A DNA stretch of 63,558 nt, filler included, from Reticulomyxa filosa (taxonomy: Eukaryota > Protista > Foraminifera): assembly GCA_000512085.1 (NCBI GenBank). It is 13 parts of 13 records of this genome, joined end to end, with 100 filler letters (N's around TTAATTAATTAA, not from the genome) between each part and the next. Parts side by side here need not be neighbours in the genome. Positions count along the whole stretch, not along the records: positions 33,462 to 34,461 come from ASPP01043874.1; 12 more parts are not named here. One strand, given 5' to 3'. The position numbers were made by a program, and so were the translations under genes. Of the stretch, positions 1 to 63,558 are shown in pieces. The first letter of the stretch is position 1; the number at the start of each line of letters is the position of its first letter. The notes beneath the pieces were generated by a model. That model did not search any database. It was given only the letters and a program-made list of their open reading frames with translations, and was not told the origin of the DNA.

Positions 1-352
1 AATTTCTTTTTCAAAATTGTTATATATTCTATTTTAGTCAGAAATATAAAAGAGTTTCAAAAACATTTTTATATTAAATAGATAACAAATCAGCAATTTA
101 CATAGAATGCTTTATTTAAATGCATAAAATAAATTTTTCCATTTGTTTTTTAGTAAAGATTATTTTTTTCTTTTTCTTTGAAAAATGAAAAGTATATTTA
201 TTATTATAAGTTTTATTTTTGGCCCTTTTTTTAATTTGAAAAAAAAAACTATTCATCATTGAGAATGATAATGTTGATATGTGCTCAAATCATGGTTACC
301 ACAGCCGAGATTGGTATGGATTTGTGACATTTACACTACTTTGACATTATCT
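1..352 (+). repeat. Diverged, deleted duplicate of 9963-10318 (upstream region plus AGC-kinase pseudogene piece)
   Basis: Three collinear blocks recur: 1-70 vs 9963-10035; ~218-295 vs ~10079-10155; GCCGAGATTGGTATGG...TTTGACATTATCT at 304-352 vs 10270-10318. Confidence 0.85.
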
Positions 353-3300
353 ACATATACTCAAAACAATCATATGTATATATAATGTCTTGCTTTGTTT
401 TTTTTGCCGTACAATAAAAAAAGGTGCATCAAATAAGAAACAGAATTGGCTCAACAGCGCAAGCCTGCGAGTAGCCGATGTTGCCTGCAAAATTGAAGCA
501 GTGAAATGGGTTAATTTTTATCAAAAACTTTTTTTTAAAATAAACTTTAATATAATCACCACAAAAAAGTTCATATGCTTTCCCCTTTTTTTTTGTGACA
601 GCCCCATAATCCAACGAGGTTGTCGGATGTATTGAAATGGTTCCACTTTTTTGGAGAGCAAATCAATGAATTGGCAATTTCATATTGTGAAGTGCTGGAC
701 AAACTTCGCAAGTCCAAGCCATTGTATCCAAATCGAATGCGAAGAACACCATCAATTTAAATGAAAAAGAGCAATTTGTGATTAAATATTTGGACGCTTT
801 GCAAAGAGGAGAATTGAGGAACAGAGACGATCACAGTCCAGATTGGAACTATCAAGATAACGAAGACATCGACCGCACCAGAATGTAAGAATTGATAAGG
901 CAATACTATCCCAGATGTGTTTTTTGTTTGATTTTCTTTAAGTATTTTCACAACAACAAAATAGCACTCAATTAAAGTCCTTTTTGCAATTTATGTATCT
1001 CCAGTTGGTGCGAGTGTACAATTTTATATACACTCGAAATGCCAATGTGCCCGTTGTGAAAAAGCAAGTCATTACATTGCATCAAATGATATGTCATCAC
1101 TTGCAAAGTCTTCGCAATCAATCGCATGCAATATGTATAGCAAACGCAAAGGCCACGATCCCGAAGACAGTTTGCAGGAGGCAAAAGGCACATAGGAATT
1201 TTTTTTAGTCTAAGAATATAAGTCCACTAATCAATTCATTGTGTTATCAAATCAAATTCCAATTGCAGATTCGGTGAGTAAATACATTTTTTCTTTTTAC
1301 TATTGACAACAACAATGATAATGACTCGTACACGTATACATTATATGTATGCATTTTTTTTTATCAGACCATGTTGCATATGGAATTGACAACGCTAGAA
1401 AATGATCTGAATCAAACAAAAACGGAAATGGATCACTAATTGTCGTTGCTGTCGATGAATTTGAACACAACAATCATGAAGATGCAACATTTTGGCGCAT
1501 ATAAATTATACAATTCTGAAGATAATCTGGAACGAAAAAGAATTTCATTGCAGTATCAATGCATTTACTTGGAAGATCGAGATACATAGAAAGAAAAATT
1601 GTTTTTACTGCTTCAAATTTGTGGAGGATTTGAGTTACGAAAAAGAAAGAAAACAACTTCCTAATTACACATAAATAAATACGTAAAAATGAATGCGTAC
1701 GTACATATTTTCTTTTAAATGCTTTTTTTTTTTTGCGAAGACTAGACTATGAAACAAAAAATACAAGTGGACATAGTACTGACAGAAAACAGTGGCTGTG
1801 CCTTGACATTAGACAACATTTTGAAGATTGTGGCCATATTCTTCAGAATTAAAGCAGGAATTCATGTCTTGATTATGGTAGAAACAGTCAGTCTTTTTTT
1901 AAAAAAAAATGCTGACAAAGCAAAATCAAAAATAAACAACAACAAAAATGAATAAAACAATACACTAAAATATAATGAGTTGGCAAAACCACATAAATTG
2001 ATTTGCACGGGGGTACGGAGTGGAACAGTTGCAACAAGATTTGCAGCAACATCTGAAAAGTGCAGAAGAGTGGTCAGGAAGGATTCACTTGATATTTTTG
2101 AACGAAATCAATACAAGTCCTGACTTGGTGCGTTCAAAGAAGTATTTTGTGATCATATTTTGAAGGGAAGAGAATTTCCGGCAAACGTTGTGATCATATG
2201 TGCATTGAACACTTCCGAAATTACAGAAAACAATGAAAAGAGTCGCAATGTCAACAAATATTACATTAACGACTTGGATAAAGAAATGGGATATATTTGG
2301 CTCGTTGTCCGAGCTTTGAAAAAATAAAATAAAATATGCAAAAAAAAAGGGGACAGTTGCGAGACCGCAGCGTGTGCTCGTTGGTGATATTTGACAAGTG
2401 AGTTGTGGTTTTTCAATACTAGTGAAACTATCAGCGCGTATCAAAGTGTGGTCGAGTCCATCACTGGCACAATGCTACTACTATCGGTTAAATGTCGAGC
2501 AAATGCTCATGTATGGAAACGCCATCCAGCAAAAGTTCGTCGAAAAGTCACATCAACATATCGAATTCGAGCAAACAGTGGAACAAGAGTAGTGGTCTGT
2601 GCAGCTACTTGAAGTATTGAGTGGAAATCCTAAAGGATGTATTCAAAGATGTGTTGATGAGAAACTTTGGCAGAATGACAAAAGAGTAAACCGAATCGTT
2701 CTTGTTACCGAAAATTTCCAAGCACTTGCTAGATGGTGAAGATATTTGGGAAACTTATTCGTATTTGTGGTTGATCGACGACAATATACGGCAGACGAGT
2801 ATGTACAGTCCCCAAGCAAAGGCAAAGCAGTCAATGTTGGCAATAAATACAATGAATATAAACACGACGAACACAATGAACATTATGAATACAACACAAA
2901 TACAAAATACAAGAACGTAAATACGCACATTGACACTGGCACGAACATACACAGAAATAAGAAAGACACGAAAACGATAGCAACGAATACTTAAAGAAAA
3001 ATGAGTCAGTTCAAAGATATACTTATAAAATAGGTTATTAAAAGATAAAACAGTCTAAGCATATTATAAATCAATTAATAATGAAATCGATAATAAAAAT
3101 ACATAAATACAAAGATTAAATACACCTTAGAACATTTAGAAAGTGAATTACTTGAAATAAGAAATATATTTGATATTATTTTGGAAACTATTGGAAACTA
3201 TAAATGTGATACTAATCATTGTATACAATCATTAAATGATAAAAAAATATACAAATTGTTGTATCTCATGTTTATTAGATGCTGCAATTAAACTTTTATT

Positions 3301-3902
3301 CTTTGGTAAAACAACTAAAGACTACAAGTTTGTTGGAAAAAAAAAAACAAAGCAGCTAAACAAACAATTTAATATTTTGATGAGATAAATCTTAAGAAAC
3401 ATCAAATAATAGATTATATTTTCAAATTTTGTTATGCTCGCAATTCTCTCGCACAAAATGGTATTTATTTTTCTTTGTCAATTAAAAAGTCATTCATTTA
3501 GCGTAGTTGTTATCGTTGTCGTGTTAAGCTTTTGGAAAGAGTGATGCTATTGCCATCAAAGAGCGGTTACAAAAAAAACATTAGCAAAGCGATGCAACGG
3601 TTTATTACAATAATAAAGAATATGCGAAGATAACAAATCTCACATTGAGTGGTTTTGTTGTTGTGGTCGATGTAGTAAGAAGTGCCATCTATGTCATAGG
3701 CTTTGTGCCAGCCTGGAGGGAGTGGAGGCTCGGTACCAAGATAAAACTATGTGGTTGTGATCGGCTTGGCTCCTAATGAATTTGTTTTGTCCGAGTCACT
3801 AACGGCAAACTGCGAATCTACATTTTTCTAAACCCCCAAACCAAATCAAACAAGACTGATATTTGTATTGCAATATTTTTGCTTGATTACACATATATAA
3901 AT

Positions 3903-4650
3903 CTATATAGTGGATAATGTATTAACAGCAGCAGTCGGCTTGAGTGGCGATAAGTTATGAGTTTTGATATAGCTCATAAATTGTTGTGGAATTTCCTTCA
4001 AATTTTCTTTGGAAAGTTCCGCGGAGTGTGTCTGTGAATCCAATGACATGGCCATTGGCGCCCTTAAGAGGCTTCGAGTAATCGCGTAACGATACAAATT
4101 CGGCAATGTCACGTTTGGCAGCTTCGCCTTTCAATGCTTCCGTTTGAGTAAAATCGGCCAGTCCAACTCCAACGATAATGATCGACAATGACAAGTACTT
4201 ATTTGCCGCCAATACAATCTTTCAAGTTAAAAACAAAAAAAAAAGTTTACATATGATGTTTCTAACCGCTTTTTTTAAACAAATCAACTAAACAAATCCT
4301 TGGTTTCTTTGAAATCATTGATAACATCACACGCCAAAACTAACAAGGTGAAATATTGAATTTTATTTTTGACGTTGGAATGCACAGCAGAGGCGACGGC
4401 CTTAGACAAAAGCGGTTGGAAAAGGGTCGACCCATACAACTCCACTTGTTTGATCGCCAAAATGTACATTTGTTCAATTCCATAAATGCCATGAACATCC
4501 GAGTTCAATTCGTTGCCGTTTAATGTAAAGTATGTATATACGTATACATTTTATTAAAAAATAATTGTAAATATATTTGTTGTCTACAAGATAAATTTCC
4601 AAAAATTGGTCCGATTTTCCTAGTAAATCATGTGCGCAAAGCTTTTTTCC
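3903..4650 (-). pseudogene. Copine pseudogene (C2 fragment plus vWA/copine C-terminal domain)
   Basis: KKLCAHDLLGKSDQFLEIY (C2 motif D..GKSDPFLE), VELYGSTLFQP, QYFTLLVLACDVINDFKETKD, LSIIIVGVGLADF, RDIAEFV and LKEIPQQFMSY are spread over frameshifted ORFs. Confidence 0.85.
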
Positions 4651-5807
4651 ATCAAAGCCAAGGATATCATCGTTCCACCTGACATGATCGCCCTCTGTCA
4701 AATGGACATGTTCTCTTCTCTTCCAATAGAACAGCTCGCATTGGTTCAAGTTGCGAATGAACGAGCCGACAAGTCCATGGAAGCCTTGCGGTTGTCCAGT
4801 TGTTGTTTGCTGGTGAGCTTGCAGCCACGAGTCATCGGCAATCTTTTTCGTCAACTCTTTGTGCGAATAGACGCGCACTTCTCCCTTCAGCTTGTGACTT
4901 TTCACGCATTGCAAGGTCATTTGAGTCACCACGCCCAATCTGCCCAAGCCCACTCGGACAAACGGAAACAAGTTCGACTGTCGTCGTCTTGTTCGTATGA
5001 CGCCACCTGCTGCGCATTGCAAGGATTGATCATTCGCGATCAATGGTACCATTTGCGTGTTACAAGGGCATAAGTCCAGTCTCATTCCTTGTGCACTCAC
5101 TTGAGTCAAACCGCTCATTTGCTGCGTCATTATCGATGGAATGTTCTCCAACGTCATTCCGTACGGACGTATCGCCTTCAGTACCTGCTGCACCGTACAA
5201 CCACTTTGCACTGTCACTTTCATATTCTTCGCATCGATGTATAACACACTATTCATTTTACAAATTTATCATCCTTTTTTTTGTTGTGGAAAAGAGACAA
5301 TAACAAAAATAAAAATATTATACGCCATTTCGAAATTTTTTTTTCAAAGGTTCAAAAATTTGAATATTCTTTTGTTTTCCAAAAATATCTTTACTTTCTC
5401 CTTTTTCTATCCCTTTTTTTTGTAAAAATAGATACCTTCAGGCCTTATTTCAATTTGTTGTCGTGACAGTATTGTATGATTGCTTTCAGTTCTTCCAAAT
5501 TTTGTGTCTCAAAATGATTATTTGTTTGACCACGACACGTGTTGGTATAATTCATTATCGACGCCATTTTTCGCAGACCCAACATATCCACTGCTTGTTT
5601 GTCTTGTACATCGTATAAGTAGGATTGTCGATATAGATACACATTGTATTCAATCATCATCGCACTAAAAGCAAGAAAGGTATATAGAATGCCCGAACGA
5701 GTGCATTCATTCATTATCATTGTTGTCTGTACTGTTGAAGCTCCTTCTTTCGGTTGTATAGCATGCTTCCCGGAAACAGTGAAAATGCGCTTCAATTTTT
5801 GCATCAA
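4651..5807 (-). pseudogene. L-galactono-1,4-lactone dehydrogenase-like (FAD-linked aldonolactone oxidoreductase), 3'-truncated and degenerate
   Basis: NYTNT..QNLEELKAIIQYCHDNKLK; VTVQSGCTVQQVLKAIRPYGMTLENIPSI..QQMSGLTQVSAQG; RVGLGRLGVVTQMTLQCV; RWNDDILGFD. These follow the GLDH motif order with degenerate residues and internal deletions. Confidence 0.8.
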
Positions 5808-6499
5808 TAATATTTTTTTCTTTTTTATTTCAAAAAAAATTTAGAAAAAAACCCCATCCGTAGTCATTTTAAGCTCACTTCTTCTTTTTTCTTCCTTGCT
5901 ATCATATCAGTCTCATGAATCTGCTAATCAAAAAAACAAATATATTTTGATTTAAGAAAGTTTACATTTTTGAAATTTTTTTGTACAAAGCAATAGTTTT
6001 GGAAAATTTATTTTCATGAAGAAAACAAGATTTGTTTTTTTGACAGAACTAATAGTTTGTTATTTACTTGAGGAAACAGACTTTTAAATACAAGGAAAGA
6101 GTCTTAGACAAAGAGCTAGAAAAAGTTTGTGTTCAATCTTTTTTTTGTACTCCTTTGTTGATCACAAATTATATCAGAAAAGACATTTCATATAACAAAA
6201 TGAATTCGAATCTTAAAGGTTTGTTTTTTTTGTTGAATGTATAAGTTATTCGTAAAAAATAAACGGAAAGATGTAGTGTATAAATCTTGGTTAGACGAGT
6301 TAAAACAAAAATAGACAGATCAAGTAGAACAAGTGCTGCTCAAATTCAACACTCATATGATTGCAAGACAAAAAAAACGAAGCAACATGTTGACACAACG
6401 AACAAAGGAAAGCTCTATTCCAGCTTTTCATCATTTCCAGATGACCCAAAGAAAAGCATATTTTTGGCTTCACATGGCTCACCAAAAAGAATATTTGCA

Positions 6500-6999
6500 G
6501 TTGAGTACTAATACGGACGACACGTTGGGAGTAAAGGCCCTGTTTGGGGGTATGCTTGGTGTACGTTTGCTATGTTTTGGGAGGGGGGGGCTATGCATAC
6601 GTAAATGAAAGAAATATTGTGATGCTATTGGATGATCAATTTGAAGTACTGAACACAATCGAATTGGAAGAAAAAATAAGTAACATCAGTGGATATGATA
6701 ATGAGTTATTAGTGGTGAACTTATATCGAGTGTTTGGCCATGAAATACGTCTGGAATGTGTAGTGCGAGAAAGAGAAGTGAGAGGAGGTCGTTATTTCAA
6801 TAAGGGCAATGGCGTGGTACTTGCGAAGTCGAATGAAATAATAGTGAAAGACCTGATCGATAAATATCACGAAGATCTGAATGGAACAGTCAAGGACAAT
6901 CGCATCGGAATGGGAACATACACACACTCAAAGTATGCAAGCTATTACAACAATATGAACAGCAAGCAAGCGTGCATGAAAATAACAGAATTGAAATGA
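6500..6999 (+). pseudogene. Possible WIPI/Atg18-like beta-propeller fragment
   Basis: VLGGGG..NIVMLLDDQ..IELEEKI resembles the WIPI3/4 segment LVGGG..NKVMIWDD..IEF. The similarity is weak. Confidence 0.3.
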
Positions 7000-9900
7000 T
7001 TGAATCAAAGCGACATCATCCCTTTGGTTGATTGCAATTATCGACTCGTTCCAGCATTGCACGTGTTGAAGTTGAAAGCAGGATGGCCCGATCCCTCCTA
7101 TCTTTACAATGATGTCCACATCCACAATCGGAATAGTGAGGCAACGAACGTCCCTATTTGGAGAAGGCAATCTTCTATGCTCATGTCAAGGATGCATGAA
7201 ATTTAAAAAGTGAGTCCATATGACAGCTATGATGATTGTGTTGACAATAGTGATAATAATAATAACGACACTTTGGAAAAAAACATCTCAATTATTTTAT
7301 TTCGATTCATCGAAACATTAAAGAAGACCAGATACGTAGGTTTTTGCATATTGTTGAACGTAATCCGCAACATCTTTTCATTCAACAGTTGTTTGCAATG
7401 GACGACTGGATGGACCGTTGTGGTTGATGACGCTGGACAAGCTGGAGAACGTCGGTGTGCACTTTCTGTCGAACTTGGTGTCGTCAAACTGCAGCAAGTC
7501 GGCGATGATCGAGTTTGTGCAAATTGAGCACTGGATAATGAATAGTCTGAGTCACACGGTGAATTCGCGAGGCTTGGGTTTTTCTTCGACTACAAAACCG
7601 GGGTTTGTCTACCAATAGCTCCCTGTTCTCGCCTGTATTATCTTCGGTGTGTATCGAGCAGTATGCGTTCTTCAACTGTGGAGTACTGGCCAATTTCACT
7701 ATCGACATGAACACACCGTACATTGTCTGTAATCGATCACATTGTTACATTTCAAAAACACTGATTCTTGCAATCCCATTGTTTGCAGCACAATGTCAGA
7801 TTGGCTGTTTGGCCATATTCGATTATGAACGAATATTGGATTTGCAAACATGTAATGACCACACTCAATTTGTATATTCTCTTTCTTCTTCTTATTCCTC
7901 TTCGTCGTTTTCTTTGCATCTTCACCAATGAAAATCACACAAGCAACCACCTCCTCGTGCATGTTCCATTAGCTTGCACATGTATCGTCCCGTCGATTGT
8001 GGTTTCAGCTCTAAGCGTCTCTTTTGATGTTGGAACCAGACAAACATATTTGCGTCATGTTTTTCACTTTGTATGATTAGAAGAAACAATACAACAAAGA
8101 CAAAGATAAAGACAAACAATGTAATATTATCATCATTATTTAAGAAAGTAGTTGGTTTGGATTTGCACTGGATATCAACTCACTGGTGAAAGATTGAAAA
8201 CGACCACTACACGTCGAAGCAGCTGCATTTGACGCAGCAATATTACATGGTCTGATCTATAGCACGTCACAGTCTCCTGAAAAAGGCGACGCGTGCAAAT
8301 ACATTTCATATCTCATTGGAAAGCTCAAATTGACACCAACAACGACTCCGCCTGTCGTTGTGAGGAGCACCAAGTGGACGCGCTGCTATATCGATCATTA
8401 TCCAAATCAACAACAGTTATTATGACAAAGAATGGCATTGCAGACATATTGTCATTAGTCGTTTCCGAACGACTAATCTTTTATCTATACATAAAAATAA
8501 AAGTATATACATTGCTAAGTGAAAAAGAAATAGAAGAAAAAAGTAATTTAAATTCAAAGATTTACCTAAGATTTTTATTATCAACTACTGTTGTAAAGAA
8601 AATACTACTGTTTTGTATAGTAATAAAAATGTAAATTTTTAATTATTCATTCGATTACAAATATAGATATGTTGATGGTTTGTCATTGTTTAGTAAAATC
8701 ACGAGTATGTCAAAGAACATGCTATATGATATTAAAACAAGTATCAATATCAAAAGTAGCAAACGATATTATTTGGGAAGTCAAGTTTTAGTTATGATGT
8801 ATCCACGTGTTAAAGAATTGACAGTAATCATGTTCAGATTTGTAATCTTAAATGCAATTGAATGTGGATTTATTGAATGAACCTTTGTAAGTGCAAAATT
8901 GAATAATTATATCACTTGAAAATGATTGAATAATCTCTATTTAAATATTTTAATATGCCAAATATGATTGTTATCATCAAGGTCATTATACCATTGATAT
9001 AGACATTGAATTTCAATGATGATTTTTTGATCATAAAAATAAATACAAATACATGAATATCAATTTAATATCATGAATACATTTGATTGTGATTTTTTCA
9101 TGTTTGTATTATCCTACATAAGTTTCATGTTCTTTAGATATTTTCTTTCCTAATTGTGCTAAATGCTTCTTGAAATTGTTTCATTTGAGGTAGAGACTAG
9201 TATAAGTTTAAATTTGATTAATCTTCCCCTCTTTTATAAACAAAAATATATAACAAATTGACATCTTATGGATTATAAATTAGAAAAAAGAAAGTAATTA
9301 GCCGTCCAATTCCGTCATTAAATTAAAAATAATAATTTTATGTTGGTATAAGTGCAACTGTAGTGGCAATTGTGCACGCGTGCGTCGGAGGAGTTTTTTT
9401 TGTCATCACTTTGTATTAGTAAAGCATTTCTGTCATATACAGTGAAGTCGCATCTATCTGCATTGTCTCCTCCTAACAATTTACTTCCTGAAATTCGCAT
9501 GGTGTTGCTAATGCTTTGTTGTCTTCACTCACCAAAGATTCAGTTTTCTTGTTACCTTGGTTCGCACACATTGTCGGTTTGCTGCTCAGCTTGGTAACGT
9601 CACCGAGTTCCCGTTCTGTCATTTGTGGCATGGAAAAATTCATTTCTTTTGTTCTATTTACATATGTTCTTGAAGCAGCACAAAATGCAGCTAAAGAGAG
9701 ATAGTTTGAATAATTTGATCATTTTTGATTGAACTAAAGGCAATACATTTCCTCCGCTAACTAACATATATACTTGAGCATTTCTCTTTAATTTACAGTT
9801 ATTTAAAAGAATTATCAAGTACGCATTATATCCTTACAAGTTGAATGCTATGATAAAAATAACTGTCGTAAATATTGATAATTTACTCCTTTGTAAAAAG

Positions 9901-10149
9901 ACGTTAGAATCAAAATTTTATAATGCAATTACAAAATAAGATACAAAAATAAATGATATTTGAATTTCTCTTTTTCAAAATTGTTATACATTCTATTTTA
10001 TTCAGAAATATAAAAGATTTTCAAAAATATTTTTGAAAAATATCTTTTATTTATAATATTTTGTCGTTGTCTTTTGTTTTTGGCCCTTTTTTTTAATATG
10101 AAAAAAAAACTATTCATCATTATAATGATAATGTTGCTATGTACTCAAA

Positions 10150-10790
10150 TCATGGCATTTCAGCCAGATTCAAAGTTGTACTTTGTTTTGGACCTACAGA
10201 TGTGGGGACATCTTCTTCCATTTGAAGACTATGAAACGCTTTCTTTTGGGACAAGTCCAGCTCTTAGTCGCCGAGATTGGTATGGCTTTGGGACATTTAC
10301 ACGTATTTGACATTATCTGCAGAGACTTAAAACCAGAAAATATTTTATTGGATCAATCCGGTTATGCGTGTTTGACCAATTTCGGCTTGTCCAAGGGATT
10401 GACCGATGGAGAAAAAGCAATAGTTTGTTTTCCTTTGACACTATATTTTCTGTTCTATCGCTTTGTTTTGATTTTTTCCAGAATTATTCTTTATCTTGTT
10501 TCTTATTTATTTTCAGATGTTTGATGGGATCACACAGTACTTGTGTTATTTCAATCTCTTGCTATCTTTGTGCAACACTTTTGAAACAATAAACGAACAT
10601 TAGTTTTTATATGTATTAGTTGATTGCTCCGGAAACTGTAAAAAAATGAGGACAAAGCAAACAGGCTGACTGGTGTCGGAGTCCTTCTATTTTTTCGCAA
10701 AATGTTCATGAATGTATATCAAGATCCAGGAGGCTCCTTTATTGTTACTTCCTAATTTGGCTAAGAAATGCAAAGATGTCATTTCTAAGG
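10150..10790 (+). pseudogene. AGC-family Ser/Thr kinase pseudogene (PKB/S6K/SGK-like)
   Basis: [62 protein letters not shown] (DFG mutated to NFG). The downstream APE and DW remnants contain stops and frameshifts. Confidence 0.85.
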
Positions 10791-12959
10791 TTTGCTTTTG
10801 CCTTACTATATCATTTTTCTACAAATGTATACCATACCAAATTGGAGTGATTAAATATGTGTTGATAGTTGCTTGTGATAGACCTAAGTAGGCTGAGTAA
10901 TGTGTAAGTTTATATTGTACTGCTCGTGATTGAGACACAGACTATGTCCAACTACTCATTGGGATGATAGAATTTGGGACGATTTACAATATGGACTAGA
11001 TTTTGTTATACTTTTGTGCGGACAGTTTCGCGACGAAGGTATCTAGCAGGAGTTGTATCTGAATATCAATACGTACATGCTGCTGCGTGCCTTTCAATGG
11101 CATTGCCATTGTATCGCGAGGCGATGACAAATTGGTAGATACGTTGTACATATACTCCAAATTCAATCCAGAGCCAAGTCCAGTTTAGTGTTGACGCTAT
11201 CATGCTTATCAAAGCTATTGCCACGCAAAGTATTTGCACATTTATTGATAACGCGCAAAGCAAAAAGAGACGATGCAAATATTCGACGTCTGCGCTGGCA
11301 TTTGTGGCCATCCAAGGCATTGCAAACGCCAACGAGAGCGCCGAGACGACATCAATGTACACTTAGAGTCATTATAAAGTCTGTTACAGCGACGACGCTG
11401 ACAAGTCGCAAAGCAATGAAATACAAAGCTATTGTACATGTGTTCCTATAGTGTATAACAACAATTTTGGTTTGTATTAAGTCCGAGACTGTTTAAAGAA
11501 TGCTCAATCAAAGTAATTGACATTGCGTGCAGTACATCGCAATGCAGTCGTTTGGTAGCATCTTATGCGGCGATATAAACTCGTGATATCTCAAAAAAGT
11601 GTTTAAAACGAAGCAAGGTCAGCGAAGTAGCATTCTTTTTCATCTGCGTTGTGGAATCAGGATATCGGCAGCAGTTGAAACATTTGGCATGCTTGGAGCG
11701 TGTTTGTGGAAGTTGAAATGAAATGGCTTCAACAGTTTTCAAAAAACCAGACTTTGCAATTGCAATGAACTGGACAGACGACGTTGTCTTCACATCCACC
11801 ACATTGCTGTCTTTGTATATACTATTGATCAATCACTTGTGTCATGGCTGTGGACACTTGAGCTACAAGTTGTCAAAAGATAACCTTTGTTCGCTTGCTA
11901 AGAATACAACAGACTATTCATTATGGTGGACGTATCCCGCGGATTTGCAATGTCGCGAAAACAGCCTTTTAAGGAATGAACGCTTTGTATCAATTGTATT
12001 TACTGTTTCGCGAAATGGTAGACTAGAACCCTAATATAGCGACAACAAAGGGGTATCTCTGTTGGGATTGGTAGTGGAACACAATATTGCAAATGAACAT
12101 CACGTAAATGACTAGGACAGTCCATTTGTGGTCACCGCAATTGTGAAAGAGTCCACTGCTTGTTTAAACATCTTTGCAAATGCAATCGATCATTCAGTGT
12201 CGCAGTTTGGGCTTTGGAATGGTGGCTCTGTGTCACTGTCCTTAATCAAACCATTGAGATTTCATTTGCTCAGACCATTGATGTCAACAAAGTTATATCG
12301 TTTCAACTGTTCTAACATCCATTTGAACAGTGCTTTCTCGGTCCAGTCTCGACAGGCTGGCTTTCATAGATTTGTATTTGCCTCTTCACGTTCACAACAA
12401 CAGCGACAACCCAAACCAAGGTTGTTCATATCTCCGACTCTAAAAATTCTTCAACATAGCGTTATGCTGTCGATCGTTTCGATCGTGGGTTCCGTGTCTC
12501 TTATCACCTCTTCAGCCAATATGTTTTCTTTTCTTGTATAAATCATTTTCTATGATCTTTTTTTAGCAATTAGGTCCAATTTACATCCAAAAAAAAGGAA
12601 AATATACAAATATAAATGAACATTACTCAATTGACAGATAATGTCATTGAATCGAGTGCAATGAGCTCTTTTTTACTGGTTAATTTGAAATATTGAGTTC
12701 AGCAAATCTTTTTCGGAAGAAGAGACAAACAACTTATTTTTAATATTTCAACTATACATACTTATACACACATTTTTTTATATATGCTGTGATGAGGACA
12801 AAACATACTAATAACATTGTCCTCAAATGAACTTGGATACCGAAGATCTGAGGTGCAAATTTTCTGAAATAGCATTGTAGTGTTCGCTAGTCAAATGGCA
12901 AGTCTAAGTTTTTTTTTTGAAAAAAAAAAATAGGGTGATATTAAAAAAAACAGCGACAA

Positions 12960-13882
12960 GTGGAGCAAAACATCCAGCCAAAAGAGTATACAAAATGACC
13001 CCCCACACAACCAAATCCTTTTCCATTTAATATCTCAGGGGCCACGTAATTGGGGATCCCACCGTGGTCCGGAACACTTCTCCTTCTCTTGAATACAACA
13101 TGATAGTCCAAAAGTCGGATACCTTCAATATTCCATTTGCATCCAGCAGCAAGTTTTCCAGCTTTTCTCCCACCCGCCAAGATTTGTTCAATCAATACAA
13201 AGTTCATAACATACAGCTCTAATCTTTTACACACCAATGCTTGTATATAAGTATACATATACATTGTATATAACATACAGTGGATATATTTATTACACTT
13301 TTTAACAAACCATATACCTTCAAATCTCTGTGACATATTTTATGCATATGCATAAATTGAACACCGTTTATCAGTTGCTGGAAATACATTCTTACCACGT
13401 CTATATTTTGCTTAACATTTTGTTCTATTTTATTGTTTTTTTCGACCAATAAAAAAAAACTCCACTTTTTTTGTATATCGTAAAAAAAAAAAATTTGATT
13501 AAATGGAATTGAACACACATAGTTGTATTTGTACTTATTTTGTTGAACAATTCTCCACATTCGACCAATTCCAACAAATATATAACATTTGTTTGCTCTC
13601 CAACACTTCTAGCAAACGAACCAAGTGTCTGTGATGAGGTAGCATCTTCAATGCATTCACTTCTGTGCAAACTGTACTGATAAGATTGCGTTTCTTGATT
13701 TCCTCTTTTTACTTATCACTTTTATCGCCATTTTTTGCTTCTTTCACTCTTCAATATATGAATACATTATTTTTTTTTGTTTAAAAAAAGACAGTACCAT
13801 ACAGAAGCACGTAAAAAAAATAACGACAAACTTTCCAAAGGATCAATTACCCAAATCTACTTTGACCAAGTCATAGTCTATG
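12960..13882 (-). pseudogene. CAMK/AMPK-like Ser/Thr kinase pseudogene with introns
   Basis: IYLLELVECGELFNKI, RMYFQQLINGVQFMHMHKICHRDLK and GIPNYVAPEILNGKGF lie in different frames. The Gly-loop is degenerate (LGN*SFGK). Confidence 0.8.
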
Positions 13883-13904
13883 CGACTAGTTTGTAGATCT
13901 CATT

Positions 13905-14500
13905 CGTAAACTCCACATGTGTCACTTCGGAAATGTGTACGTGCGCTACGGAATAACCAAAGAACATAGCATTGCGAATGACCATTCTGGCCATTGCATC
14001 GGCTATATGAGTGAACTTATATCTCGTACAACAATCGCCAACGGCGTATTGGAAGTTTGCAAATAGTCATTTACTTCAATTCCTCTATAAACATCGAATT
14101 TAACACCCGCCTTTTCCAATCACATATTTTCAACATTGGGCTTTCTCACTGTCGTGATCAGCACTTCGTCGACGATGAATTTTTTCATTTTTTTTTTTGC
14201 ACGTTCAACGACAATTTTAATGCCACCCGCCTTTCATTTGGTCGGATCGACGTATATGACACCCCAAGCATAAAATGGACACCACACGATTCCGTCGATT
14301 CACCTACCACTTGAGCAGCATATTCAGTCTCTTCGATTGAGAACAATCACGTGCGAACCAAACAGTGCAAACTATTGGACAATTTCGCAGCCAATCGGCC
14401 CGGATTCGATCACTACCATTTTGGCTGGCAACTCCATCAAATTCCACAATAAATGATTTGTCAAATATTCTATGGTGTCCAATCCTCAAAAATATTCAAT
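13905..14500 (-). pseudogene. Class I pyridine nucleotide-disulphide oxidoreductase pseudogene (mercuric-reductase/LpdA-like)
   Basis: Manual translation gives VVIESGPIGCEIVQ*FALFGSHV, RKPNVENM*LEKAGV..GIEVNDYLQTSN, YAVGDCCTRYKFTHIADAMARMVIRNAMFFG and VIP*RTYTFPEVTHV. Confidence 0.8.
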
Positions 14501-15329
14501 CCTTTTGTGTGTATACAATATATGTACATATATATTTGTAAAATACTTAGGTACACACCCACATGCTTATGCTTTGCGGTTGTGCTAGGATTAGTCATTT
14601 TGATGTTCGGTTTCTTGTTTATGGTAACTGTGCCCACCAGAGAGGCAGTTGTATTGTTGTTTCACGTGTTGATTGTAAGCTGCCATTGGAATTGTCTGCT
14701 AAGATTTTGTTGTGATTGTTCGACTGGTTTGCGTTGTGCACACTAGTGGTGGTACCCAAAGAGTCTCAACTAAGCGTAACCCCGCTGTATTGGATACCAC
14801 GCTGCTGCTTTGCCATCACAAAGTTTGAATCAACGGATTCAAACTGAGTCTTTGTCATTCAATTCTGGCCGAGGTCTTCACGGATACCATTGTCACTAGA
14901 AATGGAATGGGACCACGAAACAAATAAGCAAATAAAAACAATGAAAAAAAAAGATTCAAGAAAAACAAAACAAAACTGGATGATAGAAAAGGATTTGTTT
15001 TGAATTTTGAACTGTAAAGTTTGAGATGATTGGATTCTACAGCGGGCGAGTGTACCAAGCTGCAGAGGGCGCAATCTAACTTGCTTGAACACTTGATACG
15101 TAGTTGTCACTGTCATATTGGACAGAATGTTCTAAGTCTTTATTCAATATTAGACGTTGTTTTGTTGAATACATTGACATATATATGTATATTTATGTAA
15201 TAATGTATGCGTAGATAAACACAAAGCTTGAAATAAAAATGTATAGCGTGTGACAAACATAATTCATGCGATCTATCGTAACATTAGTAGAAACGGATAG
15301 TGATTGTTATTATCATTATTATTATTGTT

Positions 15330-15775
15330 AATATCTTTCGCATTTGTCGTAGTCAAAACACTGTCGTTTTTTGGGGCTCAAAGTCTAAGGTAATGATTTG
15401 CTTGTCCATGTCTTCACGAAGCTATGTGTTTTTTTTTACATAATTGGATTATAAAAATTATTTATAAAAACATATACAACTTACATTTGCATGGCACCGC
15501 CTCGTAATCGCAATACCAAATGCAATGCACTTTCTTTTTGGATGTTGTAGTCACTCTAATTGCTTTCCGGCAAAGATCAACCGTTGCTGCTCTAGAGGAA
15601 CGCCTTCATTGTCTGGGATTTTAGCTTTCACGTTCTGGGTCGTGTCGTTAGGCTCAATTTCTAACGTGATTGTTTTTCCAGTTAAAGTTTTCATGATACT
15701 ACTCATAATAAATGCAAATAATCGTCATGTTCGTATTAAGATAAGTCATACAACATAATATACTTACATTTGCAT
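15330..15775 (-). pseudogene. Polyubiquitin pseudogene (one near-complete monomer plus start of a second)
   Basis: MQ(intron)..[46 protein letters not shown], then a frameshifting deletion, then [23 protein letters not shown](intron GTAAGT)-FVKT. Confidence 0.9.
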
Positions 15776-18234
15776 CGATATTTTTTACTTTGTTTTTCAA
15801 AAGCACAGCAGACTTTTTTTAAGAAGAACACTCACCTCTTGGTCCTGATGATGATAAAAAAAACTTGCCTTTTTCTGTCAATAAAGGGGTTGCTAAAAAC
15901 TCTTTTGACAATATGCATATCTACATATCAAATTTGTTAAGAAAACAAATATTTTGTCTTCATTTTATATCTTTCATAATATCTTATTTATTTCAAAAAA
16001 CTATCAACAGAAAAATAAAAGACTAATTAATGCATATTTACAAAAAGATATAACCACCCTCAATAGCAATTGAGAATGTGTGCAAAACTATTCTTTATTA
16101 CTTATGTATAATGTTGAATATATGATGTTCTAAATAGAAAAACACAATCAAAGCAATATATGTAGATAATATGAGCCAATAAATGAAGATGTGCAATAAT
16201 AAATATTTGCATCAAATACAATGTATTAAAATATCTATTGAAGCCTAACATATACAAATATGAAAAACAAAAAGGGAGCACAAAAACAATAATTAAATAA
16301 ATTGATTTATAAATTACAAAAAAACATAAACAATTGAAATGAAAGAAACTTTTATATATTATAAGAAAATTATAATTGAATCAACTAGACATACGCATAA
16401 ACATTTTTGTGAAGTTACTTTCGTGCATCGAGACTCGTGTAATACAATCATTGCTGGATTTAACAATTGTGCCAGTTTTCACAGATATAACTGTGATATA
16501 CACTCAATGGTGGATAGTCCAGTCCCCAGTATATTAAATCATTGGCACTTGAGTTTTTGTACCACTCGTTATTGGCAAATTCACTGTTATTTTCATCCAA
16601 TGTCGTTGTGATTCAAAGTCTCCATACATTGGAGGCTTGTACATTCCGCTGTGTCTACCCCTCCTACACATAGCCGAACGAATACTGCTAAGATGCTTAT
16701 ACATAGCATATCCAGCTGTAAGGTGTTATTCCGTTCAAAATATTGCAATAAATGATGTGTACAAAACAAATGTTCACTCATTTCCAAGTTTATAACGTCA
16801 CAATCGTAAAAAAAAAAACCCCTTTGTGCAAACGTCTTTTTTTGTAATTGAAATTTAATGTCTTAAGTTAAAACCACTACTTGCACTATGAAAAAAGCAA
16901 TCAAAAAGCCGGCCCAAGAGAAAAAACTAAAGGAACGGAAATAAAAAGGGGGAGCAAGAGTGAAAATTACATACCTAAATCCAAATCGTTCAAAAAGCCG
17001 GCGAACAGTTTGGTAGTGTTTGACAAACTGTTGGAAATTCGAGTCAAACAAAAGTGCTATTGCGTGAAAAATTTAGAGTGGCGTTCAAGCAACAGTAGCA
17101 GATATCATTGCAGTAAAGTGGCAGCAAAGACAAATGGGGAATGATGAAGATCAACGACCAATTTATGCAAAACTTTCGCAGGCAGCAAATGCCATTGCGT
17201 TAGAACTGGATCGCGGTCTGTTGTTCAATGCCACTACGTGCAAGTACTTTGACCTATTCGAGGCACAATCGCTGAGCGCATTTTGGTGCTTCGAGAATGT
17301 CATTACACCGACCCGAGTTGCAGTTCGAAATGATCCTGTCTCACTTTGATGAAATGTTCACGTCATTAGAACGCTACTACGACTTGGCCAAGCAAAACGA
17401 GGAAATCATTTCCATCCTAAATCATTGACGGCGACCTCTTTGTACATGCTCAGGTTGACCTTGCTACGGCGTTGCACGCTTCGTCCTTGCCAACAATGAT
17501 AGCACCACTCAGCTTGTCACATTGACTGTTCTTCTCACCGGTACTAAAAACTAAGCCGGCACGCTAGTTGTCTAGCGCTCGTCCACTGTCACCGACAGAC
17601 CTAGCTCCAATGCCAATGACAATGCCAAAGCTGCGTCTTTGCAGGCCTTGGAGGGCAAAAAAGTCAAGTTTACTCTTGAGTTCCTCAAATACACTGTCAC
17701 ATCAGCCAAATATTGCTTCACTCATTCGTTGCCTTAGGGTCTGATCTCGCTCAGTTCAAGTGTGAAGCCCCTGCCGACGGCGCTAGTGTCAACGAGTTCA
17801 ATTCGGAGAGGCCTAGAAGTCCGCACCTTAAAGATCACCGAAAACTTTCGAAGTTTCATCGCGCTCGAAGGCGTCTAAATCACAGTGGCGATCTGATTTG
17901 GCGTGAAATGGAAAATGGATTCACCATTGGTTTTGATTACTGGATTTAAATCTTTAAAAACATTACATCCAAGAGATATCTTCTCGAGAAAAGATACGCA
18001 CATTGCAAAGCAAAAATTGCACAAGACTGTATTAGGAGACGAGCTGCAGAAAAAGGTGCAAGAAAGATGAATTAAAAAAGAGCGCGATTCTACAAAGAAG
18101 GTCAAAAAAATTAAAAAATCGTTGAAAAAAGAATAGTATACAAGTCCATGGGCGAAAAAGATGATAAAACTGAGAGAAGCGACCAATACAAATACTGGAA
18201 AAAGCAATGGAGATAAAAAGAAAATCAGACAAGC

Positions 18235-18334
18235 NNNNNNNNNNNNNNNNNNNNNNNNNNNNNNNNNNNNNNNNNNNNTTAATTAATTAANNNNNNNNNN
18301 NNNNNNNNNNNNNNNNNNNNNNNNNNNNNNNNNN
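18235..18334. other. Artificial contig spacer (N44-TTAATTAATTAA-N44), first of 12
   Basis: Identical 100-nt spacers start at 18235, 22383, 33362, 34462, 36928, 39292, 43167, 48009, 50018, 56096, 58610 and 62451. TTAATTAATTAA gives stops in all six frames, and genes are cut off at the spacers. Confidence 0.98.
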
Positions 18335-19605
18335 AAAATCATATTTTTGATCAACATAGAAAAAACTTATTATAAAACAAATTTCATATTTAAAAGCTAC
18401 AAGATTAGTAGATATTTTTAAAAAAATTAGTTTTAAATCTTTATTTTTCATGGAGAAAATTGATTCAATGTCATTTAGGTATAGCAGTTTTCTTTGCAAC
18501 ATACTGTAGTATAACTTTGGTTAAATTTCTAATGATGATTATACAATTATTTCAACGTCAATAGCAATTCATGTTCAATTTGTACTTCATTTTGTTAAAT
18601 ATACTTATACTATGTGTATTAATCAATTAAGAAAGTTTATTTATTTTTTGTTCTAATTTTGATTTTTTAAATAAAATATGTCAAAATAAAGTAATAATAT
18701 TACAATTAAATCACGGTCAAATAATGATCAATTACAATACAACAGCAGCTAATAAAGCACTTTAGATAATTAAATATATTCAATATTAAATGAATTTTCG
18801 TTAAATAATATAACTTGTCATTTACAACTACTTCAACTTGTATTAAATTTATTTTTTCAAATTAATTATTGCTGTTTGTCAATTAAATTAAATTAAATTG
18901 TATAATAACTATGTATTCACAAATAAGTTTATCAAACTTTTCACTAATAATATACATTATAATGTTGATTTTCACTATTTCTGCTTTAAAATAACATAAA
19001 TTAAACTATAATATTTTATTAACATAAAAAGTAAAGCACAAAATTGAAAAAATGAACTTTTCGAATAATATATACATTTTCTTAAGTATTGTTGAACTAA
19101 ATATTGTTCAATAGTATTTAAACGTTAGTTTTCGACTGTAAATAGTGTTATATTCAATAATTGTAATATAATCTGTAACATCACTTTACGTATCAATCAT
19201 CCAATCTGATAATGCGAACATTATTGCTTATACATTTAATGATAGTATTTTTTTTAGATAAGTTTTTTTAAAGATTCCTGGCACAAAAAAACCAGATTTT
19301 TATCATTTTTTTGTGCAAAAGCTTTTTAAAGCATTGCGAAATAATAAAAATTATATATCTTTTTTTGTAAACGTTGTTAGCACATAGTATTTTTATGCAA
19401 ATTTCATTGCCATATTTTCGCATAATGAACTTTTTTTAATTTTCATGTGTGACAAGAAACTACATATAGTTTAGCAGACTCAACAAATTTTTCGGAAAGT
19501 GATAACATGAAAATGTTGGATTTAAAAAAACAAACAGAGAATTGGCATCGTTATTTCTACCAAAAAAAAGAAAATGGAAAAGAACTGTGCAATGAATGTA
19601 TTGGA

Positions 19606-21343
19606 TTAGTACCAGCGAGGTACACAATGAAACGGTTCAATAGGTTCGTCTCTTTCAAGCTCCAAAGCAGTCAAAAAGGAGTTACTAGCCAATTCGTAGA
19701 GTTGGCTCTGTTCTTGAATTTTAGCTAACACAAACCACGCCCTTGAATTGGAGGCGTCGATACGTAAGGCGCAATCCACAAAGGACTTGGCATCGCTAGT
19801 GTTGCCCAACTTCATTTCGACAGTAGCTTCTCCGATTAACGCACGAATATTTTGTGGGAAATAAGTAACAGAAGTTTGATAATATTGCAAGGCGACTTTT
19901 AGAGAAAGAGCTTTTTGATAAGACGACGTATTCAAATAAGAGACCCCCTCCATGATAGCATTTTCAGCAGCGGCATTATTGATCGGAGTGCCTACACTGC
20001 CAGCGCCGGTGTTGGTCTGTCCAACGGCGTTGGCATTGCCCATACCAGTTGGAGAAGAAGCAACGAGGTCGGCATTGCCACTGACTCCAGGATTGCCAAT
20101 AACAGGTCGAGGAGACGAGGCAATATTGGAATCGATACCGTTGCTATCATAAAACAGATTGGTGTCCAGAGTGGTGGGATTGCTGCCGGTGTTGTAATAG
20201 TAATTGGAAGAGGACGACGAAGAGGGATTGTTGTAGAGATATGAGGTTTCGACATAAGAGTCTTGCATCGACTGCGTCAACAATTCGTCATTGTACTGCG
20301 CACAGTCGCCAAGCTGTGTGTAGATTTCACTCAGCACTTTGTCGTAATACGCCGCCATGGGACTCTTTTGCAAGTGGATGCGGGAGTCGTTCGTGGTGCT
20401 CAGCAAGTAATTGCATTCCGTGATCTTGTGCATCGGCGTGGACGTGGCATTTCCTCCGAAAAATTGCAATGCAAACTCCATGCATTGAAACGCATATTTC
20501 GGGGCACTCACATTTGGACTTAAATAAAACTTTGACAATGTCAATAACAACTCCAGCCGAATTTCTCCCAATGCTCTCTGCATATGATAGGGACCTTTTG
20601 GATTGACAAACTGAACTAATTCCGCATTGCTTTTTTTTTTTTTAAAAAAAAAAAGGGGGGGAACATTGTTTATGAGGTTCACTTCCAAAAGTTAAAAAAA
20701 AAAAAAAACATCAAACTTTTTTTGAATCGGTTGGAATAATAAACACTCTTTATTGGATTTCGGCAATTTGGTCATTTTGTAACATCGTTCATTGAACAGA
20801 GCTTTGGTCAATTCCTTGAAAATTTCCAAGGGCGCACTAATTCGATTTTGTTTAATCAAAATCTTGGCTTTGGTCAACTTCAGTTTGTACTTGTAATAGG
20901 TACGCAATGCGTTTTTATTGGCGATTGCACTGTTATTGACATTGGCGGCGGGGTTACTCGTTCCCAGGGGCATGCAATCGCTTTGCGTCAAATTCAAACC
21001 GGGGAAATCATGGCATTTGACGGCCTGTTCGATGGCGCGATAGGACTCCATCCAATTGCGCTTGCTCGACAACAGCAAGCTCAGCAAGTGCCACGACTCG
21101 CTATGGTAAGGATTGGCATTAGTCAACACGGGCCGAATGTCCTCCAGTGCGCTTTCAATGTCACCCAGGTCGGCACGCGCGCAGGCCAAATTGAACATCA
21201 CATTCGGATTCGATGGACTCAGCGTGCAACTTCGAATCATCGATTTCATTGCCAATTGATGCAACGCTTTGCGATCCTCGAAATTGAATGCTGTGACACA
21301 GATCCATCACAAATGGAATTAAACAAATGTATACATATCATCT

Positions 21344-21378
<35 letters not shown>

Positions 21379-22382
21379 ACGAAACGCCTTCCCCCTCTTT
21401 CTCCTTCGCTCTCCCTCTCCTCTATCCCTTTCTCGCATCTTCGCAAAACTGTCATGTGCTTTTTGCGTTGCAGACAAGGAAAACAACATATACGCCACCG
21501 GGCGCTGATCGACCAAAAACATGGACTGACTGCATTGTCGAATGAACTGGCTATCCAAAGAAAGCCTCACTGCCGCTCTGGCGTAATTCATCGCAGTGCT
21601 GCTGTCTTTCATTACAAGCGCACAACGCGCTGCTAACAAGGATGCCGACAGCCACATGTGATTGCGCATCGCCGTGCTGCTCTCAGATTCAGTCGATCCG
21701 TCCACGTACAGTTCTAAACAATCCAACAATTACATATATATGTATATGTATATATATATATGTATATATGTATACAAAACTGGATGGGACAATGGTGTCA
21801 GTTTGCACGGCATGCCAACAAGCCTTGATGGCATCACTCAATTGAGAATTACCATACAAACTGATGGCATAGCGATACCAACAACTGCTGTCAAAGGGTC
21901 TCGAGTTGACATGTCTCAACAAGTATCGGTTCAAACAACCGAACTGACGACGACGGGCCAGCCAGGTGATCAAATACACGAAGCCGGTCGTCGACTCCCT
22001 TATGATCTTGAGCGTTTCGTCTTGCGACAGGATATATGTGGAAGAGTCGTCCACGACCGTGGACACGAGCGTGTCGATCGTATTGGTCCCGGCGCTGCTC
22101 ACAGTGGTATCCTCGCCCAAGTGGTGATAACTCAAGTCCTTCGAGCTCGTCCCCACCATCGTTCCGGTGCTCCCAACTGGCAAGTTGTTCGACGAGTCCT
22201 CCAAGGTCCGCGTTTTTCCTTCGTTTGGTTCGTCCTTGTGCAAGGTCAACGAGCTGCCTGTCGGCACGCTCAGTAAGGGTTGAACCACGCGTGCATTTTC
22301 CAATCGATTAACAGAATTGTTGGACAGCAATGGTGTATCTAACGAGTACATAAACATACATACATACATACATACATACATA
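19606..22382 (-). CDS. TTC7/Ypp1-like tetratricopeptide repeat protein (multi-exon, 5' truncated)
   Basis: TPR helices (NVMFNLACARADLGDIESAL, SESWHLLSLLLSSKRNW, SRAWFVLAKIQE). The C-terminus ALELERDEPIEPFHCVPR resembles the TTC7/NPG1 end. Exons lie in ORFs 21689-22381, 21343-21729, 20692-21264 and 19606-20688. Confidence 0.75.
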
Positions 22383-22482
22383 NNNNNNNNNNNNNNNNNN
22401 NNNNNNNNNNNNNNNNNNNNNNNNNNTTAATTAATTAANNNNNNNNNNNNNNNNNNNNNNNNNNNNNNNNNNNNNNNNNNNN

Positions 22483-22540
<58 letters not shown>
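22483..22540. repeat. (TA)n microsatellite
   Basis: Perfect TA run at the contig start. Other simple repeats: (CATA)n 22355-22382, (ATT)n 22678-22710, (CAA)n on the minus strand 42623-42663. Confidence 0.95.
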
Positions 22541-22548
<8 letters not shown>

Positions 22549-22570
22549 TTATATAAACATATTATCCCAA

Positions 22571-22675
22571 TCACAGTTCGTAGTTTGGTAGTTTGTAATT
22601 TTGAACATGGACGTTACCAGGTTGGGCATTAGTCATGCCATAAGAATTCGGAGCACTTTGTGTAAACGATACATG

Positions 22676-22711
<36 letters not shown>

Positions 22712-23212
22712 GAGTTTAAAGAAAAGATTGGATGCGCTATTAGACGTGATCATTGGAATGGCACAAGACAAAGGATTGCTTTGCTGAGTTTGCACTTGGG
22801 GTAGATTTGGCGCACTCGACACCGCGCTAAAATACAACGTTGATTGCAAGTCGGTGGTGCCAATGTCGTGCTTCTCTTCCGCTGCTGGCAACGACGGAAC
22901 ACGTAATGGCAAATACTGTTGCTGCTGCTGTTGCTGAATAATATGCTGCGATGGTGACGGTGGCATATCCAAAACTACTCTCGCAGAGTTTGGCTTTTGC
23001 GGGGTCTCCACAACCAAAGACAATACACGTCCGTCTGCCATGTATGCGTCCAAATGGCTGTCAAATCCATCGTCCAAAAATTCGGACATTGAAGTGGACG
23101 CCGTTTTTACATGACTGTCGTCACCTGCGATTGACGAAAGGTCGTCCATCTTCAAGTGCGCTTCTAATGATGTTTTTGATAACACTTCTCTATTCAATTT
23201 TGATTTTTCCAC
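22571..23212 (-). CDS. Hypothetical protein, low-complexity N-terminal exon (polyQ, polyN), 3' truncated
   Basis: 213-aa ORF with higher GC than its flanks, running towards a TA-rich intron at the contig end. No domain recognised. Confidence 0.5.
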
Positions 23213-25999
23213 TATACAGGTCTAGCGTAAAACAATGTATCACTATTTGTATTCAACAGGTCGTCCGTTCTTTTTTTTTGGTCCGCAAACTGTGTTTGAC
23301 GTAGGTGAGTTAAACAACTCAATGCTCTAAAAAGTAAGTGAAAAGCTCTCTGCTTCTAATTGTAGTGAAGGGAGCCATAGAACAATTTCTAATATGTTTT
23401 TGTTAATAGATCTTTCATGTCGTTAGTAGAAACGCCTTGAAAAATGCTTACTTATTACGTTGTGAACACTCGAACAAAAGTAGAATACAAGTAAAAAAAG
23501 AAAAATATTATCATTATAGTAAATTGATTAAACATAACCATCATTCAAAAAATTATTTTGACAGCCTCCTTATTTACTCTTCGAAACACGTAGCAAAGAA
23601 AAAACAGTGCGCCAGAAATTCTTTGTCAAACGTCCAAATCATGACCAGAAACGCGTTGAGTGTGTTTGTTTCTCTTTTTGTTGCAAAAGGAAAGTTTTGT
23701 GATCACATGATACCTGCAGCGCAGTTGTACTCCAAAGAAAGAGGAGGGAAAAAGGAAATTTAGTTGCAATAATCAAGTTTTTGAAAAACTTAATAGTGTA
23801 TTAAAAAAATCATAAACCTTATCAACGATCAATCTACTTAAAATTGGTTGAGATATTAAGAGTTTCTCATTCTTTACAATTACTTCGCAAAAAACTTAAA
23901 TAATTGTATAGCAAAGCTCAGATATAAAATGTCATTTTGTTTATTTTTATTATCTGCATGCGTTTATTTCCTGATCGCTTTGAAAAAGGACAACTTTAGG
24001 TTTTTTCAATTGCTGATAATGCTTAATGGTAATCACTTGCAAAAACTTAATAAATATCTGCATACTGAATTCGGCAACTGCTTGTATAACATCATTATGA
24101 GGTGTAAATATCAGAAACATCATTAACATCAAAAACGCCATTAACACTAGAAATTGGGTCATAATAGATCCGATTGTATTAATAAATTTTTTTTGGATTC
24201 CTAATTTCTTGTCTAGATTCTATTTCATTTAAGTAGATAAGTCCAAAAAAATTAATGTATGTATTTTATTCTTTAAAAAAACTGATAGTCAAACGTTGAT
24301 AAAAAAATGATAATTGACCTTGAACTTATTGACTACCAAATTACGCACGATATGATCTATTACAACTTGGAAGACGACATCGCGAGATTTGCAGTTGAAT
24401 ATATGTACGTGGAATTGTGGATGAAGTGATATGTCGAAAATATACCATATTGAATTGGAAAAAAGCAGAAGAACATTATTGTAATGCATATATGCATCTA
24501 TGTGAGTCTATAATCACATTATTAATCTAGACTAATGAGAAAAGGTTTTGCATATATTGTGATAAACACCATTAGTCTTCTGCTTAGCAGAGATGCAATG
24601 GGATTGCACAAATAGCTTAAAAAATTGAAAGGATACCATATTTTGGAAAAAAGGTACTATAGATCTAAATAAATTACGTTATGAGTCATTTTTCATTTCT
24701 TTGTAAGTGTAAAGAAAAGTAAGAAAGAAGAATTAAGTTTGTTGATGAAGTTTAACATACTGGGGATTCCTCCGTTCCCTTGACGTTTAGATACTTATAA
24801 TATGGACTTGACCTACACTTGCTATAAGGATTTTAGTCAAAGCAAATAAAGCTTGATACATTTAAATATACGCAATACTTCTTGAATTTAACTGTAGACC
24901 TTGATAAGATTATGTTAATTAAAATAAATCGAATATTTCGTTAAAAATTTTAAGTTCATTATATTCGTATAACTGCTTCCAAACATAACCTTTCCAAATA
25001 ATGAATAAAAACTCGAAGAGAAAAAGGTGATTTGTAAATAAAATAATACTTCATATTTGCTTTTTTTCCCAAGTTCAATCAGACTTCTAACTATTTCAAT
25101 TGGAGAATTTTTTCAATGTTAACTGTCAACTTCGTTGTTGGAGCATTTGCTACGCTAAGTTTAAGAAAAAAAAAATCTCAAGTTTTTTATTTTTTACTAC
25201 ACGTGTTGCACGATAAAACAACAAAGATGCTTTTTATCACAAAGTAATGCATCTCGTGTTCTTCATACACTAGCTCATCCACTTGCAGTGCCACATCTGT
25301 TCGCGCGTGGAATTCATCTTCTAAGATATGATGTAAGTTTTTTTTGTGTTGTAATGTTGTTATACATTTTTCTACTATCCTTTTTTATACGTTGTTATCA
25401 TTTCCCTTTTTATACATTTTATCATCCTTTTTTGATAAAAAAACCACTTTCTGACATTGTTTGATTGAGCAAATTTATTCAAGATAAACTACATCGTGTA
25501 TGTATTTTTTTTATTTGATTTTTTTAAAGAAAAATAATGAAATTTAGAACATCATTATTTGAACTATTTGCTGAAGAACGACTGTTGATTATCTTTCCAA
25601 CATGTGGTTGACTTAGTTGTAAATAATGATCTAAACAATGAAAAAGTCAACAGCATTCCTAAACTAGAATATTTGTTGACTGATTGTTAAAACAAAGAAT
25701 GTGAGTTTATATTAACATCTAAGACATTTTTGAACAACTGACCAAAATCACAGTTTAGTGAAATTATCTTTATAATTTCTTTTGATATTTTCTTATTGAA
25801 ACTTATTCAAAATCATTTTGCGAAAATTGCATTCAATTTATAGTCGTTTTTTTCAACACAATGATTATTACAAAAATACATTTTTATAAAAAAATTATGA
25901 TGTGAAAATTAAAATGTGTTTTATCGACATATAGTCTCAATTAGATTTTTGACAGTGTTAATGTAAGTATTGAAACTTTTTTGAATTTATTTTGTTAGA

Positions 26000-28433
26000 A
26001 TTACTTCGATATGTTGGCTCTTGTTTCATCTATAAATTTTTTTAAATAGTCTTTATCTACAGTAATTTTGCAAACAAAATGTATTTTGTTATCGTTATTG
26101 AAGCGTTTTTGAGCAAGCTCATACTAATTCGGACATTTCTTGTCTTAACAATTGATTAGCGTGGATTAATTCATCATTAACATCGGCCATGCATTGCAGA
26201 TTATCCAGTGATTTTTTGATTTTACTGTATTTCTTTTTAATGTCGCTCTCTCGTTTTGCAGCTCATCATTTGAAGTTGTCAATGTATCCGCAGATTCTTG
26301 TAAACTTTCAATTGTTGGCGCAGTAAGTCTTGAGTGCTTTTGTTTTCTTTCACGCATGATTTCAAATTTGACAATTGCTTTCTTAGTTCTTCATTTTCTT
26401 TTTCTACACGATTTAAATGACTACCGAGCACTCTATTTTCTGACCCAATCTTGCTCGCTCTTTTTTTTGTTATATTTTTCACAAACTGGCTCTAACTTTC
26501 CGAAATAAATAGAAAAATTTGGAAGTTAAGAATTGTTTCAAAACTGTCGGCTGACTTCTTCATAAGAATCAACAGATACTGTTGTTGTGGACAACTTAGT
26601 TAAATCCGCTTTGGTATTTTCTAGCTGTAATGACAGTCTTTCGATTTTTTTATAACATTCACTTAATTCTTGTGATAGCTTCTCTGTTTTATCGTTTGCC
26701 TCCTGAAGTTTACTTACGCAGATTGAATTTTTACGATTTTCTTCAATATCTTTCTTCAACTGTGTATTCATTTCTTGTAAAGCTTCATTGTTAACCGTCA
26801 GTTGTGTATTTTCCAACCGCAGCTTTTGAATAAGTGCTTGCAATTGTGGCAACTGATTCCTTAATTCAGTGTTTTCTTCCTTGTAGTTTTCCAGTTCAGC
26901 TTCTTGAATGCGAATAGTTTCAGTCAATTGATTTACACGGATATCAGATTTACTACTTTGTTCTTTTGTTGACCTGACGTTACTAGTCAGTGTTTTTATC
27001 TCAGTGTTCAGTTCCAGCACCTTCCATAAAAAAAAACTCAATATCTTTTTTCCTGTCATCTACAAAGGCCAAACAAACTAAAAGATGTACCTCTGCTCGT
27101 GAGTGATCCAATTCAAAGATAATTGCTTTCAATTTTTCATTTAATCTGGTACTTTCTAACTCTAATTCCTGATTTTCAGCTGTTAAGCGTTCCAACTTTA
27201 GGCGCAAAAAAAAAAACACACAAAAATTTGACGGCTAATTTATAACGAAAAGTATATTTGTGTCTTGTGATCGATGAATTACGAAAAGTGCAAGGTAACT
27301 TTTTGTTGTTGTCTTTCACAAGTTTGCTTTAATTCTTGCAAAGCAGATTCTTTTCTTTGCGATTCTGACTGACGGCATCTGTTCGCATGCTCTCTTTCAG
27401 CATCGTATTGACGCATCTGTATATAATATATAAAGTCTCTTACAGCATTTAATAGGCCAAAACAAAGCAAAAGAGCAAACTGTGTTATCCAACGAATCGG
27501 AAATTTGTTGTGTGCTCCTTGAAAAATCGTCTTTTTGTTGTTGTAGTTGCAAATTCTCTTTTCTCAGTATATCAATTTCATTCATCAATTTATTGACATG
27601 GGTGTGATGTTTCGCTTGCAAGTCGTTAATCCTTTTACATTGTTCCGTTCTTTCACTATCCAAATGGCTTCTCAAAAAAGTGCAGTCGTCCGTTTTTACT
27701 TTCAATTGCACTTTCACTCTTTCCAACTCGCGGACACATTCATTTTTTTCATCACGTAATGTGTTTTGTGCATCGTCCATTTGCTCGGACAGAGATTGTT
27801 GCACCTCCATCATTCGTTGCATGGACATTTCCAACTTGTTTTCCAAACTTGATTGATATGTTTTATTGCTCAAAAATTTCTCTCGGTAGCTTTCCAATTC
27901 ATTTTGGATTTCATTGTTCACTATATCATTTGATTGCGACCCCAAAACAATATTGAGGAGGGAGAGGACAAAAAAAAGGACAGAACAAAGAATGGAGTGA
28001 GAGGACTCTTTTTTTCTTCCTCCCTCCGTCCTTATTTACCTTTTTGCAGCTGCCTGGTCAATGATTCGTTACTTATCAATTTATTGTTTAACTCTTCGAT
28101 TTTCTGTTCATAACTAATTTTTGCACGCTGAAAGTCTCTTTGATTGCTCAACTGGATCTCTTTCATTTCATGGTCATGTCTGCGTGTGAAATGGCTGTGC
28201 TCCAACTCGAAAGATTTTGCGCGAGACTTCCATTCTTCCAGCGCTATTGCATTTTTGGCATTCCGGTCTTCCGCTTCTCGTCGGTGTTTGCACGCCAATT
28301 CATATTTGTTTTTCCATTTCTTAATTTCAAACTTAAACGTCTCGATCTGTCCCTCACGTCCTTGCCCCGTTGCCGCACTCTTTATTCGGTTGCCTGATAT
28401 TTCACTGTTGTAGCCGCGGTAATAAGAGTCCAA
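26000..28433 (-). CDS. Long coiled-coil protein (multi-exon; ends uncertain)
   Basis: Successive E/K/L/Q-rich heptad ORFs (28032-28433, 27397-27945, 27001-27219, 26538-27059, 26279-26482, 26166-26357) separated by short AT-rich introns. Confidence 0.65.
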
Positions 28434-29273
28434 AGACGACTATGACGTGTGTAAGACACAAGTGTTGTATGGTTCGAAAGAATTACAAAAGGTTCAGTAT
28501 GGGAGGGAGAAAAGAGAGAGAGAGTTTCACCATTTGTCTGCAGTCTGCCTTTTTTGTTTGTTTTTTTTTTTACAAAATACAATCCAAAGTTGCACTTTAT
28601 ATGAGCAAAATCATGAGCTTTCTTTTTTTTTTAAAAATATGGTTTGCATAATCATAGACTCATTTCGGTAGATCTCACTCCCTCTATCTGTTTGACTAAT
28701 TCATTTCTTGTTCAAATAGTACTTTCGCATCTCGGAGCCAATAGCTGCTTTTTTTTGTGCGATGGTTTCCTAAGTTGAAGGGTTTTAAGCAAGGCCGTAC
28801 ATTACTACATTTGCTTTTATCATTTTTTAAAATTGATTGCACATATATTTCCTTTTCAGAGATTGACAGTTATTCTCCATTCTAGTAAAAACGCTTTGTT
28901 CAATGCAATATCCGCAATACTTCACAAGCGAAAAAAAACAGTTCCCATTGACAGTAGCGGTCTTGTTTTAAAAATGGAGAAAAATAGAAGTTGAGGAAAT
29001 ATTGTTCACGTTTTGCTTGAAGAAGAGGCACAAAAAAGCTTTGAGAGGCACACATCAAAAAAAAAAAAGAAAAAAACACACAACAAAAAAACAACACAAA
29101 CACACTTTTTCACACCACACCAAGCACACAGAACAAATGAGAAAGAAAAGAAAAAGAGTAAAAACAAATAAAACAAACGTTACAGATTATTGTATGCAAA
29201 CAAACGAGATATGTTTTTTTTGTTGGCATTATCTATTTTGTTTCTTTTTTTTTTCCAAGCAAGTCGAACAAGG

Positions 29274-31267
29274 TTAAGAAAATGGTCTTCGAAGTCTATT
29301 TCTCAAATGACAATTTGGAAGACACAATGGCTGCGCATCTTTGGTCATTTGTATTTGTTTTTCTAGTTCAAGCAAGTGCAGCTCCGTGATGACCCCAATT
29401 AATCGCGAGTACTTGGTGACATACACATTTTGCGGTTTCAAAATATGAAACAGTGTGTAAATCTTGGAAAGAGGCATTTCGGCGATGACTTGAAAAGGCG
29501 CCAAATGCAGTCGTTCCAAAAAGCCACCAGCCATCAGTGAGCACTTGCGTCTTTTCGCTTCTTTTTTGGAGGTTTTATTTGAAGATGGGGTATCTCCTGT
29601 GTTGGCAAGTCGTTCTGGTGGAATGTCTGTGGTTTTTGCACTGCCTTTATCTTTGCTTTTGCGTGTTAGCAAGCTTTTCGATCTTTTTTTCCAATTGAAC
29701 GAGCCGGTGGGACCAATTGTGTCAAGTTTGGTAAGATTCGTGGGGTAGTTGTCGAGGTTGGGCAGATGTTCATCCCGAAGTCGAGCTGGGATTTTTTCTT
29801 CGTATATATCAGGAGCGACCGTTTGCAAGAAATCCATTAGCACATTTCGTTGTACTTCTCCAACCAAAACATTTTCACTTTTCGAATGCACTAATGGGAA
29901 CCTATTACAAATTGTTGTTTCAAACAAGCAAAAAGTTCATATATACGTATACATATATGTACATACCATTCGTTCTTTGTGTGGACTAATGCTTCGACTA
30001 ATTCCAATGGATTTGGTTTGACAGTGATAAACATAGTCTTTTCCATGACATCGGTAGCGGTGATGAGACGAAGGACCGTGTATTGAAAAGACTTTGGTTC
30101 CTCTTTTTTCTCGTCCAACGCCAAAGAGGGCATTTCCTTTTCTTCGGGTCGATTCAAAGTGGTCGTTTCAGTGGCGTGTTTGTACTGTTGACTGGGCACA
30201 ATGGGTAGCATGGGAATACCGCGCAATTTCAACCCACTATCGAAAAACCCTTCCCCAAACGCGCTCACAACGCCACACCCAACAATCACGGCCAACAGTA
30301 ACGGCACGCTTAGAGTGAGTTCACTGGTTATTTCCATTATTATCACTGCGGGGGATATGGTCTTCGTTACACTTGCCAAGCTTGCCGCCGCTCCGACCAC
30401 CGCATATACCCGAGTGTCTGCAGTGCCGAGGCCATTTTTTTCCAAACACTATGCACCATTTATATCAACAACAACAAACACTTGATAATAATATATGCAA
30501 TATACATATATATATGTACATATATAATTGTCTATTATTATTATTAATCTAATTAAACTGATCGAACAATCTCTCCATAAAAACGACCTCCAAATGCTCC
30601 CAAAATATATGAAGGCCCAACCACACCGGCCGGAAATTGGAATGTTTGAAGAAGTGGCAGAAAGACCATCCAAATGATAGTGGCGCCTCCCAATTTCCAA
30701 ATCAAATCCGAGTCCCCCCAGTCAGTGTACGAACACGGGACTTTGGTGTCTCCTCCACATGCCTCTAGATGCGTTTGTATGAACAAATCGGCCACTGCGC
30801 TTCGCGCGGGCCCAAGTGCAAATTGTCCCACAAAGAACTGGAAAGTGGAAAACAATATGACCACGGCCACGGTAATCCCATATGGATTCGTGCCCAAGTA
30901 TTTGGCCTGATATTTGCGACGGAATAACACAAACCAAGCATTGCACTTTACGACGAACAAGCCGACCAAGCCGAACAAGAAGCCGAGCAGCAAGAACAGC
31001 GGCAGTTCGCCGGACTTGTATGTTTCGTGGCCCTCTTTCGAAAACTTGGTGGCATTGTCGCCGATAAAGTGCTGGAACATCGAAACATGCGACACGCTGC
31101 GATACAACACTTTGATAAACGTCGACGCAGAAATGCCACAGCAAAACGCCGTCCAATAATTCGTCACGGGATAATACGTGCTGGTTACCTCTATTGAAAA
31201 CAGTACTCCTCCAATCGGCGCGCCAAACACTGCACCCAGTGCACCTGCGCACCCTGCGCCCAATAGC

Positions 31268-31301
<34 letters not shown>

Positions 31302-32588
31302 GAAATAATGGGTAAATGATAGAATTAGTTGTTTTCAATTCCAAACATATACATATATATGTATATATGTATATATACATATATGTTATATCAATGTATA
31401 TTACCTGCCTACGATCCAAATGCTGAAACAATTTGAGACGACTCAATTGTCTCGACAGTCCAGCGCTGATATGCAAGAATGGACCTTCTAATCCGGTGGG
31501 CAATGCACTTGCAATGGACAGATGAACGGCAATGATTTTGACGCACAATGTGGGCAGCGAGAGATACTCTCGGATCCAAATGCCACTCAACACGGCGCGC
31601 AATTGAGGCACGCCACTGCCCGACGCGGCAAGTCGAAAGCCAGTGATGTACACCGAGCCGAGGATTAGGAACAGCTTGATCGCGAGGATTCCAAAAAAGT
31701 TCAACACTGCAATTTGCCCGTTTTCCGCAATCTCAAACATCAAATTCCACCAAAGCATTGAAAACAGGTTTATGTTGAACGCTATCAGTGCATAAAAAAA
31801 GCCCATCAACACCACTAAAAAATATTCACGGCGCAGTAATTCCCCACATCGACTTCTAAAATGATCATTATCAATTTTTTTTTTTTTTTTTTTTAAACAC
31901 AGTTAATGCGGCATATCGCCACACTATGATGATAATATATACATATACTTTTTTTTTTTTTAAAAGTAAACCTTTCGTTCCTCTTCCCCTCTTTTTTTTT
32001 TTTAAAAAGTGTGACACACTGACTGTGGTTCCGATGCATGTATAGTTTCCGATGATATGTTATCCGATCTCTCTTCTGCCTTTGCTCCGGGCGAACTCCC
32101 TCGCACTGACCACTCTCGATCTGGCTTTATTTCCACTGGCGCTTTTTGTGGCTCTAGCAATACTGATGAACTATGACTCTTCTGTGATACCAATGGCGTC
32201 CCTATTAAGTCGTCCTTTTTTAAAAATTTTTTGTTTTGTTTGTTTTGTGTCGTTGTCCATTTTTTTTTTTTTTAATTCATCAAAACTGCGGCCACATTGT
32301 CCTCACTCTCGTCAGCTTGGTTTGGATTGCGCCTTGCCGTAAGGAGTTGGCCAGATGATTCTTCATTGTTGTCATATAAAGGCGCCAATGTCAGGATTGC
32401 AGCGTTGTTATCAGCACTTGCTTCGGTTGGCTGCAATGGGGCCGAACCTTCGCTTGCTGTTGCTGGTCCCTTCCCTTGCGTGCGAGAACAACCATCATAT
32501 CCACTTTATCAAACAAGAGCAAAGGAAAAAAAAACTGCGTTAGTTTTGTTATAACTTTTTTTGAATGATGGAGATTTACTCGAATCAT
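29274..32588 (-). CDS. CLC-family chloride channel with C-terminal CBS domains (multi-exon; start uncertain)
   Basis: GSGVP, GLEGPFLHI, GAVFGAPIGGVLFSIEVTSTYY, PAGVVGPSYILGAFGGRFYGE, YAVVGAAASLASVTKTISPAVIIMEIT, plus CBS-like RFPLVHS..VLVGEVQR and LAPFQV..VYVTKYSRLIGVIT. Confidence 0.95.
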
Positions 32589-33462
32589 TTGTTGTACTCA
32601 TTATGATCAAGATTTTTTCTGCGCTTTCACCGTGAAGGGCCAGACAACAATGTAACAATACAAGCGCAATCTATGTCCTGTGTCTTTTTGTAGTTAATTC
32701 GTTAATTTTTTAAAAAAAAGTGCAAACTAGAATTTAAAAAATTAAGACAAACAATTTTTTATTTGTATCTATCTTCACACGAGAGATATTTGAAGAAAGT
32801 TTCTTGAAAGAAGCGTTGGTTCTTGACAAAAGACAGAAAAACGGAATAGAGATAATACCGTCCGAGGGGGAGTAATGTGTCTCGAAAATTTTTTTTTAAA
32901 AAAAAACATGACCAACAATCTTGAGCTTTCAGATTCATCTCCAAGTGAAGAAGAGGTGGGGTGGAACCTGACGATATAACAACAGTTTTCTGCTTAATAT
33001 AACTTGTCTTCGTCATATCACCAAAAAAAAACGCTCAAACTTGCAATTGAATCATGACAATAAACGATCTAAAAAAAACCTTTGTCTCACACTGCTTTCG
33101 AATAGGATTCATTGCCGTCAGTGCCCGAAACCACACCACAAGCAACAAAAGATGCGCAGTTTGTTGTAGCACCACAACTCACAATTCCATTCTCGGCTCC
33201 AATATTCTCTCCTTTGCCATCACCAGGATACGAGAAAGTTAAATCAGATCTGAAGAGAACAAAAAGTTATTTCGGAGTAAAAATGTGACAAAACTCAAAG
33301 GGGACAACAATCAAACAAATGATAATAATAAATAATGATGACAATGATGTAAAGTACATAANNNNNNNNNNNNNNNNNNNNNNNNNNNNNNNNNNNNNNN
33401 NNNNNTTAATTAATTAANNNNNNNNNNNNNNNNNNNNNNNNNNNNNNNNNNNNNNNNNNNNC

Positions 33463-33675
33463 GATCGCTGCCGGGACCTGGTTTCGGCCCTGTCGCGCGG
33501 CAGCCTCGTCGACGCGGTCTACTATCCCAACGCCTATCACAGCTTCGACTCGAAGGTCGCCGACCGCACCGTGCCCGGCGCAGCGGGCAAGCAGCACCAT
33601 CTCGCCTACGACACCGTCGCCGCTCCCGACGGCGAGGCGCGGACGAAGGCATTCTTCGCGAAGTACTTGCGGTAG
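33463..33675 (+). CDS. Dienelactone hydrolase-family protein, C-terminal fragment (bacterial)
   Basis: Reads DRCRDLVSALSRGSLVDAVYYPNAYHSFDSKVADRTVPGAAGKQHHLAYDTVAAPDGEARTKAFFAKYLR*. It has the YPNAYHSFD catalytic-His motif, the typical YD..AA..R..FF..L end and high-GC codon use. Not in the ORF track. Confidence 0.8.
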   Translation, partial: DRCRDLVSALSRGSLVDAVYYPNAYHSFDSKVADRTVPGAAGKQHHLAYDTVAAPDGEARTKAFFAKYLR

Positions 33676-33707
33676 CGCGCTGAATCTCCCCAGCAATAAC
33701 CTCATCC

Positions 33708-33730
33708 TTATATGAGCGCTGAACGGTCAA
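33708..33730 (-). promoter_or_regulatory. Outward-facing -35 hexamer (TTGACC) of an IS circle-junction promoter
   Basis: TTGACC at 33730-33725 is followed by exactly 17 nt (GTTCAGCGCTCATATAA) up to the inferred core. IS110/IS1111 elements are known to assemble a promoter across the circle junction. Confidence 0.6.
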
Positions 33731-33833
33731 GGGTCGGTTTGGATATTTTTGTCCCTCAATCATCGGGCCCTCTCGGGAATGGAAGCTTGAGAGTGCTGCG
33801 CGCGAGCGCGGCGCTGGAATGGGTCCGTGGAGA

Positions 33834-34062
33834 GGCGGCTTCGGCGCGTTGCGTTGGAACTCTGGGCGTCTGGCCAATGCACGTTGTGTCGACGGCATCA
33901 CCTTATATCCGGTCGGGCGTCGCTGCGCCCCGCACCCAAATCCCTCATGCACGGTCGAGGTCTTGCCCAGGAAACGATGAGACCCTTCTGAGACAGCGGT
34001 ACCGCATGGTCCATGGATGAGGACGGTCATCATCAGCTCCCTGCGCAACACACCGGGCCGCC
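33834..34062 (-). ncRNA. Candidate IS110/IS1111 bridge (seek) RNA
   Basis: A long basal helix (34035-34062 with 33834-33861) encloses two stem/internal-loop/hairpin arms. The loops contain 8-nt matches to the target flank (34015-34022) and to the IS end (33901-33908). Confidence 0.75.
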
Positions 34063-34067
34063 GCCGT

Positions 34068-34460
34068 TCAGCGGCCGGCCGGTGCGGCAGCTCGCAGCCT
34101 GGCGCCCTCGGGCACCAGGCCTTGGGTGAGGAAGCGCCACAGCGCCACCATCAGCTTGCGCGCCAGGGCGACGATGGCGATGCGTCTGACACGGCCTTTT
34201 TGATCGCCGACGCGGCTCGTGAACCACAGGCTCAAGGTGCTGGCGGGCTGGTAGCGCAGCCATAGCCAGGAAAGCTCGATGGCCAAGGTCCGGGCACGGG
34301 CGTTGCCGGCCTTGCTGATGCCCTGCTCGCGCGAACTCTGGCCGCTGTCGAACGGCGTCCCGGCCAGGCCAAAATAGCCTCCGACCTGGCGCCGGTTCTG
34401 GAAGTCGCGCCAGAATACCTCGTTGACCAGCGTCTCGCCGCCGACCGGCCCGACGCTCTT
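34068..34460 (-). CDS. IS110-family transposase/recombinase, C-terminal (Transposase_20) domain, 5' truncated
   Basis: KSVGPVGGETLVNEVFWRDFQNRRQVGGYFGLAGTPFDSGQSSREQGISKAGNARARTLAIELSWLWLRYQP..RRIAIVALARKLMVALWRFLTQGLVPEG. It carries the GL.P..SG (catalytic Ser), ISK.GN..R and A.ARKL motifs. Confidence 0.95.
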   Translation of the reverse strand, partial: KSVGPVGGETLVNEVFWRDFQNRRQVGGYFGLAGTPFDSGQSSREQGISKAGNARARTLAIELSWLWLRYQPASTLSLWFTSRVGDQKGRVRRIAIVALARKLMVALWRFLTQGLVPEGARLRAAAPAGR

Positions 34461-34561
34461 CNNNNNNNNNNNNNNNNNNNNNNNNNNNNNNNNNNNNNNN
34501 NNNNNTTAATTAATTAANNNNNNNNNNNNNNNNNNNNNNNNNNNNNNNNNNNNNNNNNNNN

Positions 34562-36927
34562 CGACGAAAGTGCAAAGGGAACAAACGCAACAGCCACGGA
34601 CAAAGCAAAAAAACCTCAAGAGGAGAGCAACCCTCCTGTTGACGCGCCTGAGGACGGAGACGATGACGAAGACGCTCCTAAACCGAAACACAAGAAAAGC
34701 AGAAACACTTTGAGCTTGGGTGGAGGTGCAGATGCAATTGGCTTAGTCAATGGATTGGATTTGCCAGACACGTTCGACTTTTTCTCATATTCGCACTCCA
34801 CTTTTATATATCTTATATATGTACACTTGCAAAGTGTCATATGTTTGCATATGCAAATTCCTGACAATAAGAAAGCCACACTCATTAACGTTGTCTTGGT
34901 TTTCTACTTTTTTTTTTTTTTTTTTTTGTTTGAAAAAGGGATCAAAACGTACATGTCGGATTGAACTTGGCCGAGGACGCCGAACCAAAAAAAGGCAATG
35001 ACACCCAAGACACGGATTCGGATATTGAAGATGACTACGCAAAAACTTCAAAAGCAGATGACAGCGAAGATGAAATTGAAGACAAAAAGGACAATGATAA
35101 ACTGGCCTCCTCCAAAAATGGAAACGAAAAAAGTACTCCGGGAAAAACATCTACAGAAACAGGCACAACAAGCGCAGAGAAGACTCTTGAAGATGAAATT
35201 TCCAAAAAAAAGATATCCGATGACGAAGAGAGCGAACTTGAAGCAAGCGGGATTACAATAGACCAAAGCGATGACAATGATGAAGACGATGATGGAACAG
35301 ATGAGGAAAGAGCACAGCTCCTTGAATCTTTCTTGGAACTAAAAGATCCACAAATCAACTGGAAAATGATTGAATATTTATCTAAAAACAGTTTAACTCT
35401 GTCAAAGCTTTGCTCTTAACTTTTGTCATGATAAAACATGTGTTATGTCTTTGTCTTTTCTGCAGAGATTACTCATATGCTGATGGGCTATATTTCCAGA
35501 ATGCCAGACAATGTAAAAGCGTGGCAACCAAATTTGGAGGCAACAACTAAGTTTGACACTGTCATTGAACCTACTAAAGAGCTATCATCGGAAGAGGAAG
35601 TAGAAGTACGAGCAACCAAATTGTAAGATTACATTTATTTATTTATTTATTTGTTTGTTTGTAGAATGGAAATATCTCTCATTCTTCCATTTGTGAACAC
35701 AGCCGATTGCTCATTCGACAAGATACGCATCAATGAGTAAGATCTGAGACTGTAAAAGCCTTTTTGCTGAGAAAATGTCATGAAATTGCGCTGCATGCAT
35801 TGGCAGTATTCCATCCTTTGTCAAAAGGAAATGTATATCATGGTCGTGTTGTGTTGGAGGTATTGTTAGCACATTGGCCCAAATCATTCATTGCAAAACT
35901 AGTCAATGAAAAAGATTTGCAAAGTTTACCATTTACTTATATTTATTTTGTCCAAAAAAATTGATTTATTTGGTTTGCATAATAACAATATATTTCATTG
36001 CTTAAATAGTATTGGGAAAAAATGCACTATTTCGTAATTTGCATCAAGGAAACATGAACAGTTTCTTTATTGATTTGATATGTTTTCGACCACCAAACAA
36101 AGCAGCACAATTACAACCTGCCAAAGTTTCGATTTTTTGTTTTGTTTCTTCAAAAAAAAAAGTAAGATAATAAATAAACGAATAACAAAGGAAAAATTAC
36201 TCGCAACATTTCGAGACTGGAAATTTATGGAATATTTGATGGATGTAGCATCATCCAATAAACATGGGGATGACATTGCAACAAAATACGCAACATTCTT
36301 TATTGACTTGGTCGCACGTTCGGCATCGATTGAAGAAGCAGCCATAGTGTTTCACGGACATGAGCATCTAATAGTTGACTCCATGCTAAAAGCATTACTC
36401 GATGAGGATAACACCAGAACGTTGTGGCATCGCATTGTATGCGGCCAAACGTTAGTCCAATTTTTGGACATATGCTCACGACCGACAATTATCAATCCCG
36501 CGCAAGCATACACAGATATGCTGGGATTAGTGCCAATCGAGCCTTCGCCAAATGTCTTGCACCAGATGTTTGATGTATGTTTATGTTCTTTTATGTCTCT
36601 ACGCCATTTTGCTCAAATATATATATATGTTCAAAACAATAAAAAATAAAAAATCTTTGCTCTTCCTTCTTTAAACTCAACAGAAAGCATTAAAGCGATT
36701 ACATACTTATATCCCAAATCTTTGCCAAGCGATTATACGTCCTTCAAGACCGTTACGTTTTTTGTTGTTATTATTTCTTCTCTCTCTCTCTCTGTTTATC
36801 AACGTACAAAGCATAATTAAATGATAACGGACAACAAAAGATTGGAATCAATTCCGCTAGCAGATGGAGTCATTAAACAACCCTTTGGTCAAGTACGTTT
36901 AAATTGCTTGGAACTACTGACAGTGTC
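34562..36927 (+). CDS. SIT4/PP6 phosphatase-associated (SAPS/PPP6R-like) protein, partial multi-exon
   Basis: Acidic N-terminal region, then ELKDPQINWKMIEYLSKN..ITHMLMGYISR and GVIKQPFGQVRLNCLELL, resembling the SAPS motifs N.KL..FL and P.G..RL...LL. Confidence 0.6.
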
Positions 36928-37229
36928 NNNNNNNNNNNNNNNNNNNNNNNNNNNNNNNNNNNNNNNNNNNNTTAATTAATTAANNNNNNNNNNNNNNNNN
37001 NNNNNNNNNNNNNNNNNNNNNNNNNNNCAATTTTTTCAAAAATTTTAATTTTTCATTTGATTTGGTAAAATTTCTTTAAAAAAAGCTGACAATCGTGTTT
37101 TTCTCGTAGTCATGAAATTTGACAATCTTTTTTTAAACAATTTTTGAGATTTTTTTTTAGTTGTTCGATATTGATTTTTATCATTTTGATTATTTTGTTG
37201 CAGAAATATTGATTGACAACCATTAGATG

Positions 37230-37710
37230 AAAATTCCATAACAAAAATAACAAAATTTGTTGGTAAAAGCATTTTAGTCTGTCCATGTTTTGGAGCATTA
37301 GGAACAGGTTACGCTTGCAAGATGGAGTAAATACTGATATTATATAAATTTTATCTGACAAAATGCTAAAGATAGTCAATTTCTGCTTATAAAATAAAGA
37401 AGATTGGATTTTTCATCAAGATAATGCAACATGCCATAAGTCGGAAAAATTATGAAATAGTTAAAACAAAAAAACGAAAATAATGAATTTTCCTCCAAAT
37501 TCACCTGCTTTAAATCCAATTGAAAATCTTTGGTGGATAGTAAAGACAAGAATTCACAAAAAAGGACCATTTAATACCACAGAAGACCTTTGTAACTAAT
37601 TCGAAACAGAATGTAAAAAAAATGAAAACAAACATTGTAAAACCTTAATAAAGTCGATTCCAAAGAAAATACAGTAAGTTAAAAAAGCCAAAAAGATTTA
37701 ACACGTTGGT
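37230..37710 (+). mobile_element. Tc1/mariner/IS630 DDE transposase remnant
   Basis: FHQDNATCHKS (~37410) and FPPNSPALNPIENLWWIVK (~37487) match QDNA..H and WP..SPDLNPIENLW. Interrupted by stops and frameshifts; no TIRs identified. Confidence 0.85.
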
Positions 37711-38375
37711 AAACTTGAATTAAATTTTAAAAAACAAATCTTATCATAATCAGGCAACTACAAAATTTTTTTTTAAAATAAATGAAAGATTAAAATTTTT
37801 GAAAAAATTGTAAAGACTTAATAAAAAACCAAAATGAGGTAGATGTAGGACTTGTTGTAAATGCAAAGGATTGACAGATTTGATGAAATTGCAAATAAAT
37901 TGAATTCAAAACTGGTCGCCTATGATTTATTACAAATTGTCCCAATGTTTAATATGTTTCATTGTTTGTCTTGTCTTGCATGGGAAGGACTGAAGCATAT
38001 CGAGATAAGGATACTGTTGAAGATGAAAACTTTCATTGATCATCTGCAAGGTAATTGCGACAATTTCAATAAAAGACAACTTTGCAAACTTTTTCAAAAT
38101 TTAATGAACGTATGTATTATTGTTGAAAAATTTTTAATAATATCATACCTTGGAGACATACAAAGACAATCTAAAAAGTTAATATTGTAATGTATTTTAC
38201 TATTTGGATACAATTTTCATTAATTATGCTTTAAAAGACATTGAATGCGTCTTTTAAAATTTTTCTCAAATGCTTGCATTCAATTAAATCAAACAAATTT
38301 AATATAATCTTACTTTCCTTTTAATTAAAATTTTCAAACAAAAACACTTTCACTTCTTATTCGACAAAAAGAAAA

Positions 38376-39291
38376 TTATCCCCAAATACGAATGTGACCA
38401 ATATTTGAACCATAACATAAATTCAAATCATATGTGACATTCTTTGTATTATCTTTCTTTTTTGATCTAATAAATTTAAGGCACAAAATTCCATTATCTT
38501 TTTTATCATCTCCTTTGATTATATACAATTCATTTTTATTTGATCGAATATCCCAAAAACGAATTGTATTATCATCTGATCCAGAACATATCACGTTTGA
38601 ATTACAAATACTATTCTTTATCACAAATGGTGAATATTCAACAGACCATACAATATTTGTATGTCCATTGAACACTTGAATTTGTTTATCAGATCGAATA
38701 TCCCACAAACGAACACTTTCATCTGCTGACCCAGATAATATTGTATTCACTAACTCATTTGATCCATATTTTACACTCCTCAAATTATCTTCATGTCCTT
38801 TGAATATATTGAGTTGTTTTGTTGTTTCGATATCCCATATTCGAATGGTTTTATCAAATGATCCAGAACAAATTGTATATCCATTTCCACCAATCACACC
38901 AATATTATTCATTTTATTATCATAGTTTGTTGTTATCAATATCCCATACACGAACTGTTTTATCATCTGATCCAGAACAAATGAATTGACAATCATCAAA
39001 TGTTGAATAATCAATACTATACACAGTGTCTGTATGTCCAGTGAATGTATTGATTAATTTGGATGATAAACGAAATATGTCAAACACGAAGACAGTAGAT
39101 ATCTATGTTAAATAAGCATTTGAATATTTTGGTTAGTATTTAGAAAAAAGAATATATGAACTAACATAATTGACAACAAGTTTGTCAAACTCATTAATCC
39201 ATCCTAATTTAATTTTCAATATTCGAATCCAATGTTGTACGATTACTTGAATCTTTTCTTCTTCAGACTGTTTGAATCACAAATTACACAC
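38376..39291 (-). pseudogene. WD40-repeat gene of the foraminiferan expanded family, with internal deletion/frameshift
   Basis: Repeats ICSGSFDKTIRIWDI, ILSGSADESVRLWDI, ICSGSDDNTIRFWDI; N-terminal exon IQVIVQHWIRILKIKLGWINEFDKLV. The first repeat (TGHTDTVYSIDYS..SGSDDKTVRVWDI) is out of frame with the rest near 38930. Confidence 0.8.
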
Positions 39292-39411
39292 NNNNNNNNN
39301 NNNNNNNNNNNNNNNNNNNNNNNNNNNNNNNNNNNTTAATTAATTAANNNNNNNNNNNNNNNNNNNNNNNNNNNNNNNNNNNNNNNNNNNNTTCAGTCGA
39401 TCACAGCAGCC

Positions 39412-40639
39412 ATGGCATTTTACAACTGCACAAACCTCTCCGATGTTTTCTCCCTTTTCTATGTATGCCGGTTATAATGGGTTCTCAGGATTAGAACGTC
39501 CATTCTTTACCAATACTAGAAATGTCGTTGCCTGCTATGATCCATCGCAAACTAACTTGGTGCCATCTCCATGCATTGTCGACAATACTAACAGTTCTGC
39601 AATGCCACGATTTCTACACACTGCCCAACATATAATATCTCGTACAAACAGCATCAAAGTAACGGAAAAAAAAGAGGTACGTAGCAAAATACATGTATAC
39701 GTATATGTCCTTTTTTTGTTATTGTTGTTGGTTTTCTTTTTGCTTACTTTTAAAACATTTTTAATTTCTTTTTTTTTTGTGTTGAGTGCATAGAATAAAA
39801 ACGATAGGAAAAAAGTGGAAGTTGGTAACGTTTCTGCAATACCATTGACTCGTCCAGAAAAAGATACTACCAAAGATCGTTCCCCACCACAACAAAAGCA
39901 AGCTACAGAAGGTGAAAGAATCAGTTGGGTGAATCGTGTACGTATGCTAATATCTCTCATATTTCTTACTTTTTTTCTTTTTTTAAATGACTTTTTCTGC
40001 TTATTTGTTGTCTAATTCATCTTTACATTTTGATGTTTGATGTCAGCCGGTGCAACGAAAAAAGTCAGGTGGTTAGTCGTGCTAAGAGGACTTCCAGGAT
40101 CAGGAAAAACAACATTAGCAAACGAATTGTGTCGTCGTTGCCGCATTTGGAAGATATGTACGGAAGATAAATATCATTGGAGTGGCGGCGAAGATGGAGT
40201 AGGTACGTATACATTTCGTCCGGATTTTGTGGTTCAAGCTCGTCAACTATGTTCTGAGGAAATTCGTAGCAGTATTCAAAAACATATTCAATGTATTGTT
40301 TTGGACAACCACAATGCCAGAATGTCAATGTATGAAGATCACATTCGCTATGCAATCAAGCATGGTTACCGGATTCGCATCATTGAAATTGTCACTACGG
40401 ACGAATTAATTGATTGCTACTTTCAACGAAGTACCAAAGGCTTCACAAAGGATGTATTTGTAAAATTATTCAAATATTGGGAAAAAGATCCCAGAGCAAA
40501 ATTGGTCAATCCACAGTTTGAAAGTAAGAAATTGGTTAGTCTCGAAAAATTCAACGACCAAACTAAGAAGAAAACAGAAAATGATGAGGATGTCTATGAA
40601 AACGATACACAAACTGGTCTATCCAATGGGGTAGGTTGA
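39412..40639 (+). CDS. NEDD4-binding protein 2-like P-loop polynucleotide kinase (AAA_33) domain protein
   Basis: LVVLRGLPGSGKTTLA (Walker A), ICTEDKYH, CIVLDNHN, YAIKHGYRIRIIE. Upstream short exons are tentative. Confidence 0.8.
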
Positions 40640-41311
40640 ACTCACTGTTAAAAAAAAGTTGGATTCTTCCTCGACATTGTAATTATTACACGCAAAAAGA
40701 ATTGCATATATTTTTACGTTTTGGACTACAGACCTAGGCTGAAGTGGCTCTCTAAAGGTGTGAAGATGTGTTGTTGTTTTTTTTTTTGTTATTTATACGT
40801 ATTTTTATTGAAAACACATTGTTATGTGTTCTGTTTGCTAATCAGCCCAGCCGATTGTTGCTTTTTTTTCCCTTTTTTTTTTCGTTTCTTTTCTATCTTC
40901 TCTTGTAATTTTTTCCAAAATGATTGTTGTTTTCGCAATCAGATAAAGAGAGGTGAAAATATTGGATGCCCGAATGTTTATAAGATTTTTTTAAATTTGT
41001 ATGTAAAAGCGAATGAAGTCCTTATTGGAACTTCCTTTCGACAAAAAAATGTTATCAGTTCAAAAGAAGCAAAGTCAATATTTTGAATTTCTCACTTTCA
41101 ACAAAATACGAACATTTACAAGACGCCAAACAGATATTTGGAAAAAAAAATGTTAGAAACAATTGTTCCAAAAAAAAAAAGATCCGAGCAATGCTATGGA
41201 CAAAAAAAGGAATTATAAACGGTGGCAATCAAACAAAAAAAGTCACATTAGGAAAAAGAGAGGAAAGAAAAAACTAGAATAACTCAGCACTCTGTACAAG
41301 AAACGAAACAG

Positions 41312-42622
41312 TTATTCCCAATAGAACGTTAATACGTTTTCTCCGTTTCCACGAAGTAAAACAGTAGCCCTTTGGTCGTTGGTGCGACTTAGCATATCCA
41401 ACACACCAAGGTACATTGTAGAGTCTTTGAATGAACTAGGATGAGGTGCTGTGACAAAGACGCATTTTTGTTCGTGTGAATAGCTCTGAATCAACTCGCT
41501 CACACGCAGCCAACGTTTCAACTTTGTGTTATTCCAATTGCTACTTTCGGATAGTTTATAACCTGTCAATTGACAAAACGCTTCAAGTGTTTCCTTTGTC
41601 GGTTCACGACGACTTGATTTGACAGGGTAGGGACCGTTTATATGCAATCGGAATTTGCGTAGCAGAGATGCCAATTCCGCTTGCCATAATTCTATTTTTC
41701 ACATACACACAACAATAATAACTAAGTACGTATTTAATATTATCATTGAACACAACCAATCAAATCACTTTTTTTTTTCCTTCTCGGGGAACAACCAATA
41801 AAAATAAAAAAAATTGACCTGTGGTATCATCAATGCGTGTCAACAACCGTTGATCAACTAATCCTTGCGCGGAAATCCTGGAAAGTTCCCGAAGATGTGC
41901 CTCCGAGTCTTTGCTATGAGTGCTGCTCGTGGTATGCAAAGAACTCTTTTCCAAATTGCTGCTATGCAGGGAAGACGCTTGATGATTGGTACTGGATCGA
42001 TCATCGCCTTGCAACCCCTCACCGCCAATGTTGGAGTCTGCGACTAAAAACAAGCGAACAATGAACCGTTGCTTTTGCCGAAGCATTTTTTTATCGCCTT
42101 GTTTGGCCTTCAATTCACTATCCTTGTCTTCATATCCTTTTTTGACGGAGGCCGTCTCGGCTTCTTCCTTTGTTTCTTCTTCGTCTTGTTCGTGCGACGA
42201 GCTCAACTTCCTCCAAAACTGGTCAATGCTCAAAATGTGTGGCACCAGCAACGATAAGCCGCCGTCGTCGAGCAGCCACCACACATCGATTATCGTATTG
42301 CTTGCTGTAGGAGCGGATTTCATCGCAACCGGGTCGACGGTTACATTGCCCGACTTCATCGTGCCAAATGGAATATGTTCCAAGCCACGGCAAATCATGA
42401 ACCCCATTTTATATTGCTGTCAACGATTATTTATTATTATTATTACATATATTTATACAGAGATACACTATCACTTCAAAAGCAAATCCAAATAAAAACA
42501 AAAAAAACGAAACAATGCATTCAGCCAACAAAGTGACGTATGCTTCATTGGAGAATTGATCTGTGAATGATGGTTGTGACTTCTGCTGTGATACTGATCG
42601 AGGTGGCAACAAAGACTGCGAC

Positions 42623-42664
<42 letters not shown>

Positions 42665-43140
42665 CGTTGCAACCCTTGATCAATGGCCATTTCAGGAGTT
42701 GTTTCCTGATCAGAATCGGGCTGTTGTTTTGGCTCAACCTCCAAGTACGAGCGTTTTTCAGGAATGAGCTCCGACCAATTCTTTTTGAATCCCAAGACCA
42801 AGACATTGCATCGCAGCTTCCCCAAGCCATTCAACTGCATCAACGACTCCACGCCCGCTTTCAAATCCGGCGCGACAATTTTCTCATAAAACGCATGTAT
42901 TTTCATATGCTTCGGCAAATAGCAACTCGTGTTGTTATTCAGCAACGACAGTTTGTCCTGGAACGTCCCGCACAGCACCTCTCCGTATATTATCGTGCCA
43001 TTGCCATGTCGCAGCGTGTGAGCAAACTTGACCAATGGCAATCTCGACTCCGGGTTGCCCGTCAATACCAAAAACGAGGGTTGATAGTTTTTCACGTGAT
43101 ATTTGTAGTGAACCAAATCCAACACTGCTTCATTTGTACC
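41312..43140 (-). CDS. SLC12 cation-chloride cotransporter, C-terminal domain (5' truncated, multi-exon)
   Basis: HVKNYQPSFLVLTG, GLGKLRCNVLVLGFKKNW, IDVWWLLDDGGLSLLVPHIL, MASLLRKFR, LLRGNGENVLTFY. Confidence 0.93.
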
Positions 43141-46100
43141 TTTTTTTTTTTTTTTTTTAAAAAAAANNNNNNNNNNNNNNNNNNNNNNNNNNNNNNNNNN
43201 NNNNNNNNNNTTAATTAATTAANNNNNNNNNNNNNNNNNNNNNNNNNNNNNNNNNNNNNNNNNNNNTTTTCTGTGGCTTTCTCCTACGACTATCTGTTCA
43301 ATTTGTTTATTCATGTATGTTTGTTTTTTTTTGTCTATTGTTTCTGAAAACATATCCAATGGATACAAAATGAACAGCAAAAAATTTTGTATGAAAAACA
43401 AAGTATTGCACGAGTGGGGATAATAAAAGAGATTATATATGATAAAATTGAAATGAAGACGCGTAAGAAAAGATTTGATACAGAACAAATTGTACAATGG
43501 ATTCTACGACAAGTAAGACTCCGTTGTTGGCACTCTTTTTTTTTTGTTTGTGTTTTGCAAGTATTTGTGCTTTCTTTGTTTACCGTTGGAAAAAGTTGAT
43601 GCTGTTGAAGCATTTTCTTCATTTCTTCTTTGTTCCATTTTGTTTTTTTTTCAGCAGTTGTGTCACAGTGAATTTAAAAACTAAGGGGACAAGAACGCAA
43701 GCTTGGCTATTCCGATCGAAAAGAAAGAATGTTATTTTTGAATGTAAAATAAATATTACATATTTTGATCTTTTAAACAAAATAAATGAATGTCACGTTG
43801 CTTCACTACAGACAAAACCAGTTCATTCAACAAATAAGTGATATTTGTTCAAATCTCTAATGTTTTTTCGTGAACCTTGTGCGTTTGTTTTTTGTGATAT
43901 GTAAATCGAAGTTATGCACAAAATAATGAATCATTTGTTATTTCAAAGAAAAGAATATTATAGTGCCAAACCAAATCTAGGCGAACAGACACCAACTCTT
44001 TTCAAAAAAGAGAGAAAAGGAGAATTTATATAAATAATCTTTAGAATGTCAATTCCAACTTGCCCAAACAAACATAACTTGAAAAGATATAATACATAGA
44101 GGTCTGGCTACGCATATCAACTTTGTATCCGAACTCTCCAGGAAGGAACACAGATGTATGGATGTGGAATATGTAATTGGGACTATTGCACTCCATGTTG
44201 GTTTTCAAAACTCTCCAAAAAAATTGGACTTACTCAATTCAATTATCACATTAAAAAAGATGGGTTGAAAGTAAAAATAAAAAACAAACAACATAATCAC
44301 TCTTTACAATGATCGTAACTGTACAATAAATATTCTTCAGTAACTGTCAAAAAAACAAAACAAAATGGAAAAGAAAAAACTTCATTAAAACTGTGTATTG
44401 CTGGAAAATAAAAAAATCATGCAAACTTTTGGATAAAAAGTGAACACGAGATTATTTTGAGCAATTCAAATTAATTTCGCAAGAAATCAATTGCTACGTA
44501 TCAAAAGAAAAAGCAAAACGAATTGACAACGTTACAAAATTTGTATGAACACTTTATCACAAATAAATTATTGAATTTTGAGGACTGTATTCACTAGGTA
44601 GAACAAGCCTTTATTGGTTAAGGGACCTTTTTCCTCTTAAATCTACTTACTTATGCTTTTTCACTCATTCTCTTCTTGGATTATTTTGTTTTTGCTAAAA
44701 AAGCTTTCAAGAGAGCAACATTTTCGTATTACACTTTGTATCTTAAAGTAGTTAGATCCTTATACTGAGCACATTTAAAACTTGAGAAAGCACACAGTCA
44801 CATCACACAATTTTTCAAGGACTCAATTTTAAGTAATGGAGTATCTTTATCTTTCCAGACATAGAACTTCTCCAATATTCTTGCCATGTGTGATACCTCG
44901 AAGATCACCAAAAAAGGTTATTGTGATTATTACAACATATCGTTGAGGTATTCACTTTATTTTGATAAAAAGATTGTGAATAATAGACAATCACTTACTC
45001 TCATTACTATTACAAATGATACGAATGATAGATTGTAGGAAAGGTGAATGAGATTATTCGAGGATGTTGTATTAGTGATTAGATATGCAAGTATCAATTA
45101 AGAAAGGATGTGAAAAATATTTGTTTTATTTGAGTGAACATGGACTGGATGTTGAAGAAATTGCAACCATTTTCAGAAAAAAAGAGTCATTCGTTAAAGT
45201 CACTCCAAATATTTTTTTGGATCTTAAGAGTGATTAAAAAAAATGAATGAAAGGCTCACAAAGCCAAAAGAAAACAATTGAATTGAAAGTGGTATGCCAC
45301 CAATCATTTCCAACACAACTGCTACTAACTCTCAAAAAAAAAAAAGTGGGAGTACAAATGGTAAAGATGATCTCTTTTTGCAAAAGAAAGGGCAACGAGG
45401 GACAATGCTATCGATAAGACGAAATGAACGAATAAAGGTCGACGAATAAATTTATAAATGGACAAATGAATGGGTAAATAAATAAAGGAGTCGAAGTAGA
45501 TGACTCAATGCATCTGCAATGAAAATGTTGTTGATCGAATGAAAGCGGCATGTATGATGAATTGTGTAAAACGGATTACAGATTTGAAATAGACAGCCAC
45601 TACTACATTCTAAATGATATGTTTTGATTTGTGATTGAATAGAGGATGAATATGAACACATTATTGAAAGGAGACATAATATGCTTTATAATCACTTGCT
45701 TACTTTTGTAATGTATTCAATTACTTCTTCATCATTCACCAAATCTAAGCTTATTCTGACATTAAACAGATAAAAATTCTTCAGAATCGTTTTTGTCAAA
45801 CTTACCGCGAACAAATAAGCGAGTGTCAATTCACAAATTTAAAGAAAAATTGTTTTGTTTGAGGAAATAATCCTGAAAAATTTGTAATGTGACGACAACA
45901 TTTTTAAAAAAATTAACATTCGTTTGAACACTCCAAAGATGAACACATCTTAAGAGTGTAAAAAGATCCGCACTAAAAATTTTTTTTAAAAAAAAAAAGT
46001 TTCCAATTTTGATTATTTTCATTTTGCAGTGAAAAATGTGTAAATTGAAATATAATATTGCAATGATGTAATAACCTACAATGAAATCTTTTCTTGAAAG

Positions 46101-46605
46101 GAACAATTCTATGGTCATTTAGAAAGTTATAGCTAAATTTAATTTCCATACATTCCAAAAAACCAACTACACAAAAAAAAAACATTTTAAAATCGTTGAA
46201 AGAGCATGTTGCAACTTACTTCAACTTTTATACCATACACAAAAAATGCAACATCTTCTTTCCCCACTTTGAGCACACATTTTTCAAAAAAGTGCAAGCT
46301 GTTTTAGCTGTGACCATGTGGATCCAATAGTGGGTAGGGAAAGAGGAAAAAAAAAAAAAAAAAAAAATACAAAAGGAAAGAGTAAAAGAGAGAGAGATTA
46401 CAACAATTTAAAAAAAAAAGAAAAAATTAAAAAAAAAGTGAGCAAACAAATAAAGAGCGAGTTGTCCATTTCTCCATGTTTTTGTATTTCTTTCTCTTTT
46501 TTTTTTTTTAATAAAAGCAAACGTTGTTATTTCAGGCCATAATAACAACGGAGACAACAAAATATGAGTTGGCAAAGCCACATTTACGAAATGGGACCAA
46601 AGTAT

Positions 46606-46910
46606 TTAATCACTTGCCCCTTTCTGTTTGCCTCGAATCGTGCCATAATAATAGTCTGTCTCGGCGACAATGAAATGTTCGCTGTCATTGTATGCGACTT
46701 TGGGTGATGGCAGGACCTTCATCAACAGGCCGGTGATCAAGCCACCAACGACAGCGATTCCAAACGTGACACACAAGCCGGCGATTTGATACGCTCCTTG
46801 GTGATGCATATCTCGACGATATCTAGATTTGTCATTGAAACTACCTACTGTAATCGCGGATGCAACACAGCCCAAAATGCCTGGCATTCCATGCAAATTG
46901 TTTACACCAC

Positions 46911-46943
<33 letters not shown>

Positions 46944-47960
46944 CAAATGTTATATAATATATGTATATAAAACGTATATATAATTTTGAATAATAATGAC
47001 AAACATCATCATCATCACATTAAAAAAAAAAAAAATGAGCTCTTTCTTTCTTTTTTTTTTGGTATGAATGTGCATGTACGTATACGTTAATACACATACC
47101 GTGTGTCGTATAATCCCACACTTGGACAGGCGGTTTCATACAGTTTAAAACCAATAGTAGACAAAACTCCTGCGAAAAATCCAATTGCAACGGCGCCAGC
47201 GGGATTTGTGTACAAGTCTGCACAAGCACCCATGGCAACCCCGCCAGCCAAGGTGGCATTTTGGATGTAGGTCATGTTGATCTTGCCTTTTCGATTGCAT
47301 TTGCTAACGATAAATGCCGCTATGGTCGACGCGCACAAAGCAATAACTGTGTTCACAAAGGCACGAGTTCGGTCACTTTGACGTCGCAAGCCGTCATATC
47401 CACTCTCTTGTATTGGGGCTGCGTACGCAAAATACGCATTAAAGCTCGGGAAATACAGCCACTACACATTTATGGACAGATATTTTTTTTTTTTTTTTCT
47501 TTTTGGAAATTAGAGAAAAACAGAAATAATGCACACCACAAATACGTATACAAAAAAAAAAAAAAAAAGAAACGAAACTAAGAATAGGGTGCCAATCATC
47601 GTAAGCAATTCGGAATGATAAATGGAAGTGGACGGTGTCATATGTTCGGGCTTGCCAATAATTAAACTGGCAGCCAATCCAAAATAGCAACCAAAAACGT
47701 GAATGGTGGCGCTTCCTCCGGCGTCGGTCATCCTCAAGTAATGATGGACAATGTAAAAGTTGATTGCATAAAGCGGCACCTCAATCAACGCCATGAGTAA
47801 CAGCTGGCTCGGAGTCACCCTTCCCAATAACGCACCCATCGATATCAATATTGCCACTGTACCCATATCTGCTTCCACCAATGAGTTCATTGAAAAACTA
47901 AACTTTCGTAACGTCTTTCCCCAACCCAAGTGTTCACGAGGAGGAGAGCCATGCCATCCT
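46606..47960 (-). CDS. Rh-type ammonium transporter (5' truncated, multi-exon)
   Basis: VAILISMGALLGR, DAGGSATIHVFGCYFGLA, MIGTLFL/WLYFPSFNA, IQNATLAGGVAMG, LHGMPGILG (twin His retained). Confidence 0.95.
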
Positions 47961-48108
47961 TTTTTTTTTTTTTTTTATTGTTATTGTTATTGTTATCTTC
48001 TCTCTTTTNNNNNNNNNNNNNNNNNNNNNNNNNNNNNNNNNNNNNNNNNNNNTTAATTAATTAANNNNNNNNNNNNNNNNNNNNNNNNNNNNNNNNNNNN
48101 NNNNNNNN

Positions 48109-48142
<34 letters not shown>

Positions 48143-49512
48143 TTTTGTTTTATTTTTGTGTTTTAAAAAAAAAAAAAAAAAAACAAAAAAACGTTCCATC
48201 GTACCCCTTTTATTTTGAACGTTGTCTCTCTGACGTCGAGCGATTCATTCGTTGTTATGTCTGTCAACAGAATTGTATCTTTGCTATTGTCAATCATCGC
48301 CTTGCAGTGCTTGGTCTTGTCCGCGTGACTGATTTCAACTTCGTCTCCAGTGCACAATATCTGTCATCACGCACATGCACATTTGTGCATTTTGCCTTAA
48401 GTGTTTCTCGACCACATTGGAGAGAGGGGGACAAAAAAATTCCAGGACTTTAGGGAAGGGAGTATATTACAAGTGCTGTGTCATCAAATTTTCAACACTT
48501 GTAGTGATTGATTGATACAAAAAAAAAAACACATGCCATATAATGGTGCAACAATTTACTGCTTATTCGGAATATGTCTTTACTCGATGCAAGACGTCCA
48601 ATGTCTTTAAAATTTTTTGGAGTGTTGCCGTTCCATTCTTGGACCTTTCCAAAATACCAATCTGTGTTCAGCTCTGATCCATCGTCCTAAACACAATGTG
48701 TGACAATTCGTTTTCTTCTACACTTTTGCTCTGTCTTAGTTTAACCGACACTACACTCAAGCAAACGTACCCATTCCACTAAAATAAAATTATTGTTTGA
48801 CAATCCGTTGGGATGATCCAATGGCGGCGATGGCGTCATTAATCTCTTCGGATTTGGTGCCGAAATACCACTGCCCTTAAAGGCGCATTGGATACGAAAA
48901 CTGCAACGGGTATTTTAGAGGCTGAAGTCTCTTTTTAGTTTTCTTTAAAAGAGTCACACGAACAACTCCTGTTTGCAGAAATTGTAAATCCAATTTATAT
49001 CACTTCTTTCATACTTAAATTTATTTGTTGTGAATTGTTTTATTAGAGATAATTGAAGACACAGTATATTTTCTTTAATATCTTAACAAACATGTCTTGC
49101 CAATATTATAATCTTTTTATATTGTACTGTATCTCACATTTGCAACTTTTTTTATCAATAAAACTGATACACGTATTTCCATCTTTAATTAAATGTGCAA
49201 CAGTTATTGAACATTGCACGAGTAATTGCAAAAAAAAAGGATAGTTAAACAAATATCTATATACAAAGTTTTCACAGAAGAAATTTTTTTAAAAAATTGC
49301 TGTCTTTTTGTACGTTCAAATATATTTAAAATTTATTTGATTACCGTTTACAATCATTCTTAACTTGTCCAAGATTTTGTATGATAAACAATCAAACAAA
49401 AAAAAACCATAAAGAACGTTGTTTGTGGATAGCCCTTTGAATTTCTGTACCTCTAAAAAAACCTCGGAAATTTTATCGTGACTTCATCTTGGCTAAACTT
49501 GGTTAAGAGGAA

Positions 49513-50017
49513 ATGACAAATGCGTTTCCAGTTGATAATCATAATAGCACAAGCAGTGATAATAGGGAGGGATCTACAAGCAATAACAACCCAACAAAAA
49601 CTTTCAGATGGTTGTTGGAAACTCGCTTAACCACACAACAACACCGTATTGATGAATTGACTCGGCAAGCACGTATAGATGTGCAGCATGGAGGAACTCA
49701 TCTTGCACAATCAGTGATGCAATCGATAGTGAATTTCATTGTGAGACAAGGAGCAGACGACAGAGAAGCAGGAATATATTTGTTGGACAGCATATGTCGA
49801 CACGTAGGAGGAGTGTACCTGCAGCTATTTGAAGCGCATATGATTGGATTGTTTGTGAAGACGTATGAGTATGGGAGAACAATACGGCCAAAGTTGTTGC
49901 GCATATTGGACGTGTGGAAAAGAGAGCGCTTGTTTCCAAATCAAATCTTTTTGAAATTGTTTGAAGAGCTTAGAAAAATCGACGCTCAAGTCAGAGGTGG
50001 CGAAACCCGACAGGACT
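49513..50017 (+). CDS. CTD-interacting-domain protein, Pcf11-like (3' truncated)
   Basis: IDELTRQA..IYLLDSICRHVGGVYLQLF..LFVKTY..RPKLLRILDVWK..LFP matches the CID (DSI motif). Confidence 0.8.
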
Positions 50018-50245
50018 NNNNNNNNNNNNNNNNNNNNNNNNNNNNNNNNNNNNNNNNNNNNTTAATTAATTAANNNNNNNNNNNNNNNNNNNNNNNNNNN
50101 NNNNNNNNNNNNNNNNNTTTTTTTTTTTTTGGACCGCTCGCTCTTTTGTAATGCATTAACGAGGATATACATATATGTACATATATATGTATATAGGAAA
50201 ATAAAATAATTAAAAAAAAAAAAAAAAAAGAAAGCAAATGGGTTA

Positions 50246-50703
50246 CCAATAGCTTGAGGGACAGCCAGTCCATCGACAGTCAACCCGGCAGCTAAATCTG
50301 CTTTAAACAGATCCCAAGTGTATTTCGTGATCCAATGCCGGATATAAAATAACCACGACAATGCCTTTGAAAGGCCTTTTGGATTTAGTATATGCCATAA
50401 TACTTTGTTATCCTCAGGCTATTGTGTTTTTGCATTGTTTCATCAAAGTTTTTTTTTTTTTTTTTGTGTATGCGTGTCTTTTTGTCTCCTACCGCTCTCC
50501 TTCTATTACACTTGTCGCTCATACAATTTAACTTCTGTTAGATGATGATCTGCATGTACTGGGTCGGTCTCTCCGTCAATGTTTACGGGTGGTTGCTGTT
50601 CGTGGGTTATCTTGTCTTTGTTTGCCACAGCTGCCTCTATCTCCAACTCGATTGTGTTTTCAGCTGCTTCTTGTTCATTTGTCTCAGTAGAGTCTTCACT
50701 CAT
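50246..50703 (-). CDS. SLC26/SulP anion transporter, N-terminal fragment
   Basis: WITKYTWDLFKADLAAGLTVDGLAVPQAI matches the SulP motif W...Y....D..AG.TV....PQ. Confidence 0.75.
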
Positions 50704-52467
50704 TCTAGGCACTCTATGATTTCAATATAAATATCTTTTACACAAGAAATGAAAAAAAGCCACTAAACGTTTTAGCAAGCAAACTCTGGCGGGGAGTGTC
50801 GTCGCTCGTTTTTTTAAAAAACCTACAGTCTGTTGTTACCGTTGAAAATCTTTGCATCCAAACATAAAAGGTTATAACAATAGTTTTATATTATTTTGTT
50901 AATATCTTCTTCTACACCTTGTAACATACATTTGTATCATAAAAAAAAGAAAAGAAAACAAATGAAGATTGTGATACTAATTTAGGACATTATTCCATTA
51001 TCTTTAGACAACACTGATGAATTTACTGAATTATTCACAACAATATGAACACTTCATTCAATTGATGAAATATCACGTTCAACTATTGTGTTTGGGTTGT
51101 TGAAAGATAATAAGATTGATGATATGTTTGATTTAAAAGTCAAATTCCAAAATCATTATCAATATCAATTTTAAGATATATATTAAATTAAAAAGTGTTT
51201 GATTTTGAAAAAGATGGAAATGTCGAATAGAAATGAATTTGATAAATTTTCATACTCTTAATTATTGAACAAAATATATCAAATAACAACAATTGTTATT
51301 GGATTTCACTTTGAGTCCAACAACAAATTTTTTTATTGCGTTATTTATAGCATTTAAAAGAAAGAGTTGAAACATAAATTCAAAAATAGTTCAATCAAAT
51401 ATTGTGGAAAATGTCAATATTCAAAAATAACGAAAAAATGATAACTTTATAACATCCAACGAAGAAGAACATTGAAGTGAATCAAATAAAAGATTGTTAT
51501 TCGTTTAAAACAAAATGAGTTTAATGAATCATTGTCGTATTTGAATCAAACACAATCGATAAATTTTCTTGTAAAATTTCTTTTTCATATTGTTGTTCGA
51601 TTTAATTATCTTAAGTCATTTTTTAAACACAATAAACATTTTAACATATCAAAAAGTAATTGTGCATATATGTATACATTGTGCAAGTATATTTGCTGCA
51701 TACACGTCTTGTTTCTACAAAATTTAGTTCACAATCATTCTTCAATATTTTCGTTTACACTAATGCTGTCAACATATTCAGTTTTATCTATATTTTTGTG
51801 TTGCATTCCGAAAACGCTTTATCATACTAAAAATAATTAAATTAAAATTACGTTTTCACATATTGCGTTAATGTCAGTAGTATGTACTGACTTGAACAAT
51901 ATTTGGACATCAATATCATTGTTCAGTTATATCAATGTTTAACGTTCCGCTAGTGCTAATCTGATAATATTGCTATTATACTCGCAACTGTTTCCTTTTG
52001 GTTGTCTTCCAAGTGCGTTTGCAATTGCTTGTTTTCGTCTAGTTGCTTTATGTCATGCGTAGATTATCTCATTACCAATTTCAACAAAATGGAAGTCTTT
52101 TTTTTGTTAATGTAGTGTGCAGAGACTTCACCTGTTTAGTTTCAGGTTACGTTTTTATTAGTTATATCTATCAAGCGTTTTCTTTTTTTTGTTTGCAGCT
52201 GCAGTTTTCTTTGTGGTGTTATCTTTGTACGTATTTTTTATTTACAAGGAAAGATTGAGTATAAGTTTGTAACTTTATTCAACAAAAATTTGAAAATTAA
52301 ACTTTGAATATGTCTGTGATGTAGCTTCATCTTAATAAATCAATACGTGTTGCACAAGCATCAGTCCGCTGCATTTCTCGTAAACTCTTTCGACGAAACC
52401 TGAAAAGTTCAGCTGGTTCAGTCATCATTATTTTGTCGTTGTCTTTTTGCAATCAAACAAAGAAGAC

Positions 52468-53945
52468 ATGCCCAAGAACACTAATGTGCAAAAGGGTAAG
52501 GCTGACCAATCTAAAAAGCCAAAGGCTGCAACGAGCCAGCCCAAGAAAGCTCCTGCTGCGAAAACTAAAAATGCAACCAAAGGCAAAAAAGGAAAAGATA
52601 AAGTTGCCGGAAAAAAGCAAGTAAGTTGTTTCTTTTTTTCTTTCTCTTAAAATGCCCACAAATTGTTAAAAAAAAATGAAAAATAGCGAAGAGAATTTTC
52701 AAGTTACATGTTTCAATTCCGCCGACCTTCCCGAAGAATTGGCTCTGGTGGTGTTATGCCCAAAACGAGAGCATTGGGTCGATTGATGCGATGGCCCAAG
52801 TATATACAGTTGCAACGACAGCGTAAAGTCTTGTTGCAACGATTAAAAGTTCCTCCAGCTTTGAACCTTTTCAATGCCCCGGTTGGTCGCATCAGAGGTA
52901 AATTTTTTTGGATTTGTTTTATAACCAACCAACACACAAAAAAAAAAATGAAAGTGAAAAGGGGGGTTAATAATAAAAAACATCTTTTTCGTCACCACAT
53001 TTTGTTAAAGAAATGTGCACCGCGAAACACCGCCATTGCGAACTTCAAAAAAAATTTTTTGGGGGGGATTTAATGTAATCGCCTTTTTTTTTTTTTGCTT
53101 GTAAATCACGTGATTTAGTGAAAAGAGGAAGTAATAATCACAGTCGATAAATTAATTTTTTTTTTTTTTTTTTGCATTAATGAAATTGTAATTTGCAATA
53201 GCCCGTGCGATAGTTCGATTGTTTAACAAGCACAGACCAGAAACAAAAAAACAAAAAACCGCAAGACTACTTGCTGCAGCAAAAGCACAAGCTGAAAGCA
53301 AACCACTTCAAAGCGAAAAACCTGTTGTTACTAAATTTGGATTCAATCATGTGACTAATTTGATCGAAGCTGGAAGACCTAAGCTCGTCTTGATTGCACA
53401 CGGTATGATTTTGTCGTGTTTTTTTAAGACAAATTTCAACCTGTGTTTTTTTTAAATTTTTTTGGGGCTTGTTGTGAAATTGTTATAGATGTTGACCCCA
53501 TTGAATTGGTGTTATGGTTGCCCACATTGTGTGTGAAAAAGGACATTCCTTTCGCCATATTCCGCGGAAAAGCGCGCTTGGGAACTTTGGTAAACCAAAA
53601 GACGGCATCGTGTGTGGCATTGTGTGACGTGAAACCTGAGTTTCAAAAGGAATTTGATGAAGTTAACTGCAAATACATTTTTGTGTCTTCAACCAACTAC
53701 ATGAAATAGGGAAAAGGAAGGAAACAAACAATTGATAAATGGAATGCACGTTGTTACAGATAGTGAAAGACTGCCGCGTCCAATACAATGACAGATTCAA
53801 TTACTTGAGAAAAAAGATCAGCGTCCAAATCATGGGTATCAAAACTCGTCACAAGATCGCCAAAAGAAGACGTTACAGAGATGCAGAAGCCAAGAAAAGA
53901 AAGGAAGCCCAAGAAGGCGAAGGAAAAGAAACCACTGGCAAGTAA
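52468..53945 (+). CDS. RPL7A: 60S ribosomal protein L7a (eL8), five exons
   Basis: [81 protein letters not shown] introns start near 52621, 52898, 53403 and 53662. Confidence 0.95.
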
Positions 53946-54423
53946 AAAGTGGAAGTTTAAATGCAACCAAATATTTGATAGAGATTTTGTTTTCAGACAA
54001 TTCTCCACACTTTGTTATTTTTTCCGTGAGTTATTGGTTGCTTTGTTTGTTTCAAATTAATGGGTGGCTTGACTCTTTGATTTTAAGAGGCTTTGTCAGT
54101 CTCTGCTTTTCGTTGCGATATTTCAAATTCTGTAAAAGATTCCGCACTAGCGAATTAATTGTGCGAATAAAAAGCTCAGTTTTTGAAAAAGGACAGGGAG
54201 AGTCAAGGTTACTTGCGAAAAATTGTTTTTGTCTTTTTGGGCTATTCACAAACATTGCGCATTATTTTATAGCTGTCTATGATTTTTATTTCCTTCTCCT
54301 GCAAATTTAATTGTTTTATAAAATCTTCCTTAATTTTGGCTGTTTTTCATCAAATAGCCCTTATTGTTGGACAAAGAGCTGGCGGTTTAACGTTTTTTTT
54401 TTAAAGTCAGTTTTAAGCAAAGA

Positions 54424-54486
54424 TCAAAAAAGTTTTTAGAGTTTTTGTAACGAAAGGTCAAAAAAGTTTTTAGAGTTTTTGTAACG
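54424..54486 (+). repeat. 29-bp perfect direct repeat (period 34) upstream of the E2 gene
   Basis: TCAAAAAAGTTTTTAGAGTTTTTGTAACG at 54424-54452 and 54458-54486. Confidence 0.95.
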
Positions 54487-54559
54487 GTGGACAATTTAAA
54501 ACATCTCCAAGATTCAAATTTAAATAAAATAAAGTGAAACAAGCAAAGCTTCAAGCAAA

Positions 54560-56095
54560 ATGAGTGACAAAACTAATGGATCTTTAGGATCTCAAAGCAG
54601 GCAAACTTCAACTCGGAGACTACTGCGGGACTTGCGCGAATGGGAAGCAACCAAAATACCAACAGTTAATATGAGTTGAAGAGTGAGTACAAAAAAAATA
54701 GGGATAAAATTTTTTATTTGTGAATGAATAGATCGGGGCAGAGCCATTAAACGATAATTTATATGAATGGCATGTGAACCTGAGACCAGTAGATGGAGTG
54801 TATTCAAGTGTATGTGTACATTTGATAATGAGATTCACCGAAAATTATCCCAGCGAACCTCCGAAGATAATCATTTGCACCCCAATTCGTCATCCCAATA
54901 TATTTGGAGAATTTTTGTGTTTGTCAATGTTGAGACCGGAAAGCTTGCATTCGCCATACGAAGGCTGGTCCTCGACGTATTCAGTGACTTCAATATTAAT
55001 GCAGCTCTCAAGTTTTTTATTTGCAGGTTAAGATTTAGTTTGTTCCATTTTATTTCATTCCAAAAAAAAAAAAAAAAATTTTTTGTTCATAAAACTAAAA
55101 GAAAAGTACTTTTAATAACGCCAAAAATCAACAAATACATAACATAGAGCAAATTGAACAAGACTCGTATTCGCGAGAGGGCCGTTATGAACAAGCACGA
55201 TTGAATAACAACGATGTGGAGGAGTCACTGCGCGTGTGTCGAGCATTCGTTTGTAAGGACTGTGGACACACCAACGAGAAGCCTATTCCAAAGGTGTATG
55301 AATTGCCAACGAGTGATATCTCATTGCATCCTATCAAGGGGGCAAATGACGTTTTGATCCATGGGACAGCTGCACAAACCACCAGCACCTACTGGGTCAG
55401 CTGCAAAGCTTCTTTGGGCGTGTTTTCTGGAAAAGTGCTATATGAAGTATATATCAGTTGGAGTGGGGATAAATGGACACCAACAAATACCAATGGAGGG
55501 CTGTGTCGGTAAGTCGCGAACACTTGCAAAGGATAAAATAATAATAATAAAAAATAAAAAAATAAAATTTTACTTTTGCAATGAAAGTATACGTATGTGG
55601 TGTTGCTATGTTGTACTTGTGTTAAATTTTTTTTTTTAAATTACAAATAAATAAACAAATAATAATAAAATAAACAAACAAACAAACAAACAAAAAAAGA
55701 TTTGGCTGGGGCACCAAAGAGGCACTTGAACTGGGCACGGATGATAAAAGTGTCGGATATGGTGGGACAGCGAAACTGAGCTATCGCAACAAGTTTTTGG
55801 ACTATGGCGAGGAATTTGGGAAAGGTGATTGTATCACATGTGCAGTGGACTTTGATCAAAACCAATTGCTGTTTGCCAAAAATGGTCACTTGGTGTTGCC
55901 AGTGCAGCTTATTCCACCGGGCTTGAAAGGACATGGACTCTATCCAATGGTCTCATTGAAGAACAGTCGGGCCGAGTTTAATTTTGGAAATCCCAGAAAA
56001 CCTGTTCCACAACTTACAGGTATTTTATTTAATTAAAAAAAAAAAAAATTTAGCATTGTGCAAAACGTATACGTATACCGTATATATATATATAT
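54560..56095 (+). CDS. Ubiquitin-conjugating (E2) domain plus CxxC segment plus SPRY domain protein (3' truncated)
   Basis: RRLLRDLREWE..NLYEWHVNL..FTENYPSEPP..HPNIFGEFLCLSML..WSSTYSVTSILMQL; CKDCGH; GKVLYEVYI..LCR/FGW..LGTDDKSVGYGG..YGEEFGKGDCITCAVD..FAKNG..LYPMVSL..FNFG. Confidence 0.88.
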
Positions 56096-59000
56096 NNNNN
56101 NNNNNNNNNNNNNNNNNNNNNNNNNNNNNNNNNNNNNNNTTAATTAATTAANNNNNNNNNNNNNNNNNNNNNNNNNNNNNNNNNNNNNNNNNNNNAAAAA
56201 GAGTGCAAATCAATTGGTCGTGAAAAAATTAAAAGAAGATTAGAAAAGAAAATCGATTGACTTTGAAGCAATTCAGAGTAATTTGGTCACAAATCATGGA
56301 TGTATAATTGAACATACAAAACATATGAAAAGTGGATGGTATAAAAGTTCGGAGTACATAACTTCAAGGACCCAACTTATCACATCAGATTTTTTTGACT
56401 CCAAACTTTCGGAAAAGCCTGCTGTTTCGGACTTCCTTCTCAGTAACATTTTTTGATACTGTTTATATCACTCAAGAACACAATGAGGCCATGCTACAAC
56501 TATATTCGATAACAATATGAAACAGGTGAATGGATGAAATCGATATTATGTCAACTGACCAAAGCAAAAAAAAAATGTATTTGCTGAATAAATAATACAT
56601 TGTGAAACCATCTAATTCAACGGACTCTGCTTTTCGATGGCACCAAGTTACTTTTATTGTCACCGCATCTTTTTTTTTTTTTGTTTTGTGTGTCTAATTC
56701 TTACACACAAAACAATCACAAATTATGGGTGATGGTGGGGCAAACTTTGACAAAAGGATAGTGAATACCTGAGTGAAACTTTTTTATACATTAGTGTGTG
56801 GATTCCATTGGACCATATCACAAAAGCTTTTTATTTTAATCTTTGTTTTGACCACCTTCTTAAAAAAAAAAAGAAGAGGTGGTCCTGTCTCTCCATAAAG
56901 TAGTGAGACGGAGGAGAGGCTTATTTCATATGTTTTGGACGTAAATGCTGTAGGAGAATGGGTCTTTGTTCATGTCGCCGTTTGAAAATGGGAAAGCGTT
57001 TGATTGGAACGTACCAAACAATGTATCGAACATAATAATTTACAACCAAAATGTGGTAAAGCGTACAGCAACATTGAAACTACTGCAGGGTTACAAGATG
57101 TAGTGCAACAATTGATACCAGAATTGGCGGTTTTTACTTCATTCACATTGCGCCGAGTCTGTGTAATTTCATTAAAGAATACGCAGAGTAATCATGCTGC
57201 AATATTCTACACATCCGTTGTGTGAATCGTCGACTTCAATCGATGAACAAAAAGAACTATCGTTTGTTCGCTTTGCAGTAGAAATGTGATCTTTTTCCAA
57301 TCTTGTTCTTATTTATGAAAAAATGTCAATTTTTTTATTTTATTTACCAACTCAATACTCAGTCTCTCAAAATGAAAAATTCGCTAATAACTTAAGAGCA
57401 AAAAGCCAATTAAATAATTTTCAAATCGAAGCTTGTTAAAAGTTTATCAAAAAATTAAGTCAGCTCCAGAATTATCGAACATTGTAATGTGTTTATTCCT
57501 TTTTCAAGTAGTGAATATGTACAATTAAAAATATATACACTAATCAAGCACTAATTAAAAAAACTTTTAGTAAAAATTTAAAAAGTGTATTATGTGTTCA
57601 ATTTCAATATTATTGTAATTATTTTCTTTTAGAATTTTAGTTATTAGAAAAACATGTCAGTTTGTCCAATATGGACATATATATATTAATACACCCAAAT
57701 TTGGAACGCTTAAAATTGAGAAAATGCTTAGAAAAAAAAGCTGATACTGACCCGTGATTTTGTCTTTAGCAAGACACAATCGCCCATTTCGAAGAAGATT
57801 CTTCCATTGTGACTGTCATTCTCCAGTTGTTTGACAATTGCTTCCCTTGTGACAAACAAGCAGTATGTGTAATCATAGTGAGTTCTTGTACAATTTTGCA
57901 CTTGCCAAATTATCGACTGCTGGTTCACATTATTGTTGTCTACATGTGTGCCGTCGTTAAAGTTGGCGAGTCGACGGTTGTGAGTGGTGGGATAGCCTTT
58001 TGCGATTTGGTTCAATGTGGCTTTGTTCGCAAATTTGTTTGGCATTCTCTCTTGACTGTAAAGATACAGCGTCGAATATTGCCAATGTCAGGAGAGCCAC
58101 AATAAACAAAAGTATTTTTTGGGCCGCGATGATAACACCTTTTTTTCTAATGGTGTCATTATTTTGGGTTTCACTGACTCTATTCTTTCTTTTTCGGTAA
58201 CTGTTGCAGTTTTGCAGAGGAGTGCATTGGAGAAGGAATACTTAAGAAGCGAGCTCCCATGTTGTATACTTTTGGCTTGTTAAATTGTTTGAAGAGAAGA
58301 GCCAAACCACATTCATAATGTTCAAGAACTTTTTCTAAAAAGGGAAATTTTTTTCTTTTCGAGAGAAAAATCATCGCTCAAAAAGTAATGATTTATCAAA
58401 AAAAAATTTAAATTTGAATTTGAATTATCTGTAGTTAACCTGTTTTTGGAATCACAAATAAAAAATGAAATAATATAAAAAAATTTTAACAATTATTTTT
58501 TTGTCAAAAATGTGAAAATATTTTTAAACAAATGCAAATTTACATCTTTTTTATAAATATTTATGAGTTGTACATTTGTGTCTTACTTAAGAAAAAAAGG
58601 TCTTTTTTTNNNNNNNNNNNNNNNNNNNNNNNNNNNNNNNNNNNNNNNNNNNNTTAATTAATTAANNNNNNNNNNNNNNNNNNNNNNNNNNNNNNNNNNN
58701 NNNNNNNNNTTGATCTAAAAAAAGCTGAAACATTTTTTTTTCTTACAACAATCCCAAAAGAATACCACTACTTCGACACAACAAGCCTTAGTAAGATTTA
58801 TTTTACTCTTTAAAAGCTAACTCATCAAATCACCGACAACTACCAAAAACTGGTTGGCACGCCGAAGCACTTTAACACAACGGCAATGTCAAAATTGACA
58901 ATACCAAATGCAATGAAACGGTGGACAATTCAAAGAAACTTGAATTTGGGACTAAACGAGCACTTGCCATTAGTAAATGCAACCCGATCGAACTTAACGT

Positions 59001-59746
59001 GCCAAATGCCACAAATAATATAAAACCTTTTATTTTATAATCGTTTTTGCGTAAAAGTGTATTTTCCTTCTTCTCACATTGAACAATTTTTTCTTGCGGA
59101 AAATATACCTAGTATGAATCCGCTTCGTGAGAGTGCATAAGGTAATCCTAATACACAATTATGGTTTTTGTTAGATTTATCACACTTACTAACATCATGG
59201 TATTCCATCCAGAGTTTGTTTTTGGAACTAGTCTTGGAAATGCCACTGATGTTGAGTGCTTGGCTTCATCTTCGTAATTTTGGTTTGTTTTTGATCCTCT
59301 TTAAACACTATAGAAGGATAGCCTCCTAACGTTATGTCCGCATTCTCATCGTAGCTTGCGCTTCCGTCGGTAGCCGACACGTTCACTAATAGATGTTCTC
59401 GTTGTTCGTCTTTGTCTCTTTTCGACATGTTTCTTAACGATTAAGAGAGATTTGCAATAAAATGGCCCTAAAAAATGAAAGTGCTTCGAATAATAAAGCA
59501 CGAACTTGACCGATGAAGGAGGTAATTTGAATTTTTTTTAAAACTAAATATTTCAGTTTATTTTGCGACTCGTATCTTGTGCAAAAAACAATGTTTTATA
59601 CTTTCCAGTGGCTTTGAATACGGAAGTTAATTTAAATAAAAACAAAGATTATGCAAGTCCATATGATCAATTGTGAAATTTAATTTTTTTTCGATGTCAA
59701 CTTCCAAGTTGAGCGTTTGTTTCCAATTTAACTTAAAGAGTCAAGA

Positions 59747-60663
59747 TGGCTAATGCTCAAGATACATCACCTGTAAGTTAAAAACAAAACTAAAATTAAA
59801 ATGTAATAAGTGAAATATATCATATTAATAACTTAATTTGTTATAGAAATACAAAATTCATTTATTTGTACTCCTCATGGGGTCATTGTTTTTGTATATG
59901 CAGCTCCCAAAAAGAACACGCGTCCAAAATGAGAAATCCATCGGGAACTTGATCACTTTCACCGTCGAACCGGACCCACAGCCTGCACCACCAGAAAACG
60001 TGCTCACTAACACCATTAGCTACATGCCCCCATCCACTTCTCGAAGATCGTCCAGTTTCGGAAATGATGAAGATGCAAAAATGATCGAATTGCCATCACA
60101 CGAATTGTTGCAAACAAATGCACGTTAGCTTATTTTATTTTCTTGATGATTGATAATAATTCATATATTTTTTTTAAAAAAGATGTCCAAGTGACGAAAA
60201 ACTCTCCATCTCGAAAGCTACTACAACTGTTGTACTGAGCTCAATCAGGAAGGACAAAACTCAACACTTGAATATCAATGACACAAACACTACATTGCTA
60301 CCAAACACCCATGCCACTGAGGATGTACAGATTAAGCGGCGCGTTTTCGACTTTTATGGGGCTAAAGCGTCCATTCAATCCAAACCTGCACCTCACTTTG
60401 TCAAACACTTTCACCGTGCATGCATTATTGTTTTGATTGGAAATGTCATCAAACTTTTGGTAGACATTGCTATCATCTTTTTCATGCTTGTTCTGAAAAA
60501 TACACCTCACGGGCGGAGTTTGTATTTCGATGTACTAGCTTGCTTCGGGGTCTTGCTCACTCAAGTCAGCCCATTGTTCTCCATTCTCATGTTCGGAGCC
60601 AATGATTTTTTTATCACGTTAATGTTTGGATGGATTAGAACATGTATTCACGGTGGTGAATAA
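59747..60663 (+). CDS. Hypothetical membrane protein (multi-exon)
   Basis: Short exon MANAQDTSP followed by a GTAAGT donor, then ORFs 59877-60128 and 60268-60663, the latter with 2-3 hydrophobic segments. Confidence 0.4.
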
Positions 60664-63052
60664 ACATATCATATGCCATTTTTAACTTGGCTTAACTTTG
60701 TCTTGGTTTGTCTTCTTCTAACATCACTAATCACATTTTTGTAAAATACGATCTTGATAACTGTAATTGTAAACAAACTAGTGACAAAGTAGTATGTGTA
60801 GATGTTTCTTTTTTATACTACGTTTGATGGGCTTTGGTGTCTTCTTGACTTTATTTGTAAATGTATGAGGATCCCTAACGATCTTTTTCTGCTTTGTTTT
60901 GGAGATTGGACGTCAAGCCAAAGCTTGTACTGTTTCATGAAAAAGCATTGAAATAAATAATGCTAAGTCAGCAAATATGTTGCGAAATCATATAAATATA
61001 CTTTTTTTCTACGATGAAATATTTTTACAACTTTGATTCATTGTATTTAACGCACTTTTTGATAATTACTCAGTCTTCAAGTGATAATTTTTGAAGTCTG
61101 ATTTCGATTTGAACAATGTTTTACTTGAAACTGACCATAAACTCGTGAATTTCTGCAAAGACTATTAGAATAAAGAATTGCGAAAATTTCATTTCAAAAA
61201 ATAATAAAATTTAATTTAAAAAAACAAAGCGCTAGTAACAAGAAGGACTTCAATTGCTTTGTCCCCTCGCTTTGCTATTGCCTTTATAATCGTCCACCTA
61301 AATAACTGGATCAAAAAGTTTTTTTTCTTCAAAAAAAAAAAGAGTATAAACACTTCAAACACACCAACTCCAAACGTATATACGTTTTTTGTTTTTTTTA
61401 CGAATTCGTCGTGTAAATAAATTTCTTTCTAATCAATTGTTCAAAGCTCGACTTATGTACATCTTCGTTCTTTACTAGTTCTATTTTATTCGTTAAAAAG
61501 AATTACGTTTCTTACTCTTGATGTTTTTCCTCATTTATTTTTTCTGTTGTGGGCGCGTGTGGGCTTTCATTTGCTTTATTAATTTTTTTCCTTTTTAGAT
61601 TAACCATAATTTTTTCTTTTTACAAATTAACGATGTAAACAACAAGCAAGCTTTAAAAAAAGAAAAAAAAAAGGGGTTCCTAAACTTCCTACTCCTACCT
61701 CCCCCATCTGTTTTATTGTACGCAAAAAAAAAAAAATTTTGTAACATTGATTTATATATAATCTACATTGATTGTGATTCACATTTTTGTTTTTCGAATA
61801 AGAAAAATTATAAATGTAATATCGATTATCCTTTTTATTTGTCATATTGTGGGACTTGTTGTAAGGTTAAGTGTAATACGAAAGGAACTTAGTTCCAAGA
61901 TAGTAATTTCAGTAAAAGAAAGTTAATTAAAGAGAATAATTACAACGCAAGTAAAGAAACAAGTAAAACAAGAGGAAAGTGAGTAGTGCTAAGAAGAGTG
62001 TTTTAACCCACGGGGGTCCCACCGTTCCGTTAGCATTTAAGGATTTAATGTAGTGACTTTCCCTACAATATGATATAGAGTAATCAAAAGGTTAATTGAG
62101 TTCACAAAAAAAAACAAAAAAGATAAACATCCCAAAAAATTTTGTAAAAAATCAGATAAAATCTAAATACCATTCTTTTCAGAAAAAGTTTGGTAAAATT
62201 GAAATGATGATTAATTTTTTTTTTCAGTCAAGTTTTGAGATTGTGAGCTATCTATATTTAATTGACCAGTTTCAACTTCTTTTGGATCATTTTATAGTTT
62301 TTCTTCAAGCTTGGGCTGGCTTGCAAAAGGTCTTTGGAGGTACTTGAGATTGAGAACGTGGAGGTGGTACAGAAGGCACAGGTGGTCGTGGAGGTTGAGA
62401 TTGAGCTATTTTAACAGCTTTTGCAGCTTCTAAAAATCCAAAATTATGACNNNNNNNNNNNNNNNNNNNNNNNNNNNNNNNNNNNNNNNNNNNNTTAATT
62501 AATTAANNNNNNNNNNNNNNNNNNNNNNNNNNNNNNNNNNNNNNNNNNNNAAAAAAAAAAAGCAAAAGCGTTTTAGAAAACAACTGAAAAGATTGATAGA
62601 CATTAAAAGATCTAAGTCCTTGATATTCTTTTGTATGTTATGGCCCAGGTATTTGTAGTGGCATGGGCTTAAATGTTTTTTCGTCAATATTTTTTTTAAC
62701 ATTCATGAACTTTGCCTCCAAATGCAAGTTTCAGTTCACTTTTGCCAACGCTTTTGAAGGTGCTGCCACAAGCCCGAACAGCTTCAACAATGGTGGACGT
62801 ACGCATCGTGATGAATGACGCTGTTATTATTTTTCCATGATCCCGGCGTAGGACATGCCTTAAAGGTGGTGTACGTGCAATATTCATCTGATCGGCAACA
62901 CAAGCACAGCGCCGAAGTCGATTGTGTATATAATTCAAATACACTGGAATCTTTGCACAAAAAAGGTTTCCGGAAAGTTCCATTTAGCAAAAAATTTTTT
63001 GTAATCGGGTACAAATCATGACACCACAACAATAGCGTTCATTATTTTTACC

Positions 63053-63218
63053 TTTTTTTTTTTGAAAAAAAAAATTTATCATTATTTTTTTTTTATCAAA
63101 AAAAAAAAATTTATTATTATTTTTTTTTTATCAAAAAAAAAAATTGGTTATTAATTTTTTTTTATCAAAAAAAAAATTGATTATTAATCTTTTTTTTTAA
63201 CAAAAAAAAAAAATTAAT
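63053..63218. repeat. Imperfect tandem repeat (~5 units of ~32 bp), each a T-run/ATC/A-run inverted repeat
   Basis: Units such as TTTTTTTTTTATCAAAAAAAAAAATTGGTTATTAA are repeated with variation. Confidence 0.8.
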
Positions 63219-63558
63219 GATATGGTCGAACTATCTCTAAAAAATATTTCCCCTTTTTTTTGGAAAAAACGAAACTGTTCAAAAAATTTTTCTAAGTATC
63301 TGTTTTCCCGTTCATCCGTGGTGCCAACGTTTTGCTTCCCTCGAAAGTCAAATGAGAATTTGCTGTGCGTGTGTTGATTTTATTCTTTTCACCGTTGCAT
63401 TTCCAATCTCCGAAATGTCTTCACAATTTGCTGTTGGGGCAGCGTCTCGTTCAACAACTTACCACTGTGCATAAGTACATCTTCGATAAAAAGTCATGTC
63501 CATAAAAAAACTCCACAAAGTGTCTTTCAATATCGTTGCACTGCTTTTTTTTTTTTTT

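Follow-up and report, generated by a model that had tools for sequence, protein, structure and literature searches.

A highly probable guide RNA at the right end of an IS1111-type element in a Reticulomyxa filosa assembly, and its re-targeted relatives

RNA-guided recombinases of the IS110/IS1111 group are under development as programmable tools for the insertion, excision and inversion of DNA, and to our knowledge few orthologues (IS621, ISCro4, ISEc11 and some others) have been characterised. Elements of the IS1111 group encode transposases of 330–350 aa (PMC11187229) and possess subterminal inverted repeats of 7–17 bp (PMC11208160); in the order of their guides, the segment complementary to the top strand lies 5' of the bottom-strand guide (PMC11187229). 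A multiloop donor site was noted for many IS1111 orthologues by Durrant et al. 2024 (PMC11208160), and handshake guides are described for IS621 (PMC13626964).

The window, i.e. the whole stretch of 63,558 nucleotides of the Reticulomyxa filosa assembly that was analysed (filler between its parts included), contains a piece, positions 33,462–34,461, which very probably represents the right end of an IS1111-type element together with its guide RNA (seek or bridge RNA). The IS1111-type assignment refers to organisation as judged from sequence and is not proof of membership of the IS1111 clade: a short left end, a long right end, an RNA located after the gene and subterminal inverted repeats are traits which the element has in common with the IS1111 group, while its recombinase comprises 385–390 aa as compared to 330–350 aa in that group.

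Recombinase, element boundaries and target site

The features of the piece that define the gene and the end of the element are as follows.

34071–34461, minus strand: final 130 codons of an IS110-family recombinase gene, which is truncated by the edge of the piece
34070–34068, minus strand: recombinase stop codon, which ends the gene fragment 34461–34071
33709–33747, minus strand: right end of the IS, with 33709 as its final base; the copies L001–L005 (see below) agree with the window up to ...CATATAAGGATGAGGT
33707–33708, minus strand: core dinucleotide AG (CT on the plus strand), which occurs at both junctions of full copies
33699–33706, minus strand: right target half GATGAGGT, outside the element, common to the window and L001–L005, after which the flanks diverge

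The 130-aa recombinase fragment matched Pfam Transposase_20 (PF02371) with an E value of 8e-10, and a search with this fragment against one genome per species led to 80 loci. Four of these are copies on one Reyranella MAG chromosome (L001–L004), and L005 is located in another MAG; their element DNA is about 96–99% identical to that of the window, and the fragment is 100% identical to the C-terminus of their 390-aa proteins. The full-length recombinase of the near-identical copy L001 (390 aa) matched both PF01548 (DEDD_Tnp_IS110) and PF02371 (Transposase_20), and comparison of a full-length copy with the NCBIfam model NF033542, “IS110 family RNA-guided transposase”, gave a score of 185 bits (cutoff, 140). 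A phmmer search of the PDB with a single protein did not match any entry; only the profile of the clade reached the transposases of ISCro4 (9t56, E value 9e-11) and IS621 (8wt6, E value 1e-9). Across the clade, the recombinases have lengths of 385–390 aa and share 23–28% identity with those of named enterobacterial IS110-family elements. The residues E80, D119, D122, S299 and G300 are invariant among 55 distinct clade proteins. The first position of the catalytic tetrad appears to be a glutamate (FELSK in 55 of the 55 proteins); it aligns with the aspartate of GIDVSK in ISCro4, but within a weak stretch of the alignment (2.5 bits). These sequence matches place the protein among the RNA-guided transposases of the IS110 family.

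Elsewhere, complete copies have a length of about 1.6 kb (1,600 bp) and read ATTCTATG...CTCATATA, with 69 nt between the left end and the start codon, and a non-coding right end of about 360 nt between the stop codon and the IS end. The window and L001–L005 all read ...CTCATATAAGGATGAGGT, beyond which their sequences differ; as six independent insertions, they have ...CATATA-AG-GATGAGGT in common. On the left side, L001–L005 share CTCCTC-AG-ATTCTATG... (also written as ...(C)TCCTCAG ATTCTATGTGG...), the left flank in these near-identical copies ending in ...CCTCAG before the ATTC of the element. Occupied sites read CTCCTC-AG-ATTCTATG...CTCATATA-AG-GATGAGGT; in the empty sites CTTCTCAGGATGAGGG (L002) and CTCCTCAGGATGAGGTGA (L005), the two halves are joined by a single AG. 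Since uninterrupted sites carry a single AG, the target is CTCCTC-AG-GATGAGGT with AG as its core. The boundary between element and flank is located between 33709 and 33708, and the core is the AG at 33708–33707. A first-pass annotation of this DNA had placed a GG core at 33707–33706, which is off by one base, this GG consisting of the core-G and the first base of the flank. The same site was used in all six insertions, without target duplication, AG occurring a single time where a site is empty and at each of the two junctions where it is occupied.

Upstream of the left junction, L001–L005 carry differing versions of a long palindromic repeat beginning with CCTCATCCTGAGGAG, and the target in these copies corresponds to the end, or tip, of an extragenic palindrome that occurs repeatedly; for the window copy itself, the left flank lies outside the piece. 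Local alignment of the left end with the reverse complement of the right end of full copies revealed an imperfect subterminal inverted repeat of 27–39 bp with roughly 75–80% identity, which begins 2–5 nt inside each end. Its scores are about 2–7 SD above those of shuffled sequences in the clade of the window copy, and it is weak or absent in the most distant relatives. The repeat contains GGTCRAGAGG / CCTCTTGACC, and the right end in the window has CCCTTGACC at 33733–33725.

The flank past 33709 is unrelated to the element and comprises the end of a convergent gene (33463–33675) with a weak match to dienelactone hydrolase.

The conserved RNA and its guide segments

An RNA of roughly 200–230 nt is kept after the recombinase gene in about 60 relatives. 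In the window, its predicted gene and structural parts are the following; helix numbers refer to the covariance alignment described below.

33834–34062, minus strand: predicted seek/bridge RNA gene, delimited by the outermost bases that can pair; about 34056–33842 is conserved as its core
34056–34044 with 33853–33842, and 34040–34035 with 33861–33856, minus strand: basal helix, supported by MFE folding and covariation
34025–34034, minus strand: lower stem of arm 1 (target-binding), 5' strand GAUGAUGACC, which pairs with 33984–33976
33976–33984, minus strand: lower stem of arm 1, 3' strand GGUCUCAUC (helices 2–3)
33965–33969, minus strand: helix H3, 5' strand UGGGC, which pairs with 33867–33863 and closes the donor-binding multiloop
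33863–33867, minus strand: helix H3, 3' strand GCCCA (helix 6)
33943–33960, minus strand: hairpin H5 (CCUC...GAGG; helix 7), 94% paired, with UA in 28 and GC in 27 sequences at one pair
33911–33936, minus strand: hairpin H6 (GGU.C.GGGCG...CGCCCG.ACC; helix 8) between the two donor strands, 94% paired, 8 of 9 pairs with double changes
33877–33898, minus strand: hairpin H7 (AUGCCGU...ACG.GCAU; helix 9), 92% paired, 6 of 7 pairs with double changes

The MFE fold of this region of the window (z = -2.3) gives the basal helix and arm 1, and independent MFE folds of distant members result in the same architecture. A covariance model, R1, was built from three near-identical sequences using a hand-written structure for 34043–33853. 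In every relative, the stop codon is directly followed by a single full-length match to R1 on the sense strand, with E values from 7e-61 to 5e-3. When the relatives were aligned to R1 with Infernal, 93.7% of the cells were paired, as compared to 71% in shuffled sequences and 31–51% when the partners were slid, and compensatory (double) changes were observed for 41 of the 45 modelled base pairs; these pair counts rest on an alignment which was fitted to the structure of the model. Within this alignment, the stem of arm 1 (helices 2–3) is 98–100% paired, one of its pairs occurring as UA (30), CG (17) and AU (6), and helix H3 is 99% paired, with double changes in all five pairs (GGGC/GCCC, GGCUUCC/GGAAGCC, GAGCCC/GGGCUC). 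H5 and H7 flank the central hairpin H6, and the helix 33969–33965 / 33867–33863 closes all three. For the outermost helix, which had been omitted from R1, duplexes between the two strands of the same element averaged -18.3 kcal/mol and those of cross pairs -12.7 kcal/mol (0 of 20,000 permutations reached the observed mean). G-U pairs occur solely on the sense strand. The window and L001 differ at two positions of the RNA, 34039 and 33860, both of which belong to the inner basal helix; the two changes jointly shift the register of this helix, and pairing is kept.

Comparison of the non-coding region with Rfam 15 yielded chance-level matches only (CRISPR-DR37 with 19 bits, and snoRNAs), far from the gathering score. 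RNAalifold, applied to MAFFT alignments of 40 or 10 relatives, recovered only fragments of the structure, because the helices were mis-registered in these alignments, as indicated by column checks.

The fold proposed in the first-pass annotation was retained in part. Its basal helix, its arm-1 stem, the pairing 33969–33965 / 33867–33863 and the GGGCG/CGCCC hairpin agree with both MFE folding and covariation, but its middle stem of arm 2 (33947–33958 / 33889–33898) had to be given up: the outer part of this stem is 49% paired, no better than in shuffled sequences. The inner GCAU/AUGC pairing of the same stem is 90% paired, but nearly invariant and uncompensated when changed, and the hairpins H5 and H7 are preferred. 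An ACC/GGU hairpin around AUAUAA appeared in some MFE folds; it is invariant, so that covariation is uninformative, and AUAUAA would still be looped. The concern that the two 8-mers seen as guides might be buried in stems was not borne out, all guide segments being unpaired in the conserved structure; the donor strands are junction strands of the multiloop. Four such segments can be assigned.

34015–34022, minus strand: right-target guide CCUCAUCC, in the internal loop of arm 1 (5' strand); its complement is the core-G with the right flank, GGATGAGG at 33707–33700
33988–33992, minus strand: left-target guide CUCAG, 3' strand of the arm-1 loop, corresponding to three flank bases and the core AG
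33901–33908, minus strand: left-donor guide AUAUAAG followed by G, identical to the five terminal IS bases, the core AG and the first flank base (33713–33706)
33937–33942, minus strand: candidate right-donor guide GAUUUG, junction strand 5' of the central hairpin, assigned by symmetry

Two of these matches had been noticed before, namely CCTCATCC at 34022–34015 as the reverse complement of GGATGAGG at 33707–33700, and ATATAAGG at 33908–33901 and again at 33713–33706, and both are where they had been placed. Each 8-mer occurs once within the 229-nt region. In 200,000 mononucleotide shuffles, P was 0.0034 for the flank 8-mer, 0.0010 for the end 8-mer and about 5e-6 for both, values which leave aside the reader's freedom in the choice of the junction; it is the comparative data that decide. 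Covariation of guide and flank is already evident when the non-coding regions of relatives with 57–75% protein identity are simply aligned.

Window: loop CCUCAUCC, right flank GGATGAGG
L012: loop UGUCAUCC, right flank GGATGACA
L006: loop GUCGUCC, right flank GGACGAC
L019: loop CUCACCC, right flank GGGTGAG

Other examples of guide and flank are GCUGAACC with GGTTCAGC, CCCAGCCC with GGGCTGGG, AUGGGCAC with GTGCCCAT, ACCCUACCC with GGGTAGGGT, and AUAAUGUCC with GGACATTAT, and L042 and L068 are further cases of covariation of the right guide. Across 23 distinct specificities of the right-flank guide, the matching run averaged 6.9 nt with the element's own flank and 3.2 nt in cross comparisons (0 of 20,000 permutations); the corresponding values for 27 distinct left-flank guides were 5.3 and 2.6 nt (likewise 0 of 20,000). 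In all loci, representing more than 25 specificities, the 5' strand of arm 1 is complementary to the core-G and 5–8 bases of the right flank, and the 3' strand ends with AG and repeats 2–5 bases of the left flank. The left guides among the relatives comprise CUCAG, CACAG, UCGUAG, GGGAGAG, GGUAGAG, AAUAG, AUAAAG and CCCAAG. In the window, the guide CUCAG (left flank and core), which is absent from the first-pass annotation, has the sequence of the left flank itself, so that the bottom strand would be its partner; U33993 can extend the pairing by one G-U. CUCAG is followed by an invariant A, which corresponds to the first base of the left end of the IS. As a third guide, it covaries with the left flanks.

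The donor strand tracks the right end of the element, as observed for AUGUAAG and ATGTAAG, AUAUGAG and ATATGAG, AUACAAG and ATACAAG, AUACGAG and ATACGAG, AUGUGAG and ATGTGAG, and AUAGAAG and ATAGAAG. Base 8 of the left-donor guide equals the first base of the right flank, being G/G in most lineages and T/T in three lineages; in L068 it is a U opposite a flank C, where a wobble with the bottom strand is still possible. Both 3' strands spell the integrated junctions one base past the core. This one-base match resembles the handshake guides of IS621, a likeness which is suggestive, most of the positions hardly varying.

The segment GAUUU could pair with the top-strand sequence AGATT (core and left-end bases 1–3) via G-U/G-T wobbles. 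The base opposite left-end position 3 is G with C in 17 of 18 and mostly A with T in relatives. GAUUUG is, tentatively, the probable right-donor guide, with a match of 3–5 nt that includes wobbles and is mostly invariant. A longer right-donor guide, GGGAUUU with AGATTCT, was rejected; its 5' part covaries within hairpin H5, not with the left end. Covariation with the DNA is thus observed for three of the four guides; for GAUUUG it is seen at one position.

The earlier proposal of a guide RNA of an IS110/IS1111 element downstream of the recombinase gene therefore agrees with the NF033542 match of the protein, with the conservation of the RNA and with guide covariation. Its claim that the loops match flank and IS end likewise holds, both 8-mers covarying with the flanks and ends of the relatives.

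In metatranscriptome assemblies of several studies, short contigs from three runs fall on the non-coding region; none was found on the flank.

33897–34055: contig X15, identical to the window
33936–34210: contig X17
33786–33999: contig X20

Two further contigs are located inside the recombinase gene. The contigs indicate neither strand, ends nor level, may derive from DNA carry-over, and are weak evidence of expression. A scan of the piece for sigma-70-like promoters did not find any, and for this reason the RNA may be processed or cut from the recombinase transcript.

Proposed mechanism and alternative explanations

In the proposed mechanism, the right end would be transcribed in the sense of the recombinase gene to give an RNA of 200–230 nt, closed by a long basal helix, in which DNA is read at two sites. 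Site 1, composed of stem, internal loop and stem, would pair via CCUCAUCC with the top strand, i.e. with the core-G and the right target half, and the (U)CUCAG of its 3' strand would bind the left target half and the core on the bottom strand; together, the two strands would read about 13 bp (YCTC-AG-GATGAGG). In site 2, a multiloop around a hairpin, the partner of the 3' strand AUAUAAG would be the bottom strand at the IS right end and the core, and that of the short 5' strand GAUU(U) would be the core with the initial bases of the left end; site 2 would thus recognise the circle junction formed on excision. Strand exchange by the recombinase would take place at the AG core, as in IS621 and ISEc11-type elements. 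By homology with the described systems, we infer transcription and processing of the RNA, its binding by the protein, the role of the right-donor guide and the chemistry of the reaction.

The match between the arm-1 loop and GGATGAGG might have another origin if GGATGAGG were located inside the element, with the true end further out and the complementary sequence representing one arm of a terminal inverted repeat or a protein-binding site at the DNA level. The window and L001–L005 all carry GGATGAGGT after ATATAA, so that the element could extend so far, and subterminal inverted repeats are known in IS1111-type elements. However, CTYCTCAGGATGAGG sites that are uninterrupted and without the element contradict a location of GGATGAGG inside the element, and the left flank holds the other half of the same palindrome. 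Moreover, the sequence past AG is wholly different in relatives, where the loop sequence changes along with it, and the helices tolerate G-U pairs, which would be mismatches on DNA or on the opposite strand. We regard this explanation as extremely improbable. A structure that begins a few bases past the stop codon, for which no separate promoter was found, and which has the long closed stem common among stabilising structures at 3' ends, could also be an element of the 3' UTR of the recombinase mRNA, involved in stability, termination or translational control, with incidental matches to DNA. But incidental matches do not explain the covariation of three loop strands with flanks and ends over more than 25 specificities, nor the finding that the scaffold is conserved except at the loop positions, which vary. 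This makes it very improbable that the structure is such an element and nothing else; an additional regulatory role of the 3' structure is conceivable alongside its function as a guide RNA.

It is a different question whether the guide RNA serves both target and donor. The RNA could be a seekRNA in the narrow sense, restricted to the choice of the target, and the protein could read the donor ends via the subterminal repeats, the AUAUAAG match being a by-product of ancestry. The guide for the left end is indeed very short and weakly covarying, the inverted repeat present at both ends could be read by the protein, and in the seekRNA study an 82-nt RNA with the target matches was sufficient for movement of ISEc11. 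AUAUAAG, however, has changed along with the right end in independent lineages, at four different positions, is unpaired beside a covarying hairpin in every member, and forms a site which mirrors the geometry of the target site. A role restricted to target choice is, on this evidence, unlikely, and the reading of an RNA with both target and donor sites is preferred.

With respect to descent, the mostly alphaproteobacterial clade may form a separate lineage of RNA-guided recombinases rather than plain relatives of IS1111, a possibility that we consider somewhat doubtful. Features that would set such a lineage apart are the protein length of about 390 aa, the invariant glutamate in the position of the first catalytic aspartate, the long basal helix, the multiloop donor strands and, at each site, a single handshake-like base which agrees with the integrated junctions; a further one may be that it is mainly the protein which recognises the left donor end, via the subterminal repeat.

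Significance and comparison with known systems

The clade represents a conserved scaffold with many natural specificities, and therefore the guide positions can be read directly from sequence; the guides comprise about 7 nt plus core for the right target half, 3–5 nt plus core for the left target half and 5 nt plus core for the donor. This naturally re-targeted series on a single scaffold is the main value of the locus and its relatives. If the clade is indeed a separate lineage, the more than 25 changes of target that occurred naturally on its scaffold would provide a ready map of the programmable positions of the RNA. For annotation, the results account for the placement of the elements at one position of a repeated palindrome, fix the true end and the core of the element, and supply a covariance model that is able to find the RNA in distant relatives. 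The RNA class, known since 2024, its location 3' of the gene and the multiloop donor site have already been published; the well-supported member described here is new and uncharacterised, and the understanding of the mechanism is unchanged.

The ISPpu9 / ISPpu10-type REP-inserting IS110-family elements (PMC12288879; Tobes and Pareja 2006) likewise occupy one position of a repeated extragenic palindrome, and ISPpu9 similarly has a small RNA gene downstream of the transposase gene; host group and target sequence differ from those of the elements described here.

With the bridge RNAs of IS621 and ISCro4 (PMC11208160; Hiraizumi et al. 2024, PMC11208158; PMC13626964), the RNA shares the presence of a target and a donor site, in each of which the left and the right half are read by separate strands that meet at a 2-nt core, and the recombinases have a homologous C-terminal domain. 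The core is CT on the other strand, as in IS621, and the core-adjacent positions of both 3' strands match the integrated junctions in a manner that resembles the handshake guides of IS621. Unlike in IS621 and ISCro4, whose RNA derives from the left end, ahead of the recombinase gene, the RNA is located in the right end after the gene, the top-strand and bottom-strand guides come in the opposite order, a multiloop takes the place of the internal loop as donor site, and the first acidic residue of the tetrad appears to be a glutamate. The handshake-like position comprises one base, as compared to two in IS621.

The IS1111-type seekRNA systems (ISEc11, ISKpn4, ISPa11, ISPst6; Siddiquee et al. 2024, PMC11187229) agree with the present one in the location of the RNA downstream of a gene for a DEDD-type recombinase, in two short target matches that overlap in the target, the top-strand one lying 5', and in the natural redirection by guides swapped on a conserved scaffold; insertion into repeated palindromes and subterminal inverted repeats at the ends are also common to both. 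The present system, known here from sequence alone, is unlike the IS1111-type seekRNA systems in its recombinase of 385–390 aa, in the long basal helix of two segments, and in a clear match to the donor end besides the target matches.

Target palindrome and element surroundings

In L001–L005, the near-identical full copies of the element (L001–L004 in one Reyranella genome assembly, L005 in another assembly), the target is formed by the tip of an extragenic palindrome that is long and repeated (L001:3090–3152; L002:7045, plus strand; L005, minus strand), with the layout CCTCATCCTGAGGAG ... GTCTCGAAGG ... CCTTCGAGAC ... CTCCTCAGGATGAGG. The palindrome context was read in these five copies; for the copy in the window, the side at 33699–33708 alone is covered, its left flank lying outside the piece. 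In all five, the same arm of the palindrome holds the element, with CTCCTC-AG on one side and GATGAGG on the other, and L002 also carries a palindrome copy without the element. Within the window, the flank contains the 3' end of a gene convergent with the element (33463–33675, plus strand), its stop codon 34 nt from the IS end; the product of this gene weakly matches dienelactone hydrolase (PF01738, E 0.011). In L051, the locus of a relative, a single contig carries two matches to the RNA model, both in the same orientation and 2.6 kb apart (4416–4608 and 7018–7210), which suggests two neighbouring copies of a related element.

Guide RNA and the adjoining 3' stretch

Metatranscriptome run X15 yielded a 159-nt contig at 33897–34055 which is identical to the window and lies entirely within the RNA. 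It begins where the basal helix begins and stops slightly beyond the AUAUAAGG strand. Its extent is close to the size of a "long seekRNA", the contig ends not being equivalent to RNA ends. Within the modelled region (34043–33853), the window differs from L001–L005 at 34039 and 33860 only. Each strand of the inner basal helix holds one of these positions, and the two changes jointly shift its register (GGGAGCU/AGUUCC versus GGAAG/CUUCC) with pairing retained.

In the donor-binding multiloop, GUGCAUG in the loop of hairpin H5 (33947–33951) and (G)AUGC in the 5' strand of hairpin H7 (33895–33898) are both nearly invariant. Pairing between them could represent an alternative conformation; no covariation for or against this pairing was found.

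About 135 nt (33709–33845) separate the basal helix from the IS end. Among relatives this stretch is little conserved, except for a subterminal repeat (CCCTTGACC, 33733–33725) and the final 12 nt or so, and its length varies widely; entire elements measure 1,488–1,806 bp.

Recombinase and guide strands compared with known elements

Each of the clade's 55 distinct recombinases (55/55) has Glu, within the motif FELSK, at what appears to be the first acidic position of the usual D-E-D-D tetrad:

L001:3221–4390, protein residue 24: Glu, apparent first residue of the tetrad; all relatives alike

This Glu aligned to the Asp of GIDVSK in the characterised element ISCro4, in a weakly scoring stretch only.

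In both 3' guide strands, the base that follows the core (33901 and 33987) corresponds to the integrated junction rather than to the substrate. G33901 matches the first base of the right flank and covaries with it (G/G, and T/T in three lineages), and A33987, which matches the first base of the left end, is invariant. These positions resemble the handshake guides of IS621, although a single base is involved here as compared to two in IS621.
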